Positions 1 through 64,000 of a stretch of 64,000 nucleotides of DNA are shown here, in pieces. Every line of letters begins with the position of its first letter. Positions within the stretch are counted from its first letter, which is position 1. The stretch is from an uncultured Chloroflexia bacterium. GTDB lineage: Bacteria; Chloroflexota; Limnocylindria; Limnocylindrales; CSP1-4. The position numbers and the translations under genes are program-made. Location of the stretch: assembly GCA_963713975.1 (NCBI GenBank), contig OY970218.1, positions 448,001 to 512,000 of the forward strand, given 5' to 3'. The notes beneath the pieces are model-generated. The model did not search any database. It was not told the origin of the DNA and saw only the letters and a program-made list of their open reading frames with translations.

Positions 1-1004
1 AAGTGGTGGCGCAAGAGCTGCAGGATCCGCTCGTCGTCCACGCGACCGGTCCCGAACGAGTCGACCGAGAGCGACAGCGGCTCTGCGATGCCGATGCCGT
101 AGGCGATCTCGAGCTCGAACCGGTCCGCGAGCCCGGCCGCCACGACGTTCTTGGCAACCCAGCGCGCGGCGTAGGCCGCGGAGCGGTCCACCTTCGTCGG
201 GTCCTTGCCACTGAAGGCGCCGCCACCATGGCGAGCCATGCCGCCGTAGGTGTCCACGATGATCTTGCGACCGGTGAGGCCAGCATCGCCCATGGGGCCG
301 CCCGTCACGAAGCGACCGGTCGGGTTGACGTGCATGACCGGGTCCACTGGACGAAGCGCCTCGGGGATGATCGGCAGGATCACCGCGCCGATGATGTCGT
401 CGCGGATCCGGTCCTCGGTCCCCTCGTCCTGCTGCGAGGAGACGACCACGGTGCGCACCTGCTTCGGCACGCCCCGCTCGTACTCGACGGTGACCTGCGT
501 CTTCCCATCAGGGCGGAGGTACGGCAGCTCGCCGGACTTGCGGACCTCGGCCAGCCGTCGGGCGAGGCGATGGGCCAGCGCGATCGGCAGCGGCATCAGC
601 TCCGGCGTCTCGCGACAGGCGAACCCGAACATCATCCCCTGGTCGCCGGCACCGAGCTCCTTGCGGTCCACGCCCTGGGCGATATCGTGGCTCTGCTCCT
701 TGATGCTGACGATCGTGCCGCACGTCTCGTAGTCGAACCCGTACTCGGCCTTCGTGTAGCCGATGTCGCGGACGGTATCGCGGACGACGTTCTGGAACTC
801 GACGTACTTCGTGGTGGTGATCTCGCCGAACACGAGCACCAGGCCCGTGGTAGCCGCGGTCTCGCACGCGACGCGCGCCCCGGCGTCGACGGCCAGGATG
901 CTGTCCAGGATCGCATCCGAGATCTGGTCGCACATCTTGTCAGGGTGACCCTCGGTCACGGACTCCGATGTGAACAGGTACTGGGACGCGTCGAGGATGC
1001 TCAT
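1..1004 (-). CDS. metK: S-adenosylmethionine synthetase (3' end runs off the window)
   Basis: Not in the ORF track; manual translation from ATG at 1004 gives [34 protein letters not shown]...ARVACET, later GAGDQG and [16 protein letters not shown] signatures; GGAG RBS upstream. Confidence 0.97.
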
Positions 1005-1107
1005 GGGTCTCCGGTCTCGAGCCGCTCTGGGAAGGTCACGGGAGCGTATCACCGCGAGCGGCGATCCCACCTCGGACGCGGCCGTGGGACATCAGTCGCG
1101 TGCGGCC

Positions 1108-3117
1108 TCAGAGCCCGGGGATCTCCAGCGTCCCCACGTCGTCCGCGGGCGTGAACCCGAGCACGCGGCCGAGGAAGGCCAGCTCGGCGCGGTAGACCGC
1201 CATCTTCGTGTCCGCGCGGCGGAAGCCGTGGCCCTCGCCCTCGAACGTCACCGCGACGTACGGGAGCCCCCTGGCACTGAAGGCCGCGACCATCGAGTCC
1301 AGCTGTGACGGGGGCACGACGCGGTCATCCAGGCCCTGGAAGATGAGCAGCGGCGCACGAACCCGGTCCAGGAAGTGGATCGGCGAGCGTGCCCTGAAGA
1401 CCTCGCGACCCTCCGGCGTCCACGGCGCCAGCAGCCCCTCGTCGTACCGGGATTCGAACTTGTGCCCGTCCACGTGGATCAGCTCGAGATCGGCGATGCC
1501 GTAATGGCTGATGCCGGCCGCGAACACCTCCGGACGGAACGTGAGCGCTGCCAGGGCGGTGTAGCCGCCCGCGCTGCCGCCGCGGATCACGAGCCGCGCC
1601 GGGTCAACGGATCCCCGCTCCACGAGGAAGCGTGCGGCCGCGACGCAGTCCTCCACGTCGACGATCCCCCACTCGCCCTTGAGCGCATCACGGTACGGGC
1701 GGCCATAGCCGGTGGACCCGCGGTAATCCACGTCCACCACGGCGATGCCCCGGGAGGTGAAGAACGCCCGGTCCAGCGACAGCGCCGACGAGGCCGCGCT
1801 GGTCGGACCGCCATGCGCCAGCACGAGCAGCGGGGGCAGCTCTCCGGCGGGTGCCCTCCAGGTCTCGTTCGTCGGAGCGAAGTACAGCGCTCGAGCCGTC
1901 GCCCCGTCCGCGGTGGAGAACGCGATCGACTCGGCGACCGGGAGGACCCGGTGGTCCAGGGGCACGGTCAGCGACCGTGCAAGCACCCCGCTTGGCGTGC
2001 CGCTGACCGGATCCAGCCGCATGACCGCCGCACCGTCATGCGGCCCGGACGCGATGGTGACCAGCGCGCTATCAGCCGCCCTCAGCCCCTCGAACTCGGT
2101 GCAGGCGCTGTCCACGTGGGCAGGCGACCCGTCCGGCTCGACGCGCAGGAGGCCGTCGCGCCCATCGGCGCGGGCGACCGCGAGGATGGCCCCGTCGGGC
2201 AGGAAGGCGTACGAGGAGCGACCGAAGACCCAGGCCGGATCGCCCAGCTCGGCGTCCATGGGCGCAAGGTTGCGCGCCGGCCCTTGGAGCCCGTCTGGCC
2301 CGTCGAACGCATACACGTTCCACCAGCCCGTCTCGTCCGAGACGAAGTGGAGCACCCCGGACGGGCTCCACGCAGGCTGCACGATCGAGATGCCCGGCCC
2401 GCCGGCAAGGGTCCGCGGCTCCCCGATGGATCCATCGGCGAGGACTTCCGCCGCCCGGAGGCGGACGGAATCCCAGGGCATCTCCGGCAGGTCCCACTCG
2501 AGCCAGGCCAGCGTCCCGCCGTCGGGCGACGGGCGCGCTCCGGCCACGAAGTCCACCCCGCCGACCAGAAGCCGGCCTTCGGCATCGCTCCCGTCGAGGG
2601 CCAGGCCCACCACCTCGTTGACCACGTGGTCGGGTCGGTCTGGCTCCGCGGCATCGTGCGTCTCACGGATCGCGTACAGCCGCGGGGAGCGCGGGTCGAA
2701 CCACAGGTCCGCGAACCGCCACGGCCCGGCCGGCGTGATCGCCACCGGGTCCGCGACGGCGTCCCGGTCCAGCCGCCAGACGCGATTGTCCGCACCAAGT
2801 GACGCGACGACGATGCCGCCGCCCACCGCGAACGAGCCTCCGCCGTACTCGTGGACGCGCGAGCGCACGTTGAACGGGTCCGGCGTGAGCTCGCGGGTAA
2901 CGCCATCGAGACCGTGGCGCATCAGCGTCCGCCGCCCGCCCTGGGCGGCCCGCGTCTCCAGCCAGTAGGCGTCGTCCCCGTCCAGCCACGGCTCCGCGAG
3001 CCCGATCGCCGTCCCGGCAACGAGCTCCACGTCGATGGGCGACGGCCAGCTCCCGTACGGCGCGACCCGCGGCTCCGCGGTCACCGGCTCGTCGTGGCCG
3101 CGCGCTCCATTCGCCAT
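1108..3117 (-). CDS. S9 family (prolyl oligopeptidase / acylaminoacyl) peptidase
   Basis: APYGSWPSPI N-terminus, HGGPT, GGSAGG nucleophile, D-RVVP and GEGHGF catalytic motifs. Confidence 0.92.
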   Translation of the reverse strand: MANGARGHDEPVTAEPRVAPYGSWPSPIDVELVAGTAIGLAEPWLDGDDAYWLETRAAQGGRRTLMRHGLDGVTRELTPDPFNVRSRVHEYGGGSFAVGGGIVVASLGADNRVWRLDRDAVADPVAITPAGPWRFADLWFDPRSPRLYAIRETHDAAEPDRPDHVVNEVVGLALDGSDAEGRLLVGGVDFVAGARPSPDGGTLAWLEWDLPEMPWDSVRLRAAEVLADGSIGEPRTLAGGPGISIVQPAWSPSGVLHFVSDETGWWNVYAFDGPDGLQGPARNLAPMDAELGDPAWVFGRSSYAFLPDGAILAVARADGRDGLLRVEPDGSPAHVDSACTEFEGLRAADSALVTIASGPHDGAAVMRLDPVSGTPSGVLARSLTVPLDHRVLPVAESIAFSTADGATARALYFAPTNETWRAPAGELPPLLVLAHGGPTSAASSALSLDRAFFTSRGIAVVDVDYRGSTGYGRPYRDALKGEWGIVDVEDCVAAARFLVERGSVDPARLVIRGGSAGGYTALAALTFRPEVFAAGISHYGIADLELIHVDGHKFESRYDEGLLAPWTPEGREVFRARSPIHFLDRVRAPLLIFQGLDDRVVPPSQLDSMVAAFSARGLPYVAVTFEGEGHGFRRADTKMAVYRAELAFLGRVLGFTPADDVGTLEIPGL

Positions 3118-3120
3118 GCC

Positions 3121-4398
3121 CTAGGTCCCGTGCTGCCAGGAGGAGACGTACTCCAGTTGCTCGGGCGTCATGGGATCAAGCGTGATCCCCAGGGCCGCGA
3201 GCTTCAGGCGGGCCACCTCGGCGTCGATCGCCTCGGGCACGACATAGACCCTGGCCTCGAGCTCCGAGTGGTGCTGTGCGACATACTCGGCGGCGAGCGC
3301 CTGGTTGGCAAAGCTCATGTCCATGACCGCCGCGGGGTGCCCTTCGGCGGCACCGAGGTTGACGAGGCGCCCCTCCGCCACGAGGTTCAGCCGCTTTCCG
3401 CCCAGGTCGAACTCCTGGACGTTGGGCCGGACATCGCGAACGTGGCCCTCGGCCATCTCCCGCAGCGACACGAGGTCCAGCTCGGCGTCGAAGTGGCCGG
3501 AGTTGGCCATGATCGCGCCGTCCTTCATCGAGGCGAAGTGCTCACGCCTGAAGACGTTGACGTTGCCCGTGGCGGTGACGAAGAGGTCGCCCCAGCCGGC
3601 GGCCTCGCCGACGGTCATCACCTGGTACCCGTCCATCAGCGCCTCGATGGCCCGAACCGGGTTCACCTCCACCACGGCCACGTGGGCGCCATGCCCCGCC
3701 ATCCGTGACGAGATCCCCTTGCCCACCCAGCCGTAGCCCGCGACGACCACGTTCCGGCCGGCGATCAGGATGTTGGTGGCGCGCAGGATGCCGTCGATCG
3801 TCGACTGGCCGGTCCCATAGCGGTTGTCGAACAGGTGCTTCGTCTCGGCCTCGTTGACGGCCACGACGGGGAAGCTCAGGGCGCCATCGGCCGCCATCGC
3901 GCGCAGGCGGATGACGCCGGTCGTGGTCTCCTCGGTCCCGGCCAGGATCTCCGGCAGCTGGTCGCGGCGCTCCTTGTGCAGCAGCGTGACCAGGTCGCAG
4001 CCGTCGTCCATGGTGATCTGTGGATGCGTGTCCGCGACCGTGCGCAGGTGCGCGTAGTAGGTGTCGTTGGCCTCGCCGCGCCGGGCATAGGTGGCGATGC
4101 CGTACGCCGCGACCAGCGCCGCGGCCGTCGCATCCTGGGTTGAGAGCGGGTTGGACGCCGCCAGGTGGACCTCCGCCCCGCCCGCCTTGAGCGTCCGCAT
4201 CAGGTTCGCGGTCTCCGTGGTGACGTGCAGGCACGCCCCGATGCGCAGGCCGGCGAGCGGGCGCTCGCGCTCGAAGCGCTCCCGGATCAGGCGCAGGACG
4301 GGCATCTCGCGCTCTGCCCACTCGATACGACGAACGCCGTCGTCGGCGAGCGAGAGATCGGTCACGTCGTGGGGGACGATGGCGGCGGCGTCGGTCAT
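3121..4398 (-). CDS. ahcY: Adenosylhomocysteinase (SAH hydrolase)
   Basis: [56 protein letters not shown] motifs. Confidence 0.97.
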
Positions 4399-5357
4399 GC
4401 GGGCTCCTTGGCGGTGTCGTCGGCCACGATTGCGGCAGGCGGCGGGACGGGCTCGGTGGGCATGGGATGGGCCTGGTAGGGCCCCGGCGGCGTGGCGGGC
4501 GGCGGGCGGTGTCCGGCGAAGAGGCGGCGGAAGGCCGCCCCGAGATCGGGCCAGCCGGACGCGGTGCGTCGAGCGAGGCGTTCCTCGAACCGGCAGTGAT
4601 CCTGGTAGCCCAGTCGGGTGTAGGCGGCGATCGCCGGCGGGTTGTCGGCCCGCACGTTGAGCGCGACCTGGTCACACGAGCGGAGCAACTCCGCGGTCAC
4701 GGCGCTGGTGACGGCCTTCGCGTAGCCGCGCCCACGGTGATCGGCGTGGGTCAGGACGTTGCCGACCACGGCCATCCCGACATCCCGGCCGATGACGTGC
4801 GTGCCCGCGGCCGCGATCAGGCGACCGTTGATGCGGATGCCGTAGTAGACCCCTTCGGCGATGGCCGCCGCCGACAGCCAGGCGGCGAAGCCCAGCTGGT
4901 ACAGCCGGTTGAGATCTCCCGCGTCCCCGGGCAGGAGACGCTCGACGCGGTACGGGAAGGGCCGGAAGGTTCCGCGATCCACCCACATGCGGACCATCTC
5001 CGGCCCGGGCTCGATCTTGTAGTGGACCGCAACCGCGGGCAGGACCTCCCGTCGTGCCGCCACGAACGCGGCGCGGGGTCGGACGACGTCACGGAGGATC
5101 GCCGCGATCCCGTCCGGCTCACCCATCACGAACATCGACTGCGGCGTGATGCCGCTGTACTCGAGGGCGACGGCGATCATCTCGTTGCCGTCCGTCGCGA
5201 TCCCCCAGCGCGTCCTCGGGAACTCGCGGTCGCCCAGGTCGCAGATCGCATAGGCGGCGAACAGCCGGTCCCGCTCGAGGAACTCACGCAGGCGCACCCG
5301 GTCCGTGGTGCTCCTGGCAAGCACCGAGCCGCGCGACCCGATCGCGACCGTGGCCAT
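4395..5357 (-). CDS. GNAT family N-acetyltransferase (FR47-like C-terminal domain)
   Basis: [16 protein letters not shown] acetyl-CoA motif A and [11 protein letters not shown] motif B; stop overlaps the ahcY start. Confidence 0.85.
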
Positions 5358-5360
5358 CGG

Positions 5361-6803
5361 TCAGGCTCCCATCGTCCGGGCCGGGTCCCGGAGCGCGGCG
5401 ACGTCGACCGGGGTGCGGTCCGCCGCCACGGTGTCTGCGGCGGCGGGGTCGGCGGCGGCAGCGGCCTCACGCCGGGCAAGCAGGGCCGCAAAGCCCGGCG
5501 CCGAGGAGCGGCGCGCGGCCGCTTCGGCCATCGCGGCCTCGATCGCGGGCCCGAACGGGGACCTGAGCACGCCGGTCTCGGTCACGATCGCGTCGACCAG
5601 CCCCACCGGCACCAGGTCCTGCAGCGGGTTGCGGACCTGCGTTCCCTCGGGGGCGACGCGGGTGCCTGCGGCCCGCAGGACGAGGTTCGGGCGGCCCTGC
5701 TCGATGGTTGCCGCGTCGCCGTCGCCGGTCGTCGGATCGATGGCCGTGGTGGCGGCGCACACGACGAACGGGATCCCCGCCGCCGCGGCGGCAAGGGCGA
5801 GGGGATAGGCACCGGCCGTGGTGATCACATCCCCGTTCGCGGCAATCCGGTCTGCCCCCACGAGGACCATGGACACCTCGCCGGCGGTGATGCACCCGGG
5901 GGCCGCGGCGTCCGTGACGATGGCGTGGGGCACGCCGGCCTGGCGCAGCTCCCAGGCGGCGATCCTCGATCCAACGAATCCCGGCCGACCCTCGGCCACC
6001 AGCGCGTGGACCGGGCGTTTCGCGTGGTGGGCGGTCTGCACGGCCGACAGGGCGGTCCCGAACTGGCCGCCGCCCATGGCCCCCGTGCTGCCGGCAACGA
6101 GCAGGTTGAGCTGGGAAGCCGGCGAGCCCGGGAGGATGTCGAGCAGGTGGCCCACGAGGGCCCCGTGGTCGTCCGACGCCTCGGCGATGATCAGCTCCGC
6201 CTCGGCCGACAGGGCGGCAGCGAGCGGCTCGCCCTCCGCCTCCGACCCCAGCAATTCGAGCACGGCCAGCATCCGGTCGAGGGACGCGGCCATGGCGGCA
6301 GACCCGGGCCGGGCGAGGCGCAGCGCGTTGGCGGCACCGCGGATCGTCGCTCGCCGGGCGAACGGCCGCGAGCCGGCGCTCCTGGCGGCGAGGATCGCCA
6401 GCGTCACGGCGGCCACCTGTGCCTGAACCGGAGACCCCACGATCGCGCCATCGTTGATGGCGGTGACGGCATCGGCGGCACTGCGCAGCTCGACATCCAC
6501 GAGGACGTCCGGCAGGCGGCGCTGGTCCACCACGCGGCAGACATCGCGGTCCCAGCGGAACGGCGCCCGCCAGCCGGCCGTGGACGCATCGGACTCCAAA
6601 AGTGCCGGTCGGGCCCCGAACCCGCCGCCCTGCGCCGGAGCGGTCGGGTCGTTGCCAAGCAGCTCCCGCGCGGCCTCGGCGGAGGTCTGCTGCAGGGTCT
6701 GCGCCGCGCCCAGCACGCTGCCCACGGACGTGACCACATCGCCGGCAAACTGCCGGAAGAAGCGTCGCCGGTCGGGATCGGGGGGCTGGACGGGATCGGT
6801 CAA
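5361..6803 (-). CDS. MtnA / eIF-2B-like protein (methylthioribose-1-phosphate isomerase homolog) with a degenerate active site
   Basis: VDQRRLP, GTAL, EGRP..G.RIAAWEL, VGADRIAANGD present; canonical RGAPAIG, THCN and NKIG motifs replaced; TTG start. Confidence 0.85.
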   Translation of the reverse strand: MTDPVQPPDPDRRRFFRQFAGDVVTSVGSVLGAAQTLQQTSAEAARELLGNDPTAPAQGGGFGARPALLESDASTAGWRAPFRWDRDVCRVVDQRRLPDVLVDVELRSAADAVTAINDGAIVGSPVQAQVAAVTLAILAARSAGSRPFARRATIRGAANALRLARPGSAAMAASLDRMLAVLELLGSEAEGEPLAAALSAEAELIIAEASDDHGALVGHLLDILPGSPASQLNLLVAGSTGAMGGGQFGTALSAVQTAHHAKRPVHALVAEGRPGFVGSRIAAWELRQAGVPHAIVTDAAAPGCITAGEVSMVLVGADRIAANGDVITTAGAYPLALAAAAAGIPFVVCAATTAIDPTTGDGDAATIEQGRPNLVLRAAGTRVAPEGTQVRNPLQDLVPVGLVDAIVTETGVLRSPFGPAIEAAMAEAAARRSSAPGFAALLARREAAAAADPAAADTVAADRTPVDVAALRDPARTMGA

Positions 6804-6848
6804 TGCAGGTCCGGGCGCCGGGGGCGTGCGCGGCCGCGCCTCACCGGT

Positions 6849-7370
6849 TCAGTAGGAGATGACGCTCGTCACCTTGCGGCCCTCAAGGCGGTCGCGACCC
6901 TTGAGGAATTCGAGCTCCACCAGGAACGCGAGCCCCACGACTTCGCCCTTGAGGCGCTCGATCAGCTCGATCGTGCCGCGGACGGTGCCGCCGGTCGCCA
7001 GGAGGTCGTCCACGATCAGGACGCGCTGCCCGGGCTCGATGGCGTCGCGGTGGATCTCCAGGGTGTTCGACCCGTACTCCAGCGCGTACTCCACGGTGAG
7101 CGTCTCGGCCGGCAGCTTGCCCAGCTTGCGCACGGGGACCAGGCCTGTCCTGAGCTCGTAGGCCATGGGCGCCGAGAAGATGAACCCGCGCGATTCCATG
7201 CCCACGACGATGTCCACCTGCTCGTCCCGATAGGGCTCGAGCATGAGGTCGATCGACTCCTTGTAGGCGGCCGGATCCTTGAGCAGCGTGGTGATGTCGT
7301 AGAACAGGATGCCGGGCTTCGGGAAGTCAGGGATCTCGCGAATCTTCGCGCGAAGCGTCTCGGCGGACAT
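6849..7370 (-). CDS. apt: Adenine phosphoribosyltransferase
   Basis: IPDFPKPGILFYDITTLL, ESRGF, RKLGKLP, YALEYG, VDDLLATGGT. Confidence 0.97.
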   Translation of the reverse strand: MSAETLRAKIREIPDFPKPGILFYDITTLLKDPAAYKESIDLMLEPYRDEQVDIVVGMESRGFIFSAPMAYELRTGLVPVRKLGKLPAETLTVEYALEYGSNTLEIHRDAIEPGQRVLIVDDLLATGGTVRGTIELIERLKGEVVGLAFLVELEFLKGRDRLEGRKVTSVISY

Positions 7371-7436
7371 GGAGTTCGAGAACCTCCGGTACTGGCGCGA
7401 TGGGCAGCGCCGAGAGCCTGCGGACAGGCCGAGCCG

Positions 7437-8876
7437 CTAGTCTACCGCAGCCGAAACCGCGCTCCGCGGCGCGACGAAGGTCCAGACCCTGCCGGACGCG
7501 AGCACGCCCAGCACGGCGGCGCCGATCGACACGGCGAAGACCGCCGCGAGCGCTGCGCCCAGGCCGTCGGGCCCGCCGCGCACACCCGCCGCCGTGACGG
7601 CGCCCGCGACCCCCGCGCCGAGCGCCGTGCCCAGGATGTCGCTCAGCTGCAACGACGACGATGCGCTGCCCTGCTCGCTCTTGTCGACGCCACGCAGGAC
7701 CACCAGCGTGACCGCCGAGTACATGAAGCCCATGCCGAGCCCGGGGATCGCCCAGGTGATGATCGTGATCTCCGGCGGCACCCAGGCCAGCAGGGCCGGC
7801 AGCGTGAGGAGCCCCCCGACTACCAGGCACGCGAAGCCGAGGGCCACGAAGCGACCCGGCCCGTAACGGTCGATCCGGCGGGCCTGCGCCCAGGTGCCGA
7901 TCGTCCAGGCGATCGTGGTAACGGTGAAGACGACGCCGGTGAGCGTGGCCGGCGTGCCCCTCCAGGTCTGCAGCAGCAGCGCGATGTAGGCATCGGCCGC
8001 AAAGAACGAGAAGGTCATCAGGCCGCGCAGCAGGACGGCCGCCGGCACGCCGCGGGCGAGACGGAGCGTCCCCGGTGGGGTGAGCCAGCGGAACGCCGGC
8101 AGGAGGAGTGCGCCACCGAGGGCAACGCCCGCGACCAGGATCGGCGGGCTGGTGGCACCCAGCGCGGCGACCAGGATGGCGGCGCCGGCGGCCGCGACCA
8201 GGGCCACGGCCAGTCGTCGCAGGTTGCCTGCAGGCCGAGGGTCGCCGCTTCCGATCCGTGCCACGGCCGGGGGGACGCGGCGCAGAGCGCTGAACGCGAC
8301 CCCACCCGCTACGACCAGCAGGGGGATCAGGCCGAGGAAGACCCATCGCCACCCGAAGAACTCGCCCACGACCGCCGCCAGCGAGGGCCCCAGGACCCCG
8401 GGCACGACCCACGCGGTCGACAGCATGGCGAACATGCGCGGCTGGAGCTGATCGGGGAGGCTGCGACCGATCGCGACGTACGCGGCCGGGGTCACGGCGC
8501 CCGCCCCCAGGCCCTGGAGGAATCTCGCGCCGATGAGCACCGGCATCGATGGGGCGAGTCCGCCGATCGCCAGCCCGAGACCGAACAGCGCGAGGCCGAC
8601 GGCGAAGGGCCGGTGGAGGGGCACCCGGTCGAGCACCCCTCCCGAGATCACGATCCCGATCAGGCTGCCCAGGAAGAACGCCGTGTAGACCCAGCCGTAC
8701 AGCGCGAGATCGCCAAGCTCGTCCGCGACGATCGGCATCACCGTTCCGATGGCCAGCGACTCGAGCGCAACGAGCGTGATCGTCGAGACGAGGCCGAGCG
8801 TCAGGCCACGCAGGCCGGGCGCGAAGAGATCGGACGTGCGCGCCGGTGCGGCAGGGGCGCTCTCGGTCACGGACAC
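7437..8876 (-). CDS. MFS transporter (DHA2-like)
   Basis: Many hydrophobic helices; GARFLQGLGAG motif. Confidence 0.9.
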   Translation of the reverse strand: MSVTESAPAAPARTSDLFAPGLRGLTLGLVSTITLVALESLAIGTVMPIVADELGDLALYGWVYTAFFLGSLIGIVISGGVLDRVPLHRPFAVGLALFGLGLAIGGLAPSMPVLIGARFLQGLGAGAVTPAAYVAIGRSLPDQLQPRMFAMLSTAWVVPGVLGPSLAAVVGEFFGWRWVFLGLIPLLVVAGGVAFSALRRVPPAVARIGSGDPRPAGNLRRLAVALVAAAGAAILVAALGATSPPILVAGVALGGALLLPAFRWLTPPGTLRLARGVPAAVLLRGLMTFSFFAADAYIALLLQTWRGTPATLTGVVFTVTTIAWTIGTWAQARRIDRYGPGRFVALGFACLVVGGLLTLPALLAWVPPEITIITWAIPGLGMGFMYSAVTLVVLRGVDKSEQGSASSSLQLSDILGTALGAGVAGAVTAAGVRGGPDGLGAALAAVFAVSIGAAVLGVLASGRVWTFVAPRSAVSAAVD

Positions 8877-8924
8877 GTCGGCAATTCTGCCCGAGACCGG
8901 GGGCGCGCGCGGGCGGGGGACTTC

Positions 8925-9773
8925 TCAGTAGTTGCGGTCGAGCGCCACCCGTGCGAGCTTCACGGCGATGCTGCCACCGGGCACGAGGAGCCCGACCGTG
9001 TCGGCACCGATGTCGAACAGGGCGTCCCGGCTGACCATCCGCGTGAACTGGCTGACCTTGAGCGCTCCGGCGGTCCGGGTCTCTCCCGTCAGCGCATCGA
9101 CCTCCACCACGCCCCGCTTGTCCTTGGCCGGCAGGTGGTATTCGAAGGCCCACACCGGCCGGTAGAACAGCTCCAGGTGCTCGACAGCCAGCGACTCCTC
9201 GAAGACCGTGTCCGCCTGGAGCGGCCGCAGCACCTTGGCCAGCAGCTGGCGGACGATCGCCGACGCCCGCTGCTCGGGCGGGACGACCATGGTCTCCTCC
9301 CCGGCGAGCGCCAGCGGGTCCTCGACCTCCGTGCGAACGCCGGCGGTGAGTGCAGCTCCATTGCTCATCACAGCGCCGGTCAGGCCGTCCACGAACAGCT
9401 CGTCCCGGACGTCGTCCGCGCAGTGCTCGAGGATCTCGATCGCAAACGCGGTCGAACCCTTGCCGGACGGCACGACCGGGATGTCCGAGCCCAGGATCGT
9501 CACGCTGCGGACGTCGCTCGCGCTCGTGGGCACCGTGTACAGGCGACTCCGGTCGTAGACGTAGTGCGCAGTGCAGGCCACGTGCCAGAACGGCTCCACC
9601 CGGCGCTGGGTGGCGGCGAGGATGACGTCCTCCGCCTTCGGTCGCTGCAGCAGTCCGCCGAAGCCGGAACCGAGTGCGCCCACCCTCTTCTCGTCCGCGC
9701 GCCGGCGCAGCTCTTCGATCGGCAGTCGCGGCTCGAGGCCGTAGATGCGCGGTTCACCGAGCGAGATGTCCAT
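8925..9773 (-). CDS. Hypothetical protein (about 282 aa)
   Basis: Protein-like composition from MDISLGEPRIY; start trimmed to ATG 9773 because the longer ORF overlaps the next gene. Confidence 0.7.
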   Translation of the reverse strand: MDISLGEPRIYGLEPRLPIEELRRRADEKRVGALGSGFGGLLQRPKAEDVILAATQRRVEPFWHVACTAHYVYDRSRLYTVPTSASDVRSVTILGSDIPVVPSGKGSTAFAIEILEHCADDVRDELFVDGLTGAVMSNGAALTAGVRTEVEDPLALAGEETMVVPPEQRASAIVRQLLAKVLRPLQADTVFEESLAVEHLELFYRPVWAFEYHLPAKDKRGVVEVDALTGETRTAGALKVSQFTRMVSRDALFDIGADTVGLLVPGGSIAVKLARVALDRNY

Positions 9774-9886
9774 GTGCGCCCCACTGCTTCGTTCGTCACC
9801 CCGGATGGGCGAACGATAGTCGAGCCGGAAGGCGGAGATGGGGGCGATCGCGGCCGACCCCGCGCGGACCCCCTGCTCCGGGCACA

Positions 9887-10921
9887 TCACCCCGGACCCC
9901 GGCGCAGGAACCAGATGTGCGGCCCGCCGCCGGGGGCGTCCGCCTCCGCCATCACCTCGAAGCCGAACCGCCGGTACAGCGCCAGGTTGCCGGGCACACC
10001 GGTCTCCAGGAACAGCGGCACGCGATCGGCATCGGTGCGGTGAATGGCGTGGCGGATCAGCGCCCCGCCGATCCCGCGCCCCTGCGCCGCAGGCTCCACG
10101 GCGAGCTGGTCCAGCATCCAGTGCGGCTCGTCGGGGAACATGGACCCGATCCATGCCCACAGCCGGTCATGTCGCTCGCCACCATCGGGAAACAGGCCGG
10201 CAAGCGCGGGCGCTGCCATCGCCGCCAGCTCCTGCTCCCGGGCCACGCTCCCGGGCGGCAGCAGCGCCATCACGCCCAGGCCGTCGGCTGCCTCCAGGAT
10301 CCAGCCCTCCGCGGCGTACGGCGTGTCGACGGCCTCGAACATGGCGCGGATCCGGGCGGTCAGGTCGTCGCTCGTGACCAACGGCCAGGTCGTCATCGAG
10401 TCCCGGGCGAAGGCGCGGGCGAGCACGCCGGCCAGTGCCGGGACCTCCGCTGGACCCACCTTGCGGACCGCCACGGGGCCCGCCGGTCCATCCAGCCGGG
10501 TGACGACGCGGAACCGTTCTGCCGCGATCAACGTGTCGTCGGTGATCGCGAACGCCGGATCACGGAGGCTCGCCCGGAGGTCGTCGAGATAGCCGTTCCA
10601 GAACCGCTCGTGGGCCACGCGGAACTCCGCGGCATTCGCGTAGCCCTCTCCCTCGTCGATGGCATGGCGGTCATCGACGTCCGCCAGGCGGACAACGCTG
10701 CAGGCGACCGTCTCGAGGATGGCGACCGGCCGTTCGGCCGAGTCTACGAGGATCGACCGCTCCCCCGCCGTCGGCACGGCCTCACCGTCCAGCTCCATCT
10801 CGACGACCAGGCCGGCGGTCGTCGTCTTCGTGCCGGCCACCGCCAGCGCCGTCAGCTCGTCCCGGAGGCTGCCCGGAAACGCGAAGCCCCAGCGCGGCAG
10901 GTCGGAGGGATCGCCGTTCAT
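9887..10921 (-). CDS. ASCH domain + GNAT acetyltransferase fusion
   Basis: N-half GTKTTTAG...GERSILVDS..PVAILET..HA.DEGEG (ASCH); C-half LAVEPAAQGRGIGGAL..FLET..NL.LYRRFGF (GNAT); TACGAT 7 nt before ATG 10921. Confidence 0.85.
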   Translation of the reverse strand: MNGDPSDLPRWGFAFPGSLRDELTALAVAGTKTTTAGLVVEMELDGEAVPTAGERSILVDSAERPVAILETVACSVVRLADVDDRHAIDEGEGYANAAEFRVAHERFWNGYLDDLRASLRDPAFAITDDTLIAAERFRVVTRLDGPAGPVAVRKVGPAEVPALAGVLARAFARDSMTTWPLVTSDDLTARIRAMFEAVDTPYAAEGWILEAADGLGVMALLPPGSVAREQELAAMAAPALAGLFPDGGERHDRLWAWIGSMFPDEPHWMLDQLAVEPAAQGRGIGGALIRHAIHRTDADRVPLFLETGVPGNLALYRRFGFEVMAEADAPGGGPHIWFLRRGPG

Positions 10922-11012
10922 GCCGCGGATCGTACGTCGCGGGAGGGCCGCGGGCAGTCCGCGCGCAGTCCCGAGGGTGACGCCTTGCCCTCCGATCGGC
11001 GACACTGCGCCC

Positions 11013-11579
11013 ATGGATCCAAACGAAGCGCCCTCGCATCCACCCGCTCGCGACCTGGACGTGCACCTCGGCCACGTCCTGTCATCGCCCCATGACGCCG
11101 CCCCGCTGGAGCTGATCGTCGCTCGCCCCGCCCCTGGCGAACGCCTGGTCTTGGACGCAGGCAGCCTGGACGGGGCACACGGGCTCGTCGGGGACGGATG
11201 GCTCGCCCGCGGCAGCCGCTCGACGCTGGACCACGCGGCCAACCCGGCGGCCCAGCTCACGCTCATGAGCACCCGCGTGCTGGCCGCCATCGAACCCGAC
11301 AGCGCGCGCTGGCCGCTCGCCGGGGACCAGCTCTACCTGGACATGGACCTGTCGGCCGAGAACCTCCCGGCCGGGACGCGGCTGACCGTCGGGAGCGCGG
11401 TCCTCGAGGTGACGGACCTGCCGCACACCGGCTGTGCCCAGTTCAGCGCCCGCTTCGGCGCCGATGCACTGCGCTGGATCAGCACGCCGGTCGGGCTTGC
11501 GGCGCGGATGCGCGGGATGTACGTCCGCGTGGTAGCGGACGGACCGGTCAGGGTGGGCGATATCGTCAGGAAGGCCTGA
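11013..11579 (+). CDS. MOSC domain-containing protein
   Basis: GL.GD, AGDQLYLD.DLS..NLPAGTRL.VG.AVLEVT..PHTGC..F, RGMY.RVV..G.VRVGD. Confidence 0.85.
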   Translation: MDPNEAPSHPPARDLDVHLGHVLSSPHDAAPLELIVARPAPGERLVLDAGSLDGAHGLVGDGWLARGSRSTLDHAANPAAQLTLMSTRVLAAIEPDSARWPLAGDQLYLDMDLSAENLPAGTRLTVGSAVLEVTDLPHTGCAQFSARFGADALRWISTPVGLAARMRGMYVRVVADGPVRVGDIVRKA

Positions 11580-11624
11580 GCGTTCGGCGGCCCAGGGGAC
11601 GCTGCGCCCGGACTTGGGACCCGC

Positions 11625-11990
11625 TCAGCCCTTCCCGGCCGCGGCGGTCTCGTCGAGACGGATCTTCACGATCCGCGCGATCAGGACCAGCGGCAGCGGC
11701 CTGTCGGCTGGAAACTGGAGCGTACCCCTCCCCTTGACGAAGGGGGCGACCTCGTCGCCAAGGGTGTCGATGATCACCTGGCTCGCCGGAAACATGCTGT
11801 AGTGCCGTTTGTAGGCGCCGAACGACACCATGAACCGGCCACTCAGGCGGTAGGCAGGCATGTCGTAGGCGATGACCTCGACCGCCTCGGGTGCCGCCGT
11901 CACGACGGTCCGGCGCAGGTCCTGCAGCCCTCCCCGGCGATCCTCGGGGGCGGCCGCGATGTAGGCATCGACGGTGTCCGGTTTGGCCAT
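11625..11990 (-). CDS. DUF1801 / YdhG-like protein
   Basis: TVDAYIAA...E.IAYDMPAY...KGRGTLQFP...PLPL.LI..IVK; GAGGAG RBS before ATG 11990. Confidence 0.85.
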   Translation of the reverse strand: MAKPDTVDAYIAAAPEDRRGGLQDLRRTVVTAAPEAVEVIAYDMPAYRLSGRFMVSFGAYKRHYSMFPASQVIIDTLGDEVAPFVKGRGTLQFPADRPLPLVLIARIVKIRLDETAAAGKG

Positions 11991-12201
11991 GGCGTGCTCC
12001 TCGATCGGGACTCCTGGGACGCGGCCGCGATCCGGGTCGAGCGTACCGCGGGACGCCCACGCCGGCACGCCGTGGGCGGGTGCCGCCAACCGTAGACTGG
12101 GCACGCGACCTTGACGACCGATTTCGGCCTGGGCTGCGGGGCACGGGAGATCCACGATCTCGACCTTCATCGACTGGCTCGAGCGCCGTTCTCCACGGAG
12201 C

Positions 12202-13017
12202 GTGGTCGCGGCCGCCTTGGCCCTGGCGCCCCTGCTCGGCATCATCGACGCCCTGACCGGCTTCGAGATCTCGTTCTCGTTCTTCTACCTGCTGCCGGTG
12301 GCCCTCGCCGCGTGGGCGGCCGGGAGACGCGCGGGCACGTTCATGGCGGCGCTCTGCGCAATCATCTGGCTGGTCGCCAACCAGCTCGCCGGCGAGGCAT
12401 TCTCGGCACCTGGCGTCGCGTTCTGGAACACGATCACCCGGTTCGGCTTCTTCGTGGTCGTCGCCATCCTGCTCTCGGAGTTCCGCCGGCTCCTCCGCGT
12501 GGAGCGCGGGCTCGCCCGCTCCGACCAGCTGACGGGCCTCCTGAACAAGCGGGTCTTCTACGACATCGTCGAAGCGGAGCTCGATCGGTCGCGGCGGTAT
12601 CCGCACACGCTGACCCTCCTGTATCTCGATCTCGACAACTTCAAGGAGTACAACGACTCGCGGGGCCACGAGGCGGGCGACCGCCAGCTGACCCGCGTGG
12701 CAAGCGCGATCAGGGCAAGCGTCCGAGCGGTCGACTCGGTCGCTCGACTGGGGGGCGACGAGTTCGGGGTCCTGCTGCCAGAGACGGACCAGGTCGCAGC
12801 CCGGGCTCTCGGGGACCGGCTCCTGGAAGCACTCCGCACGCCCGGTGCCGACGGGTCTCCATCGCTGACCGCGAGCATCGGCGCGGTGACCTGCCGGGTC
12901 CTGCCCGAGAGCGTGGGTGAGCTCGTGGCGGCGGCGGATGCGCTCATGTACGAGGTCAAGCGCTCGACTCGCGATGACGTGCGCTACCTCGAGTACGCGG
13001 GCCCGCAGGCCGGCTGA
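12202..13017 (+). CDS. Membrane-bound diguanylate cyclase (GGDEF)
   Basis: About 4 TM helices, then D.LTGLLN, DLDNFK.YND..GH..GD, RLGGDEF; true start may be a few codons upstream. Confidence 0.92.
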   Translation: MVAAALALAPLLGIIDALTGFEISFSFFYLLPVALAAWAAGRRAGTFMAALCAIIWLVANQLAGEAFSAPGVAFWNTITRFGFFVVVAILLSEFRRLLRVERGLARSDQLTGLLNKRVFYDIVEAELDRSRRYPHTLTLLYLDLDNFKEYNDSRGHEAGDRQLTRVASAIRASVRAVDSVARLGGDEFGVLLPETDQVAARALGDRLLEALRTPGADGSPSLTASIGAVTCRVLPESVGELVAAADALMYEVKRSTRDDVRYLEYAGPQAG

Positions 13018-13072
13018 CCGGCCACCCGGTGGCGTCGCGGCCCAACGCGGGACGCCCACCCCGGTACGTGGT

Positions 13073-13582
13073 TCAGCCGGTGGGCGGATCCTCGGCCAGG
13101 CGCCCATCGCCCCAGGCGAAGTCCCAGGCATCGATCGCGGGGGGCTCGATCCCGAGCGCCGTGAGCGCCGTGCAGATCTGGCTGCGGTGATCGGTCCCGT
13201 GGTGCAGCGCCTGCGCCAGCCGGATGGTGAGCGGCGCGTGACTCGCCGAGCCGTCCTCGCGATGCCTGGTGACGATGGTGCCGGCGTCGAGGTCGCCCGC
13301 CATGAGCGCGGCCCAACCCGACCCGTGGCGGTCCATCACGTCGCGAAGCTCGGCCAGGCCCAGCTGCTCCTCGTCGATGTCGGGCGTCTGCCCATCGGTC
13401 AGGACGGAGAGATACGAGGCGTCGGCGCCGACCAGGTGGCGCATCGTCTCGAGGATCGAGCCGAAGGTTCCCGGGACCCCGGAGGCCAGCTGCTCGGGGT
13501 CGAGCGCCAGGCATGTGTCGATCAACTTCTTCGTCGCCCACACGTGGTGCGCGAACGCGTCTGCAAGCAGTGAGCCGTTCAT
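13073..13582 (-). CDS. DinB family protein
   Basis: HH.WAT, GSI.ETMRH, Q.LHHGTDHRSQI...L..LG.EPP..D. Confidence 0.88.
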   Translation of the reverse strand: MNGSLLADAFAHHVWATKKLIDTCLALDPEQLASGVPGTFGSILETMRHLVGADASYLSVLTDGQTPDIDEEQLGLAELRDVMDRHGSGWAALMAGDLDAGTIVTRHREDGSASHAPLTIRLAQALHHGTDHRSQICTALTALGIEPPAIDAWDFAWGDGRLAEDPPTG

Positions 13583-13617
13583 CGGCGCACCCTACCACCC
13601 CGTGTCGAGCACCCTGG

Positions 13618-14070
13618 CTAGCCGCCGCCCGGCTCGTCGCTGCGGTGGCCCTGGATGTTCAGGGCCGTGCTCGGGACGAACAGCACGAGATAGAGCGCCC
13701 AGGCGGCCGGCGCGATGTTCCAGAGCGGCCACCACATGAACATCTGGGCGGCGAAGTAGAGCGCGAGGTATGGAAGGAAGATGCGCCAGGTGATCGGCGG
13801 GCGGCGCCACTGGCTCGGCCGCCAGAGGTCGACCAACGCGCCGAACAACGCCCAGCCGCCCATCAGGAGCGGACCGGTGAACAGCCTCCAGGACTGCCCG
13901 TCAAGGACGAGCCACGCCCCGAGCGGCAGGCCCAGCATCGAGAAGGCATACACCGCCCAGCCGTAGCGCTGCGCAAGATGCGGCGACCAGCGACGCGCCG
14001 CGAAGAAGCCCAGCAGCAGCGCCTGGGACGCGACGCCGAACGCCGCGAACGCGATCTCGGGCCCGGTCAC
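13618..14070 (-). CDS. Hypothetical membrane protein
   Basis: About 5 hydrophobic segments; GGAG RBS upstream. Confidence 0.65.
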   Translation of the reverse strand: MTGPEIAFAAFGVASQALLLGFFAARRWSPHLAQRYGWAVYAFSMLGLPLGAWLVLDGQSWRLFTGPLLMGGWALFGALVDLWRPSQWRRPPITWRIFLPYLALYFAAQMFMWWPLWNIAPAAWALYLVLFVPSTALNIQGHRSDEPGGG

Positions 14071-14135
14071 CTGTGCTTCTCCACGGAGAGATCGTGGACA
14101 GGCCCGGTGTCGGGCTCAAGATGCGAACGACCCGT

Positions 14136-15377
14136 CTACCCCCATGGCGATGGCAGGTGGGTCAGCGGCTCGCGGTCCGGCAGGACGTCGGTCTGCAGCG
14201 ATGGGTCCGCCGCCGGCACGTAGCGCTCCGGGAGCCCGAGCTCCTTGAGGACGATGTTGCGCGCCTGCGCGATCGCGGTCGCCTTGTAGAACGCGACCGT
14301 CCGGTTGAAGCCCTGGCGGCCGAACCCGCAGTCGCTCGACAGGATCAGCTTGTCGGCCGGGATCGCCTCGAGCGCCCGCCGGATCCGCCCCGCGACGACG
14401 GGTGCCATGTCCGCCTGGAGCGTCCGGTGGCTGACCATGCCGACCGCGACCTTCTTCGCGAGATTGCCGGCGTACGGCTTGAACAGGTCGATCCCGGCCA
14501 GCTCGTTCTCGGTCGCCTCGACGGTCCAGACGTCGCCCTTGAGCCGGTTGAGGTAGATGTCGATCGAGTTCGCGTACGACTCGCCGCTGTAGACCTTCTG
14601 CATGTTCGGGTTGCCCCAGCAGGTGTGGATCCACAGCTCGACGTCGTCGAGGCCCTCGACCTCGTGGTTGAAGGCATCGACCATGAAGTCGAGCAGCTCG
14701 GTCTGTTCGGGGTGGAAGCAGGCCGTGAAGTGGATCGTCGGCTCCTCGATCTGGATCACCTTCGCGCCAGCCGCCGCGAGCTGCCGAAGCTCGAGGTTCA
14801 TCGCGGTTGCCATGTCCCAGATGAGCTGCTTCTTGTCGTCGAGGTCGTACTCGGCGGTGTGGCTGTCGAGGAAGATCGAGAGCACCTGCGACGAGCACGT
14901 CCCGAACTTGACCGGCTTGCCGGCCCGCGCCTGGGCGATCCGCCACAGCTTCGCGTACTCGAGCGGGTTCCTCGGGTTGGGTTCCACCTTGCCGACGACA
15001 CGCGGCCAGCGCCACGTCGTCTCGATCTCGTTCATCAGCGATCCGGGCGGAAAGGCGAGGAGCGAGTCGCGCGAGCGCTCGTACTGGAGCTCCTCGTGCT
15101 CGAGGCCCGTCCAGCGCTGGAGCGGGTAGTGGTGCCACGAACGACCCGCGAAGTCCTCGTCCAGGTGGTAGTCGCCGTTGGTGAGGATGTCGAGCCCGGC
15201 CCGCGTCTGGTCGGCGATCACGGTTGCGTGCGCATCGAGGAACTGCTCGCGAAAGCGAACGTCGAGGAGGGCCGTGTCGAGCGGGCGGCCCCACAGTCCT
15301 TGGTCGTACCAGCGCGGCCGCGGCCACGATCCGGTGACGGTCGCAGGGAGCATCAGGTCCTTGGTGGCCGTGAGCAT
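14136..15377 (-). CDS. Cobalamin-independent methionine synthase II family (core MetE, catalytic domain only)
   Basis: TVTGSWPRP, GLDILTNGD, IQIEEP, Zn ligands HTCWGN and SDCGF; strong GAGGAGG RBS. Confidence 0.9.
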   Translation of the reverse strand: MLTATKDLMLPATVTGSWPRPRWYDQGLWGRPLDTALLDVRFREQFLDAHATVIADQTRAGLDILTNGDYHLDEDFAGRSWHHYPLQRWTGLEHEELQYERSRDSLLAFPPGSLMNEIETTWRWPRVVGKVEPNPRNPLEYAKLWRIAQARAGKPVKFGTCSSQVLSIFLDSHTAEYDLDDKKQLIWDMATAMNLELRQLAAAGAKVIQIEEPTIHFTACFHPEQTELLDFMVDAFNHEVEGLDDVELWIHTCWGNPNMQKVYSGESYANSIDIYLNRLKGDVWTVEATENELAGIDLFKPYAGNLAKKVAVGMVSHRTLQADMAPVVAGRIRRALEAIPADKLILSSDCGFGRQGFNRTVAFYKATAIAQARNIVLKELGLPERYVPAADPSLQTDVLPDREPLTHLPSPWG

Positions 15378-15504
15378 CGCGGGGGCCTCCTCCTCGGGAT
15401 CCAGAGCGCGTGCAGTCGCCGCGATGGCTCGTCATGCTAGCTGTCGGGTGCAAGCGGGGCGACGCCGTATGTCGCCACGTGGCCGGCCGCGATGGCCGCC
15501 ATGA

Positions 15505-15696
15505 TCAGCGGTTGCCGCCCTTGCCGTTCTTGCGCGTCCGCTCGAAGCGCCGGAGCGTCTCGGGGTCGATGTCGGCCGGCCGATGCCCGTCGATGTCCGG
15601 CGGAGGTGCGTCGTCCGTGGGCGCGTCGGGAAGCAGGCTCCAGATGCCCCGGGTGGCTCGCCTGATGGTCCGCAGGGCAGGCGCGAAGACAGACAT
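15505..15696 (-). CDS. Small hypothetical protein (63 aa)
   Basis: GGAGG RBS 5 nt before ATG; fills the gap between mfd and the core MetE gene. Confidence 0.55.
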   Translation of the reverse strand: MSVFAPALRTIRRATRGIWSLLPDAPTDDAPPPDIDGHRPADIDPETLRRFERTRKNGKGGNR

Positions 15697-15823
15697 CGGG
15701 TCCTCCCGGGCCCATGCCGACGTTGATCGCCAGCCCGGGCCTCGCGCGACCCGTCAACCATGCGCTGCACCGGCCGCGGCGACCAGAGGCACATGGCCCG
15801 TGAGGCCCGTGGCGGGCGGAGGG

Positions 15824-19677
<3,854 letters not shown>

Positions 19678-19681
<4 letters not shown>

Positions 19682-20418
19682 CGCCCGCTCCGCCCGTCCT
19701 CATCAGGCTGCGGATCGCCCGTGCCGCCGGCGCCGCCCATGATCCGGCGCCAGCCCGTCTTCGTCCTGCGGACGCCCGAGTCGTCGGGAGGGCCGCCCAC
19801 CTCGCCCGGCTTCGGGGCCGCCGGATCTCCATCGCCCGGCGCCGCGGGCGCCTGCAGCTCGAAGCTGTTGAACCGGTTCGCGGCCTTCGACGTCCCCTCC
19901 CGCGCCCACGCCTCCACCGCGTCGGCGGCGGCATCGAGCAGGATCGGCAGGCGCGTCCGCTCGTCGGCGGCGAACTTGGACAGCACGTGGTCGACGGCGC
20001 CCCGTCCCGGCTCGCCGATCCCCACCCGCAGCCGGCTGTACTTCTCCGTCCCCAGCTCGTCGATAATCGAGCGCAGCCCGTTGTGGCCCCCGTGCGAGCC
20101 CGCCTCGCGGAACCGCAGCTTGCCGAACGGCAGGGCGAAGTCGTCGGCGACCACCAGCATGTCGATCAGAGGTACCCGCTCCCGGGCCAGGAGCTTGCGC
20201 ACCGCGATCCCGGAGTCGTTCATGAACGTCTGCGGCTTGGCCAGGACCAGCTCCAGGCCCTTTGTCCGTAGCTCGATCGTCGAGGACGCGTCGCGCTGGC
20301 GGCCGCGGCCGGCTCGCCCGTGCCGGTCCGCGAGCCGGTCCAGCACCATCCAGCCGATGTTGTGGCGCGTCTCCGCGTACTGGTTGCCCGGGTTCCCCAG
20401 GCCGACGACGAGCTTCAC
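19678..20418 (-). CDS. pth: Peptidyl-tRNA hydrolase
   Basis: LVVGLGNPG..Y..TRHNIG, KPQTFMNDSG, GGHNGLRSI, RLRVGIG. Confidence 0.96.
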
Positions 20419-20606
20419 CGAACACCTCGAACGGCCCCGGCAGGTTCTGCGCGGGGCTCGGAGCGATGGTACCCGGCGCGCAGGAGGGGGTGCGCGCGGC
20501 TGCGTGCCGTCACGGCTCGGGTCCCGCCACGCTGGGAGGTCCCGCGCGCTGCGAGCGCCCGATTCCCAATCCCCTGCATGTGCGCAGGCTCACGGAAAGC
20601 GACCGG

Positions 20607-20719
20607 CCCGGCTTCGCGGACGCCCGGCTCGTGGCGACCTTGCGCGGTCCGCCACGTCTGCGGGCTGGGACGCGCTGCTCGTCTGGGACCACCTCGCGTT
20701 CACCTGGGGGCCGCCGTAG
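20607..20719 (+). pseudogene. Frameshifted N-terminal fragment of an LLM-class flavin-dependent oxidoreductase
   Basis: PGFADARLV in one frame joins DLARSATSAGWDALLVWDHLAFTWGPP-stop in another; matches the LLM A..AE.AGWD...VWDH motif. Confidence 0.6.
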
Positions 20720-21170
20720 GGCGATAGCGCGGGCCGCCGCGCTCCCCGGCGCTCGCTGGGCGGCCTGTTCGCGGTCCATGAACGACGCCTCGGGCGTTTG
20801 CGAGGGACGGTTGGGCCGCCAGGGAGCCGCGTGGCAAGGCGGCCGGGAGGTCGTGGGCGGGGCTTACGTGGGCGCCCGCGGAGTGACATGGACGCGTTCG
20901 TGGTCCTGCGCTGTTCCGGGCTGCTACAAGTCAACCCTCCGACGATGCGGCTGTGGATCGGATCGCGGGTCGACGAGCGTGGCGACGTACGTCAACCGTG
21001 ACCTCCGGCTCTCCGCCACGCTGCGGAGTCACGCATCTCATCCCCACCTGTGCGTAGGCTCGACTCGGCCAGGTTCACTGACCGGAGCCCTGCCGAGGGT
21101 GTTTATGCGTGCACGATCCGACCGAGTGTCACGCGCCCGTCTCGGCATCGGCGGATCGCCCCGCGCGCGG

Positions 21171-21716
21171 TCAGGGGCGCTCGAGCAGCTCCAGTTCGAG
21201 CGCCCGCATCGCCATCTCCTCCGTCGGCTCCGCGTGGTCCCAGCCGCACACGTGCAGCGTCCCGTGCGTGACCAGCAGCCGCAGCTCGTCGCGGGCGTCC
21301 CAATGGATGTCGCCGGTCTGGCCGCCGCGGCCGGCCGCCGCCTGGTCGATCGCTCGCTCCACGGACACCACGATGTCGCCCAGGTGCGGGCGCGCGCCCG
21401 GCGGCAACGGGAATGGCTCCTCGGCGTCGTCATCGGCAGCCTCGACCTTCCCGCGGTGCGACGGATAGGCATCCGGTGGCAACAGCGGGAACGAGAGGAC
21501 GTCCGTGGGGCCGGTCTTGCCCATGTGGATCGTGTTGAGCTCAGCCAGCTCCGCGTCGCCCGAAAGGATCAACCCCAGCGATGCGGGTCGGGGCGCACCC
21601 GCGGCGTCCAGGGTCGCGGCCGCTACCCTCCCGAGGACCGTGCCCGGAACCAGGCGCGTGACGCCGTCACGCCACTCGACGTCGATCCTCCACGGGCCCA
21701 GGTAGTGGCTGCGCAC
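21171..21716 (-). CDS. ybeY: rRNA maturation endoribonuclease YbeY
   Basis: PTDVLSFP, LGDIVVS, HGTLHVCGWDH (H3xH5xH); start set at GTG 21716, just after the upstream stop. Confidence 0.92.
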   Translation of the reverse strand: MRSHYLGPWRIDVEWRDGVTRLVPGTVLGRVAAATLDAAGAPRPASLGLILSGDAELAELNTIHMGKTGPTDVLSFPLLPPDAYPSHRGKVEAADDDAEEPFPLPPGARPHLGDIVVSVERAIDQAAAGRGGQTGDIHWDARDELRLLVTHGTLHVCGWDHAEPTEEMAMRALELELLERP

Positions 21717-21727
21717 GGGCGGCGAGC

Positions 21728-23878
21728 CTACCTCTCGTCGCCCGAGGCGCGCCGCGACTCCAGCTCGACCACCTTGTTCTGCGGGTACGCAACGCGCTGG
21801 TGGTACATGCCGAGCAGCTGCTTCACGAACACCTCGCGGATCGTCTCGATATCGCGCAGCGTGAGGTCGCACTCGTCGAACTGGTCGTCGGTGATCCGTT
21901 CCTCGATGATCCGCGCCACCATGGCCCGGATCGCGCTCTCGTCACGCGCTGAGAGGGACCGCACGGACGCCTCCACGGAGTCGGCCATCATGATGATCGC
22001 CGCCTCGCGGGACTGGGGCTTGGGACCGCCGTGCCGGAACTTGCGGATGTCCACCGCGTCCGCCGCCTTGCGACCCTCGGCCGTCTCGAGGCCCCCGAAC
22101 GGCGCCGCCGCCTGCTCCTTCGCCCGGGCGTAGAAGTAGGACATCACGCCCGTGCCGTGGTGCTGCGGGATGAAGGCGATCAGCGCCTTGGGAAGCCCGC
22201 TCTTGTAGGCGATGTCGATCCCGGCGCTCACGTGGCTCTTGAGCAGCTGGGCCGAAATCTCGGGGTCGAGATCGTCGTGGATGTTATCGCCGCCGGCCTG
22301 GTTCTCGATGAACGCGGCCGGGTTGGAGAGCTTGCCGATGTCGTGGTAGTACGAGGCCACGCGCGTGAGGAGCGCGTCAGCACCGACGGATTCCGCGGCC
22401 CGCTCGGCGAGATTGCCCACCATGAGCGAGTGGTGGTACGTGCCCGGCGTCTCCACCAGGAGCCTGCGCAGGAGCGGCTGGGACGGGTTCGCCAGCTCCA
22501 GCAGCTGGAACACGGTCACGATCCCGAACACAGACCCGATGACGGCGAAGCTGCCGACGGCGACAACCGATGCCCCGGCAGCCGATACCGCCGCGGCACC
22601 CAGCAGCTGCACGATCCCGGTGATGTCCTGGTCCCCCAGTAGCGCGAACGTCGCCACCACCAGCGCCTGCACGACGAACACGCCGATGCCAGCCTGGACG
22701 AACACGACCAGGCGGTCACCCCTCCGCACCCCCACGATGCCGGCGATCCCGCCCAGCATCACGTACGCGGCGAGCTCCAGGCCCGTGCCGTTGACGGCCG
22801 CGGCGAGGATCGCGATCAGGGCGGTCATCACCATCGCCACGCCGCCGTCGAGCAGGACCGTGACCAGCATGCCCACGGCGGCGAGCGGCAGCGCATACGG
22901 CAGCCAGGCTCGCTCCGCGGTCAGCTTCAGGACGAGCACCGCCAGCAGGAGCATGAGGCTCAGGAGCAGCAGGACGTTGTTGCGATGCCAGAACTCGCGA
23001 CGGAACCGCCAGGTCCACGTGAGCATCAGCCCGATCACCAGCATCGAGAGCACCACGAACCCGATCAGTCGCGCGACATCGAGGCCGCCCTCGTTCAGGC
23101 CGAAGTAGTCGATCGCCTCGACGGCCACGGGGTCCACGCGATCCCCGACCCGGACGATGGTCTCGCCGCGCTCCCACTCCTTGGTGACGTCCACCACGCC
23201 CTCGGCCGCGCGAGTGCGGGCCTGCGCGGTCAGCTCGGCGGAGAACGAGGAGTTGGGGACGATGAGTGGCTGGATCAGGGCCGCCGCCAGCGAGGCCTCC
23301 CCGGCGGTCAGGTTGCCGGCGATACGGCTCTCGATCGCATCGCGGACGGGAGCCACCTCCGTGTCCCGCAGCTCGGATCGCTCCACGGTGTCCAGGACGC
23401 GTGCCGCCTCGGAGCGGACCGCGGCCCATCGCTCGGCGTCCAGGGCAAGCAGGATCTCCCGATCGCTCTCCCCGAGCTCCCCGGCCATGGCGCCGGCGAG
23501 GATCGCGGCGCGGTCCTCCGGGGTCACGCCGTCAACGAACGCCGCGTCGGTGGCCGCGACCGTCCGGTCCAGCAGGCCGAGCTGCTGCGCCGCGACGGAC
23601 GCGCCGGCCGCGATGGTGAAGTCGTACTGCGGCTCAACGGCATCGCGGGCCACCTGGCGTTCGCGCTCGGTCAGGAACTCGCTGACGTACTGCGATGCCC
23701 GTGGCGCCTGGAGGCTGGCAGTGGCAGGCTTGCCCAGCTCGAGCTGCGTCTGCGCCGGAAGGATGTCGACGCCGAGGATCACCGACATGGCCGCGACCAG
23801 CAGGATGGTCGCGGCGATCAGCCGACCCGCGTCACGGCGGGTGAACTCGTTCGGGTGTTCGCCGGATCGAGCAAGCAT
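21728..23878 (-). CDS. pgpH: 7TM-HD (HDIG) phosphohydrolase, PgpH-like c-di-AMP phosphodiesterase
   Basis: Extracellular domain, 7TM region, ETPGTYHHS, YYHDIGK, F.ENQ, QHHGT, MMADSVEA; adjacent to ybeY as in Firmicutes. Confidence 0.88.
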   Translation of the reverse strand: MLARSGEHPNEFTRRDAGRLIAATILLVAAMSVILGVDILPAQTQLELGKPATASLQAPRASQYVSEFLTERERQVARDAVEPQYDFTIAAGASVAAQQLGLLDRTVAATDAAFVDGVTPEDRAAILAGAMAGELGESDREILLALDAERWAAVRSEAARVLDTVERSELRDTEVAPVRDAIESRIAGNLTAGEASLAAALIQPLIVPNSSFSAELTAQARTRAAEGVVDVTKEWERGETIVRVGDRVDPVAVEAIDYFGLNEGGLDVARLIGFVVLSMLVIGLMLTWTWRFRREFWHRNNVLLLLSLMLLLAVLVLKLTAERAWLPYALPLAAVGMLVTVLLDGGVAMVMTALIAILAAAVNGTGLELAAYVMLGGIAGIVGVRRGDRLVVFVQAGIGVFVVQALVVATFALLGDQDITGIVQLLGAAAVSAAGASVVAVGSFAVIGSVFGIVTVFQLLELANPSQPLLRRLLVETPGTYHHSLMVGNLAERAAESVGADALLTRVASYYHDIGKLSNPAAFIENQAGGDNIHDDLDPEISAQLLKSHVSAGIDIAYKSGLPKALIAFIPQHHGTGVMSYFYARAKEQAAAPFGGLETAEGRKAADAVDIRKFRHGGPKPQSREAAIIMMADSVEASVRSLSARDESAIRAMVARIIEERITDDQFDECDLTLRDIETIREVFVKQLLGMYHQRVAYPQNKVVELESRRASGDER

Positions 23879-23901
23879 GGCGTGGCCCTCCGTGGTGGAG
23901 G

Positions 23902-24378
23902 TCAGTGCTCCGTGTCGTGGGCGGCCAGGTCCGCGCCGGCAAGGGCCTGGGCGACCATGCCGGAGGCGACCTTGCCGTCCGCACGACCGCGGATCCGGGG
24001 CGACAGCCAGCCCATCACCTTGCCCATGTCCCGGGCAGAGCTGGCGCCGGTGGTGGCGACGCCCTCGTTGACGAGCGTGCGCAGCTCATCGTCGGTCAGG
24101 GGCTGCGGGAGATAGTCGGCGAGGATGGCGATCTCTGCCTCCTCCTTCGCGGCGAGGTCCTCGCGACCACCCTTGCGGAAGGCCTCGATGCTCTCGCGGC
24201 GGGTCTTGACCTCCCTCGTGACGACACCGAGGATCTCGTCCTCGGTGAGGGTGACCTTCTTCGCCTTCTCGATGTTGTAGATGGCGTTCTGGACCATCCG
24301 CAGCACATCGCGGCGCAGCGAATCACCCGACCGCATGGCGGCGGTCGTATCAGCCTGGAGTCGATCGCGAAGGGTCAC
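23902..24378 (-). CDS. yqeY: GatB/YqeY domain protein
   Basis: AMRSGD, REVKTRRESIEAF.KGGREDL, YLPQPL, DMGKVMG, GRADG. Confidence 0.93.
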   Translation of the reverse strand: MTLRDRLQADTTAAMRSGDSLRRDVLRMVQNAIYNIEKAKKVTLTEDEILGVVTREVKTRRESIEAFRKGGREDLAAKEEAEIAILADYLPQPLTDDELRTLVNEGVATTGASSARDMGKVMGWLSPRIRGRADGKVASGMVAQALAGADLAAHDTEH

Positions 24379-24553
24379 CGGATGGCTCCTCGGGCGTCAC
24401 GGCTGCGTCGGTGTGCCCCGACGGGATGCCGTGCCCGCGAGCTGCGCCGATGGTGGGATCCGGGACGGGTTCCCGGGTCGACGCCGCAGGTTGGCCGTGG
24501 GGACCGCGGCTCGGGTTCGCCATGACGGCGACCGGCCGCGGGACCCGGGCGGC

Positions 24554-24739
24554 TCAGCCCTGGCTCGCGCGCGCGTTCTTCTTGCGCTTCGCTTCCTTGC
24601 GCTTCCGCTTCACCGACGGCTTCTCGTAGTGCTCGCGACGGCGAGCCTCGGCGAGAATCCCGCTCTGCTGGATCTTCTTGTTGAAGCGACGGAGGGCGCT
24701 CTCGAACGTCTCGTTCTCACCCACTCGGACTTCGGCCAA
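24554..24739 (-). CDS. rpsU: 30S ribosomal protein S21
   Basis: [47 protein letters not shown]; TTG start after GAGGAGGTG RBS. Confidence 0.96.
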
Positions 24740-24861
24740 ACCCGGTTCACCTCCTCGGGCAGGAGTCTCGTACCCGCCCTCCGCACGCGATGCCCGACGG
24801 CGCGGTGGGCGTCCCGACCAGCAGACGTGCACGCACGCCAACCCGGCCGGCAGGCCGCCGG

Positions 24862-24890
24862 AGTGTACGCGCGCTCCCGGAAGGGGTCAA
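24862..24890 (-). promoter_or_regulatory. Sigma70-type promoter of rpsU
   Basis: TTGACC-N17-TACACT on the minus strand, about 120 nt upstream of rpsU. Confidence 0.75.
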
Positions 24891-25133
24891 ACGCGGCGGA
24901 CCAGCCGTGTCAGCGCTGGCTCACCGGCTACTCAACGCGGTGGCACCTGGGCGATACGTGCGGCTCGTTTGCGAGCCCGCCACCGGCCCCGAGATGACGA
25001 TCGCGTCTGCCGCGCAGCCGCGCGATCTGGCAGACTCGATGGCGTCCCGAGTCCGAGGCCGCGCGATGCTGCGGCTCCAACCACCTCACAGCGTCCCGCA
25101 CCAGACGGTGCATTCGACACTGGGAGTGTGCGC

Positions 25134-25400
25134 GTGACCTTCGAGGAGATGCAACGCCGGCAGCTGCGCCTGAGCCTCGGCCTTGCCACCGTGTTCCTGC
25201 TGAGCGTGTTTACCATCCCGATCCTCAACCACGTCGTTCCGGACGTGATGCTCACGCCGGTCCTCGGCATCCCCTTCGTCTGGCTCTACGTGGGCGTCGT
25301 GCTGCACCTGGAGTTCTGGGCCATCGCGATCAGCTACACGGTGCTCTCCAACCGCTGGGAGAAGGCCGTCGCGGCCACGGAGGTCGAGACCGGTGAGTAG
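25134..25400 (+). CDS. DUF485-like small membrane protein (ActP partner)
   Basis: Two TM helices; overlaps the start of the SSF transporter; GGGAG RBS before GTG 25134. Confidence 0.8.
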   Translation: MTFEEMQRRQLRLSLGLATVFLLSVFTIPILNHVVPDVMLTPVLGIPFVWLYVGVVLHLEFWAIAISYTVLSNRWEKAVAATEVETGE

Positions 25401-26955
25401 CCAGCTCCCGTTCCTCGCCGCGATGGCGGTGCTCATCGCAACGGTGGCCATCGGCCTGTACGCGTCCCGTGGCGCCACGACGCTGAGCGGCTACTGGGTC
25501 GCCGGTCGGGCGGTAGGCGTGTTCACCAACGCCTCGGCGATCTCCAGCAACTACCTCAGTGCCGCCTCGTTCCTTGGTGTCGCCGCCTTCATCTGGGCGT
25601 CCGGCTTCGACGGGGTCTGGTATGCGACCGGCTTCGCTGCGGGCTACGTCCTGCTGCTGCTGTTCATCGCGAGCCCGCTCCGCCGGTTCGGCCAGTACAC
25701 GATCCCGGACTTCTGCGCGGGGCGCTTCGGCTCAGTGCGTCTGCGCCGCGTCGGGATCCTGTGGACGGTGGTGATCTCCTCGCTCTACATCGTGGCCCAG
25801 ATGGTCGGGGTCGGCACCCTGATGGAGAACGTCGCCGGCATCCCGTGGGCGTGGGGCGTAGTGCTGCTGGGCGGGGTGATCATCGTGTACGTCGCCGTCG
25901 GTGGCATGACCGGGGTGACGATCACCCAGATGCTCCAGTTCTGGATCATGCTGGTGGCGATCCTCGTGCCGCTGGTCGTGCTGATGTCCCAGCACAGCTA
26001 CCCGGACCTGCTCGCCTTCGCCCTCGGGGACACGAGCGGGACCACGATCACGGGCCAGCCGGCGTTCTCGACCGCGGAGCAGGCCGCCATCCCGACCCTC
26101 GCCCAGTGGCTGCAGCCATTCAACCGCTACGACCTCCTCGGCAGCATCTCGCTCCTGGTGGCCCTCGTGTGCGGGACAGCCGGGCTGCCTCACATCCTCG
26201 CTCGCTTCTACACCAACCCCAACGCGGCGAAGGCCCGCTGGTCCACCGTCTGGGTGCTGATCTTCATCGGGATCTTCTACATGGTCACACCGGTGTGGGG
26301 CGCCTACGCTCGGCTGGTGCTCGGCCCCACGGCGGTGCTGGCGGAGGCCGGCGTGCCGGACCCCAACTCGATGATGCTGGTCACGAGTGGTGAGGCCGGC
26401 GAGTGGGCCACGGCGCTCGTGGCGGCCGGCGCGATCGCGGCGCTCCTGTCGACGGTGGCGGGCCTGCTCATCGCGCTCAGCTCGGCGTTCGCCCACGACT
26501 TCTACGGGTCGATCCTGCGGCCCGAGGCAACCGATCGCCAGAAGATCATCGCGGCCAAGGTCGCGGTCGTCGTGTTCGGAGTCCTCGCCATCATGGTGGG
26601 AATCGGGCTGCGGGGCGTGAACATCGCCTGGATGGTGGGCCTCGCGTTCGCGGTCGCGGCCAGCACCTTCTTCCCGCTGCTCACGGCCGGGATCTGGTGG
26701 CGCAAGATGACCGAGCGGGGGGCCCTGGCCGGACTCATGGTGGGCGGTACGATCGCCGCGCTGGTGGTCGTCGGCAAGCTGGCAGGCCTGTGGACGTTTG
26801 ACCAGCCTGCCCTCTTTAGCGTTCCGGCGGCCTTCATCGCGATCGTGGTGGTCTCAAAGGCGACCTACGGAGGGCAGCCAACGGAGGTCCGTGAGGCGCT
26901 CCATGCGGCGTTCACGGCGCTCCACACGCCGGAACGCAAGGTCACGACCGAGTAG
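25393..26955 (+). CDS. actP: Cation/acetate (monocarboxylate) symporter, SSF family
   Basis: NASAISSNYLSAASFLG, GGM..T..Q, GTAGLPHIL.RFYT, AFAVAAST; preceded by the DUF485-like gene. Confidence 0.88.
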   Translation: MSSQLPFLAAMAVLIATVAIGLYASRGATTLSGYWVAGRAVGVFTNASAISSNYLSAASFLGVAAFIWASGFDGVWYATGFAAGYVLLLLFIASPLRRFGQYTIPDFCAGRFGSVRLRRVGILWTVVISSLYIVAQMVGVGTLMENVAGIPWAWGVVLLGGVIIVYVAVGGMTGVTITQMLQFWIMLVAILVPLVVLMSQHSYPDLLAFALGDTSGTTITGQPAFSTAEQAAIPTLAQWLQPFNRYDLLGSISLLVALVCGTAGLPHILARFYTNPNAAKARWSTVWVLIFIGIFYMVTPVWGAYARLVLGPTAVLAEAGVPDPNSMMLVTSGEAGEWATALVAAGAIAALLSTVAGLLIALSSAFAHDFYGSILRPEATDRQKIIAAKVAVVVFGVLAIMVGIGLRGVNIAWMVGLAFAVAASTFFPLLTAGIWWRKMTERGALAGLMVGGTIAALVVVGKLAGLWTFDQPALFSVPAAFIAIVVVSKATYGGQPTEVREALHAAFTALHTPERKVTTE

Positions 26956-26976
26956 CGCCAGCGGGCCACCCGCGCG

Positions 26977-27513
26977 TCACGCTGCCAGCTGGCTCCGGAC
27001 CTTGAGCCGGGCCCTGCAGATCATGGTCCGCGTTGCCGTGTCCGAGCGACCGACCGCCGCCGCGATCTCCGCACCCGGATAGCCGCTCGCGGCCAACAGC
27101 AGGGCGGCGCGCGCGCGGTCGGGGAGGATGGCGAGTGCGGCTGCCAGCTCGGATCGGGCCTCCAGGTCGAGGACGAGATCCTCGGGCGTGTCGGGCTCGT
27201 CGCGGCGGACCAGCGCATCCGTGTGGCGCCGGCTGACCGTGGTCCGGCGCCCGAGGGAGACCGCGAGGTTCGCGACGACCCGGTGCAGCCATGCCCGGAC
27301 GTTGCGTGGCGGCCCGTTCGCGTCCGTCTCGAGCATCAGCCTCAGGAGGGCCTCCTGGACCAGGTCCTCGGCGGTCTCCGGGTCCCGGCAGGCACGGATG
27401 GCCGCGCGGACGAGCTCGTCGCGGTGCTGCTCATGCGCGGCTACCACGGTGTCGAGGGTAAGGCTGCTGGACGATGCGGCAAAGGTGGTGGTCGACATGA
27501 CCGTCGCGCTCAT
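26977..27513 (-). CDS. ECF RNA polymerase sigma factor
   Basis: Region 2 AEDLVQEALLRL..RAWLHRVVANL and region 4 LPDRAR..G...AEIA..VG......R..RAR; start ATG 27513 or 27498. Confidence 0.9.
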   Translation of the reverse strand: MSATVMSTTTFAASSSSLTLDTVVAAHEQHRDELVRAAIRACRDPETAEDLVQEALLRLMLETDANGPPRNVRAWLHRVVANLAVSLGRRTTVSRRHTDALVRRDEPDTPEDLVLDLEARSELAAALAILPDRARAALLLAASGYPGAEIAAAVGRSDTATRTMICRARLKVRSQLAA

Positions 27514-27549
27514 GCGGGGTGTTGATGGCGACACCTTGCCCCGCGTCCG

Positions 27550-27588
27550 CTGCGGAACCACCGCGGGAGGACTGCGGCAATCCTGCGG
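27550..27588 (-). promoter_or_regulatory. Four direct repeats CCGC(A/G)G at 11-bp spacing upstream of the ECF gene (putative SARP/BTAD activator site)
   Basis: Plus-strand ctgcgg 27550, ccgcgg 27561, ctgcgg 27572, ctgcgg 27583. Confidence 0.65.
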
Positions 27589-27591
27589 TGG

Positions 27592-29640
27592 TCAGAGGTT
27601 GAGGCGCGCCAGGCCGGCAGCGGCCACCTGGGACCCATCGAGGGACCGGCTCACCGCCTCCCGGTACGCGGCCGCTGCGGACATGCGGTCACCGCCCGAC
27701 TCGTAGGCCTCCCCCAGTGCGATCAGGAGATCCCGGCAGCGGTCCCGAAGAAGCGCCCGGCGCTCCTCGCTGAGGGCACTGTCGCCGTAGTAGGGACAAT
27801 CGTCGAGATACTCGCCCCGGTAGAGGCGTCGTGCCTCCTCGAGGAGCCCGATCCTGGAGACGCGATCGCCGGTGGTGGCGGCCGCGTCGAGCGCCGCCAG
27901 GAACGCGTCCACGTCGGACCAGGCGACGATCGTGTCATCGAGCCGGTAGCGATCGCTGGCGAACTGGACCGCGGAGCGACCACCCTTGCGGTGCGCCGGG
28001 TCCAGGGACGATCTCAGACCCCCCATCGTCCGGTGGAAGGCGAGGTCGGCTCGCTCGAGATCGACGTCCGGCCAGATGAGCTCGAGGACCTCGTCCTTGG
28101 CCACACCGCGTTCGCCGCGGTCAAAGAGGAACGCAAACAGGCCCTGTGCCTGCCGACTGCCCGCCTTGTCCCCGCCCCAACGCTCGATCCGTGACCCGCC
28201 GCGCTCCACCCGCAGCGGTCCGAGGGCGTGGACCCGCAGGCCCGGCAGATCGCCCCTTCGCTCGACCAGCGCCGTGTGCAGGGCCTCCGCGTGGGAGTCG
28301 ACGGCTGCACGGGCCTCCGCGAGCTGGGCGAGCTCGGCCACCTGCTCGTCCTCCCGACGGCCGGTCCGCAGGGCGCTCGCCACGTACGACGCGGACAGCT
28401 CCAGGAGGCCGATGTCGTGAGCGCCCAGCGGAACCCCGGAGGTCGTCGCGCCAACGCGCAGCTCTCCGACTCGTTCGCTGCCTTCCAGGAGCGGGATTGC
28501 CGTGATCGCGTCATCGTCTGGAAGCACCCCCTCCGACGCGAGCAGGGACCCGTCCGCAGCGGTGACCGCGAGCCCGGTCACGTCCAGAGCCCGGCTGACA
28601 TGCGCGAGCGCCGGCTTGACGCCGGCGGCGGACGGGCTGGCTGCAAGCTCCCGCTCGTCGAGGGCCCGCAGCAGCCGGTCCCGTGCGAGCGCGTCCCAGT
28701 CGCCGCCGATGATCCGACGCCTGACCCTGGAACCGATGGGCCCATAGAGCGCGGCGATGACGACCAATCCCAGGGCGGGGAAGAAGGGGCCGTAGAGGCC
28801 CAGGACGTTCGAGCTCACGACCTGGATCGCGAGGAGCACGGCAATCAGCGCGACCACGACGAGAGCACCGACGACCGAGCTTCGGAAGGCGCGGGCCGAG
28901 ACCGACGGGCCGAAGAAGATGCCTGCGGCGAAGACGGCGTACGCCGCGCACACGACCGACAGCGTGATGAAGGAGGTCCCGACCCAGGGATCCGCGTCCC
29001 CGACCACGGGGAGGAAGCGCAGGCTGGCACCGAGCCCGGCGAGGGCGACCGTGGCGAGAGCCGCCCTGAGCTGGCGCAGCCGGAGCGCGGCGGCGTCTGG
29101 GGCACGCATGGCCTGCAGCAGCCATCCCGCCGCAAGGGCGATCGCGACAAGGCGCGCGACGATCCATCCCCAGCCGAACAGCTCACCTGGGACGGGGCCC
29201 AGGGAGAAGTGCGGTGGTTCGATCCGCACCGTCGGCTCGATGCGCAGGATGGTCGGGAGCGCGAACGCGAGCAGGACCAGGTAGACCGTGACCACCAGGG
29301 AGAGCTGCCGACGCGCGGGCCGGCCCTCGGTCGCCACCACCAGTGCGAACAGGGTCAGTGTCCCGAGCGCCAGCGCCGCCGAGAGGTCCTCGATGGACCG
29401 GGCGACGACGGAGACGTCGGCGGACGTCGTCAGGCGCTGGACGACGATGCTGCAGCTCCACGTCGCAGACAGGAGTGCGAGCCCCGTGAACACACGACCG
29501 ACCAGCAGGTGCGAGCGCGTGGCAACGGTCAGGGCAAGCCAGGTCGCCAGCAGGGCGGACAGCGCCTGCGCCTCGACCTCCAGCATCGTCGGCCCGTCCA
29601 TCGATGGCCCTCGAGCACCTGCCGGTCCATGCGTGGACAC
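27592..29640 (-). CDS. Membrane-anchored transcriptional activator: multi-TM sensor + GAF-like + winged HTH + BTAD (SARP-type)
   Basis: About 8 TM helices; IPL...ERVGELRVG...D..LL..A GAF-like segment; LRVHALGPLRV..LFAFL...DEVLELIWP wHTH; DVDAF..ARRLYRGEYL BTAD; start uncertain (29640, 29601 or 29586). Confidence 0.85.
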   Translation of the reverse strand: MSTHGPAGARGPSMDGPTMLEVEAQALSALLATWLALTVATRSHLLVGRVFTGLALLSATWSCSIVVQRLTTSADVSVVARSIEDLSAALALGTLTLFALVVATEGRPARRQLSLVVTVYLVLLAFALPTILRIEPTVRIEPPHFSLGPVPGELFGWGWIVARLVAIALAAGWLLQAMRAPDAAALRLRQLRAALATVALAGLGASLRFLPVVGDADPWVGTSFITLSVVCAAYAVFAAGIFFGPSVSARAFRSSVVGALVVVALIAVLLAIQVVSSNVLGLYGPFFPALGLVVIAALYGPIGSRVRRRIIGGDWDALARDRLLRALDERELAASPSAAGVKPALAHVSRALDVTGLAVTAADGSLLASEGVLPDDDAITAIPLLEGSERVGELRVGATTSGVPLGAHDIGLLELSASYVASALRTGRREDEQVAELAQLAEARAAVDSHAEALHTALVERRGDLPGLRVHALGPLRVERGGSRIERWGGDKAGSRQAQGLFAFLFDRGERGVAKDEVLELIWPDVDLERADLAFHRTMGGLRSSLDPAHRKGGRSAVQFASDRYRLDDTIVAWSDVDAFLAALDAAATTGDRVSRIGLLEEARRLYRGEYLDDCPYYGDSALSEERRALLRDRCRDLLIALGEAYESGGDRMSAAAAYREAVSRSLDGSQVAAAGLARLNL

Positions 29641-29815
29641 TCTCGCGGAGGCGACGGAGCCGGCCGGGTGATCGATGGTGGGCCCGGCCCAGGAGACGGT
29701 CAGCGCGCCTGCGGCGGTCGTCGCGCGGGAACGGTACGCCCTTCGGGTAGCGGATACAACGGCCGACCGGACGGCACTTCCACACTTCGGTAGCGGCGAC
29801 TACCATCTCGCGATC

Positions 29816-31489
29816 ATGGAGACCCTGCTCGACCTCCTCGAGGGCAGCGCCGCGCGGTACGGGGACAGCAACGCGCTCGGCCTCCGTCTGGACGATGGCA
29901 GCACGACCCACTGGAGCTATCGCGAGATGCTGCGCCGCAGCCGGATCACCGCGTGGCGGCTCCGTGCGGCCGGCCTCCAGCCTGGCGACCGCGTCCTGAC
30001 CTGGTCGCCGTCCACGCCGGCGTTGCCGGCCGCCTACTTCGGCGTCATGTACGCGCGCCTCATCTATGCACCGCTCGACTCGCGGATGTCCAGCGATGCC
30101 ATCACCAACATCATCTCGGCGTCGGGCGCGACCCGGCTGCTCCTGGGTTCCGGCCGGGATGCTCCCGACCCGGGGGAGGTGGGTCTGGAACGCTTCCCCA
30201 CGACCTTGATCGAGGACCTGTCCTCGGATCCGGACGACACGTTCCCGCTCGACTGGGAGGCGCAGGTCGCGGCCTGGCATCGGCCGGCCACGGACGACAC
30301 GTTCCAGCTGGTGTTCACCTCCGGCACGACCGGCAACCCCAAGGGCGTGATGCTCACCCACGGTGCCGTCCTGGCCGGCGTGAGCTCCTTCCACCGGATC
30401 CTGAACCCGATGGAGCACCGGATCGTCTCGCTGCTGCCGCTCTCGCACTCGCTCGAGCAGGCGGTCTCGCTGTTCTACGGCATGGACGTCGGCGCCGACA
30501 CCGTGTACGTCCGGAGCCGGAGCCCGCGGGTCATCTTCGAGACGCTGCGGGAGCATCGCGTCACGACGATGCTCCTGGTCCCACAGCTGCTGGACCTGTT
30601 CTGGAGCGCCGTCGAGCGCGAGGTGGAGAAGCAGGGCCGGACGGCGACATTCAACCGGATGCGGCAGGTGGCACGGTGGCTGCCGTACGGCGCCCGGCGC
30701 GTCCTGTTCCGGAGCGTCCACCAGCAGCTCGGCGGCGGCGTGCGCCTGTTCGCCACGGCCGGGGCGTTCCTGCCGCCCGCGCTCCAGCAGGCGTGGGAGG
30801 ACCTGGGCGTGATCGTCCTCCAGGGGTACGGCTCCACGGAGACGGCGGCGGGCTGCTGCACCACGATGGACGACCACCCGCTGGGCTGCGTGGGCTGGCC
30901 GCCGAAGCCGATCGAGATGCGCATCGCCGACGACGGTGAGATCCAGTTCAGCGGTCCGAACGTGTTCAAGGCGTACTGGAACAACCCCGAGGCGACGGCC
31001 GCGGCCTTCACCGCGGACGGCTGGTACAAGTCCGGCGACCTGGGCCGGCTGGACGAGAAGGGGCGGCTCCACCTTCAGGGGCGCAAGAAGGACATCATCG
31101 TGCTGCCCAACGGGTTCAACGTGTACCCGGAGGACCTCGAGAACGCGTTGCGCGTTGCCGGGATCCGGGACTCCGTGGTGGTCGAGACGAGCCCCGGACG
31201 CATCGAGGCCGTCGTGCTCGCGCCCGCGACCCACGGGGCGCCCGGCGACACGTCGGCGACGCCGGCGATCGACGGCGTCCAACCCGAGGAGACCCGCAGG
31301 GCGATCGACACGGCCGTCAAGCAGGCGAACGGCGCACTGGGGCCGAGCCAGCGGATCGCGGGCTGGCGCCTGTGGCCCGAGGCGGACTTCCCGCGGACAC
31401 ACACGTTCAAGGTCAAGCGCGACCAGGTGCGGGCGTGGGCCGCGGTCGGGGCGCCGTTGCCGGTGGACGAGGACGGGCCAGCCGTCTAG
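29816..31489 (+). CDS. Long-chain acyl-CoA synthetase / AMP-binding enzyme
   Basis: FTSGTTGNPKG, QGYGSTET, GWYKSGDLG, GRKKDII..G.NVYPED.E, PRT...KVKR; TACCAT 9 nt before ATG 29816. Confidence 0.92.
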   Translation: METLLDLLEGSAARYGDSNALGLRLDDGSTTHWSYREMLRRSRITAWRLRAAGLQPGDRVLTWSPSTPALPAAYFGVMYARLIYAPLDSRMSSDAITNIISASGATRLLLGSGRDAPDPGEVGLERFPTTLIEDLSSDPDDTFPLDWEAQVAAWHRPATDDTFQLVFTSGTTGNPKGVMLTHGAVLAGVSSFHRILNPMEHRIVSLLPLSHSLEQAVSLFYGMDVGADTVYVRSRSPRVIFETLREHRVTTMLLVPQLLDLFWSAVEREVEKQGRTATFNRMRQVARWLPYGARRVLFRSVHQQLGGGVRLFATAGAFLPPALQQAWEDLGVIVLQGYGSTETAAGCCTTMDDHPLGCVGWPPKPIEMRIADDGEIQFSGPNVFKAYWNNPEATAAAFTADGWYKSGDLGRLDEKGRLHLQGRKKDIIVLPNGFNVYPEDLENALRVAGIRDSVVVETSPGRIEAVVLAPATHGAPGDTSATPAIDGVQPEETRRAIDTAVKQANGALGPSQRIAGWRLWPEADFPRTHTFKVKRDQVRAWAAVGAPLPVDEDGPAV

Positions 31490-31941
31490 CGGACGCGTCC
31501 CTCGCGCATCAGGGCGATCGCCTTCTGCACGCGGCGCGACCTCGTCTCCGGGTTGCTGGTCCCCTCGACGCTCAGCGTGAACACGCGCCTGTTGCTGTAG
31601 GAGAGTCCGTCGAAGAAGGCCTTGGCCGCGGGGTCGGCGTCGAGAGCGGTGGCCAGCTCCGGGGGGACCTCCAGCTCGCGCGGAGCCATATCCAGCTCGA
31701 GCGTGACCTGGACCTCGTCTCCCGCCTTGAGGCCCGACGCCTCCCGCTGGTCCGAGTTGACACCCACCCACCATGCACCGCCCATGGGCGCGACGGTGGA
31801 CCGATAGGTGTAGCCGTTCAGGGTGACCACGACGGCCGGGCGCTTGCTGCCGCCCAGGCCAAGCACCGCGGCTTCGGGCACCTCAATGCCGCACGCGGTC
31901 TTGCCCGTCTGCTGGATCGTGGCACGGAAGGCCTGGGTCAT
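31486..31941 (-). CDS. DUF1905 + YdeI/OmpD-associated (OmdA) family protein
   Basis: IEVP...LGG.KRP.V.VT.NGYTYRSTV, VP.ELA.AL...AKAFF..LSYS.RR, PETR.RR. Confidence 0.88.
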   Translation of the reverse strand: MTQAFRATIQQTGKTACGIEVPEAAVLGLGGSKRPAVVVTLNGYTYRSTVAPMGGAWWVGVNSDQREASGLKAGDEVQVTLELDMAPRELEVPPELATALDADPAAKAFFDGLSYSNRRVFTLSVEGTSNPETRSRRVQKAIALMREGRVR

Positions 31942-32525
31942 CGGTGGACGGGCGTCCCCAGCGACCCCAGGACGGCGGCCATGTCCGCGACCCGCGGGTC
32001 CGGCGAGACCTCCGGCGACCACGGGAAGAAGACCAGCGTCCGGCCCACCCGTTGCAGCACGAACTGGGCATCCCGTGGATACCCGATGGCGCCGGTGCCC
32101 GAGGCAAGGTAGCCGGCGAACTCCCGGCCCACGGCGTCGGCGTCGACGTTCGACGGGAGCTCGTAGATGACGACGTAGCCGCCCTGGGGCTCGGACGGCA
32201 GGACGGCCTGGAGCAGCTGCCTGGGGACCCCGATCAGCGACGGGCTCTCACCGGGACGGTACGCCGTCTGCGGGTCCCGGACCTGGAAGCCGGCCCGCTC
32301 GAGCGCCGTCGCGACCTGGGCGTGGGTCCGCGCTGCGGCGTCACCGGCCGGTGCGACCGTCGGTGCCGCCGCTGGACCGCCGACGCCGATCCCCAGGGCC
32401 TGGACGGCGATCAGCAGGGCTCCGACGAGGAGGCTGCCGATGGCGATGACAGCCAGCCAGGCGGGCGGGCCGCCACGCCTGGTGTCGTCGGGTCCCGCGT
32501 CCGTCGTGCCTGCCGGACCGCTCAT
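31938..32525 (-). CDS. Hypothetical membrane-anchored protein
   Basis: Single N-terminal TM helix; overlaps both neighbouring genes by 4 nt. Confidence 0.7.
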   Translation of the reverse strand: MSGPAGTTDAGPDDTRRGGPPAWLAVIAIGSLLVGALLIAVQALGIGVGGPAAAPTVAPAGDAAARTHAQVATALERAGFQVRDPQTAYRPGESPSLIGVPRQLLQAVLPSEPQGGYVVIYELPSNVDADAVGREFAGYLASGTGAIGYPRDAQFVLQRVGRTLVFFPWSPEVSPDPRVADMAAVLGSLGTPVHR

Positions 32526-32866
32526 CCAGGGGGCCAGCCCATCGCTCGGCCGCCGAGGAGGTGGACGTGGAGATGGGCGACCGATTGTCCGCCGTCCGCG
32601 CCGACGTTGGTGACGAGGCGCCAGCCGCCATCCAGGCCCTCGCTCCGCGCCAGGTCGGCCGCGACCAAGAACAGCCGGCCGAGCAGGGATGCGTCGGTCT
32701 CCGCCAGGTCCGCGGCCGAGGCCACGTGGGCAACGGGCATCAGCAGGACGTGCACCGGCGCCTGCGGGTTCACGTCGCGGATCGCGATGACCAGCTCGTC
32801 CTCGTGGAGGCGGGTCGCGGGGATCTCGCCGGTGGCGATCCGGCAGAACAGGCAGTCAGCGGGCAT
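32522..32866 (-). CDS. hinT: Histidine triad nucleotide-binding protein
   Basis: DCLFCRI..GEIP, PQAPVHVL, GQSV.HLHVHLLGGR.MGWPPG. Confidence 0.95.
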   Translation of the reverse strand: MPADCLFCRIATGEIPATRLHEDELVIAIRDVNPQAPVHVLLMPVAHVASAADLAETDASLLGRLFLVAADLARSEGLDGGWRLVTNVGADGGQSVAHLHVHLLGGRAMGWPPG

Positions 32867-34376
32867 CGGCTCCTCCGTTCGATCTCGATCCGGCCAGCAC
32901 CGGCAGGGTGGCCCGGAGCATCCGTGGCGGCGGCTCGACCGCGACGATCTCACCGGTCACGCGCTCGGCGAGGGCTTCATCTGCGGACGTGCGGCGTGCG
33001 GTCACGATCGCGTTCTCGAGGTTGACCGGGTCGTCCGCGCGTGGCACCACCGCCACCAGAACATGATCCTCCGCGTGGCCGACCCATCGGCCGTCCGTGA
33101 GGCGGGTCTCGACGAGCACGCGCGTCACCGTCCCGAGCGCCGCCCGGGCAAACGTCGCCCTGGCCTCCGCCCCAAGGGCCAGGAGCGCTGCCGCGCGCGC
33201 CTTCTTCACCGGCGATGGGACCTGGCCGTCCATGCGTGTCGCGGGTGTCCCGGGTCGGGCCGAGTAGCGGAAGACGTGGAGTCCCGCGGGTTCCAGCGCC
33301 CGGATGAAGGCGACCGAGCGCTCGAACGCTTCCTCGTCCTCGGTGGGGAACCCGGCGATGACATCGGCGTGCACCGCGACGCCCGGGATCGCCGCACGAA
33401 CGCGCTCGACCATGCGGGCGTAGTCGTCGGCCAGGTAGCGGCGGCCCATCCGCCGCAGGACGCCGTCGTCGCCGCTCTGGAGCGGGAGATGGACGTGCGG
33501 CAGCGTCCGCGGAGCGCCTTCGACCCAGGCCGTCAGCAGCTCGTCGTCCACGTGCTGCGGCTCGATGGAGCTCAGCCGGATCCTCTCGACCGAGGTCTCG
33601 TCCAGGATCCTCCGGACCAGGCCGGCGAGGGTCAGGACGCTTCGGAGGTGAGAGCCACGGGCCCCGCGCTCAGACCAGCCGCCGTCGTAGGTGCCGATGT
33701 TGATGCCGGTCAGGACGATCTCGCGGTGACCGGCGGCGAGCGCCCGGCGCACGTCCGCCAGCACGACGTCCGGTGCCAGCGATCGCTCCGCGCCACGGGC
33801 CCGCGGAATGATGCAGTACGTGCAGTGGAACGAGCAGCCGTCCTGGACCTTCACGAACGCCCGCGTCCGCTCGACCGAGGCCCGGTCATCTGCCACCCCG
33901 TCCAGCCCGGCGGCCGTCACGGCCTCGACGCCCGACAGCGTCGGCAGCGCGGCGTCGAGCGGGGCGTGCGGGGCGTTGTCGGGGTGGTCGCTGATGCGGA
34001 GGAGGCCCTCGAGCTCCGCCAGGAACGCGGCCTTGTCCTCGTTGCCCACCAGCCTCGCCCTCGGATCGACCGTCGCGAAGGTATGGGGGTCGACCTGGAC
34101 CGAGCATCCGGTCACCACGACCTGGGCGTCCGGGTTGGCCCGGCGGACCCGTCGGACGGCAGCGCGTGACTTCTCGTCGGCGGTGGACGTCACGGTGCAG
34201 GTGTTGACGAGGTAGAGCTCCGCGGGCCGGGTCGCGTCCACCAGCGAAATGCCGGCCTCGCGGAGGAGGCGGGCCGCGGCCTCCATCTCGGACTGGTTGA
34301 CCTTGCAGCCCAGGTTGACGATCGCGGCCGAGCGCGGCCGGGCGGGCGCTGTTGCGGGTGAACCGGCCTGGAGCAT
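32856..34376 (-). CDS. mtaB: tRNA (ms2t6A37) methylthiotransferase MtaB
   Basis: LGCKVNQSE, NTCTVT, KVQDGC...CTYC radical-SAM motif, HLPLQSG, HVFRYSARPGT; usual position downstream of prmA. Confidence 0.9.
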   Translation of the reverse strand: MLQAGSPATAPARPRSAAIVNLGCKVNQSEMEAAARLLREAGISLVDATRPAELYLVNTCTVTSTADEKSRAAVRRVRRANPDAQVVVTGCSVQVDPHTFATVDPRARLVGNEDKAAFLAELEGLLRISDHPDNAPHAPLDAALPTLSGVEAVTAAGLDGVADDRASVERTRAFVKVQDGCSFHCTYCIIPRARGAERSLAPDVVLADVRRALAAGHREIVLTGINIGTYDGGWSERGARGSHLRSVLTLAGLVRRILDETSVERIRLSSIEPQHVDDELLTAWVEGAPRTLPHVHLPLQSGDDGVLRRMGRRYLADDYARMVERVRAAIPGVAVHADVIAGFPTEDEEAFERSVAFIRALEPAGLHVFRYSARPGTPATRMDGQVPSPVKKARAAALLALGAEARATFARAALGTVTRVLVETRLTDGRWVGHAEDHVLVAVVPRADDPVNLENAIVTARRTSADEALAERVTGEIVAVEPPPRMLRATLPVLAGSRSNGGADAR

Positions 34377-34864
34377 CACCACAGCGCCGGCTTCGTCGAC
34401 ATGAGGAAGGCGATCAGGCCGACGGCCGTCGTCACGCCATACGCGATGTAGCGCTGCCGCCGGGCGCGATCCCTCCAGGCATCGCGGTCCGCATCGGTCT
34501 CGATCCCCTCCCGGCGGGCGAGGCCGCGCAGCGTGGGGCGCTGGATGACGAAGACCACGACGGCGGTGACCCCGTAGGTGGCCAGGCTGACCAGCAACCA
34601 GGGCTGCTCCAGCATCCGCGGCCCGAGGACGGCGATCATGCCGATCCCGGTCAGCGCCAGCCCGATCCCGATGGCGACCGTGCCGTGCGCTTGGATCCAG
34701 AGCAGCATGCGCACGAACCGGCCCGGCTCCGGCGCGTCGTAGCCCACGGCCACCTGCCGGTTCCGGAGCGTGAACGGCAGCATCAGGCTCGGCACGAACA
34801 GGGCGATCGCGAGCGTGATGTGGGTCGCGAGGATGATCGGGAAGAGCGAGGACAGGTCGGGCAT
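34376..34864 (-). CDS. Four-TM membrane protein (DUF2269-like)
   Basis: Four hydrophobic helices ending in LM.TKP. Confidence 0.7.
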   Translation of the reverse strand: MPDLSSLFPIILATHITLAIALFVPSLMLPFTLRNRQVAVGYDAPEPGRFVRMLLWIQAHGTVAIGIGLALTGIGMIAVLGPRMLEQPWLLVSLATYGVTAVVVFVIQRPTLRGLARREGIETDADRDAWRDRARRQRYIAYGVTTAVGLIAFLMSTKPALW

Positions 34865-34893
34865 CGAGTCCGGATCGTAGCGCAGGGTGGCGC

Positions 34894-35334
34894 TCAGGCC
34901 CGGCGCCGTCCACTCGAGTCCGGCAGCACGATCACCGGGTGACCCTCCGCGCGTGCGGCTGCGACGAGTGCGCCATCGGCGGTGGCGATGGGCTCGTGCT
35001 GGACCATCCCGGTCGCCAGGACGATGCAGTCCGCGAGCGAGACTGGCCGCCTGTCCCGATCCCAGTGGCGTGCTCGCAGCAAGCCCGCTTGTCGCCCGAT
35101 CTCCGCATCGACCGGGACCTCCGCGAGCCCTGCAGCGACCAGCGTGTCGACCAGCTCCAGGCAGACCTCGACGCGTCGACCAGCGCGCTTGACGATGACG
35201 TCGACGATCTCCGCGATTCCGGTGGACGGGATGGACGGCGGACCCTCGGAGCCCCTGAGGAGTGCCTCGGCCTCGTCGGCTCCCGGCTCATCGAGGAGGA
35301 GCGCGATCACCACGGTCGAGTCGAGCACGCTCAT
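34894..35334 (-). CDS. vapC: PIN-domain toxin (VapC)
   Basis: VLDSTVVIA..DEPG, AEI, SLADC..LA, TAD acidic PIN residues. Confidence 0.9.
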   Translation of the reverse strand: MSVLDSTVVIALLLDEPGADEAEALLRGSEGPPSIPSTGIAEIVDVIVKRAGRRVEVCLELVDTLVAAGLAEVPVDAEIGRQAGLLRARHWDRDRRPVSLADCIVLATGMVQHEPIATADGALVAAARAEGHPVIVLPDSSGRRRA

Positions 35335-35585
35335 CGGCCCAGCTGTCCGAACTTGCGCTCCTCCGCTGCCTCCTCCTCACTCCTCAGCTCGCGGCGCACG
35401 TCATCGCTCGTGAGGTCCGTTCCACGCAACGAGCCGCGGAGCGTCTTGATCGGGTCGTCGGGGAGCGGGCGGATGACGAGCGAGTCACCGACCTCCGTGA
35501 CCACAACGCGATGGACCCCCCAGCGATGGCGGATCGCCGCGGGGATCGAGATCTGGCCGCCCTTTGAGATCGTTGCGATCTTCAT
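35331..35585 (-). CDS. vapB: AbrB/MazE/SpoVT-family antitoxin
   Basis: MKIATISKGGQISIPAAIR; overlaps the PIN gene by 4 nt; TATCAT 7 nt before ATG. Confidence 0.88.
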   Translation of the reverse strand: MKIATISKGGQISIPAAIRHRWGVHRVVVTEVGDSLVIRPLPDDPIKTLRGSLRGTDLTSDDVRRELRSEEEAAEERKFGQLGR

Positions 35586-35649
35586 GGAGCACATGATATC
35601 GCATGCATCGCTTTCGAACACATGAGACATGCCCCGATTCATGAGGCGC

Positions 35650-36696
35650 TCAGGCAGGCCGGCGGACCTCCAGGGCCACCCAGTCGCCCTCGGTGTGGCG
35701 GTCCACGACCGCGAGGCCGCGGGCCCGGAAGGCGTCGACGACCGCCTCCTCGCGGTTCTCGAAGATCCCGGAGGCGAGGAGCGTGCCGCCCGGTCGCAGG
35801 TCCTCGACCAGGCCATCGGCGAGCGTGATCAGCAGCGATGCGATGAGGTTCGCGAGCACGACATCGAACGGGCCCTCGCCGCTCGGCGCGCTGCCCTCGC
35901 GGGCCCGGATGACCCGGCTGAGACGGTTGCGCCGCGCATTCGCCGCCGACGCCTGCACCGCGATCGGGTCGACGTCCACCGCCAGCACCTCGCGTGCGCC
36001 CAGCCTGGCCGCAGCGATGGCGAGGATGCCGGACCCGGAGCCGACGTCCAGGACCCGGGCGGGTCCGCCGTCGGGCGCCCCGCGATCCAGCCGGCTACAG
36101 TCCGCGAGCGACTCGAGCGCCGCGAGGCACAGCCTCGTCGTCGGGTGCAGGCCGGTGCCGAAGGCCATGCCGGGGTCGAGCGCGAGGATCACGTCGTCGG
36201 GCTGGCGGCGGTGCCGGCGCCATGTGGGCCGGATCACGATCCTGCGCCCGACTCGCAGGACCGGGAAGTGCGCCTTCCAGCCGTTCGCCCAGTCGGCCTC
36301 GACCACCACGCGTGCGGACAGGTCGCCGATCGGCCGCAGACCGAAGGCCTGGAGGTGCCCGAGATCCCGATCGGCCCGGCCGACGGCGTCGGTGACGGCG
36401 ACGGGGTCGAGGATCGGGAGGTGCGCCCGCACCATCGCCGGCCGGGCCAGGTCCACGCGCGCGGCGAGTCCCTCGTCCACCAGCTCGAACGCAGGCTCCA
36501 CGCTCGTCCCGCCGGGCGCGGCGCGCGACAGGATCTCCGAGACGGCCTCGACGGCCTCGTGGTCCGCGGCGACGGACAGCTCCAGCCACGCACCGGGGGT
36601 GGCGGCCGCGGCCGTGAGATCGATATCCGAAAGGGGACGGGAGCCCGCTGTGACCGGTCCCGTGGCGCTGCCCGCGCCCGGCGAGCCGTCGGTCAC
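35650..36696 (-). CDS. prmA: Ribosomal protein L11 methyltransferase
   Basis: DWANGWK, LDPGMAFGTG.HPTT.LC, LDVGSGSGIL, ANLIA, LASGI. Confidence 0.95.
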   Translation of the reverse strand: MTDGSPGAGSATGPVTAGSRPLSDIDLTAAAATPGAWLELSVAADHEAVEAVSEILSRAAPGGTSVEPAFELVDEGLAARVDLARPAMVRAHLPILDPVAVTDAVGRADRDLGHLQAFGLRPIGDLSARVVVEADWANGWKAHFPVLRVGRRIVIRPTWRRHRRQPDDVILALDPGMAFGTGLHPTTRLCLAALESLADCSRLDRGAPDGGPARVLDVGSGSGILAIAAARLGAREVLAVDVDPIAVQASAANARRNRLSRVIRAREGSAPSGEGPFDVVLANLIASLLITLADGLVEDLRPGGTLLASGIFENREEAVVDAFRARGLAVVDRHTEGDWVALEVRRPA

Positions 36697-37817
36697 CCGA
36701 GCCCCAGCTTCTCGCGCAGGCCGGACGGGGCGGAGACGTGCTCCCCGCCCTCCTTGGCGTACGTCTCGAGGAGCTCGCGCTGGCGCTTGGTCAGCTTGGT
36801 CGGCACGACGACGTTGGCGATGACGTGGAGGTCCCCGCGGGAGCTGTGGCGGCGGAGATGCGGCACGCCGCGACCGCGGAGGCGGATCTCGGTCCCGGGC
36901 TGGGTCCCGGGCTTGATGTCCACCTCCGCATCCTCGCCCTCGACGGTCGGCACCATGAGCTTCGTCCCCAGGGCGGCCTGTGCGATGGACAGGTCAGCCT
37001 CGTAGAACAGCTCGGTCCCCTCGCGGGTGAGCGTCGGGTGGGGGGCGACGTGGACGGCCACGTAGAGGCTCCCCGCAGGCCCGCCCCGCGGGCCCACCTC
37101 GCCCTCGTTGGACAGACGGATCTGGTGCCCCTCGTCGATGCCGGCGGGGATCGTCACCCGGAGGCTCCTGCGGCGTTGGGTCCGTCCCTCGCCGCTGCAT
37201 GTGTCGCAGCCGTTCTCGACGATCTTCCCCTCGCCCCGGCAGCGCGGACAGGGTGCCACGTTCACCATCTGGCCGAGCATCGTCTGGCGCACCGAGCGGA
37301 CCTCGCCCCGGCCGTTGCACCCGGGACACTGGACCGGCGCGGAGCCATCCTTGGCACCCGATCCACCACAGGTGTCACAGCGGCCGAGGACCGGGAACTC
37401 GATCTCCTTCTCGACCCCGAGGACCGCCTCGTCGAAGGCGATCCGCAGGTCGTAGCGCAGGTCCGAGCCCTGGCTGGGTCGCCCGCGACGTGCCGAGCCC
37501 GCCATCGAGCCCCCGAAGAAGGCGTCGAAGATGTCCGAGAATCCGCCGAACCCCGCCGCCCCTGCCCCGAAGCCCCCGTCCCCACCTGCCCCGCTCACGC
37601 CGGCGCGCCCGAACATGTCGTACGCCTGGCGTCGCTGCGCGTCGGAGAGGACCTGGTAGGCCTCGTTGATCTCCTTGAACCGCTCCTGCGCCGCGTCGTC
37701 CGCGTTGACATCCGGGTGCCATTGCTGGGCGAGCTTGCGGAAGGCGCGCTTGATGTCGGCGTCGCCGGCGGTGCGGTCGACCCCGAGCACCTCGTAGTAG
37801 TCGCGTTCGGCAGTCAT
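36693..37817 (-). CDS. dnaJ: Molecular chaperone DnaJ
   Basis: J domain with HPD, G/F-rich region with DIF, four CxxCxGxG repeats. Confidence 0.97.
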   Translation of the reverse strand: MTAERDYYEVLGVDRTAGDADIKRAFRKLAQQWHPDVNADDAAQERFKEINEAYQVLSDAQRRQAYDMFGRAGVSGAGGDGGFGAGAAGFGGFSDIFDAFFGGSMAGSARRGRPSQGSDLRYDLRIAFDEAVLGVEKEIEFPVLGRCDTCGGSGAKDGSAPVQCPGCNGRGEVRSVRQTMLGQMVNVAPCPRCRGEGKIVENGCDTCSGEGRTQRRRSLRVTIPAGIDEGHQIRLSNEGEVGPRGGPAGSLYVAVHVAPHPTLTREGTELFYEADLSIAQAALGTKLMVPTVEGEDAEVDIKPGTQPGTEIRLRGRGVPHLRRHSSRGDLHVIANVVVPTKLTKRQRELLETYAKEGGEHVSAPSGLREKLGLG

Positions 37818-37831
37818 GGGCGGAGATGAGT

Positions 37832-38563
37832 CTACGGGACGTTGGGCTCTAGGCCCGCCAATCGGGCGGCACGGGCGAACACCGCCTGCATCATCGGCTG
37901 GGTGAGCCGCCCGGTGAAGGTGTTCTGCTGGCTGGGGTGGTAGGTGCCGACCAGGTCGTACGGGCCGATGCGGGTCTGCGCCCCGTGCCCGAAGCGGGGC
38001 CTGGGAGTTGGGATCCCGTGGCCCAGCGCGGCGAGGGACCGGAGCGTCGCGTCCCAGCCGATGGCCCCGAGCGGGACGATCACGCGCAGGGCCGGGAGCA
38101 GCGCCAGTTCACGGTCGAGGAAGGGGCGACAGGTGGCCTGCTCGCCGGTCGTCGGCTTGTTCGCCGGTGGCACGCATCTGACGGCGGCCACGACGCGGAC
38201 CCCGTCGAGGGTCAGCCCGTCATCGGCCCGGCGGCCGGTCGGGCGGTCCGCGAGGCCCACGGCGTGGAGGGCTCGCCACAGAAAGTCGCCCGACGCGTCG
38301 CCGGTGAACACGCGCCCCGTCCGGTTGGCACCGTGGGCACCCGGGGCCAGGCCCACGAGCAGGATCCGCGCTCCCGGGTCGCCGAAGCCCGGCACGGCGC
38401 GGCCCCAGTACGTCTCGTCGCGGAACCTGGCGACCTTGACCCGCGCCTGCTCCTCCCGCCACGCGACCAGGCGGGGGCAGGCGACGCAATCGGTGATGCT
38501 GGCGTCCAGGGCGGGCAGGTCGCGGGCGATCCGTGCGGCGGCGATGGGATCGATGATGGGCAC
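37832..38563 (-). CDS. udgB: Uracil-DNA glycosylase, family 5
   Basis: C..CPRL Fe-S motif, GLAPGAHGANRTGRVFTGD, HPSQQNT. Confidence 0.92.
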   Translation of the reverse strand: MPIIDPIAAARIARDLPALDASITDCVACPRLVAWREEQARVKVARFRDETYWGRAVPGFGDPGARILLVGLAPGAHGANRTGRVFTGDASGDFLWRALHAVGLADRPTGRRADDGLTLDGVRVVAAVRCVPPANKPTTGEQATCRPFLDRELALLPALRVIVPLGAIGWDATLRSLAALGHGIPTPRPRFGHGAQTRIGPYDLVGTYHPSQQNTFTGRLTQPMMQAVFARAARLAGLEPNVP

Positions 38564-38581
38564 GCGCCGATCGTAGCGGTC

Positions 38582-39391
38582 CTACTTGAGCAGCAGCCGG
38601 TCAAGGCGACGACCAACGACCACGAGCCCTACCAGGCCCATCACGCCCAGGTACACGACGTGCCACAGGATCGACGGTTCGACGAAGCCGGTCGTGAGCG
38701 CCCGGATCATGTCGGTCCCCTGCCACAGCGGGGTCAGCCGGACGATGACCTGGAGGGGCTCCGGGTAGGCCGTGATCGGGAAGAAGGTGCCGCTGAACAG
38801 GAACAGCGGGAGCACGACGAGGTTGATCAGGTCGAAGTCCTGCCAGCTGCGCATGAAGGTGGTCGCGGCCATGCCCACGGCGGCGAAGGCGAACGCGAGC
38901 AGCATCGCGGCCGGGACCGCGAACACCGCCCAAGGTGAGGCGACGAGACCCAGGACCGTGATCACGACCATGAACCCCAGCGCGTACAGCGTCGCCCGGA
39001 TCACGGACCAGCCGATCTCGCCCAGCGCCACGTCGCCCGGGTCCATGGGCGTGACGAGGATCGCGTCGTAGGTCTTCTGGTAGTTGAGCTTGAAGAACAC
39101 GTTGAACGTGGATTCGGCGATGGCCCCGTTCATGGACGCCGAGGCGAGCAGCGCCGGTGCCACGAACATCGCGTACGGGATGGCGGTCCCGTCGGGGCCG
39201 GGGACGTCACCCACCATGCCGCCGATGCCGAGCCCGATCGAGAGCAGGTAGAACAGCGGCTCGAAGAAGCCGGACAGGATGACCAGCCACCCGCTCCGGT
39301 AGACGAACAGGTTGCGCTCGATGAGCAGCAGCGCCCGGCGGCCGCCGAATCCGGCCGGGAGCACGCGCTGCATCGCGAGGATGGCGTTCAT
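38582..39391 (-). CDS. ABC-2 type exporter permease
   Basis: EPLFYL, FVAPAL.A, PLFLFSGTFFP. Confidence 0.9.
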   Translation of the reverse strand: MNAILAMQRVLPAGFGGRRALLLIERNLFVYRSGWLVILSGFFEPLFYLLSIGLGIGGMVGDVPGPDGTAIPYAMFVAPALLASASMNGAIAESTFNVFFKLNYQKTYDAILVTPMDPGDVALGEIGWSVIRATLYALGFMVVITVLGLVASPWAVFAVPAAMLLAFAFAAVGMAATTFMRSWQDFDLINLVVLPLFLFSGTFFPITAYPEPLQVIVRLTPLWQGTDMIRALTTGFVEPSILWHVVYLGVMGLVGLVVVGRRLDRLLLK

Positions 39392-39395
39392 CGGG

Positions 39396-40238
39396 TCACT
39401 GCTCCAGCTGCCGCCGGAACATCACGAACGTCGCGATCACGCCGCCCGTGGCCATCGCCGAGAGGATGACGAGATGCGCCAGCATCAGCCCGGGCTCCTC
39501 CCCGGCCGTGCCCAACGCCAGCGAGCGCCCCAGGTCCACCCCGTGCCACAGGGGCAGCAGCCAGGCCACCACCTGGAGCGGCTCGGGCAGCTGGCTGATC
39601 GGGAAGAACGTGCCCGAGAACAGGAACAGCGGGGTGATCCCGAACCGCCAGATCGAGTTGAATGACGTGGTGTCGCGCTGGGTGGACATGTACGCGGCGA
39701 TGGGTCCCGCGAACGCGAGCGCAGTCAGGGTCCCGACGGCCACCGTCAGCACGATGCCCGGCGTCGCGGCCGCGCCGAACACCACGATCACCACCATGAA
39801 GATGGCACCCACCAGGGTCGCCCGCGTCGAGACCCAGGCGAGGAGGCCCGCGGCGATGGAGTACGGGGAGATCGGGGTCGCGACCATGCCGTGGAAGCGA
39901 CGGATCCAGTGGAACCCGGCGAGGACCGGAAAGGTGGCCTCGAACACCGAGCCCTGCATGACCGTGGACACCAGCAGGGCCGGCGCCAGCCACTGGAGGT
40001 AGGACACGCCGCCCAGCGCCTGGGCCCCGCCGCCGGCGTCCACGTAGGACCCGAGGCCGATCCCCATCGCGACCAGGAACAGTGCCGGCTGGGCGAAGTT
40101 CCCGATGATCGAGCCACGCCAGGTGCGAACGTAGAGCAGCCAGTGGTGCTCGTAGACGGCGCGTGCGCCGGCCAGCGACGAGCGACGCGGTCCGGCGCCC
40201 ACGGCGGGCGGTCCGAGCGGCGCCTCGACGACCGCCAT
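39396..40238 (-). CDS. ABC-2 type exporter permease
   Basis: YLQWLAPALL, PLFLFSGTFFP, PLWHGVDL. Confidence 0.9.
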   Translation of the reverse strand: MAVVEAPLGPPAVGAGPRRSSLAGARAVYEHHWLLYVRTWRGSIIGNFAQPALFLVAMGIGLGSYVDAGGGAQALGGVSYLQWLAPALLVSTVMQGSVFEATFPVLAGFHWIRRFHGMVATPISPYSIAAGLLAWVSTRATLVGAIFMVVIVVFGAAATPGIVLTVAVGTLTALAFAGPIAAYMSTQRDTTSFNSIWRFGITPLFLFSGTFFPISQLPEPLQVVAWLLPLWHGVDLGRSLALGTAGEEPGLMLAHLVILSAMATGGVIATFVMFRRQLEQ

Positions 40239-41179
40239 CAGTCCACCAGGCTGCGGCCGGTCAGCCGCAGAAACACGTCCTCCAGCGAGCTCCGCCGGAC
40301 GAGGACGGTCTCCGGCACGAGGCCCCGCCCGTGCGCCGCGACCGCGACCGCCTCACCATCTTCGGAGTACACGAGCACCCGGTCCGGGAGCAGCTCGACC
40401 CGTTCGCCGAGGCCGTCCAGGCGCCCTTCGAGCGTCTCCTGGACGCCGACCGGGAAGCGCATCTCCGTCACCTCGCGGGTGGCGTATTGATCGATGAGCT
40501 GGCGCGGCGAGCCGGCGGCGACGATCCTCGCCTGGTCCATCACCACGAGCCGGTCACAGAGCTGCTCGGCCTCGTCCATGTAGTGGGTCGTGAGGACCAG
40601 CGTGACGCCGCGCTGCTTGAGCCGGTAGAGGCGCTCCCAGAGCAGGTGCCGGGCCTGAGGGTCCAACCCCGTGGTGGGCTCGTCGAGCAGCAGGATCGAC
40701 GGCTCATTGATCAGGGCGCGGGCGATCGTCAGGCGCCGCTTCATGCCACCCGAGAGCGGCTCGACCTTGTCGTTCGCGCGCTCGGACAGCTGCGCGAACT
40801 CGAGCAGGCCGTCAGCGCGACTGCCGCTCTCGGCCCGGGTCAGCCCGAAGTACCGCCCGTAGATCACCAGGTTGTCGCGGACCGACAGCTCCGTGTCGAG
40901 GGTGTCCTGCTGGGGCACCACGCCAAGTCGGCCGCGGATCCGCGGTCCGTCCAGAGCGGGGTCCAGATCCAGGATCCGGAGCGTCCCGGCACTGACCGGG
41001 GACACGCACGCGATCATGCGCATCGTGCTGGTCTTGCCCGCGCCGTTGGGACCCAGGAAGCCGAAGCTCTCGGCCGGGGCGACGTCGAAGTCGATGCCGT
41101 CCACCGCCGTGAACGTCCCGAAACGCTTGGTCAGCCCCTGGGCGTGGATCAGCGGCGGGGTCGGATTCTGCTCGGACAT
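40238..41179 (-). CDS. ABC exporter ATP-binding protein (NodI-like)
   Basis: GPNGAGKT, LSGGMKRR, LLLDEPTTGLDP, TTHYMDEAE. Confidence 0.95.
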   Translation of the reverse strand: MSEQNPTPPLIHAQGLTKRFGTFTAVDGIDFDVAPAESFGFLGPNGAGKTSTMRMIACVSPVSAGTLRILDLDPALDGPRIRGRLGVVPQQDTLDTELSVRDNLVIYGRYFGLTRAESGSRADGLLEFAQLSERANDKVEPLSGGMKRRLTIARALINEPSILLLDEPTTGLDPQARHLLWERLYRLKQRGVTLVLTTHYMDEAEQLCDRLVVMDQARIVAAGSPRQLIDQYATREVTEMRFPVGVQETLEGRLDGLGERVELLPDRVLVYSEDGEAVAVAAHGRGLVPETVLVRRSSLEDVFLRLTGRSLVD

Positions 41180-41219
41180 CGGCCGCGCATCGTACCGCAG
41201 GCCATCGTGCCGAAGCGCA

Positions 41220-41432
41220 TCAGGAGATCCGACCCGGTACCTCGTTGAGCGGAGTGGCCGTGACGCCGGCCCCGGCGGCCGCGTGGAGCTGCGCCCGGTC
41301 GACGCCGATCATGGTGGCCCCCAGATGCCTGGCGACCTCGATGTGCGCGGCATCCGGGACGCGGATCCCATGATCCAGCGCGAGGGTGTAGGCCGCGGCG
41401 GCGTGTTCGCGGCCGCGGGTGCCGCTGCCCAC
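41220..41432 (-). pseudogene. C-terminal remnant of a PIN-domain (VapC-like) protein
   Basis: AYTLALDHGIRVPDAAHIEVARHLGATMIGVDRAQLHAAA resembles the PIN C-half (L...DA.H.A.A....T.D..L..AA); the N-terminal D motif is missing. Confidence 0.5.
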
Positions 41433-41455
41433 GCCCGCCCGCCAAGGGCCGAGGG

Positions 41456-42808
41456 TCAGACGACGACCAGCCGGTCCCTGCCGGCGTCCTTGGCCTCGTA
41501 CAGGGCACGATCCGCGAGCGCGACCAGGCCATCCGGCGTCTCGACGGTGTCGCGGAAGGTCGTGGCGCCCAGGCTCACGGTCACGCTCAGCCGGCTGTCG
41601 CCGTCCTGGACGGTCGTCTCGGACACGGCGCGCCGGATCCGCTCGCCGATCTGGATGACATCCTCCCGACCGGCCCCCGGCAGCAGGACGAGGAACTCCT
41701 CGCCGCCGTAGCGGACCAGGACGTCGCCCTCGCGGACGACCCGCCGGCAGGCACCGGCGACTGCCCGCAGGACGCGGTCGCCGACCAGGTGGCCATAGGT
41801 GTCGTTGACGGCCTTGAAGTGGTCGATGTCCACCATCAGGATGCCGAATGGCGCCTCCGCGCGGACGGCTCGCGAGTACTCCTCGCGCAGACGGCCCAGC
41901 CCGAAACGGCGGTTGTAGGCGTCGGTCAACGGGTCGATGGCAGCCAGGCGCTCGAGCCGGTCGTGGGCAAGCGCGTTGTTCACGGCGAGCCCGAGATCGA
42001 TCCGCAGGTGGTCCACCAGCTCGATGTCGTCACGCTCGAAGGCGGCCGAGGTCGCGAGGACGATCACGCCCAGGGGGATGCTCTTGAACGCGACCGGGAC
42101 GACCAGGATCTCCCGGGCCGCGACCCCCACCAGGACCGAGTCCACGACCAACTCCTCGGCACCGACCCGCAGACGCTCGATCTGGCCCAGCCGGATCACA
42201 CGTCGGACGTGGTCGTTGGCGGCCAGCGTCTCTGGCGTGCGGATGCCGTGGCTCGCCAGGGGGACGAGCTCGTCGTCGCGCACGACGAGCATGGCGCCCG
42301 CGTCCGAGGCGGTGTGCTGGAGCAGGCCGTCGAGCGCCGCCGAGCCCAGGCCCTCGAGCTCGAACTCCCGCGACAGGACGCCGCTGAAATCGTGCATCGC
42401 GGTCTCCACCGCGTGGCTCTTGGCAAGGGTGCGGATCAGGCTGTTGAAGGCCCCGGCCGTGGCGCCGGCCTCATCGTCGGAGTCGACCGCCAGCGCGCAG
42501 CGCTCAGGATCGCAGCCGGTCCAGTCCTGCGTGTACACGGCGGAGGCCAGCTGTGACTCGACGCTCGTCATCGCCGTGGCGAGCGCCCGGAAGCGGCGTC
42601 CGACCACGAGCCGGGCCAGGGCGAAGTTCATGGCTCCGACGGCGAGCCCTGCTGACAGGGTTGCCGCGTAGAACATCGGTGTCATCACCGAGGCGGCCGG
42701 CAGCCCGAGCAACAGGCAGAAGGGCGGGAAGACGAGGCCGATCACGAGACCGAACCCGGTCATCCAGATCGCCAGGTCGGTGAACACGCGGTTCGTGATG
42801 CGGGGCAC
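41456..42808 (-). CDS. Membrane-bound diguanylate cyclase with GAF domain
   Basis: Two TM helices, HAMP-like linker, GAF, DPLT..YNRR, DIDHFK.VND.YGH..GD, RxxD I-site (REGD), YGGEEF. Confidence 0.92.
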   Translation of the reverse strand: MPRITNRVFTDLAIWMTGFGLVIGLVFPPFCLLLGLPAASVMTPMFYAATLSAGLAVGAMNFALARLVVGRRFRALATAMTSVESQLASAVYTQDWTGCDPERCALAVDSDDEAGATAGAFNSLIRTLAKSHAVETAMHDFSGVLSREFELEGLGSAALDGLLQHTASDAGAMLVVRDDELVPLASHGIRTPETLAANDHVRRVIRLGQIERLRVGAEELVVDSVLVGVAAREILVVPVAFKSIPLGVIVLATSAAFERDDIELVDHLRIDLGLAVNNALAHDRLERLAAIDPLTDAYNRRFGLGRLREEYSRAVRAEAPFGILMVDIDHFKAVNDTYGHLVGDRVLRAVAGACRRVVREGDVLVRYGGEEFLVLLPGAGREDVIQIGERIRRAVSETTVQDGDSRLSVTVSLGATTFRDTVETPDGLVALADRALYEAKDAGRDRLVVV

Positions 42809-42952
42809 GGTGGTGGCTCCTACTGGTACTGAACGCTCAAGGGCAACGCTGACGGCTGCGCGGCGATGTCGCCATGAGGCGGAGGTCCGGTGGGGTCCGG
42901 TACGGTTGGCTACCCGAGTCGGGTCGGACGATCCCGGCGCGGACCCGGCCAG

Positions 42953-44218
42953 TCAGGCGGACGGCAGTCCCGGGACCTCGGCCTCGTGCGCGATCAGAGC
43001 AAACCGGCGCCAAAGGACGACCACGAGCAGCGCCGACCCGATGAACCCGAACCAGAACGGCGAGGTGATCCCGAACTCGCGCGCCAGCAGCCCGCCAATC
43101 GGCGTCCCGACCACGATCCCGGCGAACACGGCGACCGTGTAGACACCGGTCACCCGTCCGAGCATCGCGTCGGGCACGGCACGCTGGCGAACCACCGTGG
43201 ACGTCGTCCCCCAGACGAATGCGTGGGCCCCGAACACGACGAAGGTCGCGAGCGCCACGGTCGCCGACGTCGTCAGCGCCAGCACGAGGTGGGTCACGGT
43301 CTCGATCATGAGGCCGACGCGCATGATGTCGCCCAGCGCAAACCGCCGCTCCAGGCGCCCGTAGGACGCCGTCCCGATGATCCCGCCCAGGGCCATCGCC
43401 GTGGTCAGCAGACCGAACCCGACGTCGCTCATGCCCAGCCGCTCCTGCGCATAGAGGACGAGCACGGACCACGCCGCCCCGAACGTGACGTTGAATGCGA
43501 AGATCGTGAGGGCCAGGGTGCGCATGGGCGGATGGGCCATGAGCCAGCGCAGGCCGTCGGCCATGTCCTTCCGGAGGCCGGCGGGCGTCCGCTCGGGCTC
43601 GGGCCCGTCCCGCGGACGGAGGACGATCCGCGACACGAGCACGGCCCCCAGCAGGAAGCACACCGAGTCCACGGCAAACGGCAGCGCCATGCCGACGGCG
43701 AACAGGAACGCGCCGACGGGTGGCATCAGCAGCTGGTTGGTCAGCAGGAACGCTCCTTGGAGCCGCGCGTTCGCGACGCCCAGATCCTCTCGCCGCACCA
43801 GGCGCGGGAGCAGGCTGCCGGTGCCCACGTCCGCGAAGGTCTCCGCTGTTCCCAGGACGAACAGCGACAGCAGGACCACCGCGATGCTCACCGAGCCGCT
43901 CACGATGGTCGCGGCGAGGACGGCCAGAACCGCGGCCCGGACCAGGTTGACCCCGGCCACGATCCGGCGGCGGTCATGGCGGTCGGCGATCGCACCCGCC
44001 GGAACCCCGAACAGCAGCTGGGGCAGGACTTGGGCCATGAGCGCCATCGAGACCAGGAGGGGGTCGCGGGTCTGCGATGCCACCAGCAGCGGCCCGGCGG
44101 CGAGCGCCACGCCATCGCCGACGTTGGTGATGACGGACGAGGCAAGGAGCCAGCGGAAGCTGCGGCCCAGCCGCGCGGGGGCAATGGTCTCGACGACGGG
44201 CGTCAGCGGGGAGGGCAC
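42953..44218 (-). CDS. MFS transporter (DHA3-like)
   Basis: About 12 TM helices, AGAIADRHDRRR motif A; start reset to GTG 44218, 7 nt after TATCCT. Confidence 0.9.
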   Translation of the reverse strand: MPSPLTPVVETIAPARLGRSFRWLLASSVITNVGDGVALAAGPLLVASQTRDPLLVSMALMAQVLPQLLFGVPAGAIADRHDRRRIVAGVNLVRAAVLAVLAATIVSGSVSIAVVLLSLFVLGTAETFADVGTGSLLPRLVRREDLGVANARLQGAFLLTNQLLMPPVGAFLFAVGMALPFAVDSVCFLLGAVLVSRIVLRPRDGPEPERTPAGLRKDMADGLRWLMAHPPMRTLALTIFAFNVTFGAAWSVLVLYAQERLGMSDVGFGLLTTAMALGGIIGTASYGRLERRFALGDIMRVGLMIETVTHLVLALTTSATVALATFVVFGAHAFVWGTTSTVVRQRAVPDAMLGRVTGVYTVAVFAGIVVGTPIGGLLAREFGITSPFWFGFIGSALLVVVLWRRFALIAHEAEVPGLPSA

Positions 44219-44256
44219 GCGGCGCAGGATAGCCGCCCCGGTGTCAGGAGTGACAA

Positions 44257-45009
44257 TCAGCGGGCCGCGACGGTGCCCTCGTGGAGCGTCACGATGCCGC
44301 CGGTCAGGCCCTGCCAGGTCACGTCCACGAGGCCCGCCTCGCCCATGATCTCCGCGATGCGCTCCGGCGCCGGGTAGGCCTGCACGCTCCGGACGAGGTA
44401 GCCGTAGGCAGCCCCCTGGCCGGCGATCCTGCCGATGATCGGGACGATCCGGTCGAACCACCAGCGCATGAAGCGGGCCAGCCTGGACCGCGGTCGCGCG
44501 ATCTCGAGGCACAGGACCCTGCCGCCGGGCCGGACGGATCGCGCCATCTCCGCAAACCCCTGCCGGTAGTCGGGCAGGTTGCGCATGCCGAAGGCGATCG
44601 TCGCGGCGTCGAAGGTGCCGTCCTCGGTCGGCAGGCTGAGCGCGTCGCCGACCACGTAGTCCAGCCCGGCCCGGCCCGCGAACCGCTGCTGCGCCACCGC
44701 GGTCATCCCCGGCGAGAGGTCCACGCCCAGCACCCGGCCGAACGGCTGCACCCGCTGGTGCAGGTCGGCCGCCACCTTGCCGGTCCCGGAGGCGACGTCC
44801 AGCGCGGCGCCACCTGGCTGCAGACGCGCGTGCGCGACCAGCCGCCTGCGCCAGCGCGGCTCCTGGAACGCGGAGATCAGGAGGTTCATCAGGTCGTAGC
44901 GGCCTGCGATCCGGTCGAACATGACCTGGACCTCCGGGGACGCGGCCGCGTTGCCGCCTCCGGTCGAGGCGCCGGACGGCGTGTGGTCGGGCGGGAGCAG
45001 GGCAGTCAT
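44257..45009 (-). CDS. menG: Demethylmenaquinone methyltransferase
   Basis: MFDRIA.RYDLMN, LDVASGTG, GDA.SLP, IAFGMRN, Y.YLV.SV..YP. Confidence 0.93.
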   Translation of the reverse strand: MTALLPPDHTPSGASTGGGNAAASPEVQVMFDRIAGRYDLMNLLISAFQEPRWRRRLVAHARLQPGGAALDVASGTGKVAADLHQRVQPFGRVLGVDLSPGMTAVAQQRFAGRAGLDYVVGDALSLPTEDGTFDAATIAFGMRNLPDYRQGFAEMARSVRPGGRVLCLEIARPRSRLARFMRWWFDRIVPIIGRIAGQGAAYGYLVRSVQAYPAPERIAEIMGEAGLVDVTWQGLTGGIVTLHEGTVAAR

Positions 45010-47213
45010 GCGGGGAGCTCCAGGGAGGATCGGACGGCGGTGGCCACGACGCCGGGCTGGGTGATGGGGGCTGGATGGGCGAGGCCCTCGAGGGTATCCC
45101 GGCGGGCCCCCGCGATGCGTGCGGCGAGGGCGTCGGCGATAGGCGCGTAGAACGGCTCGCTGGCGCCGGCGGTGAGGATCGCGACACGGGCCCGGATCCG
45201 GACCAGTCCGGCGGGGTCGAGACCGGCCATGCCGGCGTCCGCGAGGGCGCTGTCACCCTCACGTTCGAGGAAGGCCCGGGCTCGCGGCGAGAGACGGTCC
45301 CAGCCCGCGTCACCGGCGACGGCCCGCAGGAACGTCTCTGCAGCAGCGGGCGCTCCCCCATCCCGGTGGGCCCGCATCACGGCGGCAGCCAGGTCCCGGA
45401 AGCCCGCGAGCGCGCCGGGATCCGCGAGCGGCGCGTACGGCGGCTCGTACGCGACGACGGCCGTGACCCGGTCCGGGTGGCGCGCGGCGAGCTCCAGCCC
45501 AAGCACCCCTCCGAAGCTCACGCCGACGATCGCCGACCTCTCGATCCCCCGCGCGTCGAGGTAGGCGATGGCGTCCTCGACGTGGACGGCGATGTCCAGC
45601 GGACGAGGTCGGGCGAGGCGGCTCGAACCGCTGCCGCGGCGATCGAGGGCGTGGACGGTGACGTCCCCCGGCGCCACCATGGCGGCCGCCAGACGATCGA
45701 GCTGGCCCGCGGTGGAGAGGGTGCCGTGGAGGAGGAGGACCTGGATCGGACCCGAGCCGGTGACCCGCCAGCCGATGGCGTCGCCGTCGGGCCTGGCCAG
45801 CTCGCCCGCGGCCCCGCCGGCGACCAGAGCGCGGACCGCCTCGCGGCGGAGCTTGCCGCCCGGGGTCCGGGGCAGGGCACCGAGGCGGATGTATGCGGCG
45901 GGGACCTTGTACCCGGCGAGGGACATCCTCGCGTGAGTCGCGAGGGCACCATCACCGGGATCCCGCGCCCCGGGGGCAAGGACGACGGCGGCGACCGGGA
46001 CCTGGCCCCAGGTGGCGTCGGGCCGGGCGACGGCCGCGGCCTCCGCGACGGCAGGATGCTCCTCCAGGACGGCCTCGATCTCGGCCGGGCTGACGTTCTC
46101 CCCGCCTCGCACGATCCTGTCGATGCGGCGATCCACGACGTACAACCGGCCGTCGGCATCGAGACGACCGAGATCGCCGGTCCGGATGGGGTCGTCGGCC
46201 GATGCAGGGGCGCTGGCGTCACCAACGTAGCCCGAGAAGCGGGACGTGGCCTGCACGATGATCTCGCCCACCCCGTCAGATCCCTCGTCGGCGATCGCGA
46301 GATGCACCCCGGGGAGCGGCGCGCCGGCCGAGGCGGGCTGGTCCCAGGCATCCTCCGTGGCGAGCGCCGTGGCACCGGACGCGGTCTCCGACAGGCCGTA
46401 CGTGGGCACGACCGGCCATCCCGCCCTGAGTGCCCGGGTGACCAGCGCGGGCGGGATGGGGCCGCCGCCGAGCAGGACGGCCCCGAGCGTCATCGGGGGC
46501 GGCTCGGCAGGCGCGGCATCGAGCACGCGGGCCAGCTGCGCCGGCACCACCGAGACATGGCTCACGGTCGGCACCCCGCCGCGGATCGCCGCGAGCAGCG
46601 CGTCGGGGTCGTGCGGCGGCAGGATCCGGACGGGGACGCGTTGGCGGATCGCACGCCACAGCACGCCGAGGCCGGCGACGTGCGCCAGGCCCAGCGGCAG
46701 CGCCCAGCCGGTCGCCCGGGGCAGTGCCGCGAGCCACGCGTCGGCACTCGAGGAGAGCGCCCTCGCGGACAGCACGACGCCCCTGGGCCGGCCCGTTGTG
46801 CCGGAAGTGAGCACGATCGCGGCCGGGTCCTCGGGATCACGTTCGGCCAGTGAGGAAGACGGGACCGGCGTGTCCGCGGCGGCGATCCCGGCCAGGCGCA
46901 GCACGAGCGCCGGTTCCAGGAGCTCGAGCGCTGTCGCGGTCTCGCGCGCCGTCAGGCCGGCAGGGACGGGCGTCGCCACGGCTCCCGCCCGCAGGATGCC
47001 CAGCAGGGCAGCGGCATCGCGACCGCTCGACGGGCCGATGAGCGCGACCCGGTCACCGCGTCCGACGCCAGCCCCGGCGAGCGACGCCGCGACCGACGAG
47101 GCGAGCCCGTCCAGCTCGGACCAGGTCAGGACAACGCTGCCGTCGAGGATCGCCGGCTCGTCGCCGTGATCGCGGGCGTGGTCGGCCACCAGCCGGTCCG
47201 GCGACCATGTCAT
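45006..47213 (-). CDS. menE: O-succinylbenzoate-CoA ligase fused to a C-terminal alpha/beta hydrolase
   Basis: LTSGTTGRPRG, TYGLSET, TGDLG, GGENV.P.EIE, LPRT..GKL, then LLHG, DRRG.G.S, GVSFG, LAHPAP in the same frame. Confidence 0.88.
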   Translation of the reverse strand: MTWSPDRLVADHARDHGDEPAILDGSVVLTWSELDGLASSVAASLAGAGVGRGDRVALIGPSSGRDAAALLGILRAGAVATPVPAGLTARETATALELLEPALVLRLAGIAAADTPVPSSSLAERDPEDPAAIVLTSGTTGRPRGVVLSARALSSSADAWLAALPRATGWALPLGLAHVAGLGVLWRAIRQRVPVRILPPHDPDALLAAIRGGVPTVSHVSVVPAQLARVLDAAPAEPPPMTLGAVLLGGGPIPPALVTRALRAGWPVVPTYGLSETASGATALATEDAWDQPASAGAPLPGVHLAIADEGSDGVGEIIVQATSRFSGYVGDASAPASADDPIRTGDLGRLDADGRLYVVDRRIDRIVRGGENVSPAEIEAVLEEHPAVAEAAAVARPDATWGQVPVAAVVLAPGARDPGDGALATHARMSLAGYKVPAAYIRLGALPRTPGGKLRREAVRALVAGGAAGELARPDGDAIGWRVTGSGPIQVLLLHGTLSTAGQLDRLAAAMVAPGDVTVHALDRRGSGSSRLARPRPLDIAVHVEDAIAYLDARGIERSAIVGVSFGGVLGLELAARHPDRVTAVVAYEPPYAPLADPGALAGFRDLAAAVMRAHRDGGAPAAAETFLRAVAGDAGWDRLSPRARAFLEREGDSALADAGMAGLDPAGLVRIRARVAILTAGASEPFYAPIADALAARIAGARRDTLEGLAHPAPITQPGVVATAVRSSLELPA

Positions 47214-48292
47214 CGGCCCATGCGCCGGTAGCGCTCCACCGCCGCCATGTCGACCGTCACGCCCATCCGGCCCGTCCCGCGACCACCCGGTGCGCGCATC
47301 CGCCCGCCGTCGATGAGGAACGGCCGGACGATCAGGTCATCCTCGAGCAGGTCGGCCGTGGCCAGCCCGTGGTCGCGCTCGCCGGCGGGCCACCCGTCCA
47401 CGTCCGGGAGCGCCGCCGCGCAGGCGAGGCCCGCGGCAAGACCGATCCCCGTCTCGAACATGGAGCTGATCACCACGGGCACCCCATGATCCGCCGCGAG
47501 CCGCGCGATCTCCGCCACCGCCACCGGCCCGCCGACGCGCCCGGGCTTCACGACCAGCACGTCCGCCGCGCCGGCATCGAGCACCACGCGGGCCGCGGCA
47601 ACGGACGACACCGCCTCGTCGGCCGCCACCGGCGTTCCCACGCGGGCCCTGAGCCTGGCCATCTCCTCGACGGATCCCGGCGGCAGCGGCTGCTCGACGT
47701 ACTGCAGGCCGATCCCCGCCATCGCGCGCAGCCGCCGGGTCGCGGTCCGCAGGTCCCACGTCCCGTTGACGTCGAGACGGAGCGCCACGTCCTCCGGGAT
47801 CGATCCCCGGATTGCGCCCAGCCGCGCCAGCAGCGCCGCGGTGCCGTCCCGTGGCGCCGCCTTGAGCTTGAGCGTGCCGTACCCGGCCGCGACCGCCTGG
47901 ACCGCCGCCTCCACAGCGGCCTCGGGGTCCCCGGCACCGATCGTCGCGTTCACTCCGACCGTCCTGCGGGCCGACGGTTCCCCAGGGCGCCTGGCCGACA
48001 TGTCCTGCCGCGCCGCGTCCAGCGCGGCCCTGAACGCGAGACCCGCAGCCCCGGCCCGGTCAATCAGGGCCGAAGACGGCGGAAGCCCCGACGCGACGAC
48101 ATCGGTCAGCAGCGCCTCGAGAACCGGTGCATCGGCCGGATCGTCGAGGACCGCCTCGCCCCAGCCGGTGCGCCCACGGGCATTCTCCAGCCGGAGCAGC
48201 CAGGACTGTCGTGCGGACCACCTCCCCGCTGCCGTGGCGAACGGGACGCGGAACGGGACGCGGACACGGTGGATGCGCATCGAGGCGGTCAT
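47210..48292 (-). CDS. menC: O-succinylbenzoate synthase
   Basis: Enolase superfamily: GWGEA, KLK, DVNG, EQP, DEA, VVKP...GG, HGL.T. Confidence 0.9.
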   Translation of the reverse strand: MTASMRIHRVRVPFRVPFATAAGRWSARQSWLLRLENARGRTGWGEAVLDDPADAPVLEALLTDVVASGLPPSSALIDRAGAAGLAFRAALDAARQDMSARRPGEPSARRTVGVNATIGAGDPEAAVEAAVQAVAAGYGTLKLKAAPRDGTAALLARLGAIRGSIPEDVALRLDVNGTWDLRTATRRLRAMAGIGLQYVEQPLPPGSVEEMARLRARVGTPVAADEAVSSVAAARVVLDAGAADVLVVKPGRVGGPVAVAEIARLAADHGVPVVISSMFETGIGLAAGLACAAALPDVDGWPAGERDHGLATADLLEDDLIVRPFLIDGGRMRAPGGRGTGRMGVTVDMAAVERYRRMGR

Positions 48293-49251
48293 CACGCCTG
48301 AGCCCCCAGCGAGAGCCCGCTCAGCGCCAGGCCCAGGGCAAACAGCAGGGCAAATGCGAGCGAGAGCCGCGCCGTCCCCTTGAGGACTAGATTGAGCTCC
48401 CGCGGCTCCTCGAACCCCCGGACGCGGGACAGCAGCGGGCTCGCCATCGGCAGCGTCAGCATCGGCAGCAGGACGAACGGCAGCAGCGGGGCGTCGCCGC
48501 CCGTGGGTGACCAGCCCGCGAGCCAGGCGAGCACCAGCAGCGGCGGCACCACGTAGGCCACCCCGAGCAGGGACCCGAACTCGGCCTGCGTCGCCCGCTT
48601 GCCCATGACCACCGCGAGCGTCCGTTTGCCGGCTGTGGTGTCGGTGGGGATGTCGCGCAGGTTGTTGACGACCAGGATCGCCGTGATCAGGACGCCGGGG
48701 GGAACCGCTGCCACCACGAACAGTGCATCGAGCTCCAGGGCCTGGAGGTATGCGGTCCCAGCCACCGCAACCAGGCCGAAGAAGATGAACACGAACACCT
48801 CGCCCAGCGCGCGATAGCCGTACGGAAACGGACCGCCGGTGTACGCGAGGGCGGCCACGATTGCCAGCGCCCCCAGCAGCAGGAGGACGATGCCGCCCAC
48901 GTAGACGAGCCACAGGCCCACGAGGGCGGCGAGGCCGATCGTGATGACGATGGCGGCCTCGAGCTGGCGCTCGGTCACGAGGCCGGAGGCCGCCACGCGC
49001 ACCGGCCCTTGGCGATCGGGTGTGTCGGCGCCGCGCCGGTGGTCGGACAGGTCGTTCGCGAAGTTCGCCACCACCTGGAGCAGCAGCGCCACGAGCACGC
49101 AGCCCAGGGCGGTGTCCACCCTGAACGGCGCGCCGGTGGCCAGGGCGGCACCAAGGCCGACCACGACGCCCGCGACGGCGGCCGGCAGCGTGTGGGGACG
49201 AGCGGCCTGGACCCAGATCGAACGCGTCGAGGGCCGCTCCGGGGCCGTCAT
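48292..49251 (-). CDS. menA: 1,4-dihydroxy-2-naphthoate prenyltransferase
   Basis: W..AARP.TL, NFAND.SD...G.D, YTGGP.PYGY..LGE, VNNLRD..TD..AGK.TLAV. Confidence 0.94.
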   Translation of the reverse strand: MTAPERPSTRSIWVQAARPHTLPAAVAGVVVGLGAALATGAPFRVDTALGCVLVALLLQVVANFANDLSDHRRGADTPDRQGPVRVAASGLVTERQLEAAIVITIGLAALVGLWLVYVGGIVLLLLGALAIVAALAYTGGPFPYGYRALGEVFVFIFFGLVAVAGTAYLQALELDALFVVAAVPPGVLITAILVVNNLRDIPTDTTAGKRTLAVVMGKRATQAEFGSLLGVAYVVPPLLVLAWLAGWSPTGGDAPLLPFVLLPMLTLPMASPLLSRVRGFEEPRELNLVLKGTARLSLAFALLFALGLALSGLSLGAQA

Positions 49252-50081
49252 CACGGGCGCCGCGGGTACTTGCGGTAGTCGGCCGGGCGCTTCTCGAGGA
49301 ACGCACGCGAGCCCTCGTGCGCCTCGTCGGTCGTGTAGTACAGGCCGGTCGCGTTGCCCGCGAACTCCTGGAGCCCGGCCAGCCCGTCGGTGGCGACGAG
49401 GAACGCCGACTTGAGGAACCGGATCGCCGTAGGGCTCATGTCCAGGATCTCGTCGGCCCACTGCACGCCCTCGGCCTCGAGGTCGGCAAGCGGCACGACC
49501 TTGTTCACGAGGTTCATCGCCAGCGCCTCCGCGCCGGTGTACTGGCGGCACAGGAACCAGATCTCCTTGGCCTTCTTGTCGCCCACGAGCCGCGCGAGCA
49601 GCCCTACGCCGAACCCCGCGTCGAAGCTGCCGACCCTGGGCCCCACCTGGCCGAAGACCGCGTTGTCGCTGGCGATCGACATGTCGCACACGATGTGGAG
49701 CACGTGGCCGCCACCGATCGCGTACCCGTTGACGAGGGCGATGACCGGGATCGGCAGGGAGCGGATCTGGCGCTGGAGGTCAAGGACGTTGAGGCGGGCG
49801 ACGCCGTCCGTGTCGAGGTAGCCGCCCTCGTGGCTCTTGTACTTCTGGTCGCCGCCCGAGCAGAAGGCCTTGTCCCCCTCGCCGGTCAGCAGGACACAGC
49901 CGACCGAGGCGTCGTCGCGGATGCGCGCGAAGGCGTCGATCAGCTCGCGCACCGTCTGCGGCCGGAAGGCATTGCGGACCTCGGGGCGGTTGATCGTGAC
50001 CTTCGCGATCCCGGTGCCCGAGTGCTCGTAGCGGATGTCCCGGTACTCGACGACGGGTGTCCAGGCGACGGGCGTTGTCAT
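49251..50081 (-). CDS. menB: 1,4-dihydroxy-2-naphthoyl-CoA synthase (type I)
   Basis: [45 protein letters not shown]. Confidence 0.97.
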
Positions 50082-50896
50082 GCGGCGGGAACCTCCTGCA
50101 GGAAGTCGAGGGCGAGGCGGCGGAAGGCAGCGGGCTGCTCGAGGTGGGGGGTGTGGCCGGCCAGGTCGATGACCTCCAGGCGGGCGACCGGAATGCCGCG
50201 GGCGACCTGCTCCGCACGGGACCGGCCGACGGCATCGATGGCGCCGGCGACGACGAGGGTGGGGGCCGTGACCTCGGCGAGGCGGTCGTGGAGCGGCTCC
50301 ATAGAACCCTGGCCGGCACCCCGGAGGCTGGCGGCGAGACCGGCGGGCTGGTTGGCGAGCCGGATCGCGCGCTGGCGTGCCGCGGCGGCCGGGGCGAGCG
50401 AGGCCTGGCTGGCGAACACGGGCTGGCGCTCCCAGCGATCGACGAAGGCCTCGATGCCGTCCCGCTCGATGGTCGTGGCGAGGTCCTCGTCCGCGGCGCG
50501 ACGGGCAGCACGTTCCGCGTCGGTCGGCAGGCCCGCGGACGGGCTCTCGAGCACGAGGCGATGGACGGCTTCGGGGTGGGCGACGGCCATCCGGAGGGCG
50601 ATGCGGGCGCCCAGCGAGTAGCCCAGCACGCTCGCGGGCAGCGCCGATGCCCGGGCCAGGATCTCGGCCAGGTCGTCCGCGGTGCGCTCCACCGTCATCT
50701 GGTCCGGGCCTCCTGCCCCGCTGCGGCCGTGGCCCGGGAGATCCACCGTGACGAGGCGGAAGCTCCGAGCGAAGGCGCGCGCGTGGGATCCCCACGACGT
50801 CCCCCGGCCGGTGAACCCGTGGAGCAGCAGGAGTGGCCGGCCAGCGCCGCGGACGCGCACCTCCCAGCGCAGGCCGTCGATCGCGATGTCGTTCAC
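50078..50896 (-). CDS. menH: SHCHC synthase
   Basis: [22 protein letters not shown]...PVFASQ, G.G...PL, GHTPHLE. Confidence 0.92.
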
Positions 50897-52647
50897 GACA
50901 CCAGGCCCGCGAGCACGGCCGCAACCGCCGCGGAGACGTCCCGGTGAAGCTCCAGGTTCCGGGCGCGATCGGTCTGGAGCTCGAGCACGCGGACGCCGGG
51001 TCGGCCGATGGAATCCCGGATCGCGGCGTCGAGGTCTGCCGCGCCCACGACGCGGTGCTCGCCGCCGAGCGCCCTGACGATCGGCCCGCCGTCGATGCCG
51101 TGCGGCGTCCCGAACAGCTCCTCGTAGTGCTCCGGGAGGCCCGTGCCGGGCACGGCGGCCCCAGGTTGCGCCTGGGGCAGGAACGAGAAGATGCCGCCGC
51201 CGTCGTTGTTGACCAGCACGATCGTCGCCGAGAGGCCGTGGAGGCGGGCGGCAACGAGCGCGTTGAGGTCGTGGAGGAACGAGATGTCGCCCACGACCAG
51301 GGCCACCGGGCCTCCCGAGACGGCGGCGGAGCCGAGCGCGGTCGACACCACGCCGTCGATCCCGTTGGCGCCCCGGTTGGAGTGGACGGCAATCGCGCGA
51401 TCCGTGGATGGCAGCCATGCGTCGAGGTCGCGGACCGGCATGGAGCTCCCGGCCCACAGGACGCTCCGGTCCGGGAGGGCGTCGGCCAGGATGGGCCATG
51501 GCGAGCCCTCGAACGGCTCATCGAAGGCGGCGAGCCAGGCCGTCATCGCCGCGTCGGCGGCCCGATCTGCGGCGAGCCAGTCGTCTGTCCAGCCGGGCTC
51601 CGTCCGGCCGGTGGTGCTCGCGGCGGCAAGCCGGGCAGCGGTGTCGGCCGGATCCGCGTGGATGAAGGTCGCGGGCACCAGCGCGGCCTCGCGCCAGCCG
51701 GCATCCCCGTCCAGGATCACGAGCTCCGGCCGGACCCGCGCCAGCAGCTCCAGGACCGGCTTGGAGGTGGGCATGGCGCCCGTCCGCAGGACGAGCTCCG
51801 GTAGGTGCCCGTCGAGCCAGGCGCCCGGGCGGGCGAGCTGGTCGCCGCGCACGATGACGCGCGACCGATCGTGGCGACCGGTCCGCAGGCCCGACAGCGG
51901 GTCGGCGAGGATCGGGAAGCCGGTCACGCGCGCAAGGTCCGCCAGGGCCGCGGGGAGCGCCGGGTCGTCGTCGGGACCGGCGATGATCAGCCCGCGCGCC
52001 ACCGACGCCAGGCGCATCGCCAGCGCGTCGAGCGCCTCGTCGTCCAGCGTCCTGCGTCCCGCGACCACCTCCGCGAACGGGCGCGCGGGCGCGGGACCGT
52101 CCGGCGGGAGCGATGCGTCGGGCAGGAGCGGCTCGCGGAAGGGCAGGTTCACGTGCACGGGACCGGCCGGCCCCGCGCTCGCCACGGCCACCGCCCGCCC
52201 GGCGACCCACCGCCAGTGCGCGAGCGTCCGCGGATCCTCGTCGAGCAGCGGCAGCTCCGTGTACCACTTCGCGGAGCGTCCGTAGAGGTGGTCCTGGTCG
52301 ATCGTCTGGGGTGCGCCGCGGTCGCGCAGCTCCGTCGGCCGGTCCGCCGTCAGCACCACGAGCGGGACGCGGGAGAGCGACGCCTCGACGACCGCCGGTG
52401 CGAACTCCACCACGGCCGTCCCCGACGTCGCCAGGAGCACGACCGGCCGGCGCGACGTCCGGGCCATCCCCAGCGCGAAGAACCCCGCGGCGCGCTCGTC
52501 GTACAGCACCCGGACGCGGATCCGGTCCGAGGCCCGCAACGCGAGGGCGATCGGCGTGGAGCGGGACCCCGGGCAGACCACCGCTTCGCGGATGCCCGCC
52601 GCCTCAAGCTCCTCGACGAACGCCCGCAGCCCGGCCGCGCTGGTCAC
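50893..52647 (-). CDS. menD: SEPHCHC synthase
   Basis: [56 protein letters not shown]. Confidence 0.96.
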
Positions 52648-54086
52648 CGCTCGTCCTCCGGGATCCCCAGGGCGGAGATGACCGCGCGCAGCTTGATGCG
52701 CGATTCCTCCCACTCGAGATCCGGGTCCGAGTCCGCCATGATCCCGCAGCCCGCGAACAGCGTGGCGCGGGTCCGGTCCACGATCCCGCAGCGCAGCGCG
52801 ACCCACAGCTCGCCGTCGCCATCGGCTCCCAGCCAGCCCACGGGGCCCGCATACCAGCCGCGGTCGAAGCCTTCGTGCTCGTCGAGCAGGGCGAGCGCCA
52901 GGTCCCTCGGCTCGCCCCCGACGGCGGGCGTGGGGTGCAGGCGCTCCCCCAGGACGAGCAGGCCATGGGCGTCCGGGACGGTCCCCGAGATCTCGGTCAC
53001 CAGGTGCTGGACGAACCGCAGGGTCATCACGCCGGGTTCCGGGGCCACGGTCAGGCTGTCGGCCACGGGCCCGAGCAGGTCGCGGATCGAGGCGACCACG
53101 ACGGCGTGCTCCTCCCGGTCCTTCTCCGATGCCAGCAGGGCCCGGCCGAGCCGCTCGTCCTCGGCGGGGTCGGCGCCGCGGCGGATGGTCCCGGCGACCG
53201 CGACCGTGCGGAACGTGCGTCCCTGCGTGCTGACCAGGCGCTCCGGCGTCGCGCCGAGGAAGGTGCGCCCGTCGCGCCGGAACGCGTAGATGGTGCTCTC
53301 CGGGGCGCTGGCGGCCAGCCGGCGCAGGGCGTTGACCACGTCGAGCTCCACCGGCGAGCGGAGGCCGACGCGACGGGCGAGGACGACCTTGTCCAGGCGG
53401 CCCCGGCCGACGGCACCGGCGAACATCCCGACGAGGCGCCGCCAATGGTCGTGCGACGGCTGCTCGTCGACGACCGCGAGGGGTGCGAAGACGGGCATCG
53501 CGACGATGCCGTTCCTGTTCGGGGTGAGGGCCGTCGCGCGACCGGCGAGCTGGTCCCAGGTTCGCTCCAGGCGCCGCGGGTCCAGCTCGGGCGAGACGCC
53601 GGCGCCCGTGAGCGTCGCCGTGTCCCCGGTCACGCTCAGCGTCAGCTCGGGAAGGACGAGGGAGCTGGCCCCGAACGGGCCCCAGGGATCGTCCGCGTCG
53701 GGCCGCCGGCCCGTGAAGCCCATGGCTCCCAGCAGGATCGGACCGGCTCCGGCTGGCAGCGAGGCCGAGCGATCCATCTGTCCCGCGGCGATGAGCTCCC
53801 GCCAGGCTGCCTCCGCGGCGCGGAAGCGATCGGCGCCTTCGGGCTCGACCGCCCAGGCACGTCCGATCCCGACGAACGCCATGCCGTCGGACGGGCGCAT
53901 CCAGAGCGCGGCCTCGAGGCGCGCCTCCACGGCGGCCGCGTAGAGCGAGATCGGGTCGATGGCCGGCACCGGCAGCGTGGAGGCGACGAGGAGGCCGTCG
54001 GCCGAGCCATCGTCCAGGTGCCGCAGGCGCTCAGCGAGGCCGGCGTCGGACGCGTGCGAGGCGGGCACGGGCCTGACCGCCGTCAC
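52644..54086 (-). CDS. menF: Isochorismate synthase
   Basis: KVVLAR, GATPERL, AVAGT, EKDREEH, LHPTPAVGG, RGWYAGP, AGCGI..SDP..E..E. Confidence 0.94.
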   Translation of the reverse strand: MTAVRPVPASHASDAGLAERLRHLDDGSADGLLVASTLPVPAIDPISLYAAAVEARLEAALWMRPSDGMAFVGIGRAWAVEPEGADRFRAAEAAWRELIAAGQMDRSASLPAGAGPILLGAMGFTGRRPDADDPWGPFGASSLVLPELTLSVTGDTATLTGAGVSPELDPRRLERTWDQLAGRATALTPNRNGIVAMPVFAPLAVVDEQPSHDHWRRLVGMFAGAVGRGRLDKVVLARRVGLRSPVELDVVNALRRLAASAPESTIYAFRRDGRTFLGATPERLVSTQGRTFRTVAVAGTIRRGADPAEDERLGRALLASEKDREEHAVVVASIRDLLGPVADSLTVAPEPGVMTLRFVQHLVTEISGTVPDAHGLLVLGERLHPTPAVGGEPRDLALALLDEHEGFDRGWYAGPVGWLGADGDGELWVALRCGIVDRTRATLFAGCGIMADSDPDLEWEESRIKLRAVISALGIPEDER

Positions 54087-54745
54087 CGGGTGGCCTCCGG
54101 GAACACCCACTCGGGACCCGGCACCGGCACCTCGCCGATTCGCTCGGCGGGGACACCCGCGCTCCGCAGCAGGGCCGCCCGCAGGGCGGGGTACGCGTCC
54201 TCCAGTCCGGCCGCCTGGTCGGCGAGCAGCCACCGAGCGACCACCTCGTTGATGGCCCCGAACCAGGCGATGCTCGTAACCCTGGTGTCCATCGGGGGTG
54301 CGGCTCCTGCGGCCACGGCCTCGTCCAGGTAGCCCTGGATCAGCGTGGCGAAGCGTGCGTGGAGCGCGTTGGTCTCGGCCTGGAACACGCGGCCGGCGCC
54401 CATCGTGTCCAGGAATAGCAGGCGGGCCATGGTCCGGTGCCCGGCGAACGTGGCGAGGACGGCGTGGATCGCGGCCTCGGCCCTGGCCACGGGCTCGGTC
54501 TCGAGCGCGACGGCCTTCTCCACGCGACCGACCAGCTTGTCCGCGGTCGTCTGCATCAGCTCGCGGAAGATCGCTTCCTTGGTGGGGAAGTGGAAGTAGA
54601 TGCCGCCCTTGGAGGTCTCCGACGCACCCGCGATGTCGTCGACGGCCGTGTCCCGGTACCCACGCGTGGCAAAGGCCGTGAACGCGGCGTCCAGGATCCG
54701 CTCCCGGCGGGTGCGGCTCTGCTCGGAGGGGTCGGGGCGGGCCAT
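54083..54745 (-). CDS. TetR/AcrR family regulator heading the men operon
   Basis: RERILDAA...F...GY..T.VDDIA......KGGIYFHFPTKE; overlaps menF by 4 nt; GAGG RBS before ATG 54745. Confidence 0.93.
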   Translation of the reverse strand: MARPDPSEQSRTRRERILDAAFTAFATRGYRDTAVDDIAGASETSKGGIYFHFPTKEAIFRELMQTTADKLVGRVEKAVALETEPVARAEAAIHAVLATFAGHRTMARLLFLDTMGAGRVFQAETNALHARFATLIQGYLDEAVAAGAAPPMDTRVTSIAWFGAINEVVARWLLADQAAGLEDAYPALRAALLRSAGVPAERIGEVPVPGPEWVFPEATR

Positions 54746-54774
54746 CGCTGCGTCCTCTGGCGGGCATCGGGACA

Positions 54775-54796
54775 ACCGACCGACCAGTCGGTCGGT
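54775..54796. promoter_or_regulatory. Perfect 10-bp inverted repeat, putative TetR operator
   Basis: ACCGACCGAC-CA-GTCGGTCGGT, 7 nt downstream of a minus-strand TAGCAT -10 box (54804-54809). Confidence 0.8.
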
Positions 54797-55005
54797 CACG
54801 CGCATGCTACACCGGACACCGCGACAACGTGCGCGCCACGTGTATCGAGTTTCTGCCGTCGCGCCGGTCTTTCGCAGGCGGCCGTCTCCAAGGTCGAGCG
54901 TGGGCCAGCCCGTCTCGTTCGCAGGGACCCTCGCATGTCAGCGCGGAGGCCGCGAACAGTCACGCACTATGTGGCGGCAGCCGGCACGGCGCCGACCTCG
55001 CGTGC

Positions 55006-55653
55006 CTAGACCCCCAGGTCCTCCAGCCGATCGTCGAGCCCGATGAGGATCAGCTCGTCACCGGCCCTGATCGCGTCGTCGCGATGCGGGTTCACCGTCA
55101 CGTCATCGCCACGGCGCAGCGCGATTGGCGTCAGGCGCAGCCGGTTCGCGAGGTCGAGCTCCCGGAACGTCTTGCCGACGAACGACTCCGGCGGTCGCAC
55201 CTTGACGATCCCGAACCGCGGCGCGACGTCGAGGTAGTCGACGACGTTGGGCACGCTGAACGAGTGGGCGACCCGGCGCCCCATCTCCCGCTCAGGGAAG
55301 ACCACCCGATCCGCGCCAACCCGTTCCAGGATCGTCCCGTGGAGCGGGCTGCCCGCCTTCGCGATCACGTTGCGGACGCCCAGCTTCTTGAGCGCCATCG
55401 TGGCGAAGATGCTGGCCTCGATCCCGCTGGAGATCGCGACGATGGCGTGGTCGAACTCGGCCGCACCCACGGCCCGGAGCGCCTGCTCATCGGCCGCGTC
55501 CAACTGCATTGCGTGCGTCACGTCCGGCGCGATGTCGTTGACGATCGCCTCATTGGAGTCGATGGCCAGCACCTCGTGCCCCAGGCTCATGAGGCCTCGC
55601 GCCGCCGCGGAGCCGAACCTCCCGAGGCCAAGGACCAGCACTGCGTGCTTCAT
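55006..55653 (-). CDS. ktrA: Ktr/Trk potassium uptake regulatory subunit (RCK_N + RCK_C)
   Basis: VLGLGRFG, GADRVVFPEREMG.RVA, C-terminal RCK_C domain. Confidence 0.92.
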   Translation of the reverse strand: MKHAVLVLGLGRFGSAAARGLMSLGHEVLAIDSNEAIVNDIAPDVTHAMQLDAADEQALRAVGAAEFDHAIVAISSGIEASIFATMALKKLGVRNVIAKAGSPLHGTILERVGADRVVFPEREMGRRVAHSFSVPNVVDYLDVAPRFGIVKVRPPESFVGKTFRELDLANRLRLTPIALRRGDDVTVNPHRDDAIRAGDELILIGLDDRLEDLGV

Positions 55654-55669
55654 GCATCTCCTTCCGGGA

Positions 55670-57094
55670 TCAGCCGATACGAATAGTCTCGATGGCCGGC
55701 CGGTACCGGACCGGCCGCCGGCGCGCCGAGAGGGCGATGACGAGGGTGAGTGGCCCCAGCCGGCCGATGAACATCGCGGGCACGAGCCACAGGCGAGCGC
55801 CGTCGGGCAGGGTGGGGGTGATGCCGGTCGAGGCACCGACGGTTCCGACCGCCGACACGGACTCGAACAGGACACTCACAAAGGACCGCGCCGCCAGGAG
55901 CTCGAGTCCGAGAGCGAACACGAAGACCGCGCCCGCCGACAGCAGGACGACGGAGAGGGCCCGATAGACGAGCAGATGCGGCACCCGACGCCCGAGGGCC
56001 TCGGCGGAAGGCCTCCCCCGCGCCGTCGAGATGATCGTGAACACCAGGATGGAGAAGGTGTTCACCTTGATGCCTCCGGCCGTTGAGCCCGAGGCACCGC
56101 CGATGAACATCAGCCCCATGACGACGAACAGCGTGGCGACAGCCAGCTCGCCCGTCGGCAGCGCGCTGAAGCCAGCGGTCCGCAGGGTCGCAGACTCGAA
56201 CAGCGCGTTGAGCAGGCGCTGCGCCTCTGGCATTCGCCCCAGCGTGGCGGGGTTGTTCCACTCGAAGACGGCGATCGCCGTGGCGCCGCCAAGCAGGAGA
56301 GCCGCGGTCGCGAGCAGGACCAGCTTCGTCTCCAGGGCAAACCGCCGCCACCGGCGCTTGCCCAGGGCGTCGCCGATGATCGCGTAGCCGAGGCCCCCGG
56401 CAACGATCAGCAGGCCGATCGGGACCAGGATGGACGGGTCGTCGGCGTACGGGGCCAGGCTCCGGAAGCCGCCGGTGAGGTCGAAGCCGGCATTGTTGAA
56501 CGCGGAGATGGCCAGGAACAGGCCGTTCCATGCGGCCTTCCCGGCATCGCCAAAGCGGGCCAGGAAGGCGAGCGACAAGACGATGGCGCCGAGCCCTTCG
56601 GCGATCATCGTGAACACTGCGACCCGCCGGATGACGGTGGTCACGGACCCAAGGTCGGCGACGCCCGTGGACTCCTGGGCGAGGATCCGATCCCGCAGTC
56701 CCGTCCGACGCCCGGCGAGCAGGAGCAACAGCAGCGTGGACCCGGTCATGAACCCGAACCCGCCGACTTGGATGAGCAGCAGGATCACCACCTGCCCGGC
56801 CGGACTCCAGTAGGTGCCCGTATCGACGACGACGAGGCCAGTGACACAGACGGCGGACGTCGCGATGAACAGCGCATCGAGCGGCCTGGTCCAGGTGCCA
56901 TCGGCGGCCGCGAACGGCAGGGTGAGCAGCACGGAGCCAACCGCGATGACGACTGCGAACCCGGCGATCAGGACGACCGCCGGCGACGGCGGCGGTCGGC
57001 GCATGCGTCGCTCGCGACCGACGTGGAACTCCTGGGGCTTGACCCGCTCGACGCGCACGCGCTTGTCACCCGCCCGCTGCCCCTGGAGCTTCAC
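55670..57094 (-). CDS. ktrB: Ktr/Trk potassium uptake membrane subunit
   Basis: SAVCVTGL, SAFNNAGF, RTAGF, FIGGASGSTAGGIK, SAVGTVG, MFIGRLGPLT. Confidence 0.93.
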   Translation of the reverse strand: MKLQGQRAGDKRVRVERVKPQEFHVGRERRMRRPPPSPAVVLIAGFAVVIAVGSVLLTLPFAAADGTWTRPLDALFIATSAVCVTGLVVVDTGTYWSPAGQVVILLLIQVGGFGFMTGSTLLLLLLAGRRTGLRDRILAQESTGVADLGSVTTVIRRVAVFTMIAEGLGAIVLSLAFLARFGDAGKAAWNGLFLAISAFNNAGFDLTGGFRSLAPYADDPSILVPIGLLIVAGGLGYAIIGDALGKRRWRRFALETKLVLLATAALLLGGATAIAVFEWNNPATLGRMPEAQRLLNALFESATLRTAGFSALPTGELAVATLFVVMGLMFIGGASGSTAGGIKVNTFSILVFTIISTARGRPSAEALGRRVPHLLVYRALSVVLLSAGAVFVFALGLELLAARSFVSVLFESVSAVGTVGASTGITPTLPDGARLWLVPAMFIGRLGPLTLVIALSARRRPVRYRPAIETIRIG

Positions 57095-57291
57095 CGGGGG
57101 ACGCCGTGGTCGGACGCAGTGTCGTGGCGGTTGCGACGCGGGACGCTGGGCACGCAGGTCACGACGCGGCGTCTAGTGGCGTGGCGAGGTGCGAGGCCTG
57201 GGGTAGCGGCACCGGATGGTGGTGGCGTCCGCGGCAGGGCGGCGCGGGCGACCTGCGGTCCCCCGCCCCTCGATCATCCTGCCTGGCGCAA

Positions 57292-57534
57292 CTAGTGGGC
57301 CCGCTGGTAGGCGACGGCGACGCCGCCGACCATCCGCTCCACGCCCCGCAGGCACTCGAGCTGGGACTCGTCCAGGGCGGCCGGCGCGAGACCGGCCCTC
57401 GTGGCCGGATCGGCCAGCGGGGCGCCTGCCACGTAGACAAGGACCACGTCCGCGCCGATCGTCTGCTCCGTCTCCTGGACCAGGGCGAGCGCCCGCTCAT
57501 CCAGTGGCGCCCAGTTCCAACCGCTGTCGTTCAT
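57292..57534 (-). CDS. Small hypothetical protein with an internal duplication
   Basis: AGGAG RBS; two copies of A.LDE..L......E...G...V.Y. Confidence 0.65.
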   Translation of the reverse strand: MNDSGWNWAPLDERALALVQETEQTIGADVVLVYVAGAPLADPATRAGLAPAALDESQLECLRGVERMVGGVAVAYQRAH

Positions 57535-57638
57535 CGTCGGCTCCTGCAGCGTGTAGGTCCCGAGTATCCGCGCTCGCGCAAGCCACGTCACGGCCGCCAC
57601 GTCACGTCGCGCAGCAGTGCCCCGGGTCCAGGGCGTGA

Positions 57639-57671
57639 AGATCGCCCGCCTGGAGGCCCGGCGGGCGATCT
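57639..57671 (-). terminator. Hairpin downstream of dnaK (probable terminator)
   Basis: 12-bp perfect stem AGATCGCCCGCC / GGCGGGCGATCT with a 9-nt loop, about 25 nt after the dnaK stop; weak U-tract. Confidence 0.6.
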
Positions 57672-57695
57672 GGATCGCGCGGTTCGGTGGAGGAG

Positions 57696-59627
<1,932 letters not shown>

Positions 59628-59681
59628 TCGGGTGTCTCCTGGAAGCTCTGGTTCAGGTGAGGTTGGTGTCGGATGTGGTTG

Positions 59682-60281
59682 TCAGTGCACGGGCCCGGAG
59701 GGGTCGACGCCATCGGCGTCCATGGCCGTGGGCGGGGTCTCGTCGGCTGCCGCCACCGCGACCAGCGCGGGCCGGATGACCCGGTCGCGGAGCCGGTAGC
59801 CGCGGCGGACCTCCCCGACGATCTCGCCCTCGGGCCGCCCGGTCCCGGGGATGCTCACGACGGCCTCGTGGTCGCGGGGATCGAACGGGGTGCCGGGCGC
59901 CGCCTCGAGCTGCGTGACGCCCTCGCTCTCGAGCAGGAGACGCAGCTTGCGGTCGATCGCCCCGATCCCCTCGGCCCAGGCGTTGCCGTTCATATCGGCG
60001 GGGCGCGTCTCGATCGCCCGGTCGAAGTCGTCCGCGAGATTGAGGACCTTGGCGATGAGGTCCACGCCCGCGAGCCCCAGGTCGCGCTGGCGCTCCTCCG
60101 CGGTGCGGCGCTTGAAGTTGGTGAACTCCGCGCGCTCACGCTGGAGCAGGCCGACGTACTCGTCCACCTTGGCGATGGCCTCGTCACGCTCGGCGGTCAC
60201 GGCCTCGAGCTGCTGGCTCAGGGCTGCCGGCGAGACATCGAGCTCGTCGATGCGCTCCTGGGCACGGGTCTTGCTCTTCAT
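59682..60281 (-). CDS. grpE: Nucleotide exchange factor GrpE
   Basis: RAEFTNFKRR, DDFDRA, FDP..HEAV, GY.L.DRVIRPALV.V; start ATG 60281 (alternative 60317). Confidence 0.95.
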   Translation of the reverse strand: MKSKTRAQERIDELDVSPAALSQQLEAVTAERDEAIAKVDEYVGLLQRERAEFTNFKRRTAEERQRDLGLAGVDLIAKVLNLADDFDRAIETRPADMNGNAWAEGIGAIDRKLRLLLESEGVTQLEAAPGTPFDPRDHEAVVSIPGTGRPEGEIVGEVRRGYRLRDRVIRPALVAVAAADETPPTAMDADGVDPSGPVH

Positions 60282-60309
60282 GGATCTCCGGGTGCCGGTG
60301 GTGGGGTCG

Positions 60310-61374
60310 TCAGGCATAGAGGTGGTCGGTGAGCTCGTTGAGCAGGCCGGACACGAAGCGCACGGTGCCGATTGCCTGCGGGTACGCCATCCGGGTCGGT
60401 CCCAGCACGCCGACGACGCCGATGGCGTGACCGGGTCGTCCGTACGGGGCCAGCACCAGGGACACGTCGGCCATCTCCTCGGCCGGGTTCTCGCTGCCGA
60501 TGAAGACGCAGACCCGGCCGGACCTGGCGACACCATCGATCAGCTGGGCGAGGTAGGCGCGGTTCTCGAGCGCGGCGAAGACGCGGCGGAGCTTCTCGCT
60601 CTGCGCGAACTCGGGCGCTGCCATGACGTTGAGCAGGCCGTCGCTGAACAGCTCCTCGATGGCGGCGCTGTCGAACTCCTCCAGCGCACGCACCACGCGC
60701 TCGCCGACCCGGCGGGGAAGGTCGGCCGCCGGGTCCGCGGCATCGAGGGCGGCGAGGACCCCCGCCGCCTCGGTGGCGGTGAGGCCGTCGAGCAGGACGT
60801 TGAGGAGGTTCGCCACGGCGGACAGCTGGTCCTGATCGGTCGGTCCATCGAGGGTGATCAGCACCTGCTTCAGGGCGCCCTCGCGCAAGACCAGGATCAG
60901 GCTTGCGAGGCGGTCGCTGATGCTGACGAGGTCGAGCCGTCGCAGGTGGGCAGCGCTTGGCTTGGCCGGGGTCGCCAGGCCGGCGGCACGGGTCACGGAT
61001 GCCAGGGTAGTGGCGGCCAGACGGAACCAGTGCTCGCTCGCGTACTCCACCTGCCCGAACTGGTGGCGGATCATCAGCTGCTCCACCGGCGGCAGCGGCA
61101 CCGACTCCACGATGGACTCCACGAAGTAGCGGTAGCCCTGCTCGGTGGGGACGCGGCCGGCAGACGTGTGGGGGTGCATCAGCAGGCCGGCCGCCTCGAG
61201 CTCGGCGAGCACAGCGCGGACGGTGGCGCTGGAGACGCCCAGGCGGTAGCGCTCCACGAGGGCGTGGCTGCCTACGGGCGTTGCGCTGGTGACGTATTCC
61301 TCGATGACGGCCCGGAGGATCGCCTGGGAGCGAAGGTCAAGGGGGCCGCTGGAGCGACGCACGCGACGCGCCAT
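60310..61374 (-). CDS. hrcA: Heat-inducible transcription repressor HrcA
   Basis: IL.AVIEEYV.SA.PVGS, SSATVR, HPHTSAGRVPT..GYRYFV, GVLGPTRM.Y. Confidence 0.96.
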   Translation of the reverse strand: MARRVRRSSGPLDLRSQAILRAVIEEYVTSATPVGSHALVERYRLGVSSATVRAVLAELEAAGLLMHPHTSAGRVPTEQGYRYFVESIVESVPLPPVEQLMIRHQFGQVEYASEHWFRLAATTLASVTRAAGLATPAKPSAAHLRRLDLVSISDRLASLILVLREGALKQVLITLDGPTDQDQLSAVANLLNVLLDGLTATEAAGVLAALDAADPAADLPRRVGERVVRALEEFDSAAIEELFSDGLLNVMAAPEFAQSEKLRRVFAALENRAYLAQLIDGVARSGRVCVFIGSENPAEEMADVSLVLAPYGRPGHAIGVVGVLGPTRMAYPQAIGTVRFVSGLLNELTDHLYA

Positions 61375-61392
61375 GGGGCTCTCCTGCATTGG

Positions 61393-61419
61393 TTAGCACT
61401 CGAACCATGAGAGTGCTAA
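61393..61419. promoter_or_regulatory. CIRCE operator (HrcA site)
   Basis: Perfect TTAGCACTC-N9-GAGTGCTAA immediately upstream of hrcA. Confidence 0.97.
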
Positions 61420-61432
61420 CTGCGTTGCTGGC

Positions 61433-61462
61433 AGTCTAGCAATCGCCCCTCGTGAGTGTCAA
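61433..61462 (-). promoter_or_regulatory. Sigma70 promoter of the hrcA operon, overlapping a second degenerate CIRCE
   Basis: Minus-strand TTGACA-N18-TAGACT; plus-strand CTAGCAATC-N9-GAGTGTCAA at 61436-61462. Confidence 0.8.
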
Positions 61463-61504
61463 CGCGGCGGCGACGGCCGTGCCGTCCGATGCGCCATCGC
61501 CTCC

Positions 61505-63244
61505 TCAGGTACGGCCCAGCAGCGCCCCGAACCGCGCCCGGGCGTCCGCTGCCGACGGGTCGCCCAGGGCCGCGGCGGCCAGGGCCTGCAGTTCCGCCGC
61601 GTCGGCCGAGCGGAGCGCCCGCCGGACGGCCGGCAGGGACGCAGCCCCCATCGACAGCTGTCGGACCCCGAGGCCCACGAGTGCCAGGGCCGCGACCGGG
61701 TCGCCACCCATCTCCCCGCAGACGGAGAGCGAGATCCCGGCCCGTGCCGCGCTCTCGGCGGCCATCGCGATCAGGCGCAGCACGGCGGGGTGCATCGCGT
61801 CTCGATAGCGCTCCAGCGCCGGGTTGCCGCGGTCCACCGCCAGCGTGTACTGCGTCAGGTCGTTGGTCCCGAGGCTGGCGAAGGCGACCTCGCCGAACCA
61901 CGAGTCCGCGGACAGGATCGCCGACGGGATCTCGAGCATCACGCCGAGGTCCACCTCGGTGAACTGCACGCCGTCGGCACGAAGCCCGTCGCGCGCCAGG
62001 GCCGCCAGCTCCAGGAGCTGCGCCGCATCACCGGCGTCGGCGACCATCGGCGCCATCACCTTGACCGGGCCTGCGAGCGCGGCCCGATAGCAGGCACGCA
62101 GCTGGGTGACAAAGACCTCCGGCCGGTCCGTGGCCAGGCGCAGCGCCCGGACTCCAAGGAAGGGGTTGGCCTCCTCGGGCATGGGCAGGTACGGGATGGG
62201 CTTGTCACCACCGACGTCGAGCAGCCGGATGGTGACTGGGTCGCCCTCGAACGCCTCGACCGCCTGACGGTACGCAGCCGCCTGCTCATCCTCGCTGGGT
62301 GGCGTGGACCGCTCCAGGAACAGGAACTCGGTGCGGAACAGGCCGACGCCCCGCGCCCCCAGCGCACGGGCCGGCGCCGCCTCGCCCGGTGTGCCGATGT
62401 TGGCGAGCAGCGTCACCTCGACACCGTCCCGGGTCACGGCGGGCAGGTTCGCCTCGTCGAGGTCGGCCTCCCTCGACTTCGCCAACCGGGCCGCCCTCGC
62501 GTCCAGGTCGGCGACGGCCGCCGTGTCGGGTGCGATCAGCACCTCGCCCGTGCTCCCGTCGATCGCCAGCTCCGCGTCCCGGCCCGCGGCCTCGAGCGCC
62601 ACGAGGATCCCCTTCGCACCCACGACGGCGGGGATGCCGTATGCCCGGGCCAGGATCGCGGCATGGGCGGTCGGCGAACCCGCCTCGAGGACGATGCCCA
62701 GGATGTGGTCGCGCGGCAGGGTCGCGGTCAGCGAGGGAGAGAGGTCCTCCGCCACGACGATCGCGGGCGCGGGCAGCAGCTCACCCTCCGGGGGCAGGCC
62801 CGCCAGCAGCCGCGCGATCCGGTCCGCCACGTCGATCACGTCGGCGGCCCGCGCCGAGAGGATCTCGTCGTCGAGGGCGGCGAGCATCGCCGCGACGCCA
62901 GCCCCCGCCGCGACGATCGCGGCCACGCCATCCTCGTGCGCGTCGCGGATCCGCGCCGCCGCGGTGTCGACCAGGGCCGGATCCGCCGCCATCGCCGCGT
63001 GGGCCATGAAGATCGCGGCCTCGTCGTCGTGCCCGGCCGCCCCGACCTGGTCCGCGACCTCCATGAGGTCGTCCGAGGCCTGGTTGGCGGCCGCACGCAG
63101 CCGCGCCTCCTCGGCCGCCACCGCGCCATCCGCCACGTGGCCGCCGGTAGGCAGGGACTGGCGTCGCACGTGCGCCCACGGGCCCCGCGCAACCCCCGGT
63201 GCCGCCGCGACTCCCGCGAGTCGCCGACCCTCCGTTAACGCCAT
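61505..63244 (-). CDS. ptsI: PEP-protein phosphotransferase (PTS enzyme I)
   Basis: GSPTAHAAILAR (phospho-His), GVGLFRTEFLF, D.GGDK, NPFLGVR, GTNDLTQY, VCGE. Confidence 0.95.
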   Translation of the reverse strand: MALTEGRRLAGVAAAPGVARGPWAHVRRQSLPTGGHVADGAVAAEEARLRAAANQASDDLMEVADQVGAAGHDDEAAIFMAHAAMAADPALVDTAAARIRDAHEDGVAAIVAAGAGVAAMLAALDDEILSARAADVIDVADRIARLLAGLPPEGELLPAPAIVVAEDLSPSLTATLPRDHILGIVLEAGSPTAHAAILARAYGIPAVVGAKGILVALEAAGRDAELAIDGSTGEVLIAPDTAAVADLDARAARLAKSREADLDEANLPAVTRDGVEVTLLANIGTPGEAAPARALGARGVGLFRTEFLFLERSTPPSEDEQAAAYRQAVEAFEGDPVTIRLLDVGGDKPIPYLPMPEEANPFLGVRALRLATDRPEVFVTQLRACYRAALAGPVKVMAPMVADAGDAAQLLELAALARDGLRADGVQFTEVDLGVMLEIPSAILSADSWFGEVAFASLGTNDLTQYTLAVDRGNPALERYRDAMHPAVLRLIAMAAESAARAGISLSVCGEMGGDPVAALALVGLGVRQLSMGAASLPAVRRALRSADAAELQALAAAALGDPSAADARARFGALLGRT

Positions 63245-63366
63245 CCTGCCGAACCTCCGCTCACCGGCCGCCGGGGCGCCGCGGTCACGACCATTGTTGT
63301 TGATCGCGACCCGGGCCGCTCGCCGGGCCGCTCACGGGACCTGCGCCGGACCACGCACAGGCCCGC

Positions 63367-64000
63367 TCAGAGGACCCGGGCGAAGACCTCGTTCGAAAGG
63401 AGGCGGCCCTTCGTCGTGAAGCGGACGCGGTCTCCCGTCGATGACCTGACGATCTCCAGGAGCGCGCCATCGAGCGCCCACGCGAGATGGGGTCCGAGCG
63501 GCCCGGTCTCGGTATCGGAGAGCGCGAGCCCCTCGTCCAGGCGCAGGCCCAGGATCACCGCCTCGACCGCGGCGGCGGCGTCGTCCACAGCCTCCGCGCC
63601 ACCCGGGGGCAGGCCCGGTGGGGACCCATCGGCCGGCGCCAGCGCCCCGATGTATCCGTCCATGCGCGCGGCATTCCAGCGCCGGACCGCACCGTCGAAC
63701 GCATGTGCCCCCGGCCCCACGGCCTCGTAGGACTCGCGGCGCCAGTAGGCGAGGTTGTGCCGGCTCTCGTGTCCGGCACGCGCCCAGTTGGAGATCTCGT
63801 AGCCCCGGAACCCGGCGGCGCCCAGGCGGTCCGCCGCAAGCGTGTACTGCGCCGCCGCCCGGTCCTCGTCCTGCTCCCGGGTCGCGATCGTCCGCCACCG
63901 CCGCGCCCCGGCGGTCGTGGGCAGGTGATCGCCGAGCGGGCCGGTCAAGCCCTCCGCCTCCGGGTCGTCGAGGGTCAGCGCATAGGCCGAGACGTGGTCC
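63367..64000 (-). CDS. hemW: Radical SAM heme chaperone HemW (HemN-like); 5' end outside the window
   Basis: HVSAYALT, YEISNWA....SRHNLAYW....Y...GPGAH, LGLRL..G; usual position upstream of hrcA. Confidence 0.88.
   Translation of the reverse strand, partial: DHVSAYALTLDDPEAEGLTGPLGDHLPTTAGARRWRTIATREQDEDRAAAQYTLAADRLGAAGFRGYEISNWARAGHESRHNLAYWRRESYEAVGPGAHAFDGAVRRWNAARMDGYIGALAPADGSPPGLPPGGAEAVDDAAAAVEAVILGLRLDEGLALSDTETGPLGPHLAWALDGALLEIVRSSTGDRVRFTTKGRLLSNEVFARVL

Follow-up and report, generated by a model that had tools for sequence, protein, structure and literature searches.

A membrane-bound SARP-type regulator and a conserved 11-bp-phased candidate operator at an ECF sigma factor gene of uncultured Chloroflexota: a candidate signalling cascade

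The locus lies in a 64-kb window (the whole stretch of DNA that was analysed) and comprises a regulator gene and an ECF sigma factor gene. Both minus-strand open reading frames, 27592-29640 (regulator) and 26977-27561 (ECF), are real, with GC3 values of 0.87 and 0.89, respectively. The longest regulator ORF extends upstream to a GTG at 29640; the start in the conserved, database form is M14 (29601), yielding 669 aa (P0003). For the ECF gene the conserved, database start is ATG 27498, and relatives show ACG at the position of an alternative, non-conserved ATG (27513). As the conserved ECF start is ATG 27498, the gap between the two genes is 93 bp, with the ECF gene downstream on the same strand. 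A first-pass annotation of this DNA had put the gap at about 80 bp, which fits the non-conserved ATG (78 bp) but not the conserved start. The features, in window coordinates, are:

27592..29601, minus strand: regulator gene, 669 aa and stop, a 9TM-GAF-like-helix-wHTH-BTAD one-component protein
28708..29595, minus strand: membrane domain, residues 3-298, nine hydrophobic helices, the first seven HisKA_7TM-like
28423..28629, minus strand: degenerate GAF-like module, residues 325-393 (weak profile and fold matches, alignment)
28261..28422, minus strand: long helix, predicted dimer interface, residues 394-447 (AF2 and homodimer prediction)
27940..28239, minus strand: OmpR-type winged helix-turn-helix, residues 455-554 (AF2, Foldseek, alignment)
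27598..27918, minus strand: shortened BTAD helical domain, residues 562-668 (sub-threshold profile, PF03704 of relatives, fold)
27550..27588, minus strand: candidate operator, direct repeats CCGCAG / CCGCAG / CCGCGG / CCGCAG at 11-bp spacing
27533..27538, minus strand: -10-like hexamer CAAGGT, 11 nt past the last repeat hexamer, family consensus (C/G)AnGGT
27521..27526, minus strand: ATCAAC, kept in ECF-class promoters alone
26977..27498, minus strand: ECF sigma factor gene, 173 aa and stop, identical form P0275

The ECF protein consists of sigma regions 2 and 4 only (Pfam Sigma70_r2, 1.7e-11; Sigma70 r4_2, 7.4e-11), and neither terminus bears a regulatory extension. It scored 62.9 bits against TIGR02937 (cut-off 42.9) and 64.4 bits against the SigE-family model TIGR02983, under the cut-off of 141.55. 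No equivalog cut-off was reached, and the NCBIfam models did not place the protein in the transcriptionally controlled groups (ECF39 SigE type, HrpL type). The neighbouring SSF transporter gene is convergent with the ECF gene across a 21-bp gap, so that no anti-sigma gene adjoins. The first-pass annotation had likewise described the ECF gene as lying directly downstream of the regulator with no anti-sigma beside it; for this neighbourhood, the ECF is without an anti-sigma. Among 13 ORFs 3' of ECF genes in related loci, no anti-sigma domain was found with Pfam. An anti-sigma that is unlinked or escapes recognition is conceivable; two of the related loci (L027 and L053) have a 109-aa three-helix membrane ORF overlapping the ECF stop.

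The regulator was modelled with AF2 from an alignment of 30 homologues (pLDDT 73). The model contained nine helices in residues 3-298 and four strands in residues 343-383, then a helix (394-447), a winged helix (455-554) and a helical domain (562-668). The best 19-mers of the membrane helices had hydropathy values of 1.3-3.0. Nine membrane helices, from model and hydropathy, replace the estimate of about eight made at first pass. The combination of GAF-like segment, long helix, wHTH and BTAD in one polypeptide, proposed at the same time, was recovered by AF2, Foldseek and alignment to relatives.

Whole-length searches of the regulator against Pfam and NCBIfam matched 0 families at E<=0.1. When pieces were searched against Pfam, BTAD (17.3 bits, cut-off 22.1, profile positions 2-88 of 146) and HisKA_7TM (17.5 bits, cut-off 28.6) were found below threshold. 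The Pfam assignments suggested at first pass were not obtained directly at threshold, but wHTH-BTAD was recovered by fold and transitive homology. Using Foldseek against the PDB, the best match of the model was EmbR (2fez, E 2e-4), followed by the SARP domain of AfsR (8k60_J and 8hvr_I, E 6.5e-4 to 8e-4) in structures that are transcription initiation complexes. The GAF-like module matched the GAF-B domain of DevS (2vks, E 0.027). A profile of the 30 homologues, searched against PDB sequences, gave weak GAF matches alone (3p01, E 0.034; 2zmf, E 0.42) and no SARP match. The sole phmmer match of the regulator among PDB sequences, photosystem II PsbK, was judged spurious.

P0003 was aligned to relatives with recognisable domains, giving 39% identity over residues 205-669 with P0150 (HisKA_7TM + GAF_3 + BTAD) and 27% over residues 289-665 with P0207 (GAF + Trans_reg_C + BTAD). 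Its GAF-like region lined up, some deletions aside, with the GAF_3/GAF_2 region of these two proteins, and its wHTH with Trans_reg_C of P0207 (residues 521-589). HisKA_7TM scored 41.5 bits in P0150 and is precomputed on many cluster members; BTAD (PF03704) passes the threshold in P0150, P0207 and P0234 and has precomputed matches on close relatives. The 9TM-GAF-like-helix-wHTH-BTAD architecture is confirmed by model, fold match and homology to relatives, despite the sub-threshold direct calls. No DHp (HisKA) or HATPase_c match was found in Pfam at E<=0.1, and the GAF-like module leads through the helix to the SARP module.

Homodimer prediction of the cytoplasmic residues 310-669 yielded a score of 0.57 (best among three controls, 0.00), with at least 50% of contacts in agreement between runs and a partner pLDDT of at least 78. 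Of 30 proteins solved as same-chain pairs, 20 reached this mark, as did 1 of 23 solved single; these counts serve as a rough benchmark only, because a custom alignment was used. The predicted interface comprises residues 395-449 and 323-338. The model supports dimerisation of the regulator as a prediction.

The repeats of the candidate operator were located on the minus strand at 27588-27583 (R1), 27577-27572 (R2), 27566-27561 (R3, CCGCGG) and 27555-27550 (R4). Successive starts are separated by exactly 11 bp, as had been noted for the four CCGC(A/G)G repeats at first pass. Three phased units with at most one mismatch occur once in the 64-kb window, and such an array was reached in 0 of 100 dinucleotide-preserving shuffles of the window (mean 0.00). 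The family consensus of the repeat unit is CCGCAGTC followed by 3 variable bases, i.e. 8 conserved and 3 variable positions, the spacer bases being free to vary. Between the conserved 8-mer of the last repeat and the -10-like hexamer lie 9 bp. Across the family, the A and T of this hexamer are invariant and GGT(G) is conserved, in common to all target classes; the C/G that opens it and the GG at its fourth and fifth positions are atypical for a housekeeping sigma. From the spacing, ECF transcription would start near 27526. The wHTH is almost unvarying family-wide (invariant columns 459-553), which fits a putative single operator sequence common to the family.

Conservation was examined in 80 related loci, every one from an uncultured Chloroflexota ("Limnocylindria") genome. 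A composite scan, which required at least two phased hexamers and, at a set distance from them, the A and T of the -10-like hexamer, yielded 50 matches in 44 of 81 sources, versus 1-6 per shuffle (20 shuffles). With a looser proximal repeat, 56 sites were found in 50 of the 80 loci, nearly always adjoining the regulator gene but in several gene orders and orientations: 40 sites were within 250 nt 3' of the regulator stop and 8 within 300 nt 5', divergent. The scan found no box in the other 30 loci, and in 33 loci without a CCGCAG box no perfect hexamer of any kind occurred in triplicate with an 11-bp period close to the regulator. The distance from box to (C/G)AnGGT is fixed at 11 nt in the loci that keep the box, in keeping with the SARP-type phasing upstream of a -10 that had been cited at first pass.

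ECF genes were present in 32 loci, with a site before the ECF in 24 by automatic scan; repeats were visible by eye in 6 of the 8 that the scan missed. Where the ECF gene was directly downstream of the regulator (n = 24), the four phased hexamers scored at least 20/24 in 18 loci, 17-18 in 3 and 13-15 in 3, so the spacers of related regulator-ECF loci do retain the phased repeats, a point on which the first-pass annotation had called for a check. No ECF homologue was found within about 4 kb in the remaining 48 of 80 loci, and many of these keep the -10-like hexamer. Elsewhere the box precedes genes for alpha/beta hydrolases, proteins of no assigned function and a structured non-coding RNA. For the non-coding DNA that follows the box, Rfam gave no family in 4 loci, tRNAs alone being reported. 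Since non-ECF genes carry the box as well, the output is not confined to the ECF: judged by the placement of the box, the ECF is one among several putative targets, and the regulator is apparently not dedicated to it. The link between regulator and predicted operator is well supported by the same comparison.

The locus was compared with known SARPs. In the available part of PMC10936776, SARP targets are described as direct repeats with a period of 11 (or 22) bp, the 3' unit being separated from the -10 by about 8 bp, and the AfsR repeat unit as 8 conserved and 3 free bases. The distance from the last unit to a weak -10 of CAnnGT type is thus 8 bp for SARPs (PMC10936776) and 9 bp here. Both kinds of site consist of direct repeats one helical turn apart that overlap the -35 region, and the repeats of the window, together with their geometry relative to the -10, appear to follow the SARP-type target rule. 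The regulator has the winged helix and BTAD fold of the SARPs AfsR, ActII-ORF4, RedD and DnrI and of mycobacterial EmbR. Its SARP module is C-terminal (455-668 of 669), after the membrane and GAF-like parts; it is N-terminal in known SARPs, including all of the small, medium and large classes in the available part of PMC10972967, where the word 'membrane' is absent. The regulator further differs from known SARPs in its shortened BTAD, its Chloroflexota host (Actinobacteria for known SARPs), its target, a sigma factor gene instead of a biosynthetic cluster, and its three to four repeats instead of two.

It is probable that a membrane one-component activator of SARP type switches on the ECF gene without a phosphorelay. 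This is the reading of the first-pass annotation, and it gains support from the fold, the transitive homology and the conserved phased repeats, from which we infer DNA binding and activation rather than repression. The input would be the nine-helix membrane domain with the degenerate GAF-like module, which would receive the presumed signal; the long helix would dimerise the regulator and relay the signal to the output, the C-terminal SARP module (winged helix and BTAD). In the active state, SARP modules would sit on the CCGCAG(TC) repeats at 27550-27588, one per helical turn, and the repeats would stand in for a -35 element. RNA polymerase, with whichever sigma reads this promoter, would thereby be brought to CAAGGT (27533-27538), and ECF transcription would begin near the position given above. 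The ECF, presumably controlled by its amount and not by an anti-sigma, would then steer polymerase to its own regulon.

To our knowledge no ECF promoter motif has been described for this clade. It is unlikely that the ECF holoenzyme itself reads the box promoter, with the SARP supplying the missing -35 contact, in a positive-feedback loop whose other boxed genes would form a joint SARP-plus-ECF regulon. Such a circuit would agree with a -10-like hexamer that is unlike TATAAT and common to all target classes. In the AfsR complexes the SARP touches sigma region 4 ('sigma adaptation'), and in principle the same contact could be made with ECF region 4 (available part of PMC10936776). However, 48 of the 80 loci are without an ECF nearby, many with the hexamer retained, and the afsS -10, CACTGT, is also of the CAnnGT type and is read by HrdB (PMC10936776).

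Production of the ECF solely by read-through from the regulator promoter, as a two-gene operon in which the repeats serve another purpose or act as a repressor or roadblock site, appears very unlikely. The region 26800-29800 was scanned for promoters and terminators. No terminator was found between regulator and ECF, and the generic sigma-70 scan gave 0 promoters, so the 93-bp same-strand gap has neither a terminator-like site nor a sigma-70 consensus promoter, and read-through can add to ECF expression. A terminator-like hairpin at 28153-28133, inside the regulator coding region, was taken as chance because shuffles average 0.3. Against read-through as the only source stand the 8 loci in which the ECF is not downstream of the regulator: the box, with the -10-like hexamer at its fixed distance, precedes an upstream or divergent ECF in 7 (L012, L018, L019, L021, L027, L034 and L052), and the eighth ends at a contig end. 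The placement of the box before an ECF even where the latter is upstream or divergent argues against pure read-through, and with it against an ECF that is only co-transcribed, which the first-pass annotation had named as a refutation. In seven further loci (L032, L035, L049, L062, L068, L077 and L079) the box is found before unrelated genes directed away from the regulator.

The typical sites of PhoB-type response regulators are also 11-bp-periodic direct repeats in place of a -35 element. Binding of the repeats by another OmpR/PhoB-type winged-helix protein, e.g. a response regulator, with the nearness to the regulator gene incidental, is nonetheless highly improbable: 50 of 80 loci have the box in physical linkage with the regulator gene, in varied orders and orientations, it is single in the window, and the near-invariant wHTH of the family matches an invariant hexamer. 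Barely plausible is a regulator that holds the ECF at the membrane in the manner of an unconventional anti-sigma, instead of or besides activating its gene; the genes do adjoin and SARP modules contact sigma region 4 in AfsR complexes (available part of PMC10936776), but no anti-sigma domain was detected with Pfam or NCBIfam, 48 of 80 family members are without a neighbouring ECF, and the conserved operator suggests DNA binding as the output.

The membrane SARP-type activator was also compared with other systems. Like ToxR, TcpP and CadC, it is a membrane-anchored one-component protein with a winged-helix DNA-binding part that would act from the membrane, binding being predicted for the regulator. 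In ToxR and CadC a cytoplasmic wHTH stands at the N-terminus, one TM helix follows and the C-terminal sensor is periplasmic; the order is reversed in the regulator, with nine TM helices and a C-terminal DNA-binding module. Transmembrane transcription regulators are widespread according to a census (PMC10269533), and BTAD occurs 0 times in the available main text of that paper. Like the regulator, HisKA_7TM sensor histidine kinases carry a seven-helix membrane module followed by GAF and a helix; the regulator differs from them in having no DHp/ATPase match, two extra TM helices after the seven and a predicted DNA-binding output.

As described in the available text of a review (PMC8999054, section 3.1), transcriptionally controlled ECFs are active as made, the gene being switched by a signalling device. 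The devices known to do so comprise two-component systems, sigma-54 enhancer-binding proteins and LuxR/TetR regulators (PMC8999054), and SARP occurs 0 times in the same available text. SigE-CseBC, SigQ-AfsQ1/Q2, HrpL-HrpRS and sigma-AntA-FscRI share with the present locus the logic of an upstream device that turns on an ECF gene, but one membrane protein here would replace kinase and response regulator. The literature search found no paper on a membrane-bound SARP or on a SARP controlling an ECF.

The locus would draw on three known kinds of component: SARPs, transmembrane transcription regulators and transcriptionally controlled ECFs. SARPs have so far been known as soluble activators of actinomycete antibiotic clusters with the domain at the N-terminus. 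Their use would be widened to that of a DNA-reading, polymerase-recruiting module serving as the C-terminal output of a membrane input that resembles a sensor kinase, in an uncultured phylum of soil and freshwater. For transcriptionally controlled ECFs, whose inputs so far comprise two-component systems, sigma-54 activators and LuxR/TetR regulators, it would be a fourth kind, and a clean case of a single protein in place of kinase and response regulator. A compact membrane-to-promoter sensor scaffold is a possible use.

A wider picture, rather unlikely as a whole, may be drawn for Limnocylindria-type Chloroflexota. A lineage-wide family of membrane SARP sensors would use a single code, CCGCAGTC every 11 bp, and drive the ECF, a structured small RNA and secreted hydrolases, with the SARP giving the ECF holoenzyme its -35 contact in a self-reinforcing circuit free of phosphorelay and anti-sigma. 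Since operator, phasing and likely -10 are already defined by comparison, a direct test is possible with a 220-aa fragment and 70 bp of DNA.

Two minus-strand open reading frames lie head to tail in the window (G+C 71.8%), at 27592-29640 and 26977-27561, with coding-type GC3 values of 0.87 and 0.89. They encode a membrane regulator with a SARP-type (wHTH-BTAD) C-terminus and an ECF sigma factor. The start of the ECF gene was placed at 27498, and the gap between the genes thus taken as 93 bp, because relatives carry ACG where the window has its other in-frame ATG (27513). The features are as follows.

27592-29601, minus strand: regulator gene, start M14 (29601), 669 aa as in the database form P0003; longest frame to 29640
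27588-27550, minus strand: four repeats, CCGCAG-N5-CCGCAG-N5-CCGCGG-N5-CCGCAG, beginning three bases past the regulator stop
27538-27533, minus strand: -10-like hexamer CAAGGT, eleven bases after the last repeat
27526-27521, minus strand: ATCAAC, six bases after CAAGGT
26977-27498, minus strand: ECF sigma factor gene, start ATG 27498, 173 aa as in the database form P0275

The four phased repeats reported in the first-pass annotation were confirmed: an array of at least three units with at most one mismatch is unique in the 64 kb and was found in 0 of 100 dinucleotide-preserving shuffles. Allowing three mismatches added two matches in the window, which is chance level. SARP promoter geometry is already known (PMC10936776): SARP targets carry direct repeats spaced by 11 or 22 bp, the 3' one lying 8 bp from the -10 element; in the afs box, two units of 11 bp overlap the -35 element; each protomer touches the 8 conserved bp with which its unit begins but none of the closing 3; and the afsS -10 element is a weak CACTGT. 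Compared with that account, the window element is the same as AfsR-type promoters in its 8+3 unit, phasing and position, and its -10-like hexamer is likewise of the CAnnGT type, but the gap to this hexamer is 9 bp, one more than the rule. Because of this match, the repeats are read as the putative operator of the adjacent SARP-type protein, and CAAGGT as its putative -10 element (repeats and hexamer together are termed the box).

The mechanism considered probable as a whole runs from the membrane SARP regulator through the box to the ECF and its regulon. The 9TM/GAF-like input would detect a signal within or at the membrane and relay it along a dimeric helix to the two SARP modules that each dimer has; two dimers would fill the four repeat units. 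Once bound, the SARPs would stand in for the -35 contact and bring RNA polymerase to CAAGGT. The ECF message would begin near 27526, and the ECF, already active when synthesised, would turn on its regulon. Of this scheme, the anatomy and the comparative linkage are what the data show.

Eighty related loci (L001-L080) from uncultured Chloroflexota genomes were compared, with about 4 kb on each side and tblastn E ≤ 1e-5 for an ECF homologue. Such a homologue was found in 32 (24 directly downstream, 4 upstream on the same strand and 4 upstream divergent); 48 of the 80 had none within about 4 kb. The repeats are kept where regulator and ECF occur together: across the 24 downstream cases the hexamers are conserved and the five intervening bases vary. 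The four-unit score was at least 20 of 24 in 18 of these loci, 17-18 in three (three units each) and 13-15 in three (L033, L038 and L039, with one or two units by eye). A composite scan required at least two hexamers in phase and, beginning 17 nt past the first base of the last repeat, a hexamer with the A and T in place. It yielded 50 hits, spread over 44 of 81 sources; each of 20 shuffles gave 1-6. With degeneracy permitted in the proximal unit, 50 of the 80 loci had a site, and there were 56 sites in all: 40 within 250 nt past the regulator stop, 8 within 300 nt before its start and pointing away, 7 upstream on the same strand and 1 further upstream on the opposite strand. The L076 site at 1687 appeared to be a chance match and was dropped from the position matrix. 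The matrix of 55 unique sites defined a unit of eight conserved bases, CCGCAGTC, plus three free bases, and a -10-like consensus (C/G)AnGGT(G). The A and T of this consensus had been imposed by the scan, unlike the T and C behind each repeat hexamer and the G behind the -10-like one. The automatic scan placed a site before the ECF in 24 of 32 ECF loci. Among its eight misses, repeats are visible in L001, L010, L060, L061 and in L034 and L052, L033 has one good unit, and L036 is cut by a contig end.

Judged from these sites, the regulator is apparently not dedicated to the ECF, a point missed in the first-pass annotation. Alpha/beta hydrolases of about 420-485 aa follow a box at L023:2145-3596, L027:6062-7519, L034:6058-7497, L036:3971-5419 and L050:6125-7387, in loci that lack the ECF or have it at another place, and their leaders share a GC-rich hairpin-like stretch. 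In other loci the box precedes proteins without a Pfam family. In L015, box and ECF are separated by an inserted gene (L015:2177-2836, about 220 aa) that overlaps the ECF start and encodes a protein which reads as having a signal-peptide-like N-terminus. Two or three boxes are carried by L019, L021, L027 and L050. In 11 loci (L011, L020, L022, L028-L031, L041, L044, L046 and L080) the box, with CATGGT as -10-like hexamer, is followed by a conserved stretch of about 165 nt without an open reading frame, lying about 60-230 nt past the regulator stop (e.g. L029:6089-6254) and ending before a convergent tRNA. RNAalifold predicted three hairpins from nine of these stretches (51 pairs, 12 with compensatory changes), no Rfam family matched, and the stretch is a candidate SARP-driven small RNA. 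ATCAAC is confined to promoters of ECF genes, the hydrolase and RNA classes lacking it, and may belong to the start-site region or act as a 5' leader signal. That the ECF holoenzyme itself reads the promoter is unlikely; boxes with the same -10-like hexamer also occur in loci with no ECF homologue within about 4 kb.

No terminator was found between the regulator and ECF genes in a promoter/terminator scan, so read-through from the regulator may add a basal level of ECF. Expression by read-through alone is quite unlikely; where the ECF is not downstream of the regulator, the box still precedes it in 7 of 7 assessable loci. Within the coding sequence of the regulator (28133-28153, minus strand) the scan marked one hairpin resembling a terminator, with a T-rich tail; it was taken as chance, shuffles averaging 0.3 per region.

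The whole regulator matched no Pfam or NCBIfam family at E ≤ 0.1, and its pieces scored below threshold (BTAD 17.3 bits, cut-off 22.1; HisKA_7TM 17.5 bits, cut-off 28.6), with no kinase core by Pfam. The family comprises 184 proteins at E ≤ 0.001, nearly all of 660-680 aa among the best 120, from Chloroflexota / 'Candidatus Limnocylindria' metagenome-assembled genomes, annotated variously as SARP-family activator, HisKA protein or 7TM-domain protein. An AlphaFold2 model (30 homologues in the alignment, mean pLDDT 73) predicted the following parts.

Residues 3-298: nine helices
Residues 325-339 (helix) and 343-383 (four strands): small alpha/beta module
Residues 394-447: 54-residue helix
Residues 455-554: winged helix
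Residues 562-668: all-helical domain

Foldseek against the PDB ranked EmbR first (2fez, E 2e-4), then, from transcription initiation complexes, the SARP domain of AfsR (8k60_J, 6.5e-4; 8hvr_I, 8.1e-4); the DevS GAF-B domain matched at E 0.027, and GPCR matches to the 7TM part were generic only. P0003 aligned over residues 205-669 with P0150, which carries HisKA_7TM (41.5 bits), GAF_3 and BTAD (39% identity, E 3e-78), and over residues 289-665 with the GAF, Trans_reg_C and BTAD domains of P0207 (27%, E 9e-29), an architecture shared by P0234, P0214 and P0215. Because of these alignments, the earlier domain list of membrane helices, GAF-like segment, wHTH and BTAD stands, with a GAF degenerate through deletions, a shortened BTAD and nine membrane helices instead of eight. 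Hydropathy and the Arg/Lys distribution in loops fit an N-out, C-in topology, which we infer. As a homodimer, residues 310-669 received a prediction score of 0.57 (best of three controls 0.00), a mark reached by 20 of 30 same-chain-pair and 1 of 23 single-chain structures (a rough guide only, our own alignment having been used). Contact agreement between runs was at least 50%, partner pLDDT at least 78 and the interface residues 395-449 and 323-338, which supports a predicted dimer of the cytoplasmic part. The wHTH segment is almost invariant family-wide (invariant columns 459-553), which agrees with one shared operator sequence; binding of the box by another wHTH protein is very unlikely.

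The ECF protein matched Sigma70_r2 (1.7e-11) and r4_2 (7.4e-11) and passed TIGR02937 (ECF superfamily; 62.9 bits, cut-off 42.9), reached no NCBIfam equivalog or subfamily cut-off and has no regulatory extension; its relatives form a lineage-specific clade. As claimed at first, no anti-sigma gene adjoins it within the 64-kb window, and an unlinked one elsewhere in the genome is possible. No anti-sigma Pfam domain was found in 13 open reading frames scanned 3' of ECF genes in related loci, where the following genes are not conserved (DUF2339, UvrC, 5'-nucleotidase, ferredoxin, antitoxin). That the membrane protein itself acts like an anti-sigma is very improbable. In two distant loci (L027:3362-3691 and L053:6599-6928) a 109-aa three-helix membrane frame, absent from the window's clade, overlaps the ECF stop by 4 nt; its product may belong to the regulon or be an anti-sigma that escapes recognition.

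Transmembrane one-component regulators are a known class (PMC10269533), as are transcriptionally controlled ECFs without anti-sigma such as HrpL, SigE-CseBC, SigQ-AfsQ1/Q2 and AntA-FscRI (PMC8999054). For the combination of SARP, transmembrane regulator and such an ECF, no description was found by literature search or in the available text of the reviews: 'membrane' does not occur in that of the SARP review (PMC10972967), 'SARP' in that of the ECF review (PMC8999054), nor BTAD, SARP or Chloroflexi in the main text, as available, of the ECF reclassification (PMC7826278). The operator is well defined and directly testable.

The genes flanking the pair have no relation to signalling: a DUF485 and sodium:solute symporter pair converges on the ECF gene, ending 21 bp away, and the regulator has a divergent neighbour that encodes an AMP-binding enzyme. 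Gene order in the closest clade is HIT, unknown, OmdA/DUF1905, AMP-binding (divergent), regulator, ECF, YqeY and 7TM-receptor HD hydrolase; compared over 21728-26955 with L001, L003, L006, L008, L060 and L061, only the window carries the DUF485-symporter insertion after the ECF. This clade also keeps a motif, GGCGTACCGTCT..GCGCGACGACCGCCGCC..GTGACCGTCC, upstream of the regulator. It is about 45 nt long and stands between the regulator and the AMP-binding gene that diverges from it (window about 29700-29760; likewise in L001-L004, L006-L008 and L061). As AMP-binding protein homology starts only at residues 25-43 of the long frame, the motif may be intergenic promoter or operator DNA.

The last 227 residues of the regulator, searched against 1.84 billion representative proteins, returned 4147 relatives at E ≤ 0.001 (296 at E ≤ 1e-10). 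Among 27 of the 4147 scanned with Pfam, the SARP module is also C-terminal to LysM (3) or HD (1) domains (P0238, P0257, P0269, P0271) and to STAND NTPase plus TPR in 12 (P0133, P0139, P0149, P0152, P0153, P0158, P0159, P0177, P0226, P0227, P0233 and P0262), the reverse of the AfsR domain order.

Follow-up and report, generated by a model that had tools for sequence, protein, structure and literature searches.

A conserved fusion of MenE to an α/β-hydrolase in a Limnocylindria menaquinone operon: a candidate for the DHNA-CoA thioesterase step

The window analyzed here, a 64,000-nucleotide stretch covering contig positions 448001-512000, carries a tightly coupled menaquinone operon ordered TetR, menF, D, H, B, A, C, E~ABH, G, MFS, where ABH stands for an α/β-hydrolase domain fused to MenE; all features lie on the reverse strand, and profile scores are given against NCBIfam curated cut-offs. 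The operon is headed by a TetR-family regulator (54083..54805; Pfam), followed by menF for isochorismate synthase (52644..54086; TIGR00543, 302.3 against 224.75), menD for SEPHCHC synthase (50893..52647; TIGR00173, 425.3 against 244.2), a canonical menH for SHCHC synthase (50078..50896; TIGR03695, 219.8 against 208.55), menB for DHNA-CoA synthase (49251..50081; NF005637, 440.4 against 380) and menA for DHNA polyprenyltransferase (48292..49254; NF004751, 318.3 against 264). The menC gene (47210..48295, start approximate) is assigned to o-succinylbenzoate (OSB) synthase through its MR_MLE_C domain, the o-succinylbenzoate synthase models scoring below cut-off. The fusion gene comes next; its stop codon is overlapped by 4 nt by the ATG of menG/ubiE, encoding demethylmenaquinone methyltransferase (44257..45009; TIGR01934, 200.6 against 158.35), downstream of which lies an MFS transporter (42953..44218; profile searches). 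Most neighbors from TetR to MenG overlap by 4 nt, given start codons chosen among candidates. A TetR gene upstream of menF is also seen in locus L049, and an MFS gene downstream of menG in locus L033. An earlier note on this DNA had listed MenF, D, H, B, A, C, E and G together with a separate, typical MenH, and NCBIfam and Pfam searches return the same content; the MenH displays an S-x-G-x-R elbow, a post-β7 Asp and a His, and matches S. aureus MenH 2xmz at 140.5 bits. PF02621 (the futalosine pathway as a back-up) was found in none of five genomes.

The fusion gene (P0001; 45006..47213) is a single ORF of 735 aa with an ATG start. As had been read from the sequence, MenE continues in frame into an α/β-hydrolase; its length, put at about 265 aa, is 268 aa. 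Residues 1-467 (45813..47213) form the MenE module, an o-succinylbenzoate-CoA ligase of the ANL superfamily recognized by Pfam and motifs, while residues 468-735 (45006..45812) form ABH, with a helical cap at about 599-672 (Pfam, AF2). Pfam places AMP-binding at residues 11-329 (177.9 bits), AMP-binding_C at 378-454 (66.1 bits) and Abhydrolase_1 at 492-593 (43.9 bits); searched by themselves, residues 468-735 give an end-to-end Abhydrolase_6 match of 54.2 bits. The MenE P-loop, SGTTGRPRG, is located at residue 137 and the A10 lysine is Lys454. TIGR01923 is the top-scoring NCBIfam model for the module and spans residues 30-460, the score of 276.2 bits lying below the equivalog cut-off of 330.15; the fold matches B. 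subtilis MenE 5gtd by Foldseek (TMt 0.84, 29% identity). The domain pair, P-loop, A10 lysine, position in the men operon and structural likeness all mark the module as MenE. The linker to ABH is about 5 residues; in the full-length AF2 model (pLDDT 89.7, pTM 0.73) a helix at 457-464 is followed across this tether by a strand at 469-473, and ABH modeled alone reaches a pLDDT of 97.7 and a pTM of 0.94.

ABH contains the G-x-S-x-G elbow, the histidine after the last strand and an acidic residue (putatively Glu590) that define the α/β-hydrolase fold, and the GVSFG elbow and C-terminal His named in the earlier note are both in place. The nucleophile is Ser566 (codon 45516..45518), since the GVSFGG motif starts at residue 564, and the catalytic histidine is His713 (45075..45077), since LAHPAP starts at residue 711. 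The usual post-β7 Asp position is occupied by Ser685; judged by conservation, the catalytic acid is probably Glu590 (45444..45446), which follows strand β6 in a Y-E-P-P motif 24 residues beyond the nucleophile. Ser566, Glu590 and His713 are invariant in 44 of 44 fused homologs, as are the MenE P-loop and Lys454; the same three residues are invariant in all 14 rows of alignment A1, which holds mostly stand-alone ABH forms, and across an 82-row ABH alignment Glu and His are invariant with Ser kept in at least 90%.

Searches with ABH return generic relatives. The top NCBIfam match is a PcaD-type model at 75.6 bits against a cut-off of 390; PcaD TIGR02427 is matched at 62.2 against 255.85 bits, over residues 20-120 only, and on the same PcaD-type models the operon's own MenH outscores ABH with 110.8 bits. 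VIA-align gives Z 28.8 to 3om8 and 27.6 to 3r0v; Foldseek and VIA-align rank the neighbors in a gradual series of generic esterases, lactonases (2xua, Est816 and zearalenone lactonases are among the neighbors) and hydrolases without assigned function, and none stands out, and ESM Atlas returns only generic 'alpha/beta hydrolase' clusters. PF00975 (Thioesterase) is unmatched by the window's ABH domain at E<=0.01 in Pfam, and is weakly matched (27.9 bits) by one stand-alone ABH relative, P0124; the domain matches generic α/β-hydrolase models and shows no thioesterase-specific signature. The longer proteins among ABH representatives are tandem hydrolase domains.

The distribution of ABH follows that of menE. 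Among 151 genomes of the class MenE is present in 22 and ABH in 18, lying directly 3' of menE in every one of the 18; ABH was found in 0 of the 129 MenE-negative genomes. Nineteen men loci fetched from this sample comprise 13 one-frame fusions, two with separate adjacent genes (L044, L048) and four without ABH, and the linkage is kept in fused and split forms across at least two families. Of the 120 database clusters that best match the ABH region, at 64-83% identity, 117 also contain an AMP-binding domain, and a close homolog (at least 59% identity) occurs in 20 of 24 same-genus genomes. The fusion is genuine: an assembly or read-through artifact absent from relatives, which the earlier note had allowed for, is ruled out by fusion in relatives and by the 18/18 linkage to the menE locus. 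Thirteen of the 19 loci, like the window itself, retain MenH alongside ABH, with ABH identity down to about 43%. Two genomes of the same family, G446 and G423 (93-95% complete), possess full menFDHBACE operons in which a stop codon terminates MenE, and neither genome yielded an ABH orthologue at any other place (best matches 36.9-38.1 bits). In genus g175 all four genomes have the order menF-D-B-A-C-E~ABH, menH being deleted between menD and menB, and none of the four has a TIGR03695 match at E<=1e-15; in family f7 MenD is present in 6 of 13 genomes, and MenH and ABH in 0 of 13. The nearest ABH relatives outside the class belong to other phyla at 30-37% identity, and no men genes were found in their flanks of about 1.5 kb.

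Of all steps in classical menaquinone and phylloquinone synthesis, the hydrolysis of DHNA-CoA is the least settled, with no enzyme assigned in many lineages; the hotdog enzymes that perform it are polyphyletic and often encoded outside men operons. They include E. coli MenI/YdiI, the cyanobacterial Slr0204 type and plant DHNAT, as outlined in PMC4746308. The earlier statement that the operon encodes no hotdog thioesterase holds, also for the window, in which no 4HBT-type hotdog gene was found, but does not extend to the genome: PF03061/PF13279 matches lie at about 1.03, 1.15 and 1.86 Mb, beyond the window, and two hotdog thioesterases, one YbgC-type and one PaaI-type, are encoded elsewhere. 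The PaaI-type protein, near-universal in the class (135/151 genomes), could serve as MenI; the YbgC-type protein occurs in 85 of the 151, and none of the 9 genus g5 genomes has it, with or without ABH. Neither attains an NCBIfam curated cut-off, the PDB sequence matches of both include no DHNA-CoA hydrolase, and neither tracks MenE (135 and 85 against 22 of 151). A complementary distribution of the fusion and the hotdog proteins, the phyletic pattern that the MenI proposal had called for, was not found among the 151 class genomes.

The 'MenI gap' is not special to this lineage, because the men clusters of 20 other Chloroflexota families likewise show no homolog of the genome's two hotdog proteins at E<=1e-3 (20 clusters, tblastn); no ABH homolog was found in these clusters at 45 bits or more. 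A Pfam scan of the slot after menE covered 33 of 57 candidate ORFs in a first set, the 24 dropped mostly overlapping men genes placed by tblastn, and 26 of 41 ORFs in a second, the 15 dropped being alternative-frame ORFs or already-identified MenA, MenG or other genes; no hotdog or other thioesterase was seen in this slot in other Chloroflexota, though a divergent hotdog in a dropped ORF would escape the scan.

No description of a MenE-hydrolase fusion was found in the literature searched. Precedent fusions among men enzymes, as outlined in PMC6189191 and PMC4746308, are plant PHYLLO (MenF-D-C-H) and a predicted gut-bacterial MenY(HAD)-MenI protein, and the same sources give cases in which a non-orthologous men replacement was predicted on the basis of gene fusion, clustering and phyletic distribution; neither fusion has MenE or an extra α/β-hydrolase. 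With the full model, the top-ranked Foldseek chains whose alignments of about 870 columns extend beyond the ANL part alone are NRPS termination modules (EntF 5ja2, ObiF1, AB3403 and SrfA-C), in which a hydrolase domain cleaves a thioester made downstream of an adenylation domain; however, the fusion has no PCP carrier domain, has the short linker in its place and would use free CoA as carrier, the orientation of its domains cannot be compared (rmsd about 24 Å), and PF00975 is unmatched in ABH. PcaD-type 3-oxoadipate enol-lactonases, 3om8 and 3r0v are the best family and structure matches of ABH, yet ABH falls far below the family cut-offs and has no pca gene context, and 3om8 and 3r0v are hydrolases without assigned function. 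A hotdog MenI is related through the step proposed for ABH, whereas ABH is an α/β-hydrolase with a covalent Ser nucleophile, fused to MenE, and not of the hotdog type. MenH shares with ABH the fold, the operon and the equivalently placed Ser and His; the two differ in the acid, a putative Glu after β6 in ABH and an Asp after β7 in MenH.

Judged from sequence and gene neighborhood, the protein is very probably bifunctional, with a working MenE that would form OSB-CoA and, joined to the mobile C-terminal subdomain of MenE through a linker of about 5 residues, a catalytically competent Ser566-His713-Glu590 serine hydrolase; the hydrolase family appears confined to the class Limnocylindria (Chloroflexota), and because it turned up solely as a menE fusion or as the gene immediately 3' of menE, ABH would work in or around the menaquinone pathway. 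The leading guess, held tentatively, is that ABH is a non-hotdog, α/β-fold DHNA-CoA thioesterase; as a men-dedicated hydrolase whose operon covers every step but MenI, it is a reasonable MenI candidate. MenE would load OSB onto CoA and MenB would cyclize OSB-CoA to DHNA-CoA; Ser566 would then attack the DHNA-CoA thioester, supplying MenA with DHNA and releasing CoA that could go back to the adjoining MenE site. ABH would act as a pathway-specific aid for which generic hotdog thioesterases can stand in, and this would account for its loss in some relatives. The earlier proposal that the domain fills the MenI gap keeps its footing in a genuine, conserved, menE-restricted fusion with its motifs retained, but is weakened by the two hotdog proteins elsewhere in the genome, the PaaI-type being near-universal in the class, by the complete men operons of G446 and G423 without ABH, and by the 20 other families whose clusters show no hotdog homolog either. 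The MenE and MenI steps, moreover, are not consecutive, which counts against a DHNA-CoA thioesterase, and a thioesterase tied to MenE risks exposing OSB-CoA to futile hydrolysis; the retention of ABH without MenH in g175 points to another role.

A rival role, unlikely overall, is metabolite repair: being unstable at physiological pH, OSB-CoA turns into a spirodilactone (as described in PMC6210188), which ABH might reopen to OSB for direct transfer to the tethered MenE site and re-activation. Lactonase and MenE would then catalyze consecutive steps, which suits a gene pair fused in 13 of 19 loci and adjacent in 2, and the lack of ABH in G446 and G423 fits the expectation that cells can do without a repair enzyme. 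An OSB-spirodilactone esterase or lactonase has been postulated for plants, and no enzyme for opening the spirodilactone was found in the literature searched. Esterases, lactonases and enol-lactonases do figure among the top ABH matches (PcaD-type models at 75.6 and 62.2 bits; 2xua, Est816), but the PcaD-type likeness is generic, the operon's true MenH scoring higher at 110.8 bits, and the ABH sequence has no lactonase-distinguishing signature; spirodilactone formation, moreover, is not known to matter in vivo. The g175 genomes, with ABH and without MenH, form with G446 and G423, which show the reverse, an either-or-both pattern that would suit an SHCHC synthase isozyme, ABH carrying out MenH's pyruvate elimination from SEPHCHC in partial redundancy with the canonical enzyme; both belong to one fold superfamily (S. 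aureus MenH 2xmz, Z 24.0, VIA-align). This reading is nevertheless very unlikely: MenH-specific similarity is absent and a second MenH by homology was rejected (TIGR03695 24.2 against 208.55 bits; BLASTP against the operon MenH, E = 2), and the elbow differs, ABH lacking the Arg at nucleophile +4 and the post-β7 Asp that are conserved in the lineage's MenH (GYSLGAR and GAxD in MenH, GVSFGGV and GASEP in ABH). The co-retention of MenH and ABH in most loci also speaks against it, MenH is lost without ABH elsewhere in the phylum, as in f7, and bacteria with the Men pathway often lack MenH (as reported in PMC6189191).

ABH could alternatively be a proofreading or regulatory acyl-CoA thioesterase that clears wrong MenE acyl-CoAs, or OSB-CoA when MenB is limiting, thereby freeing CoA. 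In the model the very short tether to the MenE C-terminal subdomain would bring the hydrolase close to where the thioester is formed, the layout recalls NRPS modules in which a thioesterase domain follows the adenylation domain, and dispensability in some relatives is compatible with a proofreader; such a function is still quite improbable, as MenE is not known to be error-prone, hydrolysis of OSB-CoA would burn ATP in a futile cycle and ABH matches no type II thioesterase family. Position may also mislead: most of the Chloroflexota men clusters sampled end with menE, so a gene appended to the operon would adjoin it by position alone. ABH might be a passenger that acts elsewhere than in menaquinone ring synthesis, for instance on a different lipid- or quinone-related ester, and that landed behind menE at the operon's 3' end, where loss of the stop codon fused the two. 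Its repeated loss and the men-free 1.5-kb flanks of its nearest relatives outside the class fit a passenger, but ABH is never found away from menE in the 151 class genomes, the linkage persists in at least two families, and Ser, Glu and His are strictly conserved in the 44 fused proteins, which makes a passenger improbable.

ABH is a concrete candidate for a third non-homologous type of MenI, for an OSB-spirodilactone esterase or for a MenH substitute, and the lineage supplies natural controls in the form of relatives with ABH fused, split or lost and one genus without MenH.

MenE~ABH is a 735 aa protein encoded at 45006-47213 on the minus strand of the window, which has a G+C content of 70-76% and comes from a 3.62 Mb genome in one contig; homologues of the fusion at ~65-75% identity are labelled by NCBI as Candidatus Limnocylindrales or Chloroflexota. 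The MenE module (residues 1-467) is an ANL adenylating enzyme that matches Pfam AMP-binding and AMP-binding_C at 177.9 and 66.1 bits; its top NCBIfam model is MenE (TIGR01923), with 276.2 bits, under the 330.15 cut-off. The alpha/beta-hydrolase domain (ABH, residues 468-735) is covered over its whole length by Abhydrolase_6 (54.2 bits). The gene order is TetR, menF, menD, menH, menB, menA, menC, menE~ABH, menG and an MFS transporter, and with the start codons chosen most neighbours between TetR and menG share a 4 nt overlap, the starts of menA and menC being ambiguous. The fusion, its GVSFGG (Ser566) and LAHPAP (His713) motifs and the content of the men operon, as described in the earlier note, are all confirmed. 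The MFS gene follows menG after a short gap (TetR-to-MFS span 42953-54805); a TetR gene 5' of menF is also found in fetched locus L049 and an MFS gene 3' of menG in L033, and together with the men operon these may form a regulated module for the export of a quinone or its precursor. Just downstream of the MFS gene lies a gene for a 450 aa GGDEF diguanylate cyclase (41456-42808, minus strand; 151 bits), and past it an ABC-2 transporter set, a UDG-family gene and dnaJ.

ABH was compared across 14 mostly stand-alone forms, 82 mixed sequences and 44 full-length fusions; in all three comparisons His713 and the Glu590 of a Y-E-P-P motif are invariant and Ser566 is invariant or nearly so, while the position after strand β7, which usually holds the catalytic Asp of the fold, is a conserved Ser. 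Glu590 lies 24 residues past the nucleophile Ser566 and is thus placed after β6, the arrangement of some haloalkane dehalogenases; the catalytic triad is predicted to be Ser-His-Glu. The MenE motifs (P-loop and the A10 lysine, Lys454) are also invariant among the 44 full-length fusions, so both halves of the protein look active. The residue before the nucleophile (codon 45519-45521) is Val, Ile, Met or Ala in the window protein and its closest relatives, and the usual His (GHSFGG) in the rest of the ABH family. AlphaFold models ABH alone with a pLDDT of 97.7 and the full-length protein with a pLDDT of 89.7 and a pTM of 0.73; a linker of ~4-5 residues joins the last helix of MenE (457-464) to the first strand of ABH (469-473) in the model. 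Structure searches with ABH give generic hydrolases in a smoothly graded list, led by 3om8 (Z 28.8) and 3r0v (Z 27.6), neither with an assigned function, then esterases and lactonases; MenH from S. aureus ranks 38th (Z 24.0). When the full-length model is searched, the highest-ranked solved chains with alignments that reach past ANL are NRPS termination modules (EntF, for example), over ~870 columns and with an rmsd of ~24 Å.

The fusion is conserved among relatives, and an assembly or read-through artefact is rejected: 13 of the 19 MenE loci retrieved and mapped from the class sample are single-frame fusions, two carry separate adjacent genes and four have no ABH. MenE is found in 22 of 151 class genomes (E ≤ 1e-50) and ABH in 18 (E ≤ 1e-20), all 18 within the MenE set and at the menE locus, with no match in the 129 MenE-negative genomes at that threshold. 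Twenty of the 24 genomes from the genus carry a homologue at ≥59% identity, many aligned across residues 1-733; the other four give only ~31-38% matches to other ligases. When proteins 404-1287 aa long were searched with the ABH region, 359 matched; an AMP-binding domain is also present in 117 of the best 120 of these (64-83% identity), and the remaining three (407-475 aa, with no N-terminal AMP-binding match) are probably truncated. In the phylum sample of 301 genomes, ABH homologues at ≥44% identity are confined to this class; four weaker matches (30-37%) lie outside it, with no men genes seen in their short flanks. A library of 1.84 billion representatives holds 46 proteins that match ABH at E ≤ 1e-30, both fused (~745-800 aa) and stand-alone (~266-309 aa). 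ABH is firmly supported as a lineage-specific, apparently catalytically intact hydrolase found only with menE, and so are its several fusions, splits and losses.

In the two split loci, L044 (genome G426) and L048 (genome G268), ABH is its own gene and starts at about the menE stop codon. L048 (G268:C16:1-18000), from another family of the class, encodes menB, menA, an isochorismatase, menE, ABH and menG, followed by an SDR, DAHP synthase/chorismate mutase, EPSP synthase and chorismate synthase. MenD and MenC were not found in the 95%-complete G268 assembly and its best MenH-model match stops at 82.7 bits; either the assembly misses the DNA that holds menFDHC, or another route to OSB is used. 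G015, of the window's genus, carries two full-length copies of the fusion (C7:428921-431122 and C4:6263-8401, 69% and 59% identical to the protein of the window), which suggests two men operons or two cassette clades. The men operon is itself patchy, with MenE in so few class genomes and missing from four of the genus; the futalosine-pathway MqnA/MqnD family (PF02621) was not found in five genomes checked, and many members of the class may therefore make no menaquinone.

ABH is not a second MenH by homology: it scores 24.2 bits against the MenH model (cut-off 208.55), and its BLASTP E-value against the MenH of the operon is 2. That separate MenH is typical, as the earlier note held; it clears the cut-off at 219.8 bits, matches S. 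aureus MenH at 140.5 bits, and has an S-x-G-x-R elbow and an Asp after β7, both of which ABH lacks. In genus g175, unexpectedly, all four genomes (loci L047, L057, L058, L059) have menF-D-B-A-C-E~ABH with menH cleanly absent between menD and menB and no MenH-model match at E ≤ 1e-15; with genomes that have MenH and no ABH, this either-or-both pattern hints weakly that the two functions may overlap. In the phylum sample, cross-tabulated genome lists give a MenH match (E ≤ 1e-25) in 109 of 116 MenD-positive genomes; of the seven without one, six come from family f7, where both MenH and ABH are missing (MenD in 6/13 sampled genomes, MenH in 0/13), and this weakens the hint. Unpublished genomes, namely G310 among the six of f7 and a few others in the hotdog, MenD and MenH tallies, support counts only. 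The high-GC men clusters of f7 (L060-L062; other Chloroflexota) encode MenE, B, A, C, D, F and G without MenH, and a passage of PMC6189191 notes that MenH is often missing from bacteria with the Men pathway. The long co-retention of ABH and MenH points to a distinct job for ABH, and a role as MenH substitute is considered improbable.

The earlier note proposed that ABH fills the gap left by MenI, the hotdog-fold DHNA-CoA thioesterase acting between MenB and MenA. The operon indeed has no MenI or other hotdog gene, but hotdog thioesterases occur elsewhere in the genome: a YbgC/4HBT_2-type protein at ~1.862 Mb (PF13279, 76.0 bits), a PaaI-type protein at ~1.031 Mb (PF03061, 40.4 bits; TIGR00369, 33.2 bits vs 36.6) and a third match that is a 30-position fragment. 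The PDB sequence matches of the two hotdogs include no DHNA-CoA hydrolase. The YbgC type is present in 85 of 151 class genomes (0/9 in genus g5) and the PaaI type in 135; neither distribution tracks the men pathway, so the two are not dedicated MenI enzymes, but a PaaI-type hotdog is on hand in almost every MenE-bearing genome. The gap is also phylum-wide rather than a peculiarity uniquely filled by the fusion, since other Chloroflexota men clusters lack a thioesterase too: in 20 clusters from 20 other families, where menE is usually the last gene, neither a homologue of the genome's hotdogs (E ≤ 1e-3) nor ABH (≥45 bits) turns up, and Pfam scans of selected ORFs within and beyond these clusters find no thioesterase or hotdog domain. 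Furthermore, ABH is dispensable; G446 and G423 (93-95% complete; 9 and 4 contigs) have a complete menF-D-H-B-A-C-E operon in which a stop codon closes MenE, and nowhere in either genome is there an ABH orthologue (best matches 36.9-38.1 bits); G208, a sister of theirs within the genus, carries the fusion.

DHNA-CoA thioesterase is nonetheless the leading guess for the substrate-level role of ABH, a tentative one, as the operon encodes every step but that of MenI, thioester cleavage is chemistry that would suit a serine hydrolase, an adenylation domain followed by a hydrolase resembles the order of NRPS termination modules, and the long retention of ABH beside MenH implies separate tasks for the two. 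Hydrolysis of OSB spirodilactone is an unlikely but appreciable alternative; OSB-CoA decays to this dead-end product and a recycling esterase has been postulated, according to a passage of PMC6210188, and literature searches found no report of an enzyme for the recycling. A lactonase and MenE would catalyze consecutive steps, and a repair enzyme would be expected to be dispensable. That ABH is a passenger held at the locus by position is improbable, and proofreading of mis-activated acyl-CoAs, also raised in the earlier note, is as improbable as the replacement of MenH.

In literature searches, no description was found of a MenE-hydrolase fusion or of menaquinone synthesis in the class Limnocylindria; public annotations name the fusion proteins "alpha/beta fold hydrolase" or "O-succinylbenzoic acid-CoA ligase". 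The value of MenE~ABH is that it makes both the MenI question and the question of OSB-CoA repair directly testable.
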